A stretch of 40,895 nucleotides of DNA from a bacterium (GTDB lineage Bacteria; UBA10199; 2-02-FULL-44-16; DYJF01): the NCBI GenBank assembly GCA_041739675.1, contig JBGSNL010000005.1, positions 1-40,895 of the forward strand, in the 5' to 3' direction. Of the stretch, positions 1-40,895 are shown piece after piece. Every line of letters begins with the position of its first letter. The first letter of the stretch is position 1. The position numbers and the translations under genes are program-made. The notes under the pieces are model-generated. The model did no database searches. It was not told where the DNA came from and worked only from the letters and a program-made list of their open reading frames with translations.

Positions 1-1
1 A

Positions 2-217
2 AATTATGTCAAATACGGCATCGTTTGCCAAAAGACCGGAGAGTCGAGAATAATTTTTGCTGATGACGGATATCTTTCGCAATTCGTGAAGACGAACGCG
101 CTCGATCATCCGGTTCTTGCAGAGGGTAAGCTGGTCGATGGCGGCCGGATTACAGGTCTGCCGGCGGGATTCGTGTTCGTCATCGATTCGCTGAAACTTC
201 AAGAGGGGGTCTATTGA
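2..217 (+). CDS. Partial CDS (C-terminal ~71 aa, runs off the window start), unknown function
   Basis: Frame open from base 2 (NYVKYGIVCQK...LKLQEGVY*); its TGA overlaps the next ATG (TGATG), typical of translational coupling. Confidence 0.6.
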   Translation, partial: NYVKYGIVCQKTGESRIIFADDGYLSQFVKTNALDHPVLAEGKLVDGGRITGLPAGFVFVIDSLKLQEGVY

Positions 218-705
218 TGTTTATTCTCAAGACGATTGTTTGGGGTTCGATTTTCTTGTTCATCGCGCTTCTCGTCGGCCCGTGGCTGGCACTCCAGTTC
301 GACGCGAGCTTTCCCCATTTTCATATCGGCCCCTATAAATACATAGGTGCGGTTGTCTCGGGGATCGGTTTTCTGTTTGCGATATACTGCGCGGCGATTC
401 TTTTCGTTCCGGGAAAAAGCCGCCCCGCGCCCTACGACGCAGGCGGGACCTTCACCATCGCCGGCCCATACAGATACGTGAGAAACCCATTCATGCTGGG
501 GGTCATTGTTGCACTCTGGGGCGAGGCGATTTTTATGGAGCGCCTCGCGATGATCGTCTACGCACTCATCCTCACGTGGGTCATACACTTCTGGGTCGTA
601 TTCTTTGAAGAGCCCGCGTTGGAGGAAAGGTTCGGCGACGAATACGACACCTACAGAAAAGCCGTGCCGCGCTGGTTTCCGCGCTTGAACCACTACGAAG
701 GATGA
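217..705 (+). CDS. Isoprenylcysteine carboxyl methyltransferase / PEMT family membrane protein
   Basis: Hydrophobic helices, GPYRYVRNP motif, EEPALEERFGDEY..Y...VPRW C-terminus; GAGGGGG upstream of ATG 217. Confidence 0.85.
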   Translation: MFILKTIVWGSIFLFIALLVGPWLALQFDASFPHFHIGPYKYIGAVVSGIGFLFAIYCAAILFVPGKSRPAPYDAGGTFTIAGPYRYVRNPFMLGVIVALWGEAIFMERLAMIVYALILTWVIHFWVVFFEEPALEERFGDEYDTYRKAVPRWFPRLNHYEG

Positions 706-707
706 TT

Positions 708-1193
708 TCAGTACTGGTCGACCACCGGTGGCAGCGGTGCAACCTGTGGCTTTTCGCCCGTGATTAAAGCCCTCAGTTCCTCGACTTTTCCCATCCAATA
801 CTGATCCGAACGAAGAAGCGATTCGGCCTTGTCCAAAAGACCGGCGGCCGTATTTTGCTCTCCCAGATAATGATCGGTCAGCGCCAGATAATAGTAGGCG
901 ACACCGTTAGACGGATCGACGTTTGCCGCATCCTGAAATAATTGCAGGGCTTGATCGTAGTTTTTTGCGTCGAGAGACGTCTTTCCCTTATCGACGAGCC
1001 TGTCGGAGGCCTTTCTCTGAGGCGTTAAAACCTGCGAGGGCTGGCCGGGCCTTGTCACCTCTTTGGGTTTTTCGCGCACCTCACCCTGCTTGGGAGGTTT
1101 TTTCACCGGCGGTTTTTTCGCCGCAGGCGGGCAGGCGGTGAATGTGAATAAAATCAGGAAAAGAAATATGAGAGTTCTAATAGGTTTCGACAT
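708..1193 (-). CDS. TPR-domain lipoprotein, LpoP-like candidate PBP1B activator
   Basis: Likely start MSKPIRTLIFLFLILFTFTAC (lipobox Cys), Pro/Lys-rich linker, TPR helices (ALQLFQDAANVDPSNGVAYYYLA); overlaps the 3' end of mrcB. Confidence 0.75.
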   Translation of the reverse strand: MSKPIRTLIFLFLILFTFTACPPAAKKPPVKKPPKQGEVREKPKEVTRPGQPSQVLTPQRKASDRLVDKGKTSLDAKNYDQALQLFQDAANVDPSNGVAYYYLALTDHYLGEQNTAAGLLDKAESLLRSDQYWMGKVEELRALITGEKPQVAPLPPVVDQY

Positions 1194-3531
1194 CTGACGC
1201 TTTATCGGTTTTGTCGCAGTGTTCGGTGGGCTCTGTTCCCTCAATGAAGGCCTCCTCGATATCGTCAGGACATTTGCTGTTCGCAAGTTTTCCGGACTCC
1301 TTATCGATTTTTACCAGAACGATGTCGGGAGGTGAAGGAAAATCTTGAACCGACGGAGGTGCCATTTCTTTCATGAAATCCACCCACATGGGAAGCGCCG
1401 CGCGCGCGCCGCTCATATTCATCACCGCGTTGTCGTCGTAACCGACCCACGTCAGGGCCAGGAAGTTGGGAGTGAACCCCACGAACCACGCGTCTTTGTA
1501 ATTGGAGGTGGTTCCCGTTTTTCCAGCGGCAATTCCGTCAAACCCCATCGCCCGGGCAGACGCCGCAGTGCCGTGATCCACCACCCCCTTCATTATATTG
1601 GTGGTCAGATAGACCGGTTGCGCATCGAAGACGCGTCCCATCTTGATCGTTTTGTTTTCAAGAACTTCGCCCTTGGAGGTGACTACGTTCATTATAGATA
1701 TAGGCTCAGCAAATATTCCACCGTTAGGAAAGACCGTGTACGCCGCCGCGAGTTCGATCGGTATCACTTCAAATGCGCCCAACGCGAGAGAAGGGACGGC
1801 ATCGATGGGCGTTGAAATACCCGCCTTCTTTGCCGTCTCGACAACGTTTTCAAGCCCCGCGTCTATCGCGATCTTGGATGTGGCGATATTGAGGCTTTGC
1901 TCAAGTGCTGCACGGAGCGTGACCGTGCCGTGTTCTTTTTTGTCGTAATTTTTGGGCGACCATTCTTTGCCGCCGGATTCCACGCTGAATGATGAGTCGT
2001 CCACGGTAGACGCCGGCGTGAAGGATGTCTTGCTCATGCGCGGATCGAGCGCGGTCAGATAAACAAACGGTTTGAACGCGGAACCGGGCTGGCGTTTCGC
2101 TTGTGTGGCGCGGTTGAACTGGCTGTCCTGATAGCTCCTGCCGCCGACCAGTGCGCGGAGATAACCGTTGCCGGGTTGCATGGCGATGAGCACACCCTGC
2201 AGCGGCTCCGCATGATCCTTGGGAAGAACGCTCGCGTTTGCCTTCTCGAGTTTTTCAAGATCTCTTGTGACAACACCTTCGGCTGCGAGCTGGGCGGACA
2301 TGTCGAGCGTTGTGAAGATGCGCAAGCCTTCGCTCTGCAAAATTTCCTGAGGGTAAAGGACGGCAAGCTGCTGCTTCACAAAATCGATGAAGTATGGCGC
2401 GCGTCCCACACGCACGACGGGTTTTGGGGAGATGATTGGCTCCACCTTCGCTTTCTCATACTCGTCCTTATTTATGAGCTCCGCGTCGAAGAGGCGCTTC
2501 AAAACAAAATTGCGGCGCGCCACCGCGTTATCTTTATGCTTCAAGGGATTATATTCGTTGGGAATGCGAATCATGCCTGCCAGAAGCGCGCACTCGCCAA
2601 TGGAGAGCTGGTTCACATTCTTGCCGAAATAATATTTTGCCGCCTCGGCCACGCCCGAAACCGAAGAAGCCCCCCTTTGCCCCAGATATATCTCGTTCAG
2701 ATACGCTTCTAAAATCTCGCCTTTTGTGTGATGCCTTTCGATTTCGATGGCGATGAGCATCTCGTTTAATTTTCTCAAGATCGATTTTTTAGGATACAGA
2801 AAGAAATTTTTGACGAGCTGCTGCGTGAGCGTTGATCCGCCCTGGGCGATCCGCATCGCGCGGACATTCGCACCCATGGCGCGCAGGATCCCTATCGGAT
2901 CTACGCCGCGATGTTTGAAGAAGCGCTCGTCCTCGATGAGAACGATTGATTCGATGAGGGCCGGAGGAACGTCTTTGAGCGTCACGACAGTGCGGTCCTC
3001 CATGCGCTCGTCGAATATCGACGATATCTCTTCGGGCTCCAGCTTCATGACCGATAGAGATTCTTTATCGGCAAGATTCGTGATGTCGGTTATTACGGTT
3101 CCCTCAAGCGACAACCTGACCGGAAACCCTTTGAACTCCTCATGAGGATATGAAAAATCGTGAAGATAGATATCGATTTGATTGGGAAGCTGCGCGTAAT
3201 CACCGGGGCCGGAAATAGCTGTGCCAACATTCCGGTAGCCAAGGCGGTCAAGTTTATCTATCAATTTGCGTTTTAGAGTGTCGACGCCGGGATAAAAATA
3301 ATCCGCATCCGATAGGACCCGGGAGGGAAGGTTCCATTTGCGGGGCTGATCGAATTTTTCTTCGATCATCTTGTCCAAGCGGCCCAGATAGTACCAGATT
3401 GAAACGGCCGCGATAATGAAAACGACGACGGCGATCTTCAGGACTCGCCAGAAGAGCCTCGCCTTTTCACGGAACGTCCTTCCTCGCTTCTTCTCTTTTT
3501 TCTCTTTACGGTATTTTGAACGTATCGGCAT
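1177..3531 (-). CDS. mrcB: Class A penicillin-binding protein 1B (transglycosylase/transpeptidase, UB2H-like insert)
   Basis: Basic N-tail plus TM; EDERFFKHRG and GGSTLTQQLVKN transglycosylase motifs; SAFK, SLN and KTGT transpeptidase motifs; extra domain before the TG domain. Confidence 0.92.
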   Translation of the reverse strand: MPIRSKYRKEKKEKKRGRTFREKARLFWRVLKIAVVVFIIAAVSIWYYLGRLDKMIEEKFDQPRKWNLPSRVLSDADYFYPGVDTLKRKLIDKLDRLGYRNVGTAISGPGDYAQLPNQIDIYLHDFSYPHEEFKGFPVRLSLEGTVITDITNLADKESLSVMKLEPEEISSIFDERMEDRTVVTLKDVPPALIESIVLIEDERFFKHRGVDPIGILRAMGANVRAMRIAQGGSTLTQQLVKNFFLYPKKSILRKLNEMLIAIEIERHHTKGEILEAYLNEIYLGQRGASSVSGVAEAAKYYFGKNVNQLSIGECALLAGMIRIPNEYNPLKHKDNAVARRNFVLKRLFDAELINKDEYEKAKVEPIISPKPVVRVGRAPYFIDFVKQQLAVLYPQEILQSEGLRIFTTLDMSAQLAAEGVVTRDLEKLEKANASVLPKDHAEPLQGVLIAMQPGNGYLRALVGGRSYQDSQFNRATQAKRQPGSAFKPFVYLTALDPRMSKTSFTPASTVDDSSFSVESGGKEWSPKNYDKKEHGTVTLRAALEQSLNIATSKIAIDAGLENVVETAKKAGISTPIDAVPSLALGAFEVIPIELAAAYTVFPNGGIFAEPISIMNVVTSKGEVLENKTIKMGRVFDAQPVYLTTNIMKGVVDHGTAASARAMGFDGIAAGKTGTTSNYKDAWFVGFTPNFLALTWVGYDDNAVMNMSGARAALPMWVDFMKEMAPPSVQDFPSPPDIVLVKIDKESGKLANSKCPDDIEEAFIEGTEPTEHCDKTDKASDVETY

Positions 3532-3535
3532 TTTG

Positions 3536-3625
<90 letters not shown>

Positions 3626-3692
3626 GGCTTGATTTGATCTGGTACCAGATTTTCCCGCTTCGCTCAATAGCTAATAAAACGGGCTGAAACGA

Positions 3693-3721
3693 TTGCCAGA
3701 TGCGGTGTTGCGATGTATAAT
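3693..3721 (+). promoter_or_regulatory. sigma70-type promoter for the IPT/TIG gene
   Basis: TTGCCA-17 nt-TATAAT; AGGAG SD before ATG 3761. Confidence 0.7.
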
Positions 3722-3760
3722 GATGCCGTGATTGGCATTTAATTTGACACAGGAGAGCAT

Positions 3761-5554
3761 ATGAAAAAGGTCATGTTTCTTATGTCTTTGTTGTTTGGAA
3801 TCGTTCTTTTCGCCCCCCTGTCAAGCGCGCAGGAAATTTACAGTGTTTACACTGCTCCGCCTGGAAGCAGAAATGACGGACCCACAGGTTCCATTATGCA
3901 AATACTGGGTTCGAATATATTGCCAAGGACAGATGCGAAGCACCTTGTGATGGCTTTTACAAGTGCAGACATTCCCGTCTCGCCGCTTCCTTTTGTCATG
4001 GAGCTGGAAGTAATCTCCTGGTCGGACGCGATGATCGTTGCGCGCATTCCCGGTTTCGATACGGCATCATTCAGGGACGTCCCCTATGGAGCGCCCTATG
4101 ATATGACAGGAAGATTGCCTGAAGAGACCGTGGCTTATTTTGACGGGCACAGCGTGCCGGGCCTCGTCAAAATATTGGTTGAAGAGGACCGTGTAATAAG
4201 CAATTACGGAAACTCCAGGCAATTCACGATAACGCCGTCGACCGACATGCCTGCCATTAACAGACTGTCGGCGTCTGCGAGACACGCGGGTGACGGGCTT
4301 TGGATATTCGGAAGCAATTTTGGAACCGAAGCTGGCGAGGTAATTTTTAAGGATAGCTCGGGGGCCGACACCGTTATCACGCCCAGCGGTTGGAGCACAA
4401 CCGATACGACGATCCGGATCCCCGATGCAATGAGAGCCGGCACGTATTCTATTTTTGTGAGACGAATAAATAGAGAGGGCACGGCGACAAATGACAGCGA
4501 ACCTAAGGCTATAAATATAGAACCTTCGGAAGCGACATCGATGACGATCGCATCGCCGTCTCCTTCGACATTGATATTCATACCGCCGGAATTGCCGGTG
4601 TGCGCGGCTGTCGAATCGCTTCCCGAAGAACCCGCGCCGGCGCCCGGTATATTAAGCGGCATTGCCGATAAGCTGTGTCCCTTCTTCAGCAGGATAGAAA
4701 TTACGAATGCGTATCCGCATCGCGGACCTCCGGGAACTTTTGTCGAACTCACGGGAAAATGTTTGGGAAGTACCCAGGGAGACTACTTCATAGCAATCTC
4801 GGGTGAAGGGATCGCGGGCGACAGGATAAAAGCTGATGTGATAAGATGGTCCGGTAATAAAGTCATTATCAGGGTTCCCGGTCCGGAGATGATTGAGACG
4901 CTACCCACCGGCGAAGAGACGATATTGACAGAAAGCGACGGCTCGCCCCGCCTATATTATGATGCGGGCGGCGCTTCGTTGCCGGTTAAACTTGAGTTGA
5001 GAAAGGGTGTCGGCGTGCTCGGCAAGGCCGACTTCACAATAACGCCGTATCCGTCAGCCGCCAGTCCGATACTTTGTAGAACGGCGCCGAAACAAGTTGT
5101 CAAGGGCAGCTGTTTCGAGATTTTCGGAGGCGGGTTTAACGAAGAGAGTTCCGACAAATTTGTTTTCTTTGAAAGTGAAGAGCTTGGGACCGTTTCGGCC
5201 CACGTTGATCTGTGGTCGTCGACGATGATCACCGCATGCACGCACGATATCATGGGAGTCGGAGCGTACAAGGTTTTATTCACGAAAAAATCCGCGGGAG
5301 AAAGCGAGTGGCGCGTAAGTAACAAACTGGATATCAATGTATTGGAGAGACTTACGACTATGCCTATGGAAATGCAAATCAAGTCACGTCCTCCTAGAGT
5401 GGAGGTGGCGCCGACGGCGCCGCAAGAAATGCAGATGCAGACAAAGCCGCCGAGGCTTGAGATTAAGCCCTACTATGCGCCTGTGCAGCCGATGGGTGTT
5501 GGAGACGGGTCAAAAAAGAAGAATGGTGATTCGAGTACGATAAAAAATAAATAG
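3761..5554 (+). CDS. Secreted protein with about four IPT/TIG-like domains
   Basis: Signal peptide (...PLSSA-Q); four repeats of a G..h.I.G.NF...W(S)...I...P pattern; short C-terminal duplicated peptide. Confidence 0.75.
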   Translation: MKKVMFLMSLLFGIVLFAPLSSAQEIYSVYTAPPGSRNDGPTGSIMQILGSNILPRTDAKHLVMAFTSADIPVSPLPFVMELEVISWSDAMIVARIPGFDTASFRDVPYGAPYDMTGRLPEETVAYFDGHSVPGLVKILVEEDRVISNYGNSRQFTITPSTDMPAINRLSASARHAGDGLWIFGSNFGTEAGEVIFKDSSGADTVITPSGWSTTDTTIRIPDAMRAGTYSIFVRRINREGTATNDSEPKAINIEPSEATSMTIASPSPSTLIFIPPELPVCAAVESLPEEPAPAPGILSGIADKLCPFFSRIEITNAYPHRGPPGTFVELTGKCLGSTQGDYFIAISGEGIAGDRIKADVIRWSGNKVIIRVPGPEMIETLPTGEETILTESDGSPRLYYDAGGASLPVKLELRKGVGVLGKADFTITPYPSAASPILCRTAPKQVVKGSCFEIFGGGFNEESSDKFVFFESEELGTVSAHVDLWSSTMITACTHDIMGVGAYKVLFTKKSAGESEWRVSNKLDINVLERLTTMPMEMQIKSRPPRVEVAPTAPQEMQMQTKPPRLEIKPYYAPVQPMGVGDGSKKKNGDSSTIKNK

Positions 5555-5560
5555 ACCGTT

Positions 5561-7174
5561 TCAATTACGTACGCTTTGTAGTTCTCTGAAGGATGTGAAT
5601 TTAACACCGGCCTTGATTGCAAAGTCAACGAGGCCGGTGTCGTTTAATATTTTTATCTCTTCTTCGCGCTCGGCATTATATGAATCCCCGTTTTCAGATT
5701 CGTAACCCGGATGAACCATAATTTCAGAGATGCCGGGCGGAAGTTTTGAAATGGTATTGAGCCATCTCTTTTTTAGATCGGCTCCCGCGCCCAGCGAAAA
5801 TCCGCCGAAGTGATCCGTGCTTAAAAAACCACGCCCGCGCCAATATGCGGGGCGCGAAGCGGCAAACGATTTCACCGCCCACTTTCTCACCAGGGCCTTG
5901 TGCCACGGGGACCATGAGCCTTCATGCGGGGATCTCACAAAACGGATTTCGAATTCCCTTGCGACCTTTTCCGCCGCGCCCCTGACTACCGGAAACGTGT
6001 GGACGTGGTGATGACCGTCCATATGGCTGATATCGGGCCACCTCTTTGCCAGCTTTTCACACTGGGCATAGAGTTCGCGGTAAACTTCGTCGGAGGAAAT
6101 TTTGCGGAAGAGCGCGCGCTTCAAAAGCTGCGCCCTTGGCAGAAAGTTTCCTTCCCGGTCAACAAGCGTGGGAACATCTTTCGGATCCAGAACGGGGCGC
6201 CCCCATGTGAGTGTGGCATGAAAGCCGACATCAGGATGCGCGTGAAGTGCCACAATCTCGTCCATTGCCTTGTCAAAGTCCGGCGAATTGGCCATGGCGC
6301 TTGTCGAGAGAACGGCACCCGCACTGCACGCCTTGAGTATCCCGCGGCTGATTGGAAGGGTCATCCCGTAATCGTCCGCGTTGAGGACGAGTTTTTTTGC
6401 CCCGCCTTTTTCAGGAAGCTTGTAGCGTTTCGAAAGATGATTGATGCGAACTCTGAAAACGTCTCTTGCCATCTGCAACCCGTCCTTCAAAAAGATGACT
6501 GTCGTCGGTTCGTTGAAGTAGCGATATTCAACCGCAACTTCTCTGATCGAGCATCCCATCTTCTCGGCGAGATAGAGCGCTTCGACATCGAATGGGAATC
6601 CGCGAACGATCTGGCGCGAAAAAATTTCTTTGGCGATATCCGCCCTGAAACCCTTCAACCCCGCCTGCGAATCGCGGCAGTGAGGAATTATCGTGCGGCG
6701 CATGAGCCAGTTTATAAGGCGGCTGGCAAGATGGCGCGTGTAGAGATAATGAAAAAATGCGGGGCTTATAGTGTAACGGGAATCCGGATCGACCCTGCAC
6801 GCGACTGCGACGTCGGCGCCGTCTTCGAGCGCTTCAACAATGCGAAGAACCTGCGAGGGTGGGTATGCAAGATCGACATCCAAGAAGACGCGGTATTTTC
6901 CGGAGGCCTTGAGCATTCCGGTGGCGACCGCCGCGCCTTTGCCGCGGTTTTTTTCGTGCGGGATGAACAAAGCGGCATAGGGTTTTTCGCGCGCCATCCA
7001 ATCCGCGATTATTTTTCTGGAATCATCTTTGCTGCCGTCGTCTACGAGAACGAGCTCGGAGCCGAACGCAAGCTGACGCATAAACTCATCCAACTGGGTG
7101 AGCGATTGGGCAAGCGAGGCCCCTGCGTTGTACACGGGAACAATAACCGAGAGATGTGCGGCCGTTTTTTCCAT
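5561..7174 (-). CDS. Fusion of a GT2 polyprenyl-phosphate glycosyltransferase and a YdjC/ChbG-family deacetylase
   Basis: N-terminal SVIVPVYN, VDDGSKD, NRGKG, FLDVD, DSQAGLKGF, FDVE; C-terminal NADDYG, HATLT, HMDGHHHVH, EIMVHPG. Confidence 0.88.
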   Translation of the reverse strand: MEKTAAHLSVIVPVYNAGASLAQSLTQLDEFMRQLAFGSELVLVDDGSKDDSRKIIADWMAREKPYAALFIPHEKNRGKGAAVATGMLKASGKYRVFLDVDLAYPPSQVLRIVEALEDGADVAVACRVDPDSRYTISPAFFHYLYTRHLASRLINWLMRRTIIPHCRDSQAGLKGFRADIAKEIFSRQIVRGFPFDVEALYLAEKMGCSIREVAVEYRYFNEPTTVIFLKDGLQMARDVFRVRINHLSKRYKLPEKGGAKKLVLNADDYGMTLPISRGILKACSAGAVLSTSAMANSPDFDKAMDEIVALHAHPDVGFHATLTWGRPVLDPKDVPTLVDREGNFLPRAQLLKRALFRKISSDEVYRELYAQCEKLAKRWPDISHMDGHHHVHTFPVVRGAAEKVAREFEIRFVRSPHEGSWSPWHKALVRKWAVKSFAASRPAYWRGRGFLSTDHFGGFSLGAGADLKKRWLNTISKLPPGISEIMVHPGYESENGDSYNAEREEEIKILNDTGLVDFAIKAGVKFTSFRELQSVRN

Positions 7175-7215
7175 GCAGGGCGCATCTATAGCTCAATGAA
7201 ATAGAAAGGCAATGA

Positions 7216-8772
7216 TCAATCCACGCGGCGGTAAAAGAGCGCGCCGCCTACGTTTGCCTCTTCGCGGTAGTTCTTCTTCAGATATTCCCGGAGGGCGGGG
7301 TATCTTGTTGCCGGAAAATCCTTGTAATCATGGAGGTTTGCTGGGGCCGTGTCTATAAAATATACGGGGCGGTTTTTTTCTATGTCAGAGAGAAACATCT
7401 CCCACGCCTTAGGCATCGCGTATTTTTCCGCGTCATTCTGTTCGCCTTTGTGGCCCGGAACCCTTCCGGTCAGGACGTCGCTCCAGAAGAAGCGCGTCGC
7501 AGGCAACCTTTGCGATTCCCAGTAGATCATCGGCGCAAAACCCCACGCTATAATTTTGTCGCCGGGCTCGGTGCGTTCCGCAGCGTACTGCGCAAGCGGT
7601 TTGTAATCGGAGAGATTGTCTTCATGAAACGTGCGGTTGATCTCCGGTATGAAGAACCGCGCTGTGAGAAAACCGGCGGCGGGCAGGGCGATCCAGAAGA
7701 CGATAAGAATCTTGGGCCACGCGCGCGAAGGACTCAACCAGACCGAATCGGCAATTTTAGACGAGAGCACCGACATCGCCGGAATAAGTAAAAGAAAATA
7801 GTGGCCGTAGAATCTGAAACCCGTGAAGACGGGCACGATGCTCAAAACGAACCACAAGACGATGAGCCACTCCTGAGCTGTTTTTAGCGCCCCCTCCGTT
7901 TCATTGCGTCCTTTTCTGAAAAGAAGAATTATGCAGATCGCGGACAAAACCCAGATGAGCGCCGTGCTTGCGACATAGGGCAGCACGCGGGCGGAAATTT
8001 GATGAAGAAAATTGATGCTGGCAGTGCCTTCGCTTATGTATTGCGCGTTGCCCGTGACGTTCCAGAAGAGAAAATCGTCCAGCGCGCCGGCGTATGCGAG
8101 ATACGCTATCATTATAATAGGCGGAATTGCGGCACCCAAAACGAAACGCGCAAACCCCTTCCAGCATTCCGCGTATCGCACATTTTTCAGAGAGACAGGT
8201 TTTACGATTCCAAGATATAAGATGAAAATGACGAGATTCATCCCCGCCTGATATTTGAAAAGACACGCCGTGGAAAAAGCGAGGCCGGATGCGACGGCGA
8301 ATTTCGTTTTATTTTCATTCTCAAATTTTAGCCACCAGTAAAACTGCAGGCAGACGGGCAGAAGCATCACGATCTCTATTTCCGTCGCGATGAGTTTGGG
8401 TATGTAGGCGGTTGTAAAGACGACGTAGAAGAGCGCCGCCCAGAACCCGGCGCTTCTTGAATAGAGAGCGGAGGCGATGAGGTAAATGACGTACGCGGTT
8501 AGCGCCACGATTATTATCGTCGCCGCGTGGACCGCTATCATATTGAATTTTCCAAAAATTGAGAAGATGAGGCCGTAGAAGAGATAAATCCCCAAGGGTT
8601 TCGTCTCTACGGCGTCGAGATACGGAATTCCGCCATCGAACCAGATGCGCGCAAAAAGCCCGTATATCGCCTCGTCAACGTCTAGCACAGGGTGAAGAAG
8701 CGCTGGCAGACGGACCGCTATGAGAATCACGGCCAACAGAACTGCGTAGATTAGCGGACGAGAGCTTTTCAT
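7216..8772 (-). CDS. ArnT/PMT-like (GT-C) polytopic membrane glycosyltransferase
   Basis: DVDEAIY in first loop, PY.D..E.KPLG, ~11 TM segments, periplasmic C-terminal domain; start taken at MKSSRPL (alternative GTG 8799). Confidence 0.82.
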   Translation of the reverse strand: MKSSRPLIYAVLLAVILIAVRLPALLHPVLDVDEAIYGLFARIWFDGGIPYLDAVETKPLGIYLFYGLIFSIFGKFNMIAVHAATIIIVALTAYVIYLIASALYSRSAGFWAALFYVVFTTAYIPKLIATEIEIVMLLPVCLQFYWWLKFENENKTKFAVASGLAFSTACLFKYQAGMNLVIFILYLGIVKPVSLKNVRYAECWKGFARFVLGAAIPPIIMIAYLAYAGALDDFLFWNVTGNAQYISEGTASINFLHQISARVLPYVASTALIWVLSAICIILLFRKGRNETEGALKTAQEWLIVLWFVLSIVPVFTGFRFYGHYFLLLIPAMSVLSSKIADSVWLSPSRAWPKILIVFWIALPAAGFLTARFFIPEINRTFHEDNLSDYKPLAQYAAERTEPGDKIIAWGFAPMIYWESQRLPATRFFWSDVLTGRVPGHKGEQNDAEKYAMPKAWEMFLSDIEKNRPVYFIDTAPANLHDYKDFPATRYPALREYLKKNYREEANVGGALFYRRVD

Positions 8773-8871
8773 GGTTAGAACCTTTTTTAGATCGTGCACA
8801 CCTAAACACGGATTCCTTACGCATTTCCAGAAGAAAATATCGCGGCTCCGGGCCCGTTTTAAAGCGGCGAC

Positions 8872-8898
8872 GTTGCACTTTACAAATCGCGTAAGTCA
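8872..8898 (+). repeat. 27-bp direct repeat, copy 1 (upstream of the YjhP-like gene)
   Basis: GTTGCACTTTACAAATCGCGTAAGTCA; 26/27 identical to 9841-9867. Confidence 0.9.
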
Positions 8899-8981
8899 TT
8901 ATACCTAAAAAACAAATATTGAAGAAGTGGCCGAATGACCGAATGGCCGATTCCAACTGACTGCTAAGAAGATTTTTCGAA

Positions 8982-9728
8982 ATGGACATTCCACGGATTT
9001 TCAACATCACCGAAAGTGCTCACCGCATCCATGACCCGCTCACACCCGAAAAGCTCGCCACTCTCGGCGGGGCGCTGCGTCTGGAAACGGGAATCCGAGT
9101 GCTCGACCTCGGCAGCGGTTCGGGGGAGATGCTGTGCACCTGGGCGCGCGATTACGGAATCATCGGCACCGGCATCGACATGAGCCAGTTGTTCACCGAG
9201 CAAGCGAAACTGCGTGCCGAAGAACTCGGCGTCGCCGATCAAGTCAAGTTCATCCATGGCGATGCTGCGGGCTACGTCTCTGACGAGAAGGTCGGTGTGG
9301 CGGCCTGTGTCGGTGCCACTTGGATCGGCGGGGGAGTCGTCGGCACTATCAAGCTTCTGGCGCGGAGCCTCAGCACCGGAGGGATCATCCTCATCGGCGA
9401 GCCCTACTGGCGGCAGTTACCGCCGACGGAAGATGTCGCCAAGGGGTGTCTTGCCAACTCAATCTCAGACTTTCTCATGCTTCCAGAACTTATCGCGTCT
9501 TTCGGCCGCCTTGGTTACGACGTCGTTGAAATGGTTCTGGCTGATCAAGACGATTGGGACAGATACGAGGCGGCCAAATGGCTCACCATGCGCCGTTGGC
9601 TTGAAGCAAATCCCAATGACGAGTTAGCGAAAGATGTTCGAGCCAAACTGACCTCGGAACCCAAGCGCTACGCCGCTTACACGCGTGAATATCTGGGCTG
9701 GGGGGTGTTCGCGCTGATGCCGCGGTGA
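8982..9728 (+). CDS. Class I SAM-dependent methyltransferase, YjhP-like
   Basis: VLDLGSGSG motif I; full-length resemblance to E. coli YjhP (MDIPRIF...GEPYW...WDRYEAAKWLTMRRWL...GWGVFAL), recognised from memory. Confidence 0.9.
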   Translation: MDIPRIFNITESAHRIHDPLTPEKLATLGGALRLETGIRVLDLGSGSGEMLCTWARDYGIIGTGIDMSQLFTEQAKLRAEELGVADQVKFIHGDAAGYVSDEKVGVAACVGATWIGGGVVGTIKLLARSLSTGGIILIGEPYWRQLPPTEDVAKGCLANSISDFLMLPELIASFGRLGYDVVEMVLADQDDWDRYEAAKWLTMRRWLEANPNDELAKDVRAKLTSEPKRYAAYTREYLGWGVFALMPR

Positions 9729-9840
9729 TTCGTTGGCGGAATCCCGGGGACACTACACTTAACAAGGACGATTTAATAAAGGCGATTGAGGGCCATAGCT
9801 GACGCAGATACCAGTTATCCCGCTGTCTTTATCTGGACTA

Positions 9841-9867
9841 GTTGCACTTTACAAATCGCCTAAGTCA
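9841..9867 (+). repeat. 27-bp direct repeat, copy 2 (upstream of the GIY-YIG gene)
   Basis: GTTGCACTTTACAAATCGCCTAAGTCA. Confidence 0.9.
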
Positions 9868-9886
9868 CTGTAGTTACAGGTAAAAT

Positions 9887-10135
9887 ATGTATTATGTTTA
9901 TGTTTTAAGGAGCGGAAAAGATTCGAAGCATTATATTGGCTCGACGACAGATCTCGATAGAAGGGTAGAAGATCATAATGCTGGAAAAGTTTTATCAACT
10001 CGTGATAGAAGACCGTTCGAGCTGATATATTCGGAGAAATTTAAAACAAAAGATATTGCAGAAAAGAGGGAGAGATTTTTTAAGACCGGTAAGGGTTATG
10101 ATGTTTTGAGAAATTTATTAAAGTTACCACGCTAA
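9887..10135 (+). CDS. Small stand-alone GIY-YIG nuclease family protein
   Basis: YYVYVL...HYIGST.DL.RR..HN.G...T...RP..L.Y.E...A..RE..FK; AT-rich. Confidence 0.92.
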   Translation: MYYVYVLRSGKDSKHYIGSTTDLDRRVEDHNAGKVLSTRDRRPFELIYSEKFKTKDIAEKRERFFKTGKGYDVLRNLLKLPR

Positions 10136-10152
10136 ACTCGGTTGGATGTTTT

Positions 10153-10229
10153 GCCCCACACTGAAACGTTGTGGGGCTCTCCCCCACACGCCGTAGGAGA
10201 GGGGGGCCCACCGATGCTTTAGTGGTGGG

Positions 10230-10230
<1 letters not shown>
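10153..10230. repeat. Cluster of three short palindromes (REP-like doublet) between the GIY-YIG gene and tRNA-Ser
   Basis: GCCCCACA/TGTGGGGC, CTCTCC/GGAGAG, CCCACC/GGTGGG; first and third are inverted, similar copies. Confidence 0.6.
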
Positions 10231-10356
<126 letters not shown>

Positions 10357-10485
10357 GATGAAGTAGCGGGTGAGAACCGCTATGCGGGCGATGTGTGAAG
10401 AAGAATGAAAGCGCGAACTCAGGGGATCGCCCATTTCAATTGAATTCCAGCTTAATTTCCATTATCTTACGCGGCAGTAAAATCT

Positions 10486-11967
10486 ATGCGAATACGAAAT
10501 AAGTTTCTCATCATCATGCTTCCCACGGTGTGCATCGTATTTGTCTGCCTTGTTTATATCGTTTATCGCACGACGCACGCGGCGCTCGAACGTCAAATTC
10601 AAGCCAGAACGGTAAATGAGCTCAACTATTACGTCGCCAAGCTGGATTCGAAACTCAATGAAATGGAAGACGTTGCGCTGGGTTTGAAGACCTCGCTGGA
10701 AAACGTGGATGTGGTCACCGAAGGCGACGTAAAAAAACTGCTGCAGGGTTTTTTGAACACGGAAAAAGATGCCTACGGCTCGACCGTGTCGTTTGAGCCG
10801 GGAACGTTCGAAGGCAAAGATCTTTTCGGGCCCTATTATTACCGCTCAGGCGGCAATCTTCTCTTCATCGATCTCGCGCGACCTTCCTATGATTATCCCA
10901 AATGGGACTGGTACAAGATTCCTGTTCAAACCGGCAAGCCGCAATGGAGCGAGCCCTATATGGACGTGGGCGGCGGAAACGCGACGATGGTCACCTATTC
11001 GCTGCCGTTTAACAAAGGCGGCAGGCCATGGGGGGTGGCTACGGTCGACGTAGCCTTGTCCAAGCTCACGAAAATTGTCGACGACATCAGCGTCAGCGAA
11101 AACGGCTACGCTTTCCTGCTCGGCAAGAACGGAACTTTTCTTTCGATGCGGCGCGAGGGATGGAAGCTCAAGATGACCGTCTTCGACGCGGCCAAAGAGG
11201 TGGGAAGCGGCGAGTTGGAAGGTCTGGGGAAAAAGATGACCGGCGGGGAATCGGGATTTTCCTATTTCAAAAATCCGTTGGACGAAAAGGATTCGTGGGT
11301 CGCCTTTGGGCCGGTTCCGACGGCTGGATGGTCCCTGGCAATCGTTCTTCCGCAAGACGAGATCATGTCCGATCTTGCGTCGCTCAACCGCCGCGTGATC
11401 GTGATTTTTGTCGCCGGACTGGCCGTGATTTTTTTCACTATCTTCAAACTCTCAACGAAAATCACCGGTCCTATAACGGATATCACATCTTACGCGAAGA
11501 GAATCGCGTCCGGGGATTTCGCGGCCGGTCTTAAAGAGACAAAATCCAACGACGAAGTGGGGGTTCTATCGCGCGCAATAGCCGATCTCAGAAATTCGGT
11601 TTCAGCTTCGATGCAGATGCTGGCGGAGGAAAAAGAGACGTTCAAACTGGCGTTCGCGCAGATGTCCGACGGGATAGTGATAGCCAATCCCCAATGGAAG
11701 GTCCTGCAGTTTAACGATGCGGCTTCAAGACTTCTCCGTCTTTCCCAGAATATGCCGCTTCTTGAGTATCTGGATTCGAAGTTTCAAAGCGATTTTCCGC
11801 TGATGGTTCTTTCGAATTTAAAAAATGAAAAGAAATCGTTCAAATTGACGCGCAAGGAGGCGGACGCCGGGGCGCCGAATGATTTCGAATGCAGTGTTTC
11901 GCCGGTAATCGGGGAGGCGGGTCAGATCAAGGTGTACGTGGCAAGATTTTTTCAACTCCGCCCATGA
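10486..11967 (+). CDS. Membrane sensor: TM-dCache-TM-HAMP-PAS, no recognisable output domain
   Basis: WY..P...G...WSEPY.D and GVATVD Cache motifs; PITDI...IASGDF...DEVGVL HAMP; MSDGIVI...FN.AA PAS; ends without H-box or GGDEF. Confidence 0.8.
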   Translation: MRIRNKFLIIMLPTVCIVFVCLVYIVYRTTHAALERQIQARTVNELNYYVAKLDSKLNEMEDVALGLKTSLENVDVVTEGDVKKLLQGFLNTEKDAYGSTVSFEPGTFEGKDLFGPYYYRSGGNLLFIDLARPSYDYPKWDWYKIPVQTGKPQWSEPYMDVGGGNATMVTYSLPFNKGGRPWGVATVDVALSKLTKIVDDISVSENGYAFLLGKNGTFLSMRREGWKLKMTVFDAAKEVGSGELEGLGKKMTGGESGFSYFKNPLDEKDSWVAFGPVPTAGWSLAIVLPQDEIMSDLASLNRRVIVIFVAGLAVIFFTIFKLSTKITGPITDITSYAKRIASGDFAAGLKETKSNDEVGVLSRAIADLRNSVSASMQMLAEEKETFKLAFAQMSDGIVIANPQWKVLQFNDAASRLLRLSQNMPLLEYLDSKFQSDFPLMVLSNLKNEKKSFKLTRKEADAGAPNDFECSVSPVIGEAGQIKVYVARFFQLRP

Positions 11968-13216
11968 ACGGTTTTAATGCCTTGGGGATTAGTATGCTTC
12001 CATCTTTCTGCTGATAATTTTCTAAAACCGCGATGAGCGCTCGGCTGATGGCGATGGCGGTTCCGTTGAGCATGTGCACAAAAATCGGTTTCTTTTCCCC
12101 TTCGCGCCGGAATTTGATACCCAACCTTCTGGCCTGGTAGTCTGTGCAATTCGATGTGGATGTCACCTCGCCCCAATCGCCTTTCTCTCCGCGGCCAGGC
12201 ATCCACGCCTCAAGGTCATATTTGCGATATGCGGGCCCGCCCAGGTCTCCGGTGCAAATATCAACAACGCGATACGGAATTCCCAGACCTGCGAAGAGTT
12301 TTTCTTCATGTTTTACAAACTCTTCGTGCGTGGCCGCCGATGTTTCCGGCGTAGTAAACGCGAACATCTCCACCTTTGTGAACTGATGAACGCGGTAGAG
12401 GCCCTTGGATTCCTTTCCGGCCGCGCCTGCCTCCGTCCTGAAACAATGGGAGACGCCGACATATTTGAGCGGGAGCTCCGATTCATCCAGAATTCTGTCC
12501 GAGAGCATTCCCCCGAGGGTGATTTCGGCTGTTGCAATCAGACAAAGATCCGAATTCGCTACGGAGTAGATTTGTGTCTCTTCGCCGCGCGGATTGAAGC
12601 CGATGCCGTCCAAAATCTGTTCGCGCGCCAGGTCGGGTGTTATTATCGGAGAAAATCCTTCCTTACGAAGCATGTCCAATGCGTACTGTATGAGGGCGAA
12701 CTCCAGAAGGACCGCTTCGTTTTTGAGGTAATAAAATTTCTGACCCGATACATTTGCAGCCGATTCAAAATCTATGAGGTCCAGCTCTTTTCCCAGAACG
12801 ACATGATCCTTGGGTTGGAAATCGAATTTTGTCGGATCGCCGTGTCTTCTTATCTCCTTGTTCCCCTCTTCGCCTGCGGCAACCGGTGCGTCAGGATGGG
12901 TCATGTTGGGGATCTGGCGCAGGATGTGCTCCACGCCCGATGCGATCTGCGTGAGATTGGCCTCTTCGTCCGAGACGGTCTGCTTCAATTCTTTGCCGCG
13001 CGCGATGAGTTTTTCCCGCTCGGAAGGCTCCAACTTCGCCTTCATTGCGGCCGCATTTTCATTCTGGAGGCGGTGGATATCCTCGACGCGTTTTAAAAGC
13101 TCGCGGCGCTTTCCGTCCAAGACGAGAAGCTCATCCACATCGGCCCTGATGTTCCGCCTCCGGCAATTTTCCTTCACCGCATCGGCGTTTGAAAGTACGA
13201 ATTTGAGATCGAGCAT
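11927..13216 (-). CDS. serS: Serine--tRNA ligase
   Basis: MLDLK N-terminus, coiled coil, TAE, CFRTEAG...GLYRVHQF.KVE, SNCTDYQARR, LNGT. Confidence 0.97.
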   Translation of the reverse strand: MLDLKFVLSNADAVKENCRRRNIRADVDELLVLDGKRRELLKRVEDIHRLQNENAAAMKAKLEPSEREKLIARGKELKQTVSDEEANLTQIASGVEHILRQIPNMTHPDAPVAAGEEGNKEIRRHGDPTKFDFQPKDHVVLGKELDLIDFESAANVSGQKFYYLKNEAVLLEFALIQYALDMLRKEGFSPIITPDLAREQILDGIGFNPRGEETQIYSVANSDLCLIATAEITLGGMLSDRILDESELPLKYVGVSHCFRTEAGAAGKESKGLYRVHQFTKVEMFAFTTPETSAATHEEFVKHEEKLFAGLGIPYRVVDICTGDLGGPAYRKYDLEAWMPGRGEKGDWGEVTSTSNCTDYQARRLGIKFRREGEKKPIFVHMLNGTAIAISRALIAVLENYQQKDGSILIPKALKPFMGGVEKILPRTP

Positions 13217-13219
13217 ACG

Positions 13220-14233
13220 TTATTTCTTGAGCTCCTCTTCTATTATTTCCTTGAAAGCATTGGGCGGCTGGGCGCCGGAGAGCTGCACGCCGTTTATGAA
13301 GTATGCGGGAGTTCCCGACACTCCGATTGCAACGCCCTTCTCCTGCATCTCGTTGACGTCATCGGCATGTTCGCCCTTGTCCAGACACTTGTCGAACTTT
13401 TCAGCGTTGAGCTTCAACTCTTTAGCGTATTTTTTGAGATCGTCAACCGACAAGGCCGTCTGATTGTCGAAGATCTTCTTGTTGTAATCGAAATATTTGT
13501 CCTGATCTCCCGCGCAGTGTGCCGCTTCGTGCGCCTTTTTTGCATACTGATGGAAGGAAAGCGGGAAATCCATGAACACATAGCGCAGATTGTCTTTGTA
13601 GTCTTCAAGGAGTTTCCAGATGGTCGGTCTCACGCGTTTGCAGAACGGGCACTGATAGTCCGAGAATTCCACAAGCGTGATCTTTGCATCCTTGGGGCCC
13701 ACTGACGGGGCATCGCCCACGTCGATCTTCACGCGCGGCGGCTCCAGATAGATTTTAACGTCCGATTCGCTTTTCAGCTTGGCGATAAGATCCTGCTCCG
13801 CCTTGTTCTTTTTATTTTGTTTCAGGAAGGCGATGATCTGATCCTTGACCTTGTCGAAGGGAAGGGTATCTTTGCCCTTGCGCGCATCGTAGAGGGCCCG
13901 GACTTCCTCTTCCGTGGGCTCCACTGCCTTCGCGTCTACCTCCTCTTTCATGAAATCATCGACGCTCTTGCCGGCCTTTTTTGCCGCGTCCTCGATCAGT
14001 TTTTTCTGTACGAGACCGTCCAGACCCTGCTTTTTGATCTGGTAGATCTGGGTATCGATTCTCTGCATCTGGTTCTTGATTGCGCTATCCAGGTCGCTTG
14101 CGGTGATGGTGATACCGTTGATAGAGGCCACGGCGTCATCTTTCAGCGCGGCAGAGGTCGAAGACCCCCCCTTGGAGCAGGCCGAAATCAGGGCAATGAG
14201 GACCAGCAGGGCCGCCAAACTCATTTTTCTCAT
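13220..14233 (-). CDS. Lipoprotein with SurA-N-like domain and DsbA/thioredoxin domain
   Basis: LISAC lipobox; EFSDYQCPFC active site; GVSGTP cis-Pro loop. Confidence 0.88.
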   Translation of the reverse strand: MRKMSLAALLVLIALISACSKGGSSTSAALKDDAVASINGITITASDLDSAIKNQMQRIDTQIYQIKKQGLDGLVQKKLIEDAAKKAGKSVDDFMKEEVDAKAVEPTEEEVRALYDARKGKDTLPFDKVKDQIIAFLKQNKKNKAEQDLIAKLKSESDVKIYLEPPRVKIDVGDAPSVGPKDAKITLVEFSDYQCPFCKRVRPTIWKLLEDYKDNLRYVFMDFPLSFHQYAKKAHEAAHCAGDQDKYFDYNKKIFDNQTALSVDDLKKYAKELKLNAEKFDKCLDKGEHADDVNEMQEKGVAIGVSGTPAYFINGVQLSGAQPPNAFKEIIEEELKK

Positions 14234-14372
14234 AATCTTCTCCTTTTTCCTTGAAAAATATACAGTTTTCGGGACCGTAGCACCTGGCTATGGACGATGC
14301 AATAAAAATTAGGCAGAATCCGCGCAACATTTCCAAACTATTGACGATATTAATAGTGAGAGGGGTCCTCAG

Positions 14373-16472
14373 TTGAAAAAGCTTACAATCTCACTTCTCT
14401 GCGGAGTTTTTCTAGTTTTGGCCGCCGGCCACGCGGCGTATTGCGGACAAAAAGTCGATCCATTTTTGGGCGTATTTCCTGCGTCGTCAAACTATGAGAA
14501 AAGTACCGGCACATCCAAGGCCATGGCAGTTTCACAGCCGGGCTATGAAGTTTTCATCAAATCAGATGATGCTTTGTCCACAAAGAAAGCGATAGAAGCA
14601 AAGGGCGGCACAGTAAAGATTGTTGTCGGCAAGATCATCACTGCATTTATTCCTCAACCTGACATCGAAGAGATAGCCGAACGCGACGAAGTCGTTTTCA
14701 TCGAGGCGGCAAAACCGGTATCGATGAACAATGACGTGGCGATGGAGGAGATAAACGGGAACGAAGCCCATGAGGGAACCGTGATCCCGACACCACTCAC
14801 CGGCAAGAACACAATTGTCGGCATAGTGGATACCGGCATCGATTACAACCATGCGGATTTCAAAGACGCCGCGGGTGTGAACCGCATACTTTATGTTTGG
14901 GATCAGACGGGCAAGAGCGGTGCGGGCCCGACTGAGATCGAAGGCAGCTATGGAACGGAGTGCGATGCCGATGATTTGAAAAGCGGCGCCTGCCAGGTGA
15001 CCGACGAGTCCGGCCACGGAACGCATATCACGGGCACGGCTGCGGGCAGGAGCAATACCTACGGCGGCGTGGCGCCCGATGCTTCTATAATAATCGTAAA
15101 ATACAAAGCCGAGCTTGAATTCAACGACGGTTATGCGAACCCGGTATTTTCGACAACGATCTGCGAAGGCGCGTACTACGTTTTCAGAAAAGCCGAAACG
15201 CTCGGACTGCCTGCGGTTGTGAATTTGAGCCTCGGAACGCACATCGGCCCGCATGACGGCACCTCCCTTTTTGAAGAGTGCCTTGACAGTCTGGTCGAAG
15301 GCTCCAAGGGCAGGGCAATCATTGTTGCAGGCGGAAATGAAAACAGCGAAGAGGATATCTACACGGGGCTCCATGCCGGCTACGACGTAGCGGGTGAAGC
15401 TGCAACAAACTTTGAGGTGAGGAGCTTCCAGGCGGGCAAGCTCTTTTACATAGATATCTGGGGCGCGCGCGGAAGCGATCTGAGCTTTGCGCTCGCCGCC
15501 CATGAACTTGCGAGCAAGAGATCGCAGCAGACCGACTTTGCCATCCCCGGCGGTTCAAAAAGAGGCACTCTTTTCAAAAACAACGTTTCATATGAGATAA
15601 ACGCCGGCGAAGAGGCGAGCTCGCTCAACGGTAAGCCCCATGTCGGCATAACGATCACGATTGCCGATTCCGTCACCAAGCCCGAAAGTTACAATTTCGA
15701 TCTTATAGTCTCGGGCAACGGGCACTTCGACGCATGGCTCTATCCCGATAAACCGGCTTCAATCGTTAATTTCACCACACTCAGCGGATCCCACTACGGC
15801 AAGCTGTTCGTGCCCGGCGACAGAAAAATGAGCATCGCGAGCCCAGCAACGGCTAAAAACGTCATCGGTGTCGCCGCCTATACGACGAGGAACCGTTGGG
15901 ACGCCGGCGCAAGCTGTTGCCAGGTTTCCTATACGGTCGGCGATCTTCTGGATTTTTCCAGCGTGGGCCCGTCGGCCGATCCGTCAGTGACCGGGCAGAA
16001 GCCCGAGATAGCGGCCCCGGGTGCGATGATCGCGTCCGCAAAATCTCAAAACGCACACGCGGACAGCAACCTTGTCATGTCGGACGGAAAACATATGCTC
16101 ATGGCTGGCACGAGCATGGCCGCGCCTTTTGTTGCTGGAACCGTTGCGCTGCTTTTCTCCGCGAATCCCGATTACACATTTGAGGATATCGAACGTTATG
16201 TCACGCAGAGCGCCTATGTTGACAGTTTTGTGGGAACCGTTCCCAACGACAGCTGGGGATACGGCAAACTCGATGTGCTGGGAGCAGTTGAGGCGGCGCT
16301 CAATGGAGGGGCCAGCGGCAGCTCCATTAATAATCCGGATCTTTCGCTTCCGGCAGAGGGATCGTCCTCGTGCTCACTGGCGGCCGCCGCGTCATCTTCT
16401 CAAGGCGCATCAATTGCCTTCATCATGCTGGGCCTTGTGACGACCGCCCTTTTTGCAATACGCCGTTCTTAA
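14373..16472 (+). CDS. Subtilisin-like S8 serine peptidase with C-terminal sorting/anchor signal
   Basis: Signal peptide; triad motifs IVDTG, GHGTH, GTSMAAP; insert in the catalytic domain; tail SSSCSL-hydrophobic-RRS. Confidence 0.9.
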
Positions 16473-17881
16473 ATATCATAATACAAACTGAACTCGAACG
16501 GTACGGGCCTGAGCCTCATGGGCTGAACCTCGTTTTCCATCTTGTATGAGATCCACATGTCGATCACGTCCTGCGTGAAGACGTCTCCCCTCAAAAGGAA
16601 CGCGTGGTCTTTTTCAAGGACCGCAAGCGCTTCGTCTAACGATGCCGGAACGTGCTTCACGTTCTTGAGCTCTTCAGGCGACAGTTTGTAGATGTTCTTA
16701 TCAAGCGGATCGCCAGGCGATAGGCGGTTCTGGATGCCGTCGAGGCCAGCCATGAGTAACGCCGCGAACGTGAGATAGCCGTTGCACGACGGATCGGGTG
16801 TTCTGAACTCGATGCGTTTTGACTTTGGGGAGGCCGAGTACATCGGTATTCTGATCGCCGCCGATCTGTTGCGCGATGAGTATGCGAGATTGATAGGCGC
16901 CTCGTAGCCGGGTACTAACCTGCGATATGAGTTCGTCGTCGGATTCGCAAACGCGCAGATGGCGCCCGCATGTTTCAAGAGCCCGCCGATGAAGTGAAGC
17001 GCCATCTCGGAAAGCCCGCCGTAGCGGTCGCCCGCGAAGAGCGGCTTGTCGCCCTTCCAGAGCGATATGTGCACGTGCATGCCGCTGCCGTTGTCCTCAA
17101 AGAGCGGTTTCGGCATGAAGGTCACGGTCTTTCCGTGGCGGCGCGCGACGTTTTTCACGCAATATTTGAACCAGAGAAGCTGGTCGCCCATGTCGGTCAG
17201 CGGAGAATAGCGCATGTCGATTTCAGCCTGACCGGCGGTCGCAACTTCATGATGCTGACATTCTACGTTGATTCCCACCTTCTGCATCTCAAGAACCATC
17301 TCGGTCCTTATGTCCTGTTGGGAGTCTGTGGGAGATACGGGGAAATATCCCTCTTTGTAGCGCGGCTTGTAGCCGAGGTTCGGCGACTCGTCGCGGCCGC
17401 TGTTCCACCGGCCTTCATCGGAATCTATATGATAGAATCCCTCGTTCGATGTCTGGTCGAATCTGATTGAGTCGAAGATGAAGAACTCCGCTTCCGGCCC
17501 GAAGTGCGCCACATCGGCGATCCCTGTGGATTTGAGATACGCCTCGGCCTTCGTTGCAATGTAACGCGGGTCGCGTGTGTAGGGCTCCTTCGTGATTGGA
17601 TCCACAATGTTTCCGATCAGGGAGAGCGTGGGCACCTCCATGAAAGGGTCCATCACCGCGGTTTTGACATCGGGGATGATCACCATGTCGGAGGAGTGGA
17701 TCGGCTGCCAGCCGCGGATGGATGATCCGTCAAACCCGAAGCCTTCCTCGATGGACGAAGGCGAAAGTTCTGAGATGGGCACGCTGAAGTGCTGCCACAC
17801 TCCGGGGAAATCGACGAATTTCAGATCCACCATCTTGGCTTTGTTCTCTTCGGCAACACGTAAGGCTTTCTGGATATCCAT
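16469..17881 (-). CDS. glnA: Glutamine synthetase type I
   Basis: [48 protein letters not shown]; adenylylation-site Tyr (DKNIY). Confidence 0.98.
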
Positions 17882-17912
17882 CTTCTCCTCCTTTAAAAGT
17901 TAACTGTTATGG

Positions 17913-18344
<432 letters not shown>

Positions 18345-18378
18345 CTATCACGATCCCATAAAATCTCAAGCCCAATGT

Positions 18379-19665
18379 TTAAAAGAATCCTGCCTGCAAG
18401 CCGACGCGTACTCGGTGGTTATATTGGTCGTCGCCGGGCATCTTGTTCAAAAGGAGCGAATAATCCGCCTGTATTTTCAAAGGGTGGCCGTAAAAATAAT
18501 AGTTCAGACCGCCCGATATCTCGTAATTATCGTTCTTCGGGCCGGCCCATCTGAGGAGGTTTCCCTGAACGTCCAGCTCCAGATGCTTTGGAATGACAAA
18601 GTAGCCCGCCTGCGCAGCGAACGCATAATCGTTCTTATGCTGCGTATGGTCGTGGAGGATGATGAATTCGGGGACGAACGAAAAACCCTTGTAGCGAAAG
18701 ACAAGGTCGGTCTGGCCGCGGACGATGGTGTCGCCCGGGTTTATGTTTGCCGGCGCGGCGATCGGATAATCCCACTTCTCATACGCCCCGGAGAGCGTGA
18801 GTGCCAGCTGCGGCTTTTCAGAATAGTTGATGTCGGCGACGCCAAGGCCCGGATTGCCCAGAAAATTGTAAGTCAGGCAGGTGCCGATCCTGAACGCTTT
18901 GTTGAAGTTGAGATTGTCAAAATTCGATCCGTTCACAGCAAAGACTTCATAGTCGAGTTTTTTTGCTATCGTTCCCAAAAAATCGACGCCGGTCTGAAAG
19001 TTGGGAGTGAATGGATCTGTCGTCGCGATAATGGGGAAGTTGAAGAACTCCAGCAGATTCGATGCCCGGAAGAAGAACTCGGTCGGCGGGATGAACTCGC
19101 CCACTCTTATCTGAAACTCATCGGCAAATTTGTACTGCGCCCACAGATAGAGAAGCCTGAAATTCCTGTCGGTCCTGTCGGTGACCGTAAACGACGACGT
19201 GTCTCCTCCGGAATCGACTACGGTGTAGGTCGTCTGCGTCGTCGGCACGTTGTACTGGGTAACCATCTCCGTCATCACCATGTAAGTAAAGTCTTTGGTG
19301 AAGGCGTTTCCGGAGAGGAGGAGCCTTGCCCTCTGGAGCCCGAATGAATTGGTGTCCGGAGCATCCTCGTTGGCCTGGTATTGATAAAAGATCTGGGCGA
19401 AGAGCCTGACCTTGAATTCATAATCCCCGTCTTCGCTCCTGATGAAGAACCCGTGATCGTATCCCGAGTTTCCCGTCTTTTCGCGCGACACCTTGAGTTC
19501 GCCGATCTCTTTTTTGAGCTGGTCGATCTCGTCCTGCTGCGCTTTCAAAGCCTCTTCAACCGATAGATTTTTTTGCTGGGCGGTTTTTGCCGAGACGGTG
19601 GACGGGAAAAATAAAAATCCCGCAACGAGGATTGCGACGACCGATAATGACGATCTGTACTTCAT
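18379..19665 (-). CDS. Outer-membrane porin, OprO/OprP (phosphate-selective) family-like
   Basis: Signal peptide, N-terminal coiled coil, GFFIRSEDG, F.L.RARL..SG motif, amphipathic beta strands, terminal Phe. Confidence 0.78.
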   Translation of the reverse strand: MKYRSSLSVVAILVAGFLFFPSTVSAKTAQQKNLSVEEALKAQQDEIDQLKKEIGELKVSREKTGNSGYDHGFFIRSEDGDYEFKVRLFAQIFYQYQANEDAPDTNSFGLQRARLLLSGNAFTKDFTYMVMTEMVTQYNVPTTQTTYTVVDSGGDTSSFTVTDRTDRNFRLLYLWAQYKFADEFQIRVGEFIPPTEFFFRASNLLEFFNFPIIATTDPFTPNFQTGVDFLGTIAKKLDYEVFAVNGSNFDNLNFNKAFRIGTCLTYNFLGNPGLGVADINYSEKPQLALTLSGAYEKWDYPIAAPANINPGDTIVRGQTDLVFRYKGFSFVPEFIILHDHTQHKNDYAFAAQAGYFVIPKHLELDVQGNLLRWAGPKNDNYEISGGLNYYFYGHPLKIQADYSLLLNKMPGDDQYNHRVRVGLQAGFF

Positions 19666-19685
19666 TTTGGCCCCCTCTAATTTTC

Positions 19686-19750
19686 AAAAACGGGGCGGGC
19701 CTGCCCGCCGAGTTGTGTGGCGGGCTAACACGGCTTTGCAGACACTGCAA
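19686..19750 (-). promoter_or_regulatory. Structured 5' leader of the porin gene (possible attenuator)
   Basis: Minus strand GCCCGCC...GGCGGGC-AG-GCCCGCC-CCG-TTTTT gives mutually exclusive hairpins; upstream TTGCAG/CTGCAA hairpin. Confidence 0.4.
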
Positions 19751-19811
19751 GTGGATTTAACTAACTTGTTTTTTTGTCGTTGATGTGGTGTTATAAGACA
19801 TTAAAGACTTC

Positions 19812-20777
19812 ATGAAAAAGAGACATTCAAAAGATGATTTGATCGCTTTTCTGGAATCCCAGTGGCCGGGAAAGTGTTCCAAGGAGATCAAGCAGGCCTT
19901 CGCCGATCTGAAAAAAATAGCGGCTGAAAATCCGCAGGTTCGCTCCACGCGCCAGGTCGGCAAGTCGTTCAACATACTTCATGCGGTGCGCCGCATTTGC
20001 AGCGCGCACGATTTCTTTTTTCTCAGCCGCCAGATAACCTATCACATATCCGCATCGGCCGATGTGAAAGAGGTTTTGGGTAACGAGAACCAGATAGAAG
20101 CGGTCCTCTCGGAACTTGTCACGCACATTGCGAGGCGCGCCCCGCATGGCGGCAAAATCGGAATAGAGATCAGAGAGACGGTGCAGCGCCAGGCGCCGGC
20201 AATAGAGGTTCTCTTCAAGTCGGTCGATGAAAAAATAGGGGAGATGAGCCGCGGCGCGTATCTTGAGGGGCTTTTCGGAGGGCGTGGCGAGTCGGGCTCT
20301 TCCACTATTATAGCGTGCAAAGAGGCGATATCCAAAGAGGGCGGCCAGTTGACCGCCGATCTGCCCGAACCGAAAAAAACCGTTTTCAGGATATCGCTTA
20401 AGACTGCAGCTTCGGCTCCCGCCCCGATAGGTGATCAGGAGATTTTCAAATACGATATCGCAATCAAAAATATAGCGACCGTCAGAAAGAGATTCGGCAT
20501 CAGGAAGAGCCAGTCACTGGTGGCGCAGGTGGAAAATTTTGTGCGCTCGCTCGTGCGCCATCCTATAGACATAGTCACGGCTATGCACGACAAGGGGATA
20601 ATCACCGCGATTTATGAAACGCAAAAGGGCGCGGCCCAATCTGTTGCCGGCCGCATATCTTCGCGCCTCGGGACAGAAAAGTTTCAGATTGGCAAGATGG
20701 AAGTTGATCTAGATTTCAAATATCAACTCTCCGCACTCCCTTCCATTCCACTCAAGCGCACGGGGGACGAACACTGA
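19812..20777 (+). CDS. Hypothetical signalling protein: degenerate HATPase_c-like plus degenerate GGDEF-like domain
   Basis: Kinase-like spacing (VLGNENQIEAVLSELVTHIARRAPHGGKI...GGQL...TVFRISL) without N/G boxes; GGDEF-like pattern (RFG...LVR..DIV...A..VA.RI) without the motif. Confidence 0.55.
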   Translation: MKKRHSKDDLIAFLESQWPGKCSKEIKQAFADLKKIAAENPQVRSTRQVGKSFNILHAVRRICSAHDFFFLSRQITYHISASADVKEVLGNENQIEAVLSELVTHIARRAPHGGKIGIEIRETVQRQAPAIEVLFKSVDEKIGEMSRGAYLEGLFGGRGESGSSTIIACKEAISKEGGQLTADLPEPKKTVFRISLKTAASAPAPIGDQEIFKYDIAIKNIATVRKRFGIRKSQSLVAQVENFVRSLVRHPIDIVTAMHDKGIITAIYETQKGAAQSVAGRISSRLGTEKFQIGKMEVDLDFKYQLSALPSIPLKRTGDEH

Positions 20778-20784
20778 AAGGTCT

Positions 20785-22458
20785 ATGGACGCACTAGAGG
20801 TTGCATCTGAAATCTTTGCGGCAAGGCCGTGGATTATATGGGTTGTGGCGGCGCTCTACATCGTGCCGATTTTAAAACTCATTACTTATCCCATAAAGCT
20901 CGGGCACCCGTTCTTCATGTTTTTCAACAAGAGGCTGGGGCAGTTCGAACACGCCGTTTCATGGTTCCGCGATTCGGTTGTCGTGGCATATCTTTTCCTG
21001 GGCGGTCTGTGGCATCTGTCGTTTGGGATGGATCTGGGTGATAGAGAAAAGATATTCGCCGCCCTGACGGCGTTCGCCCTTGTGTGTCTTTCCGTGGCAA
21101 ACAATAAATGGAAAAAGACCTCGAGGCGAAGGCTTGTCGATTTTGTCCGCAGTTTTCCCCTGATCCATCCGAAGGAATTTTTCGATCACTTTCTTTGCAG
21201 CTCAGGCGGGATAAGACACGCATTGCCAAGACAGCCGCGCCGTTTAATCGATCCCAAACATCTGGATTTCAGAACCGGCAAGGGGCGCTCTCTCCCGCTG
21301 AGAAATGTCGTCGCGGGAATTTGGTCCACAATCTGGTGCGCAAAACTTTCGCTTCTCGCCTTGAAATGGAGAGGGTCTGATTTCCTGCGCGAGGTTGCCT
21401 CCTCGCTCTCTGTAATTTGGGGAACAAGGATGGCAGAGCTTTCGCGCGCCGAGGTGATTGTCGAAAATGCGGCAAAGCTGAACGAGATCCACGGCCTCAA
21501 TATCTATCTCTTCAACCACATGAGCTTTCTCGATTTTGCGATGGTGCCCGTTGTGATGGCGGCCCGCGCCAATAGCGGCGAGCGAAAGCCCAACAACCTG
21601 CCGCGCTTTTTGGTCGCCAAAGATCATTTTATGGACAACCCGGTTTTTCACACCGTCCTCGGAATTGGGCGCGTCGCCCAAGAGACCGGTATGATCTTCG
21701 TCGAAAGAAAAGAGAACGAGGCCGGTGCCAGGGCGGTGGTCGAGGAGTCTGCGATCAAGCTTGTGCAGGACGGTGTCGATTTTGCGATCTTCCCGCAGGG
21801 AACGCGCGCGGTCGGAAAAATTGCCGCGAACGGCGAGAGAATGGACGCAGGTTATTATACGGTAGGGCGCCCCCTGCGCATGAAGCGGGACGGCGACCAG
21901 TTAAAGAAGGGCGCTGCTCACATAGCGACATGCGCCGCATTGGTTCTGGCGGAGGAAAATATAGATGCCGACGTGAATCTTGTGCCGGTGGCCATCAAGG
22001 GAACGTCGATCATCGCACCCCGCGGGTCGATGCGCATGAAACCCAACGTCACGGTGAAGCTCCATGTGGGAGAACCCATCGTGATCAAGACGACGGAGGT
22101 TCAGGGGATAGGCGACAACGCAGGAAAACCTTATGCGGATTTTGTTCGAAGGCTCCACGAACGCATCGATCACGAGCTCAAGTCGGCCGTGGGAATTCAT
22201 GTGGAACTCGAACGCAGGTTTTTTGAGGATATGAGGATGGTGGCGGAACCGCTGGAGATCGAGGAAATGGCGATCGCCATGAAACCCTGGCGCGGCGACG
22301 ACTATCTCGTGCACGCGATATTAGACTGCATCTATGCCTGCAAGCCCAACGAGTGGTATCCGCTCCTGGGACGCCTCATGTATCTAATAAGGAACGATGC
22401 GAAACGCGACGAACTTCTGGCCTTCAAGGGGGAGGTTATAGACAAGATAGGGACTTGA
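20785..22458 (+). CDS. Lysophospholipid acyltransferase (PlsC-like) with N-terminal membrane extension
   Basis: NHMSFLD (HX4D), FLVAKD, IFVER, FPQGTR, LVPVAI.G. Confidence 0.85.
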   Translation: MDALEVASEIFAARPWIIWVVAALYIVPILKLITYPIKLGHPFFMFFNKRLGQFEHAVSWFRDSVVVAYLFLGGLWHLSFGMDLGDREKIFAALTAFALVCLSVANNKWKKTSRRRLVDFVRSFPLIHPKEFFDHFLCSSGGIRHALPRQPRRLIDPKHLDFRTGKGRSLPLRNVVAGIWSTIWCAKLSLLALKWRGSDFLREVASSLSVIWGTRMAELSRAEVIVENAAKLNEIHGLNIYLFNHMSFLDFAMVPVVMAARANSGERKPNNLPRFLVAKDHFMDNPVFHTVLGIGRVAQETGMIFVERKENEAGARAVVEESAIKLVQDGVDFAIFPQGTRAVGKIAANGERMDAGYYTVGRPLRMKRDGDQLKKGAAHIATCAALVLAEENIDADVNLVPVAIKGTSIIAPRGSMRMKPNVTVKLHVGEPIVIKTTEVQGIGDNAGKPYADFVRRLHERIDHELKSAVGIHVELERRFFEDMRMVAEPLEIEEMAIAMKPWRGDDYLVHAILDCIYACKPNEWYPLLGRLMYLIRNDAKRDELLAFKGEVIDKIGT

Positions 22459-22475
22459 TGGTCTTTGCACAGGGA

Positions 22476-22528
22476 GGGGACACTTCTCATTTTCACATGG
22501 AGCCCGCGTGAACAGGAGAAGTGTCCCC
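22476..22528. repeat. 13-bp inverted repeat between convergent genes (REP-like or terminator)
   Basis: GGGGACACTTCTC ... GAGAAGTGTCCCC with inner TTCAC/GTGAA pairing. Confidence 0.75.
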
Positions 22529-22529
22529 C

Positions 22530-23192
22530 TCACTTCGAGTCGGCTATCCGAAGTTTTTTTATTGTGTCTGCGTAATTCTTGGATTCAAATATCGCGGATC
22601 CCGCAACAATTATAGATCCTCCCGATCCGATTACCTTTGTTACGTTGTCCGTTTTTATTCCGCCGTCCACTTCGATGGGTACGCTCAATTTATTTTTGTC
22701 GATGTAATTTCTCAAATCGCTTATTTTTTTTGTGCATGATTCGATATACGACTGCCCGCCGAAACCCGGATTGACTGTCATAATAAGGATGAAGTCCGCG
22801 GATTCCGCCGCCGGATAGATTTTTTCAATCGGCGTGGGTGGATTTATGACAGCGCCGGCTTTGCAGCCTAATTTTTTGATCGCAGGCAGGAGTTTTGAAA
22901 GATCGCTCGTTTCAACATGGACCGAAATCCAGTCCGCCCCCGCCTTTGCAAACGCCTCGATGTATTTTTCGGGACTTTCAATCATAAGATGACAGTCGAG
23001 CGGGAGTTTGGTTGTTTTTCTGATCGAGGCCACGACCGGCGGGCCGATCGTGATGTTGGGAACGAAGTGTCCGTCCATGACGTCCACATGAATGACGTCG
23101 GCGCCGGCTTTTTCGACCGCTGCAATTTCTTCAGCGAGGCGAGAGAAATCGGCGGAGAGAATCGACGGGGCAATTTGTATCTTCGGTTTCAT
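22530..23192 (-). CDS. rpe: Ribulose-phosphate 3-epimerase
   Basis: IAPSILSADF, HVDVMDGHFVPNIT, MTVNPGFGGQ, EVDGG. Confidence 0.97.
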   Translation of the reverse strand: MKPKIQIAPSILSADFSRLAEEIAAVEKAGADVIHVDVMDGHFVPNITIGPPVVASIRKTTKLPLDCHLMIESPEKYIEAFAKAGADWISVHVETSDLSKLLPAIKKLGCKAGAVINPPTPIEKIYPAAESADFILIMTVNPGFGGQSYIESCTKKISDLRNYIDKNKLSVPIEVDGGIKTDNVTKVIGSGGSIIVAGSAIFESKNYADTIKKLRIADSK

Positions 23193-24115
23193 CCGAGTCT
23201 TGTTCCTTCTTTTATCTGATGCCCCCTCAAAAACGCGTCGGCGGACATCCTCTTTTTCCCCTCAAGCTGGCAATCGGTTACATAAAGCGTTCCGCCGCCT
23301 GTTGCAACGGCAAGTTTCTCGTCCGCGGAAATCACTGTCCCGGGCGCTTCTGATGGTTTTTCCTCGGACAACTTGGCGCCGAAAATGCGCAGCGTCTTTC
23401 CGTCGACGTGGGTATATGCAACCGGCCACGGCTGCATCGCGCGTATGAGATTCGAAATCTCTATGGCCGATTTTTTCCAGTTGATGAGCCCGTCCTCTTT
23501 TTTCAGTATGGGGGCGAGCGTCGCTTCGGTTTCATTTTGCATCTTTCGTTTGATCTGTTTTTTTTCAAGACCCGCAATCGTTTCGATCAGGAGTTTTGCG
23601 CCGATTGTTGCCAGGCGATCGTGAAGCACAGGTGCGGTTTCGTCGGAACCTATTTCCGTCTCTTCCTGAAGAAGCATGTCGCCCGCGTCCATTTTCTCGC
23701 CTATCATCATCGTAGTGACGCCCGTCGTTTTCTCGCCGTTGGCTATCGCCCAGTTGATGGGCGCCGCCCCGCGGTATTTCGGCAAAAGCGAGGCGTGCAC
23801 GTTGATCGCTCCCATGGGGGGCAGTTCAAGGATGGCGTTCGGCAACATCTTTCCGTATGAGACGACGACGATCAGATCAGGCTTGATCTGGGAAAGTTTT
23901 TCCAGCGCTGCCCCGTCTTTGAGCGTCTTCGGCTGATACAGAGCAAGATTTTTTGAGGTGGCAAACGTTGCGACGGGGCACGCTGAAACTTTGAGCCCCC
24001 GGCCCGCCGGCTTGTCGGGCTGAGTCATGACTAGCCGGGTATCGTATCCCGCCTGCAAGAGGGCCTCAAGCGAGGGAACCGCAAAAGAAGAGCTCCCCAT
24101 GAACACGATTTTCAT
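23189..24115 (-). CDS. fmt: Methionyl-tRNA formyltransferase
   Basis: IVFMG, TQPDKPAGRG, NVHASLLPKYRGAAPI, MDAGD. Confidence 0.97.
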   Translation of the reverse strand: MKIVFMGSSSFAVPSLEALLQAGYDTRLVMTQPDKPAGRGLKVSACPVATFATSKNLALYQPKTLKDGAALEKLSQIKPDLIVVVSYGKMLPNAILELPPMGAINVHASLLPKYRGAAPINWAIANGEKTTGVTTMMIGEKMDAGDMLLQEETEIGSDETAPVLHDRLATIGAKLLIETIAGLEKKQIKRKMQNETEATLAPILKKEDGLINWKKSAIEISNLIRAMQPWPVAYTHVDGKTLRIFGAKLSEEKPSEAPGTVISADEKLAVATGGGTLYVTDCQLEGKKRMSADAFLRGHQIKEGTRLG

Positions 24116-24670
24116 TTATTCTCTTTCTTCCTGAATCTTTTTGAACTTTTTTAAATAAAGGTCGCGCTTTAAGCGGCTGACATTGTCGATTAAAAGTTTT
24201 CCGTCGAGATGATCTATCTCATGCTGGATTGCGACGGCGAGCAGCCCTTCCGCGTTCAATGTTTTTTCCACGCCTTCTTTATCCAGAAACTTGACCGTCA
24301 CCTTGTTCGCCCTCTTCATCTTGAGCCTGAAATCGGGGATCGAGAGGCAGCCCTCTTCCCACTCGATCTCACCTTCACGGCTGGTGATGACGGGATTTAT
24401 CATCGCGTATTTCTGGCGCCCGTGTTCTTTCGGTCCGATGGGCCCCTGAGTTGTCTCTTCTTCGACGGCGCTGTGCACATTCACATCCACAACTATGATG
24501 CGGAGGGAGGCGTCCACTTGAGGGGCGGCCAGGCCGACGCCGTCCGCGGCATACATAGTGTCGAACATGTCACCCACCAACTTCTTGATATCCTTGGTTA
24601 TTTCACCGACAGGAGGGGCGACCTTTTTGAGGACATCAGACGGATAATGTACGATCTCAAGGATTGCCAT
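24116..24670 (-). CDS. def: Peptide deformylase
   Basis: GVGLAAPQ, EGCLS, QHEIDHLDG. Confidence 0.97.
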   Translation of the reverse strand: MAILEIVHYPSDVLKKVAPPVGEITKDIKKLVGDMFDTMYAADGVGLAAPQVDASLRIIVVDVNVHSAVEEETTQGPIGPKEHGRQKYAMINPVITSREGEIEWEEGCLSIPDFRLKMKRANKVTVKFLDKEGVEKTLNAEGLLAVAIQHEIDHLDGKLLIDNVSRLKRDLYLKKFKKIQEERE

Positions 24671-24703
24671 ATCGTCTATGGCCTAACACGGTGAGCAAAA
24701 AAT

Positions 24704-26728
24704 TTAAAGCATATTTATGGGATCTACATCGACCACGATGCGGCAACCCCTTGGGATCGCCTGGATGATCGGGCAATGGGCGGCGGTGAGAATGGAGGCG
24801 AGTTTTCCAGCATTGGCCGCCTTGATCAGAAGCTGATAGCGGAATTTTCCGCGCACTTTTTTGAGAGGAGCAGGCGCTGGCCCCAGAAGATCGATCTCCT
24901 TTTCCAGTTTGCATGTCTTTCTCTTCTCTTTCAAAATTTTCAGTGCCGTCTCGGCCGCCTTTTCGGTTTCTTCCATATTATTTCCCGAAAACTTGAAATT
25001 CGCGACGCGCGCGAACGGCGGATAACGGAGCGCCTTTCTGTGCTCATGCTCCTTTTCGAAGAACGCATTGTAATCGTGATCTCTTGCGTGGATGAGGGCG
25101 GAATGTTCCGGTTGATAGGTTTGTATGATCACGTGTCCGGGTTTATCCGCTCTTCCGGCCCGCCCTGAAACCTGGGTCAGAATCTGGAACGTGCGCTCGA
25201 AGGAACGGAAATCCGGAAGATGGAGCGCTACGTCCGCATCGACGACACCGACAAGCGTGACATTTGGAAAATCGTGCCCCTTTGCGATGAGCTGTGTTCC
25301 GATTAGAATGTCGATCTCGCCCTTTTGCATCTTTGAAAGAAACGTCTTTCTCGATTGGACCTTGGATGTTGTGTCGCTGTCGAGCCTTGCGATCCTTGCG
25401 TCGGGAAAAAGAGCCGTGAGTTCTTCCTCGAGCTTTTGCGTCCCTCTGCCCATGGGAATTATGCCGCAGCCCTGGCAGGTGGGACACGTGTCAGGGGCCG
25501 GAACCTGATAATCACAATAGTGACACAAAAGTCTGGGAGGCGACATGTGGTGAGTGAGGGATATGTCGCAGTTGGGACAGGAAAAGACGTGGCCGCAGGC
25601 CTGGCAGATGAGAAAATTCGCAAAGCCGCGTCTGTTCAAAAAAAGGAGGGTCTGTTCTTTTCTGGCGAGCGTCTCTTCAATTGCCTTTATCGTTGCGGCG
25701 GCTAGCGAGCCCTTCTTTTGAGGCGTGTGACACCGCATATCTACGATTTCAATAGATGGGAGCTTCGCACCCGTCGCGCGTTCGGAAAGATTGCAGTAGA
25801 GATATTTTTCAGCTCTTGCGTTCGCAAAGGACTCGACCGACGGGGTCGCAGAGCCCAAAACGATCACCGTGCCTTCAAGCTTCGCGCGCATGACCGCACA
25901 GTCGCGCGCGTTATAAAGAAGGCCTTCATCTTGCTTGTATGAGCTGTCGTGTTCCTCATCCACGACGATGATCTTGAGATTTTGAAACGGGGCAAAAAGG
26001 GCTGAACGGGTTCCGACGGCCGCGAAGACCTCGCCTTTTCTCATCTTCTCCCACTGACTCTGCCTTTGAGCTTCGGTTAACCCGGAATGGTACACGGCAA
26101 TCTTGTCCCCGAAACGGTCGCGGAATCTTTTCACAATCTGGGGAGTCAAAGAAATTTCAGGGATGAGCGCCAAACCCTGTCCGCCCGTTTTGCCTATCTC
26201 TTCAAACGCACGCAGATAGACTTCGGTCTTGCCGCTCCCCGTGATGCCGTGAAGGAGGATTGGTTTTGGACTTGGCGATCTCAACTGGCCCATGATCGCA
26301 TCAAACGCGCGCTTCTGGTCGCCCGTGAGCTTGAATTCAGGATGTGCAACCATCTCGCTAGTGGCTTCGTGCGGCGCCATAGGTCTTGTGAGTTTCGGCC
26401 CCTTGACCTGTGAAAACCTCGGCGGCAGGGCCGACCGGCAGACCTCTCCGATGGGTGAACAGTAGTAGCCCGACATCCAGCTTATGAGTTTCAATGCGGC
26501 TTGTGAAAAAACCGGCTCGTCATCTAAAATATCCGCAATTTCCTTTATCTTTTCAGGGTCGAGGCCGGAAGCGGGTTTGTGTTCGAGCGAGATCACATAT
26601 CCTGCGACGAGCCGATTGTGAAAAGGAACAGAGACGCGCTGGCCCGGAACTATTTTTCTGCCCGCGGGAACAGCGTAAGTGAGGGTCCTTGGCATCGACT
26701 TGGGGATTGCAATCTGTGCGTAGAGCAT
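24704..26728 (-). CDS. priA: Primosomal protein N' helicase
   Basis: GITGSGKTEVY, DEEH, SATPS, four CxxC pairs, KGHDFP, QVSGRAGR, DVDP. Confidence 0.96.
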   Translation of the reverse strand: MLYAQIAIPKSMPRTLTYAVPAGRKIVPGQRVSVPFHNRLVAGYVISLEHKPASGLDPEKIKEIADILDDEPVFSQAALKLISWMSGYYCSPIGEVCRSALPPRFSQVKGPKLTRPMAPHEATSEMVAHPEFKLTGDQKRAFDAIMGQLRSPSPKPILLHGITGSGKTEVYLRAFEEIGKTGGQGLALIPEISLTPQIVKRFRDRFGDKIAVYHSGLTEAQRQSQWEKMRKGEVFAAVGTRSALFAPFQNLKIIVVDEEHDSSYKQDEGLLYNARDCAVMRAKLEGTVIVLGSATPSVESFANARAEKYLYCNLSERATGAKLPSIEIVDMRCHTPQKKGSLAAATIKAIEETLARKEQTLLFLNRRGFANFLICQACGHVFSCPNCDISLTHHMSPPRLLCHYCDYQVPAPDTCPTCQGCGIIPMGRGTQKLEEELTALFPDARIARLDSDTTSKVQSRKTFLSKMQKGEIDILIGTQLIAKGHDFPNVTLVGVVDADVALHLPDFRSFERTFQILTQVSGRAGRADKPGHVIIQTYQPEHSALIHARDHDYNAFFEKEHEHRKALRYPPFARVANFKFSGNNMEETEKAAETALKILKEKRKTCKLEKEIDLLGPAPAPLKKVRGKFRYQLLIKAANAGKLASILTAAHCPIIQAIPRGCRIVVDVDPINML

Positions 26729-26828
26729 GGGACCGCTCTATCCCATATTGAATCCACCTGCAAGCACGTTACTTATTCTTGCGCATGCCGCCCACTTGAT
26801 GTATGAAATCCGTGAAAAGGGAGGAGTT

Positions 26829-27491
26829 ATGGGTAAGCGCATTGGCGTTTTGCTTTCCGGTTGCGGACATCGCGACGGTTCTGAAATACATGAGGCGACA
26901 TTCACGCTTTTGGCGATAGAGCAGTGCGGCCACGAGGCGGTCTGCATCGCGCCCGACGGGCCTCAGCGCGTCGTGATGAACCATCTCACAGCGGAAGTCA
27001 GAAGCGAACAGAGAGACGTGAGGATCGAATCTGCTAGGATCGCGCGCGGCAAAGTGCGCGACGCTGCAAGGACAACTGCAAATGATTTCGATGCTCTCAT
27101 CATCCCGGGCGGGCAGGGTGCGGCGCTCAATCTCTCAAGTTTTCTGGCGGACGGCGTCAATTGCGAGGTCGAAAAAGACGTGAAACGCCTGATTTTGGAA
27201 ACCGTGCACGCAAAAAAGCCGTTGGGTGCAATTTGCATCGCGCCGGCAACGGTTGCAAAGGCCCTTGAAGGTTCAGGTGTCACGGCGACGCTCACGGCCG
27301 GAAACGACAGCAAGGTGGCGGGCCAGATTCAGCAGATGGGCGCCAAAAACGAACCGTGCGTGCCGACTGAGTGCATAATAGACCGAGAGAACAGAATCGT
27401 GTCGACCCCCGCATACATGAACGCAAAAAATATCGCCGAGGTCTGGACCGGCATCGACAAACTCGTTCATGCAATCGCCGAAATGTGCTGA
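26829..27491 (+). CDS. elbB: ElbB / ES1-type glyoxalase (DJ-1/PfpI family)
   Basis: LSGCG..DGSEIHE, ESARIARG, ICIAP, STPAYM; GGAGGAG SD before ATG 26829. Confidence 0.92.
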   Translation: MGKRIGVLLSGCGHRDGSEIHEATFTLLAIEQCGHEAVCIAPDGPQRVVMNHLTAEVRSEQRDVRIESARIARGKVRDAARTTANDFDALIIPGGQGAALNLSSFLADGVNCEVEKDVKRLILETVHAKKPLGAICIAPATVAKALEGSGVTATLTAGNDSKVAGQIQQMGAKNEPCVPTECIIDRENRIVSTPAYMNAKNIAEVWTGIDKLVHAIAEMC

Positions 27492-27500
27492 TCTTTATTT

Positions 27501-27926
27501 ATGATGAAGCTCCGGATTGTCGCCGTAGGGAAAATCAAGTCAAAGCCCATCCGTGAGCTTGCCGGTGAGTACGGCTCGCGCCTCATCCATTATTATCCCA
27601 TCGAGAGAATCGACGCAAAAGACGAGAAGGCGGCGCTCAAGATGATCGCGAAAGACGATCACCTTGTGGTCTGCGACGAAACCGGCCAGCAGAAGACCTC
27701 CGTCGAGCTGGCGAACATGCTTTCCATGTTCGAACGCCGCCGTGTCAACAGGCTCGTGTTTTTGATCGGAGGGCCCGAGGGTGTGAGTTCAGAGATAAAA
27801 AAGAGGGCCGACTATCTTTTGTCCCTTTCCAAAATGACCTTCCCCCACGAGATGGCGCAGGCGATCCTTCTGGAGCAGATCTACCGCGCGGCAACTATCC
27901 TCAAAGGCGAGGCGTATCACAAGTGA
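27501..27926 (+). CDS. rlmH: 23S rRNA pseudouridine-1915 N3-methyltransferase
   Basis: VAVGK, FLIGGPEG, SLSKMTFPH, EQIYRA...G..YHK. Confidence 0.95.
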   Translation: MMKLRIVAVGKIKSKPIRELAGEYGSRLIHYYPIERIDAKDEKAALKMIAKDDHLVVCDETGQQKTSVELANMLSMFERRRVNRLVFLIGGPEGVSSEIKKRADYLLSLSKMTFPHEMAQAILLEQIYRAATILKGEAYHK

Positions 27927-29638
27927 AGATGGACAAACACCAAGTCGCCGAAGTCCTCTCCGAAATGGCCGCGATCTTCGAGATCAAGGGCGAGAATCCG
28001 TTCAAGATCCGCGCGTACGAAAATGCCGTCCGCATCGTCGACGGCCTCTCGGACGAACTTGAGGAGCTGATCAAAACCGGCGAGTTGACGAAAATCAAAG
28101 GGATCGGTTCCCATCTTGCCGATCATATAAAAGAGCTCGCAGAAACCGGAAAACTCAAAGAATATGAAAATTTAAGAAAATCCGTGCCTGAAGGAATCTT
28201 TGATGTGCTGAGGATCGCCGGGCTCGGTCCCAAAAAGGTGAAGGCCCTCTGGGAAAAGTTGGGAATCAAAAGCATCGGCGAGCTTGAATATGCCTGCAAA
28301 GAGAACCGTCTGGTCGAGCTTGCCGGATTCGGCGACAAGATGCAGGCAAAGATCCTCAAGGGGATCGACTATCTCAAAAAATTTCAGGACACACATCTCA
28401 TAAGCAGCGCGCTGGCCGCCGCGGAGGGGATCTTCAGCCAGATAAAAAAACACAAGGGCGTCACCCGCGCCGAGATAGGCGGCTCCATCAGAAGGCGAAA
28501 GGAGCTGATTCACGACATCGATATACTGGTGTCGTCCGGCAAACCGGCTCCAGTAATGGATTTTTTTGTAAAACTCCCCGAGGTCGATTCCGTGACCGCA
28601 AAAGGGGAGACGAAAAGCTCGGTCGTTTTGAAATCCGGAATCGCAGCAGACTTGCGTGTCGTCTCCGACAAGGAGTTTCCGTTCGCGCTCCACTATTTCA
28701 CGGGCAGCAAAGAGCACAACGTGGCAATGCGTTCACTTGCGAAAAAAGACGGCATCAAACTTAACGAATACGGCCTTTTCAAGGGGACAAAACTTCTTTC
28801 ATGCAAGAATGAAGCGGAGATTTTTGAAAAGCTGGGATTGAAATACGTCCCTCCCGAAATTCGTGAGGATCAGGGGGAGATCGAGGCTGCGCTCAAAGGA
28901 AAACTCCCAACGCTCATTGAGGCAGGCGACATCAAAGGTATCTTTCACGTCCACAGCAACTGGAGCGACGGAACGGCAACAATCGAGGAGATGGCCCTTG
29001 CCGCGAAAAAGCTGGGCTACTCATACATTGCGATATCCGACCACAGCCAATCCGCCGCCTATGCGGGCGGTCTTAAACCAAACGACGTCAAAAAGCAGAT
29101 CCAGGAGATAGACAAACTGAACGGCAAGCTCAAGGGAATCACCATTCTCAAGGGGACGGAGTCGGATATCCTCCCCGACGGCAGCCTCGACTTTCCCGAT
29201 TCCATTATGGAGCTCTTCGATTTCGTCATCGTCTCGATCCATTCGAAGTTCAACATGAGCGAGACTGAGATGACGAAAAGGATAATAAAGGGGATGAAAA
29301 ATAAATATGCATCGATCCTGGGCCATCCCACCGGAAGGCTGCTGCTTTCCCGAGACGGTTACGCAGTGGATATGCACGAGGTGATAAATGCCGCCGCCGA
29401 TTTGGGAGTTGCGATAGAAATCAACGCCCATCCCATGAGGCTGGATCTGGACTGGCGCCATGGGAAATACGCGAAATCGAAGGGAGTGAAAATTGCCATC
29501 GGGCCGGACGCACACGGGCCGGAAGGTCTTCTTGACATGGACTACGGAATCGGAATAGCCCGTAAAGGATGGCTTGAGAAAAAAGATGTCTTAAATTGTC
29601 TCCCGGCCGAAGATGTCATGAGGTATTTCAAAAAATGA
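27923..29638 (+). CDS. polX: DNA polymerase X / PHP 3'-5' exonuclease
   Basis: ENPFKIRAY, GSIRR...DIDIL, FTGSKEHN, HVHS.WSDG, SDHS, GHPTGR, RLDLD, DAH. Confidence 0.95.
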   Translation: MKMDKHQVAEVLSEMAAIFEIKGENPFKIRAYENAVRIVDGLSDELEELIKTGELTKIKGIGSHLADHIKELAETGKLKEYENLRKSVPEGIFDVLRIAGLGPKKVKALWEKLGIKSIGELEYACKENRLVELAGFGDKMQAKILKGIDYLKKFQDTHLISSALAAAEGIFSQIKKHKGVTRAEIGGSIRRRKELIHDIDILVSSGKPAPVMDFFVKLPEVDSVTAKGETKSSVVLKSGIAADLRVVSDKEFPFALHYFTGSKEHNVAMRSLAKKDGIKLNEYGLFKGTKLLSCKNEAEIFEKLGLKYVPPEIREDQGEIEAALKGKLPTLIEAGDIKGIFHVHSNWSDGTATIEEMALAAKKLGYSYIAISDHSQSAAYAGGLKPNDVKKQIQEIDKLNGKLKGITILKGTESDILPDGSLDFPDSIMELFDFVIVSIHSKFNMSETEMTKRIIKGMKNKYASILGHPTGRLLLSRDGYAVDMHEVINAAADLGVAIEINAHPMRLDLDWRHGKYAKSKGVKIAIGPDAHGPEGLLDMDYGIGIARKGWLEKKDVLNCLPAEDVMRYFKK

Positions 29639-30270
29639 AAATAGATGAACGGGCGAAAAAAATTCTGGGGGTACTTAAAAAGACGTATCCGGTTGCAAAG
29701 ACCGCACTGTCTCACGGCAACGCCTTCCAGCTTTTAATAGCCACAATTCTTTCCGCTCAGTGCACTGACGCGCAGGTCAATAAGGTCACGCCGGCGCTCT
29801 TCAAGAAGTTCAAGAAGGCGGCCGATTTTGCAAAAGCCAACCGCGGAACCCTTGAATCGATGGTCCGCTCCACGGGGTTTTATAAAAACAAGGCGGCCTC
29901 GGTTCAGAAGTGCAGCATGAAACTTGTTTCCGATTTCGGCGGCGCCGTTCCGAAAACAATCGAGGAGCTCACGTCATTACCGGGTGTCGGCAGAAAAACC
30001 GCAAACGTTGTTCTTGGAGTGAGCTTCGGTATCCCGGGAATTGTCGTCGATACGCACGTGCTGCGCGTCAGTCAAAGGCTTGAGCTCACAAAAAACACCG
30101 ATCCCGTGAAAATCGAGTTCGACCTGCAGAAACTTTTTCCCAAAAAAGATTGGACGAGACTGAGCTTCCTCATACAAGCGCACGGCCGCAGCCTGTGCAC
30201 GGCAAAGAAACCCGATTGCCCCCATTGCCCGTTACTGAAGCTCTGCCCGTACGGTCTTAAAACGGCTTGA
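29635..30270 (+). CDS. nth: Endonuclease III
   Basis: ILSAQCTD, LPGVGRKTANV, VDTHV, C-x6-C-x2-C-x5-C; ATGA overlap with polX. Confidence 0.96.
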   Translation: MKIDERAKKILGVLKKTYPVAKTALSHGNAFQLLIATILSAQCTDAQVNKVTPALFKKFKKAADFAKANRGTLESMVRSTGFYKNKAASVQKCSMKLVSDFGGAVPKTIEELTSLPGVGRKTANVVLGVSFGIPGIVVDTHVLRVSQRLELTKNTDPVKIEFDLQKLFPKKDWTRLSFLIQAHGRSLCTAKKPDCPHCPLLKLCPYGLKTA

Positions 30271-30332
30271 CATAAAATGTGCGTGTCGTTATGGAGCGCG
30301 CGGTAAGCTGGTTTCTAATGAAAGGAGAACCT

Positions 30333-30566
30333 ATGGCGAATCGTGACGATAAAGTGCCGGAAAATGCTGAGGGTCGTTATTTTGTCGATACACAGTGCAT
30401 AGATTGCAATCTGTGTATAGATACGGCTCCGACCAATTTTGCCCATAATGAAGAGGCGGGCTATGCGTTTGTTTCAAAACAACCCTCGGGCGACGATGAA
30501 GAGGCGCAGTGCAAGGAATCAAAAGAATCCTGCCCTGTCGAGGCAATAGGGGATGACGGGGAATAA
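30333..30566 (+). CDS. Single-cluster 4Fe-4S ferredoxin
   Basis: CIDCNLC...CPVEAI; AAAGGAG SD before ATG 30333. Confidence 0.92.
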   Translation: MANRDDKVPENAEGRYFVDTQCIDCNLCIDTAPTNFAHNEEAGYAFVSKQPSGDDEEAQCKESKESCPVEAIGDDGE

Positions 30567-30589
30567 TTTTAGCCGGTGATTATCGAACT

Positions 30590-30620
30590 AAAAGCCCCGC
30601 ACTTGACTGCGGGGTTTTTT
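30590..30620 (+). terminator. Rho-independent terminator
   Basis: GCCCCGCA-CTTGAC-TGCGGGGT followed by a T run. Confidence 0.85.
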
Positions 30621-30634
30621 GTTTGGCGGATATC

Positions 30635-31348
30635 ATGAACATATATATTCTAGGCGGCGGCTGTTACGGCCTGCAGTATGCGCGCTGGCTCCTGGCCGCC
30701 CGCGCCCGGCGCAAAATAGATTTTGAGCATCTGATAGTGGTGGATCGCGATTCAAATTGCGCGGTCTCTGCAAAAATCAAAGACCCCCTTGTCAGGCTTG
30801 TCGCGTTTGACTGGATTTATTTCCTCACCGATTATGCCGGACGTCTTCCTGCCCGAACCGATGATCTGGTCGTGCCCTCACATGCAGCGCCACATGTCTT
30901 GGGCATGGTCTTTCTTGAACTCATAAAATCCCAGGACGGAAAGGGGCGTCGCGTCTCCGTTGAGACCGCCGATACCAGAGTGCCGGTGGGAACCCCTTAC
31001 GAATGGAAGCGCGAAAAAGGAATCACGGCTGTCAGCATGGCCACATGGAACTGCCCCGCGAATTGTCCCGAGCCCGGCAAGTGCCCGCACATACATGCGC
31101 CGCGCGATTGGGATCTCGAGATGACCTTGAGAAGCTGGGCCGAAACCGTCAAACTCGACGATTTTTTCGTCTTTCCCGCCCGCCACTACGCCTTTGCCGT
31201 GAGTGCAATCCCCATGCAGTCAATAATAGACGCGTGGCGAACTCTGCAAACGAGACTTCAGACTGCCGGCGAATACATGATAGGCGTCGCGACTTCGTCG
31301 GCCTGCCACGGAATACTGTCTATTTTTAGGGTAAAAGTTGGTGAGTAG
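30635..31348 (+). CDS. Hypothetical protein with Rossmann-like N-terminus and Cys-rich motif
   Basis: IYILGGGCYG...IVVD; WNCPANCPEPGKCP; SACHG. Confidence 0.7.
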   Translation: MNIYILGGGCYGLQYARWLLAARARRKIDFEHLIVVDRDSNCAVSAKIKDPLVRLVAFDWIYFLTDYAGRLPARTDDLVVPSHAAPHVLGMVFLELIKSQDGKGRRVSVETADTRVPVGTPYEWKREKGITAVSMATWNCPANCPEPGKCPHIHAPRDWDLEMTLRSWAETVKLDDFFVFPARHYAFAVSAIPMQSIIDAWRTLQTRLQTAGEYMIGVATSSACHGILSIFRVKVGE

Positions 31349-31398
31349 CCGCAAACTTTAGTTTGCGCTCATTGGCGCAGGCTGAAGCCTGCGGCTAC
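31345..31398. repeat. GTAG-type REP doublet (REPIN-like)
   Basis: GTAGCCGCAAAC-TTTA-GTTTGCG, spacer, CGCAGGC-TGAA-GCCTGCGGCTAC: two inverted palindromic units with terminal GTAG/CTAC. Confidence 0.8.
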
Positions 31399-32450
31399 TT
31401 GCCTTTACTCTTTTTTGCGGCGGATTTCTTCTTGGTTGTCTTTGTGCTCTTGTACTTTGCCTTTGCGCTTGCTTTGCCTTTGCTCTTGCTTTTGGAAAGG
31501 GCAGCGTAGCTCTTTTTGTTTTTCGGGAGGCGGTAGTGAGGTTGGGCCTGCGGGGCGGTTGGATGTCGGAACTGAACCTTCGGCTCCGCGAATTGCAGCT
31601 TTGGGGCGGCGGGCGGCGGCAATTTCAGATTGAGCTGTTTCGACGATTTTGCAAAGTGCCAGTCGCTCAAGAGGGCTACGAATCGCGGATCGTCTTTGAT
31701 GATATAAAAATCGTCCCCCACCGCAAGCCAGGTCATTATGACATCCGGCCTTTCGCGGTAGGCCGCTTTGAGCGATTCCATTGCATCATCCTGATCTCCC
31801 CTGGCAGCATAGTAAGCGGCAAGATATTCCTGTGTCTGAAAATCGGCGCCGAGTTTCGTCAGGTCCACTTTCTTCATGACCTTGTCGGCCTTATCCGGTT
31901 CGTTATTCGAAGCGAAAACTGCAGCCATCAGAAGGTCGGTCTCCTGCTTATGTTGCGGCGTCGCCGATCCTCCGGCTTTTTTGTAGAACTTGACTGAGTT
32001 TTCGGCGAACTGTTCCTGCGTGATACCGTTCGCCTTCAGGAAGAGAAAGAGGTTGTGATAGGCAATTCCCAGATTTTGATAATACTGATGCGCTTCCGAA
32101 TGTTTGGGGTGCTTCTTCGATGTCTCATGCATCACGATTCTCGTGACTTCGCGCAAAAGATACAATGATTTTGCGGTCGTCGGCTGTTCCCGAAGCTCGA
32201 TCGCCGCCTCATTGAGATTTCCTCTCGCCAACGCATCGATCACGTCGGCGGATATCGGCTTCTGCGGCTCCTCTTTTTTTATCTGCTCCTGTTTCACCTG
32301 CGCTGCCTTCACTTTTTTAACCTTCGATTTGGCGAAGGCAGATTGAGGATTAAGAATGAGAATGAAACCAATAAGAACGCATAAAAGCTGAAAGTTCAAA
32401 TGACCTTCTGTTTTCTGATCACTGATCACTGATCTCTGATCACTGTTCAC
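31395..32450 (-). CDS. Exported TPR-like alpha-helical protein with Lys-rich C-terminal tail
   Basis: Signal peptide (LLCVLIGFILILNPQSAFA), LAAYYAARGDQDDAMESLKAAY...DDF..IKDDPRF TPR/cap pattern, K/S/A-rich tail. Confidence 0.7.
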   Translation of the reverse strand: MNSDQRSVISDQKTEGHLNFQLLCVLIGFILILNPQSAFAKSKVKKVKAAQVKQEQIKKEEPQKPISADVIDALARGNLNEAAIELREQPTTAKSLYLLREVTRIVMHETSKKHPKHSEAHQYYQNLGIAYHNLFLFLKANGITQEQFAENSVKFYKKAGGSATPQHKQETDLLMAAVFASNNEPDKADKVMKKVDLTKLGADFQTQEYLAAYYAARGDQDDAMESLKAAYRERPDVIMTWLAVGDDFYIIKDDPRFVALLSDWHFAKSSKQLNLKLPPPAAPKLQFAEPKVQFRHPTAPQAQPHYRLPKNKKSYAALSKSKSKGKASAKAKYKSTKTTKKKSAAKKSKGK

Positions 32451-32456
32451 TGTTTT
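32415..32456. repeat. Tandem heptamer repeat (CTGATCA)x6, degenerate
   Basis: CTGATCA CTGATCA CTGATCT CTGATCA CTGTTCA CTGTTTT spanning the GTGA stop/start overlap. Confidence 0.88.
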
Positions 32457-33148
32457 TGCTCCTTCGATATCGTAAAATCAGCATAGTCGCACGCGGCCGC
32501 TGTATGTGTGGCGTTGCCGTCGGTCAAAACCGCGATGCCGGACGGTTTCTTTTTGAGTTCTCCGCCGAAGAGTTCCTTATAATCTGCCGGCACGTTGACA
32601 GTGTGACTCACCCATTTATTGAGATTTAGAGCTCCGCTGTCCGCCACCTTGATTTTAAGCTTTCCGTCTCTGCGCGTTACCGTCTGCGCTACAGGCAAAG
32701 AGGTGGACCAGACGTATTTGATCGCGTCGCCGGTGTAGGTGCCGATAATGACATATACTCCGCATGCGCTGTCGTTTTTGTTGTCGTCATTTTCTGCGGC
32801 GCCTTTCGGCAATTCTCTCGCCCGCCACTTCCAGCTCAGGTACGGATACCGTTCAAGGTCCCAGTTGAAATATCGCATTGTCTGTTGGGAGAGATCCTTG
32901 TCATCTTTCGCCTTCAGATATTTTCGGCCGTTCTCTTCAGCGATCTGATAGACCTCCTGAGCCTTGCCCCGCTGAAACGGCCATGTGCGCCATTTGGAAG
33001 GAAATTTTCCGGCCTGATAATCGGCAAAGTTGTCGATTACAAGGACGGTCCCGATCTGGGATTCCTGCCGGGATTCCTCACCCGAGACCTTCAAAGCGAG
33101 CGAAAAGATGAATGCAAAAGACAGCAAAATGAGGATTGTTTTGCGCAT
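32447..33148 (-). CDS. DUF3047-like exported protein
   Basis: Signal peptide; P.LSWKW, IKYVWS, WV....V..DY..LFG, IAV.TD pattern. Confidence 0.75.
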   Translation of the reverse strand: MRKTILILLSFAFIFSLALKVSGEESRQESQIGTVLVIDNFADYQAGKFPSKWRTWPFQRGKAQEVYQIAEENGRKYLKAKDDKDLSQQTMRYFNWDLERYPYLSWKWRARELPKGAAENDDNKNDSACGVYVIIGTYTGDAIKYVWSTSLPVAQTVTRRDGKLKIKVADSGALNLNKWVSHTVNVPADYKELFGGELKKKPSGIAVLTDGNATHTAAACDYADFTISKEQKQ

Positions 33149-33207
33149 AAGGCCGCATATAGGAGGTTTTTACCGATTCGTCAATGAAGGAGAGGGTTAC
33201 CGACCCA

Positions 33208-33325
33208 ATCGCTTTTCATCGCTCTTTCATCGCCGTTCCATCGCCTGATCATCGCAGTTAACTGCAGAGAACAGATAAAAGATTCAGAGAACAGAGAACC
33301 GAGCAACTGTGAAAAGAGAAAAGAG
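33208..33325. repeat. Low-complexity tandem repeats downstream of four-helix gene A
   Basis: Five ATCGC-cored 10-11-mers, palindrome GCAGTTAACTGC, then ACAGAGA/AAAAGAG-type heptamers. Confidence 0.75.
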
Positions 33326-33326
33326 C

Positions 33327-33662
33327 TCATGGCAGAGCCCTCACTTGAACGTATGCCAACCGAAGCCGCGACTTGAGCGAATCAAGCTCAGTACTTTCGA
33401 TAAGGCCGAAGGCGCGAGCAAGATCAAGAGCTGCGGAGACTTCCGCGATTGAACCGAGCGAGATGCGGAAGAACCAGTACCGCTCGCGACCGCGCCTGCT
33501 TTTCCCATTGCCTTCCGCAAGATTGAGAATAGTGGAGGTTGTTGCACGGCGTAGCTGATCAACAAGATCACCATGTCCTTTGGGCCACCTGGCCACCATC
33601 CTTGCAACCTCCTCTGCAATTGAGACTAACTGCCTGTAGCACTCCAGTTTTTCGTGATTCAT
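33327..33662 (-). CDS. Four helix bundle protein A (23S rRNA IVS-protein / Avd-like family)
   Basis: HEKLECY...DQLRRA..S..LNLAEG...FF.IS.GS..EV...LD; AAGGAGG SD. Confidence 0.9.
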   Translation of the reverse strand: MNHEKLECYRQLVSIAEEVARMVARWPKGHGDLVDQLRRATTSTILNLAEGNGKSRRGRERYWFFRISLGSIAEVSAALDLARAFGLIESTELDSLKSRLRLAYVQVRALP

Positions 33663-33666
33663 GACT

Positions 33667-33740
33667 CCTCCTTTGGTTTGTCAGTTATCGCTGCCCTCTC
33701 ATAAGGGTGGAGGGCAGCGATAACTGACAAACCTAGGAGG
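33667..33740. repeat. Perfect 24-bp inverted repeat (33675-33698 / 33710-33733, 11-nt loop) extending into both SD sequences
   Basis: GGTTTGTCAGTTATCGCTGCCCTC / GAGGGCAGCGATAACTGACAAACC, flanked by CCTCCT and AGGAGG. Confidence 0.95.
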
Positions 33741-33745
33741 CGTTT

Positions 33746-34081
33746 ATGTTGCACGAAAAATTGGAATGCTACCAAAGGGCAGTCGGATTGGCAGAGGAGT
33801 TAAGCAAGGAGGGTGCCAGGTGGCCCCGCGGCCTTGGCTATCTATATGATCAGCTGCGCCGCGCAATCGCGTCAGTCGTTCTCAATATTGCAGAAGGCAA
33901 CGCGCGTAGAAGCACAGCCGAGCGTCGCCGCTTCTTCGAGATCGCCCGCGCCTCAGCGGTTGAGGTATCTGCGTGCATCGATCTCGCGTCATCCTTCGGT
34001 GTAATGACGCCGCTCTCTGCAAGGTCGGTCAAGGTTCGCCTCACCGAGGTCAGCAAGATGCTCTGGGCTCTAATGAAATAG
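33746..34081 (+). CDS. Four helix bundle protein B (same family, divergent orientation)
   Basis: HEKLECY...DQLRRA..S..LNIAEG...RFFEIARAS..EVSA..D; AGGAGG SD. Confidence 0.9.
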   Translation: MLHEKLECYQRAVGLAEELSKEGARWPRGLGYLYDQLRRAIASVVLNIAEGNARRSTAERRRFFEIARASAVEVSACIDLASSFGVMTPLSARSVKVRLTEVSKMLWALMK

Positions 34082-34141
34082 AAATCTCTGAACCGTCGCA
34101 GTTCGCACACCGGTTCTTGTTTTTACTTTCATCACCCGCCC

Positions 34142-34162
34142 CACATACCACCTACCACCTAC
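34142..34162. repeat. Tandem heptamer (CACCTAC)x3 followed by a T run
   Basis: CACATAC CACCTAC CACCTAC TTTTTTT. Confidence 0.65.
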
Positions 34163-34263
34163 TTTTTTTGCGCTTTTCCCACCGCTTGCAATGGGGTGGG
34201 GAGGGGAGTAAGTGGGGGGCAGTTAATACTTTTTACGGGCTTGCTCCGTTACCCGTGGTTTCT

Positions 34264-35547
34264 ATGAATTATAGCCTGCGATATGATTTCTATCCGGTTG
34301 GCCAAGGGTTATTTACATCCGGTACGATTCGTCATCCAAATGATCATCAGAGATTTAGCTGGGTATATGATTGTGGTACAAGCTCATCGCTACAGAAAGA
34401 AGGGAAAGAATTACTTTCAAAAGCGTATGGTCGTTTAAAAGAAAACATCGGACGAAATAACGATCAAAAAAACGACCAGTCAAAACCAACACTCGATCTA
34501 GTTGCCATATCCCATTTTGATAAAGACCATATCAATGGTTTCGACAATCTCTTTCCTCAGTTTAATGTTAAAAGAATCTTACTTCCCTATATGCCTTTAT
34601 GGCAACGGTTGATAGTGGCTTTTGAAGAAAAGATTCGACCGCTCGCTAGAAAAAAACAGATTAACCCTATGATGCATTTTTTTATTAATCCTGTTTCCTA
34701 CATCAAAAAAGCAATTGATGGCGTTGAGATCGTTCTTGTGCCACCTACTCCTAAACAAACGATAGTGTCGTCCAATGAAGACTCTGAGGAGATGAATGAT
34801 TTTGTTCTGCAAATTGATGAACGTGTTCTGTCTGAAGAAGAAAAAGGCGACCTAAATATAACTGTGCCAGCGAACACTAAGATCAAATTTGTGAAAGACG
34901 GAGGCAGGCTTTACATCAATGGCATATGGGAGTTCGTGCCCTACAATGAAGCAAAATTAGATGAAAAGGCGACGTCTGGATTTCAAAAAGAGGTAGATGA
35001 TAGAAGAAATGTTTTGTATAGCGAGAATCCTGACGCTATCCAGAAAGCTCTTCTGGATCTAAAAGATATCTATGGTCAAACATTTGGAAACCAAAAAAGA
35101 AACAAAAATATAATTTCTTTGTTTCTTTATGGTGGTCCAATCCATGCGAAGCACTGTTGTCCATTGTTTCAAGCCATGTATTTTGAGAAGGTGTCGTTAC
35201 GTCCGAACTTACGGATAACTTCTTTGTGTCCTGATCGATGTGGAATCCTTTATACAGGAGATGGTTATCTCAACACAACGAGCAGGATCAAAGCTTTAAA
35301 AACGTATCTTAATTCTAATCGCATTGCTAAATTACATACCTTGCAAGTAATGCATCACGGTGCGAAAGGAAACTGCCATAGAGATGTGCCTACCGAATTT
35401 AATCCCGTTGTAAGCCTTTTTAGTTCAGATCCTGATTCAAAGAGATATAGGCATCCTAATGCCTCAGTGCTTCGTTATTTCGTGTCTCATGGACCAGTGC
35501 TCGTTGACAAGAAATGCGGTGCGACAATATTTTTTTTCTTTCACTAG
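34264..35547 (+). CDS. Stand-alone ComEC-like metallo-beta-lactamase-fold hydrolase, AT-rich
   Basis: PVGQG, YDCGT, ISHFDKDH, YTGD, HHGA, YRHP; start at MNYSLRY (upstream ORF extension overlaps gene B and repeats). Confidence 0.82.
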   Translation: MNYSLRYDFYPVGQGLFTSGTIRHPNDHQRFSWVYDCGTSSSLQKEGKELLSKAYGRLKENIGRNNDQKNDQSKPTLDLVAISHFDKDHINGFDNLFPQFNVKRILLPYMPLWQRLIVAFEEKIRPLARKKQINPMMHFFINPVSYIKKAIDGVEIVLVPPTPKQTIVSSNEDSEEMNDFVLQIDERVLSEEEKGDLNITVPANTKIKFVKDGGRLYINGIWEFVPYNEAKLDEKATSGFQKEVDDRRNVLYSENPDAIQKALLDLKDIYGQTFGNQKRNKNIISLFLYGGPIHAKHCCPLFQAMYFEKVSLRPNLRITSLCPDRCGILYTGDGYLNTTSRIKALKTYLNSNRIAKLHTLQVMHHGAKGNCHRDVPTEFNPVVSLFSSDPDSKRYRHPNASVLRYFVSHGPVLVDKKCGATIFFFFH

Positions 35548-35601
35548 AAGACACATGGCTCCATTTTGATTTGCTAAGATTCTTGGTGAGAAAGATAGCT
35601 G

Positions 35602-35656
35602 GTGAATACAAATATATAGGCTTCCCCTTTTTAACTCAAATTGCGGGAGGCAGGGA
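35602..35656 (+). repeat. ~55-bp direct repeat, copy 1 (after the MBL gene)
   Basis: GTGAATACAAAT...TCCCCTT.TTAACTCAAATTGCGGGA; 45/55 identical to copy 2 by hand alignment. Confidence 0.85.
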
Positions 35657-35725
35657 CGGTTTAATAAGGGTTATTAATGGTCATCAACTTCACCCACGGT
35701 TTATATAGGTATTATTTTAAGCGAT

Positions 35726-36355
35726 ATGACACTATATAAGTATCTTACCGAAGAGCATGCCATATCCATGGTGGAAAACGGTATTGTGCGTATCGGTACA
35801 TTATATGAATTTCGAGATATTGAACGCCATGGGGGTGTCCGCGGGGATGAAGAGGAGGGAGTCAAATCAACACACTTAGGCGGTCCTTATGAGTTGTCAG
35901 ATAATTCTTCGATCCCAGAATTTCTAAAAGGAATGATAAAAATCAAAGGGGGAGCAAAAATCAAAGAAGGAAAACTAACAAATATTACGCGTGTCGATCA
36001 AAGTCCAAATTTTTATATATATTGTACAAGTAAAATTTACAATAAAACTCTGAAATATAGATTCGGAGGTGCTTGCGTAGAAATTACGGATTATCATCAT
36101 TTCTTTCGAGAGCTATTAAAGACACTGAATCAAATTATCCCCATAAAAGAGGTTGGACTTTATGACTGCATATATACTGAAAAATCAGTTGACCACACCA
36201 ATTGGTCGCAGACTCATCCAGCTCTCATGAAGCCGCCTCGATATTCTGAAGAATGCGAAGTGCGGGCACTATGGCAACCGATCGATTTACAATCGGATCT
36301 AAAACCCCAAATATTTCAATGTAAAACGATAACACAGCATTGCAAAATAAAATGA
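35726..36355 (+). CDS. Hypothetical protein, DUF2971-like, AT-rich
   Basis: LYKY N-terminus, GD..EG, YIYCTS, GACVEI, K...YS.E.EVR pattern. Confidence 0.6.
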   Translation: MTLYKYLTEEHAISMVENGIVRIGTLYEFRDIERHGGVRGDEEEGVKSTHLGGPYELSDNSSIPEFLKGMIKIKGGAKIKEGKLTNITRVDQSPNFYIYCTSKIYNKTLKYRFGGACVEITDYHHFFRELLKTLNQIIPIKEVGLYDCIYTEKSVDHTNWSQTHPALMKPPRYSEECEVRALWQPIDLQSDLKPQIFQCKTITQHCKIK

Positions 36356-36421
36356 ATCGCCTTCGTTACCTCACTAGTCTGAGGGTTTTGAAAAAGGGGA
36401 CGTTTCCCGGTAACTAAACCA

Positions 36422-36476
36422 GTGAATACAAATGCGTGGGGCTCCCCTTGTTAACTCAAATTGCGGGAAGTGGGGA
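36422..36476 (+). repeat. ~55-bp direct repeat, copy 2 (after the DUF2971-like gene)
   Basis: Same blocks GTGAATACAAAT and TTAACTCAAATTGCGGGA at identical spacing. Confidence 0.85.
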
Positions 36477-36654
36477 TAAAGGGGTCAGTCCCCATATAGA
36501 TAAGTATCCGAAATCATTCATTATCGATTTTGAGGAAACGGGTGTTTTGGGTGTTTTAATCCTCTCATTTTTTTTGAACTGCAACCGAATCGGGATGGGC
36601 GAGAACTTCAGTGCTTTTACTGATCACCAATCACTGAATTCCATAGCGGCGGGT

Positions 36655-37374
36655 TCAGGCTGAGATTGTCTTCAAGAGATTCTTCAGATCGGCCGGCAAA
36701 TCCGATTCGAAGCTCATTCGCCTCCCCGTCACAGGATGCGAAAATCCAATGGCGCTTGCGTGGAGAAAATGTCGGCCAAGCGCGAGCGTATCTTCGCTCC
36801 GCTTTTTTGGATTTTGATAAAGATGGTCGCCTGCGATGGGAAAACCCATCGATGCAAGATGGACGCGGATCTGGTGGCGGACGCCGGTCTCAATTTGCAC
36901 GCTGAGAAGCGCAAAGTTCGTACCAAATCGCTTGATGACCTTGAAATCCGTTTTTGCGGGCCGGCCGCCTGAACCCACGACCATCTTTTTTTTCTTCCTC
37001 GGATGATGCGAAATGGGTTTGGAGATTGTTCCCTTTGCCGGCGGATTTCCTATAACGAGCGCGAGATATTCCTTGTCGACTTTTCTCTCATCGAATTGGA
37101 GACGCAGGAACTCATACGCCTCGGGCGTCCTTGCCGCGATCATGAGACCGGACGTGTCGTTGTCGAGCCTGTGCATGAGGCCCGCTTCCAGCTCGCCCTT
37201 GGGGAGTTCCTTGAGTTTTGGGAATTTCGCGATGAGCCAGGATGCGAGCGTGCCGGCGTTTTTTTTCGCAAGGGAGACTGCCGGCATTCCGGCCGGTTTC
37301 TCAACGACTATCACCGACTCATCTTTATAGATGATGCGCGGCGCATTCAAAGCATTCAAATTCGAGGCTCGCAT
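36655..37374 (-). CDS. RluA-family RNA pseudouridine synthase (start uncertain)
   Basis: KPAGM, HRLDNDTSGL, ETGVRHQIRVH, GD.LY, FLHA..I.F.HP. Confidence 0.92.
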   Translation of the reverse strand: MRASNLNALNAPRIIYKDESVIVVEKPAGMPAVSLAKKNAGTLASWLIAKFPKLKELPKGELEAGLMHRLDNDTSGLMIAARTPEAYEFLRLQFDERKVDKEYLALVIGNPPAKGTISKPISHHPRKKKKMVVGSGGRPAKTDFKVIKRFGTNFALLSVQIETGVRHQIRVHLASMGFPIAGDHLYQNPKKRSEDTLALGRHFLHASAIGFSHPVTGRRMSFESDLPADLKNLLKTISA

Positions 37375-38263
37375 GTGTGATTGCAAAACGGCAGGCGAGA
37401 ACTTCCATTGCCCGCTCCCTCAGTTTCTCCACTTCGGACAACGCCATGTCATCCACCAGGATGTGCGCGGTCATCACGTACATCTTTGAGGTCAGCTCCC
37501 AGACGTGAATATGATGAACGTCTCTGATCTCCTTGATATCCTCTTTCAGGGCGGCCGCTATTTTCTCATGAGAAAGATCGCGCGGCGTAGATTGCAGAAG
37601 GATTCTCGCCGCGTCCCAGAGAAGTTTTCCCGCCCAGTATGCGATGACGATCGCGATAAGCGCCGAAACGATGGGATCTATGGGGGTCCAGCCGGTGAGC
37701 CAGATGAGAACCGCCGCAATCACAACACCGACCGACGATCCCAGATCGCCAAGGACGTGTATGAACGCGGCCTTGATGTTGATGTCGTGGTGTGAGGCCT
37801 CGTGGAGGAGCTTCGCTGTGATCGCATTCACCACAAGGCCGATGACGGCGATAGCGAACATCGAGCCGCCCGAAATCATTCCCGGATTATGGAGCCGTTG
37901 CCATGCCTCGTATAAGATCCACGCCGAGATGATGAGAAGTGTGAGGCCGTTTGCAAACGCCGCCAGTATCTCGGCGCGGTAGAATCCAAAACTCTGTGCT
38001 TCCGTGGGCGGCCTGCACGCCAGAAGTATCGCGCAGTAGCTGATCCCCAGCGCGAAAAGATGCGAGAACATGTGGCCCGCATCGGAGAGAAGCGCGAGAG
38101 AGCCGCTCCATATACCGCCGACGATTTCCACAACCATCGTGACGGCCGTGATCACAATGGACAAGATGAGGCGCTTCTGCTCAAGCGCGCAGTAGGCCGC
38201 ATCGGGCTGGGCAGCCACAGTGCGGCACCGGAATTCCTTGGTTGTTCCGAAATGATCTTCCAT
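37325..38263 (-). CDS. Cation diffusion facilitator (CzcD/ZitB-like) transporter
   Basis: SLALLSDAGHM, FGFYRAEILAA, N..AAFIHVLGD, HHIHVW. Confidence 0.93.
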   Translation of the reverse strand: MEDHFGTTKEFRCRTVAAQPDAAYCALEQKRLILSIVITAVTMVVEIVGGIWSGSLALLSDAGHMFSHLFALGISYCAILLACRPPTEAQSFGFYRAEILAAFANGLTLLIISAWILYEAWQRLHNPGMISGGSMFAIAVIGLVVNAITAKLLHEASHHDINIKAAFIHVLGDLGSSVGVVIAAVLIWLTGWTPIDPIVSALIAIVIAYWAGKLLWDAARILLQSTPRDLSHEKIAAALKEDIKEIRDVHHIHVWELTSKMYVMTAHILVDDMALSEVEKLRERAMEVLACRFAITHASLEFECFECAAHHL

Positions 38264-39552
38264 TATGGCGTGAGGCGGTTGAGTAACCTCGGGAACGGAA
38301 TCGTTTCACGAATATGCCTTATCCCTGAAATCCAGCCGGTGATTCTCTCCAAGCCATAGCCGAACCCCGAATGGGGAACGCTTCCGTATTTGCGAAGATC
38401 GAGATACCATTCGAATGCCGACATCGGAAGATTATTTTCCTTGATGCGCGTTACCAGCGTGTCGTAATCGTCTTCGCGTTGCGAACCTCCGATTATCTCC
38501 CCGTACCCCTCAGGGGCGAGCAAATCGGCGCAAAGCGCCAGCTCGGGATTTTTGGGATCGCGCTTCATGTAAAACGCCTTCACCTTTGCGGGATATTTTT
38601 CTATGAAGATGGGTTTTTCCAATTTCTCCGTGAGCATCGTTTCGTCGTCTCCGCCCAGATCGTCGTCGGAAGAAATGTCGCTTCCCAGCTCGTGGAGTTT
38701 GGCAACGGCCTCTGCGTGCGTCATTCTCAAAAATGGAGGTTTTATTTTTTCAAGAGGCCCAATATCACGTTCGAGGATTTTCAGCTCCTCCTGGTTTTTT
38801 TCAAGGCAGCGCGAAACGATGTGGGAGATGAGCTGTTCCTGAATCTCCAGATTTCCTTTGTGCTCTACGAACGCCATCTCCGCGTCCATCATCCAGAATT
38901 CTGTAAGATGTCTTCTTGTCTTGCTCTTCTCTGCGCGGAACGTCGGGCCGAAATCGAAGACGCGCCCGTGCGACATGATGGCAGCCTCCAGATAAAGTTG
39001 GCCCGATTGCGAGAGGTAGGCCTTTCCCAGATCGAAATAATCCAGTTCGAATAGATTCGACGTCCCTTCGCAGGCCGCGGGCGTTAAGATAGGAGAGTCG
39101 ATCTTGATGAAATTGTTTTTTTCCATCCACTCATAGGTGGCGTTGATCGCGATGTTGCGGACGCGCTGGATCGCCCACTGCTTGCGCGAGCGCAGCCACA
39201 GATGGCGCTGATCGAGCAGAAAATCCGGACCGTGTTCTTTTTTGCCTATGGGATATTCGCCCGCGATCTGAACTATCTCCAAACCCTTGAGTTGAATTTC
39301 GTAGGTTTCATGGCGCGGATGTTTTGAAACGGTTCCGGAAACGATAACCGATGTTTCAAGTGTGATGCGCTTTGCGTCCTCCCAGACTTTTTCTGAAACT
39401 TCAGGCTGGGAGACGATCGCCTGGACAAAACCGCTGCCGTCGCGAATCTGCAGAAAGGCGATCTTTCCCGACGAGCGGAAGTTATAGACCCAGCCTTTTA
39501 CCTTAACTTCTTTACCCTGATGTCTTGCGATGTCTGATACGAAGATTTCCAT
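38263..39552 (-). CDS. asnS: Asparagine--tRNA ligase
   Basis: OB-fold GW...R..GK..F...RDGSG, YLSQSGQLY, FRAEKSKTRRHLTEFWM, IIGGSQRE, GFGYGLER. Confidence 0.96.
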   Translation of the reverse strand: MEIFVSDIARHQGKEVKVKGWVYNFRSSGKIAFLQIRDGSGFVQAIVSQPEVSEKVWEDAKRITLETSVIVSGTVSKHPRHETYEIQLKGLEIVQIAGEYPIGKKEHGPDFLLDQRHLWLRSRKQWAIQRVRNIAINATYEWMEKNNFIKIDSPILTPAACEGTSNLFELDYFDLGKAYLSQSGQLYLEAAIMSHGRVFDFGPTFRAEKSKTRRHLTEFWMMDAEMAFVEHKGNLEIQEQLISHIVSRCLEKNQEELKILERDIGPLEKIKPPFLRMTHAEAVAKLHELGSDISSDDDLGGDDETMLTEKLEKPIFIEKYPAKVKAFYMKRDPKNPELALCADLLAPEGYGEIIGGSQREDDYDTLVTRIKENNLPMSAFEWYLDLRKYGSVPHSGFGYGLERITGWISGIRHIRETIPFPRLLNRLTP

Positions 39553-39553
39553 T

Positions 39554-40420
39554 TCAGTAAATTATCTCCTTCATGAATTTGCCCAGCTCCGCCGGAAATT
39601 CGCGGTAGCCGTAAAATATATTGGCCTTGAGAAAGCCCAGCCTGTCGCCTATATCGAACTGCTGCCCCTCATATTCATAGGCGTACATCCGGCCCGATTT
39701 TGCCAAAGTGTCCATTGCGTCGGCAAGCTGGATTTCGCCGCCCCGGCCGGGTTTCGTCTCTTCGAGTATCGAAAAAACGTCTGCGGTGAAGAGATACCTG
39801 CCGACAACCGAAAAATCGGAAGGGGCCTCTTCTGGAGACGGTTTTTCGATAACGCGCCTCGCTTTGTGCAGGCGCCCCTCTGAAGACGCGATGTCATAAA
39901 CGCCGTAAAGATGGATCTTGTCCCTCGGCGTGTGTTCGGTCGCATTGACCGCACAGCCGGTCTTTTCATAAGCGGAGATGAGCTGACGAATACAGGGAGT
40001 CCTGCTCTCGATCAAGACGTCGGGAAGACAAACCACAAAGGGCTCGTCGCCGATCTTCTCTTTTGCGCAGAGAATTGCGTGGCCCAATCCCAACGGTTTT
40101 TCCTGAACGACCGTCGTGAGAGAAATCTTATCGGTGAGTCTTCTGTGAAAATCATGCAGGAGAGTTTCTTTTTTCTGCGATGCCAGCGCTTTATCGTAGG
40201 GCGTGTTCCTTTTGAAATAATCCTCTATTTCGTGCTTGTGCGGTGAAGTGACTAAAATAATCTCTGTAATGTCGGCTGCTTGAGCCTCTTCTATCACCAA
40301 CTGCAGCGACGGTTTTGTGCCTATCGGCAAGAGCTCTTTTGCAACCGTTCTGGTGACGGGAAGAAACCTGGTTCCCAGGCCTGCCACGGGGATAACGGCT
40401 TTTCGAACCGGTGCGCTCAT
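39554..40420 (-). CDS. galU: UTP--glucose-1-phosphate uridylyltransferase
   Basis: KAVIPVAGLGTRFLP.T....KELLP, Q..PLGLGHA, IEKP, GEIQL.DA. Confidence 0.93.
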   Translation of the reverse strand: MSAPVRKAVIPVAGLGTRFLPVTRTVAKELLPIGTKPSLQLVIEEAQAADITEIILVTSPHKHEIEDYFKRNTPYDKALASQKKETLLHDFHRRLTDKISLTTVVQEKPLGLGHAILCAKEKIGDEPFVVCLPDVLIESRTPCIRQLISAYEKTGCAVNATEHTPRDKIHLYGVYDIASSEGRLHKARRVIEKPSPEEAPSDFSVVGRYLFTADVFSILEETKPGRGGEIQLADAMDTLAKSGRMYAYEYEGQQFDIGDRLGFLKANIFYGYREFPAELGKFMKEIIY

Positions 40421-40459
40421 CTTTTTACCTTATATTCTCGGCATATCGCTGTAAAGGGG

Positions 40460-40894
40460 TTAGATGTTGCCTCCGACGTGGACCGCTTCCTCTTCGATCG
40501 TTTCTTCGGGCTCCTCAGGTGTCGGTTCGAAAAGATGCGTCGAGACGCGGGAAAGCGAAAGTGCCCCAACTATGACCTTCAGAGAATAGTTGGCGAACAT
40601 CCAGAGAAGCGTCGCGGTGAAAAGCATCTCCTGAGGTGTGACAAGGCCTGCCGCGAAGATCGGTCCGGAGACGTAGCGGTAGAGAAGCTCCACCATCGCT
40701 ACGTTCGTCGTTCCGAGCCCGCCGGGCGTGATAGGAAGAGTTCCCAGGAAAAAGCAGAGCGGTATATTTCCAAGTATCTTCGTGAACGGGACGGTGACGC
40801 CGAACGTCTTGAGCACGATATACATGGAAATGATAATCGTGAAATGAATCGGGATGCGCATTATCGCGACCTTCAGATAATAGAATGCCGAGGC
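40460..40894 (-). CDS. Partial CDS: lysylphosphatidylglycerol-synthase-TM / flippase-like membrane protein
   Basis: Frame open to the window end; LPITPGGLG motif, hydrophobic helices. Confidence 0.7.
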   Translation of the reverse strand, partial: ASAFYYLKVAIMRIPIHFTIIISMYIVLKTFGVTVPFTKILGNIPLCFFLGTLPITPGGLGTTNVAMVELLYRYVSGPIFAAGLVTPQEMLFTATLLWMFANYSLKVIVGALSLSRVSTHLFEPTPEEPEETIEEEAVHVGGNI

Positions 40895-40895
40895 C

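Follow-up and report, generated by a model that had tools for sequence, protein, structure and literature searches.

The 40,895 nt of contig JBGSNL010000005.1 analysed here (the window) contain one copy of a cassette of ~0.9 kb, with the order tail, gene A, hairpin, gene B, in which two genes for four-helix-bundle proteins diverge from a central palindrome. As far as mobility can be read from sequence, genome comparison shows that such cassettes have changed place; we infer the mechanism by which they did so. The cassette is probably a selfish mobile element, and it encodes only the two bundle proteins, with no nuclease, recombinase or transposase. The explanation that we prefer, to which we give slightly less than an even chance, is that its selfish spread would proceed through a folded single-stranded or circular DNA intermediate handled by a ring of the A and B proteins.

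In the window copy (C85), gene A (33327-33662, minus strand) and gene B (33746-34081, plus strand), both of 111 aa, point away from each other across 83 nt, and their products are identical at 54 of 111 residues, in agreement with the sequence-only reading, which had described two paralogues about half identical. Between them lies the perfect 24-bp inverted repeat seen in that reading, whose arms (33675-33698 and 33710-33733) are exactly complementary and enclose a polar loop of 11 nt (33699-33709, plus strand) that reads T-C-R...G towards gene B and whose exact reverse complement is found in the sister copy C34. The palindrome does not cover both ribosome-binding sites, as had been claimed: the Shine-Dalgarno sites of gene A (33665-33672, minus strand) and gene B (33735-33740, plus strand) fall immediately outside the perfect arms. 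The proposed pairing of the Shine-Dalgarno sequence with its complement does occur in an imperfect extension of the stem, though not within the perfect arms. Directly behind the stop codon of gene A come purine-rich degenerate repeats (tail block X1, 33266-33326, plus strand) and, at the outer left end of the copy, degenerate 6-7-mer repeats with an ATC core (tail block X2, 33208-33262, plus strand), where similarity to the copies C34 and C53 begins.

The hairpin is not due to chance, since its folding z is about -14, none of 200 shuffles was equally stable and the palindrome is the joint second longest of the 52 perfect inverted repeats (arms of at least 14 nt) in the 1.9-Mb genome. Six of the seven longest perfect inverted repeats of the genome sit between pairs of PF05635/TIGR02436 genes. 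An assembly artefact was rejected as far as it could be tested: a contig of run X1, assembled independently and possibly from the source sample, covers 33583-33876, hairpin included, and no difference is listed for its arms or loop; in addition, contigs of runs X2 and X4, which stem from another study, contain a related pair with this hairpin, in which the loop is inverted and the arm changes are mirrored. The palindrome is therefore real.

PF05635 is a very widespread family with solved structures, for which we know of no function outside diversity-generating retroelements (DGRs). Both ORFs exceed the curated cut-offs of PF05635 (61.4 bits for A and 80.5 for B against 33.8) and TIGR02436 (58.5 and 74.1 against 24), which secures their earlier placement in the four-helix-bundle family of 23S rRNA intervening-sequence (IVS) proteins. 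Both proteins are basic, with net charges of +5 (A) and +6 (B) in the window and medians of +7.5 and +6, respectively, over all copies. The predicted model of A (pLDDT 94.7) has four helices and resembles 2GSC (TM 0.85-0.89) as well as 2RLD and the DGR protein Avd (TM 0.7-0.8). The family link between IVS proteins and Avd is pointed out in PMC10053308. 2GSC is described as a homopentamer, and a pentamer is known for Xcc0516 (PMC4990558); Avd is described as a positively charged pentamer that acts with the DGR reverse transcriptase and RNA (PMC6182149). A and B would likely form a mixed ring.

A tblastn search of the genome of the window (G000; 1.9 Mb, 95% complete) retrieved six intact pairs (the window copy, C34, two on C31, C49 and C72), together with five half copies located at contig ends, a copy whose centre is replaced (C53), a lone gene with this type of hairpin, flanked by direct repeats (C25), and one fragment behind the C72 pair. 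A strict hairpin scan of the same genome gave seven matches, six at cassettes and one an unrelated 10-bp stem, and no solo hairpin lacking a bundle gene. Protein B had matches in 26 of 40 relatives and head-to-head pairs were found in 11 of them, which contribute 30 further intact pairs, so that 36 are known in 12 of 41 genomes. Unless stated otherwise, the counts given here are over these 36, leaving out the copies with broken centres (C53, L046, L047 and L048) and all singles; since sites and kin are non-independent, the counts overstate significance. All 36 carry the hairpin, in line with a palindromic spacer shared by other divergent pairs of the family, and it is also kept by the partnerless single genes C25, L052 and L155. 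Among the best 80 of 438 matches in species-representative genomes, further hairpin pairs occurred in records labelled as uncultured delta proteobacteria, Oligoflexia, Pseudomonadota and Myxococcota, and the weaker of these matches were mostly single genes without the hairpin. Viral contigs gave two matches, neither of them an intact pair. At C25:56200-56800 and at L041, a single-gene copy is framed by direct repeats of ~110 nt; the gene that it follows presumably encodes a protein whose C-terminus resembles ORF6N-type DNA-binding proteins.

Empty sites in relatives indicate that copies have been inserted. The window copy belongs to a 3.5-kb island (33188-36654, right edge approximate) made of the cassette and two AT-rich genes, which sits between DUF3047 and RluA-family genes and is absent in relatives: the two flanking genes are adjacent in G003, G011 and G020, three of the four relatives with a DUF3047 match, and one contig of run X3 fuses 33187 to 36764, without the 3.5 kb. 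For two copies of G001, a genome of the same genus, the flanks are contiguous and the site is empty in G000 (C10 and C65), and for five more distant copies both flanks lie on a single G000 contig that holds no bundle gene. Several copies stop, as judged by eye, just before a -35-like hexamer of the host or just after a stop codon or terminator, as expected of insertions that spare host genes. The many dispersed copies and the empty sites favour one of the earlier suggestions for the palindrome, that it is the site of a small mobile unit. Cargo genes as a part of the cassette were rejected, as the neighbours vary between copies. The assembled contigs contained no circle, excised form or new insertion. 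Synonymous divergence (dS) between sister copies is mostly 0.2-1.1, which makes the copies old, and the evidence is therefore for past mobility, not for current activity.

The same distribution bears on an alternative that we consider rather improbable, namely that A and B are a host-beneficial two-gene module (serving, for example, in stress or anti-phage responses) born from an old inverted duplication, with the palindrome as a duplicated leader kept by template switching, and that ordinary horizontal transfer, together with illegitimate recombination, distributed the module. A 1.9-Mb genome with at least 11 dispersed sites, carriers in 12 of 41 genomes, many decayed copies and differing neighbours speak against such a module, as do the single genes that retain the hairpin without a partner, the asymmetric loop, which has never been corrected away, and a PADLOC search without any match for A or B. 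Conversely, a host module would agree with the strong purifying selection on both genes described below, with the presence, in the island of this copy, of a gene for an MBL-fold protein that weakly resembles defence proteins, with the failure to find a mobility enzyme and with the fact that template switching alone can explain mirrored arms and loop inversions (PMC8794818).

Some features of the island and its surroundings can be described on their own. The first AT-rich gene (34264-35547, plus strand) encodes a 427-aa MBL-fold protein with partial, sub-cut-off similarity to LmuA, Avs1a and 6A-MBL, and the second (35726-36355, plus strand) a 209-aa protein with no significant match in Pfam, NCBIfam or PADLOC. 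Behind each of them lies one unit of a 55-nt direct repeat (35602-35656 and 36422-36476, 82% identical) that occurs nowhere else in the genome, a layout like that of a cassette array. Tandem 7-mer tracts at 32407-32453 and 36619-36637 belong to a family found on at least 12 other contigs, with a motif that differs from the cassette tails. A short conserved motif at 36475-36520 recurs at four other sites, twice in the vicinity of the C25 single gene and twice close to a Y1-type REP region on C31. Between gene B and the AT-rich genes there is an outward-facing promoter-like repeat (34186-34212, plus strand), consisting of a -35-like hexamer, 17 nt and a hexamer starting with TA, which fails the sigma-70 consensus scan. 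It has seven copies in the genome, four of them behind a bundle gene, and six of the seven (34186-34212 and those on C25, C31, C34, C60 and, twice, C69) precede DNA of 37-44% GC in a genome of 53%. This repeat is probably a neighbour of the cassette rather than a core part of it, and might serve foreign genes as a mobile promoter.

Each of the 36 pairs combines one A-type with one B-type gene, the two types being told apart by eleven alignment columns, most of them in helices 3 and 4; the window genes carry the corresponding signature residues, which fall at position 12 in helix 1, positions 68-72 in helix 3 and positions 101-107 in helix 4. In a tree built by a quick method from few columns, the proteins form two clades, each with its own A and its own B. 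A fresh inverted duplication, which the sequence-only reading had already argued against, was therefore rejected, given that A and B are old separate lineages in both clades of this quick tree. All 30 comparisons from 15 sister pairs yielded dN/dS values of 0.03-0.24. At the sequence level, these results show the pairing of A with B to be obligate and under purifying selection.

The spacer between A and B measures 80-89 nt in 35 copies and 142 nt in one. Counted from the loop outwards over the 36 pairs, an anchoring used because the MAFFT alignment was out of register for part of the rows, the stem is Watson-Crick paired in 682 of 720 cells with up to four pair types per position, and only 4 of the 38 unpaired cells are G-T. 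The count based on MAFFT, with part of the rows out of register, still gave 85% paired and double changes in 8 of 10 pairs. Sequence bias in the stem is limited to the four bases beside the loop, which are pyrimidine/purine-biased. The stem stays paired despite widely differing sequence, which marks it as conserved in structure. Arm differences between sisters are mirrored in both arms in 64 of 91 cases (ungapped; indels inflate both numbers). Template switching by itself is described to yield multi-base compensations, repaired stems and inverted loops (PMC8794818), so perfect arms and loop flips need no special enzyme and a perfect stem alone is no proof of selection. From the earlier alternative of selection or active homogenisation, homogenisation is upheld by the mirrored differences, and the perfect stem is dropped as an argument for selection; what does argue for selection, as read from the compared copies, is the kept spacing, the polar loop motif and the dN/dS values.

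The loop is 11-14 nt long and carries, on one strand, T-C-R...G, with T...G in all 36 copies and C as the second base in 35. Among 27 further hairpins, collected by eye from 77 loci, 24 start with TCR and 22 have the T-G closure. Relative to A and B, the motif faces one way in 22 copies and the other way in 14. The tree needs 10 changes of orientation, at least 8 of them on well-supported branches, and they are not clustered and are no fewer than shuffled labels need; the loop is flipped in 6 of 15 sister pairs. Loop inversion between copies, suspected earlier, is hence borne out, from the complete inversion that separates C85 from C34 to a flip of only the inner six loop bases between C31b and C72. 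No link of loop orientation was seen to the strand of the neighbour (rough ORF calls) or to the tail arrangement. Template switching does not account for the fact that the asymmetric loop has in no case been turned into a full palindrome, nor for the retention of the hairpin by single genes, and we take both as signs of a recognised site.

A polar loop between inverted repeats that is present in both orientations and flips between close sisters could be thought of as an invertible switch for phase variation, with the way the 11-12-nt loop faces selecting A or B for expression. We regard this as very improbable: there is no recombinase nearby, a sigma-70 consensus scan of 33000-34400 revealed no promoter, spacer and loop included, A and B are equally constrained in either orientation, and run X1 lists one orientation for the window copy (contigs drop rare variants). 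The missing sigma-70 consensus can instead be read as a sign that expression may depend on read-through, in line with an element acting at the RNA level, which we think unlikely. Here, the hairpin of a read-through transcript would mask the Shine-Dalgarno site for as long as neither RNase III nor the A/B ring has opened the hairpin, and the cassette would behave like an intervening sequence of mRNA that spreads by recombination. The extended stem pairs each Shine-Dalgarno site with the complement of the other, an RNase III gene was present in all five carriers searched, members of the family are reported in rRNA IVSs excised by RNase III (PMC4990558) and the loop is closed by T-G on one strand in 36 of 36 copies. 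However, that closure fails in 5 of the 27 further hairpins while the TCR start holds in 24, G-T accounts for no more than 4 of the 38 stem cells that are unpaired, the loop changes orientation freely with respect to the genes and shows no clear link to the strand of the neighbouring ORFs (as roughly called), the hairpin does not enclose the genes, contrary to the arrangement in an IVS, and there is no copy inside the 23S genes of G007 and G009. We weigh the free flipping and the scarcity of G-T somewhat against an RNA-level role. In Rfam, no family matched at gathering level; the five matches (E up to 1) were all far below it.

Homogenisation is not confined to the palindrome and reaches into both genes. 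We compared substitutions in 16 disjoint sister pairs, chosen by hand from the tree and comprising 32 of the 36 copies, and called a change mirrored when the same change had occurred in A and B within a copy. Mirrored substitutions exceeded anti-mirrored ones 136:31 overall and 70:7 at synonymous positions. In 11 same-genome pairs, a comparison that removes host codon bias, the ratios were 58:18 and 35:5, with the excess restricted to the first 80 columns (51:10) and missing from the last 42 (7:8). The window pair against C34 is uninformative alone (4:3). Because mirrored changes prevail to this extent, the inverted genes A and B are shown, as judged from substitution patterns, to exchange sequence, except at the C-terminal end, which holds the type-specific residues. 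A bare single strand of the cassette folds back on its central axis with about 200 pairs. Whatever the mobility of the cassette, this is a clear bacterial case of inverted coding paralogues that exchange synonymous changes while their C-terminal helices are kept distinct.

The repeat tails define the ends of the cassette. Sorted by eye, the tail arrangements of the 36 copies show block X2 outside X1 on the left in nine (including the window copy) and behind gene B in 22, and direct repeats on both sides in five; most copies have no target duplication. The right-hand X2 aligns directly with the left-hand X2 above shuffles in six of ten first-clade copies with a right-hand block, and in L004; in the second clade the alignment signal is weaker and inverted matches to L011 score too. 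Throughout, the tails resemble each other in simple repeats, at a level that exceeds shuffles only moderately. At L064, the X2-X1 stretch behind gene B matches the left flank of L034 at 86.5% identity over 104 nt, and at L011 about 108 nt of X2-X1 occur on both sides; in both copies gene B runs directly into X2-X1, the junction that a circle would have. These permutations fit a circle that would have been opened at different points of the tail, and they would also result from a tandem duplication with a subsequent deletion. We found neither terminal inverted repeats nor a regular target duplication, and the outer flanks had, in most copies and among the repeats listed, no inverted repeats above shuffles.

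Five broken copies in three genomes (C53, L039 and L046-L048) carry an inverted X1-X2 joint in place of their centre, as a polymerase that skips the folded gene pair would be expected to produce. Two of them, L046 and L047, are hairpin-less and occupy separate loci of G007; their replaced centre is the same (257 of 273 nt), as are both junctions, and the differences between their gene remnants are mostly synonymous (16:3). A shared centre next to synonymously diverged remnants implies that ectopic gene conversion between copies also moves sequence. Given these two copies, the hairpin may be dispensable in cis.

Simple-repeat tails at the 3' side of each gene and the structural match of the A model to Avd, described as a partner of reverse transcriptase and RNA in DGRs (PMC6182149), would also suit a retro-mobile, SINE-like cassette, in which an Avd-like ring would enlist a reverse transcriptase from another locus and insertion would be primed or marked by the tails. 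We find this improbable, since RVT_1 was not found in six of the 12 carriers, namely G000 (95% complete), G005, G011, G015, G019 and G040, and the permuted, doubled tail blocks fit a DNA circle better. There is no reverse transcriptase among the window neighbours either. Y1_Tnp occurs in 35 of 41 genomes and was not found in the carriers G001 (83% complete) and G040 (96%). Judged by RVT_1 and Y1_Tnp, no partner enzyme tracks with the cassette.

Searches of an open-access literature library gave no description of this cassette, and it departs in defining traits from the known systems that it most recalls. With the ORFs of 23S rRNA IVSs (S23p/PF05635; Coxiella, Leptospira) it has in common the protein family, the 2GSC fold, the nature of a small selfish unit with complementary sequence and a patchy distribution, as these are described in PMC4990558. 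An IVS has one gene inside its stem, whereas the cassette is intergenic, occupies many loci and has two different genes outside a central hairpin, and its genes are under purifying selection, unlike the Coxiella IVS ORF, which is reported to be decaying (PMC4990558). The window copy lies between protein genes and not in an rRNA gene, and the 23S genes of G007 and G009 contain no bundle gene (that of G000 is unassembled). The 23S rRNA gene of G007 (L170) has an ORF-less insertion of ~130-250 nt made of mirror-image short repeats, and an intact cassette lies ~480 nt downstream of that gene.

DGRs, as described in PMC3240598 and PMC6182149, share with the cassette an Avd-like basic four-helix bundle and a DNA hairpin with a free stem and a constrained loop, which in the BPP-1 DGR is the target signal (PMC3240598). 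The DGR hairpin has a stem of 8 bp and a 4-nt GRNA loop (PMC3240598), against 24 bp and 11-12 nt here, and the cassette has two subunit types and lacks reverse transcriptase, template repeat and variable repeat; between 30000 and 37000 we detected no template/variable repeat pair differing at adenines, the longest direct repeat being the 55-nt intergenic one. REPINs and bacterial MITEs (as presented in PMC3116915) are likewise small, dispersed and extragenic, with a hairpin, no transposase of their own and a proposed single-stranded intermediate. The cassette differs from them in carrying two conserved genes, a central inverted repeat and direct-oriented simple-repeat ends, and no link to RAYT/Y1 transposases was found in the 41 genomes. 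It has neither a transposase nor the terminal inverted repeats with target duplication of insertion sequences and MITEs, and the direct repeats at 5 of 36 copies are tail blocks. G000 has two Y1_Tnp genes, as well as REP-like palindromes with 14-18-nt arms and a 27-nt spacer (C79:39985, C60:27237, C36:10014), of which at least 12 copies are among the 40 longest repeats listed. In layout, the cassette comes close to a circovirus, with two divergent genes around a stem-loop, a conserved polar loop and palindrome repair by template switching as described in PMC2690592, the circle being in our case a putative one. It is only an analogy of layout: the cassette is chromosomal, in bacteria, and has no capsid gene, no loop octamer of the circovirus type and neither a Rep/HUH protein nor the Rep-like gene expected of a rolling-circle (CRESS-like) element.

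In the preferred model of a folded DNA intermediate, a strand of the cassette would fold back on itself, A against B, and template switching in this folded state would repair the arms, flip the loop and convert the genes. The A and B proteins, basic and Avd-like, would assemble into a mixed ring on the single-stranded element, which the ring would recognise by its hairpin loop; the arms would at the same time serve as the leaders of both genes. The intermediate might then close into a circle at the repeat tails and re-enter the chromosome by recombination inside the ATC-rich tail, via host enzymes. A cassette moving without a transposase would be a new kind of bacterial mobile DNA, would suggest what role Avd had before DGRs and would provide an origin for the short repeat tracts dispersed through these genomes. 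Shorter than 1 kb, with defined ends, two required subunits and a single polar cis-site, the cassette makes the function of PF05635 testable with a single synthetic construct.

More tentatively, and with the balance clearly on the side of doubt, the IVP/Avd four-helix-bundle family may supply the central protein to an as yet undescribed kind of minimal mobile element, represented in this lineage by a single-stranded DNA circle of <1 kb that folds back on itself and is arranged like a circovirus, with a mixed ring of two diverged subunits recognising the polar loop and insertion at simple-repeat tails without a classical transposase. The ORFs of rRNA IVSs and the Avd of DGRs would then be domesticated offshoots and the dispersed short repeats of these genomes the footprints of the element.

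Tail remnants of the second clade without genes were observed in G000 at C11:20586-20715, C34:10375-10504, C79:10164 and C31:52407, some of them as inverted pairs. The C11 remnant lies at the site of a decayed G001 cassette, next to the site of an intact cassette in G009.
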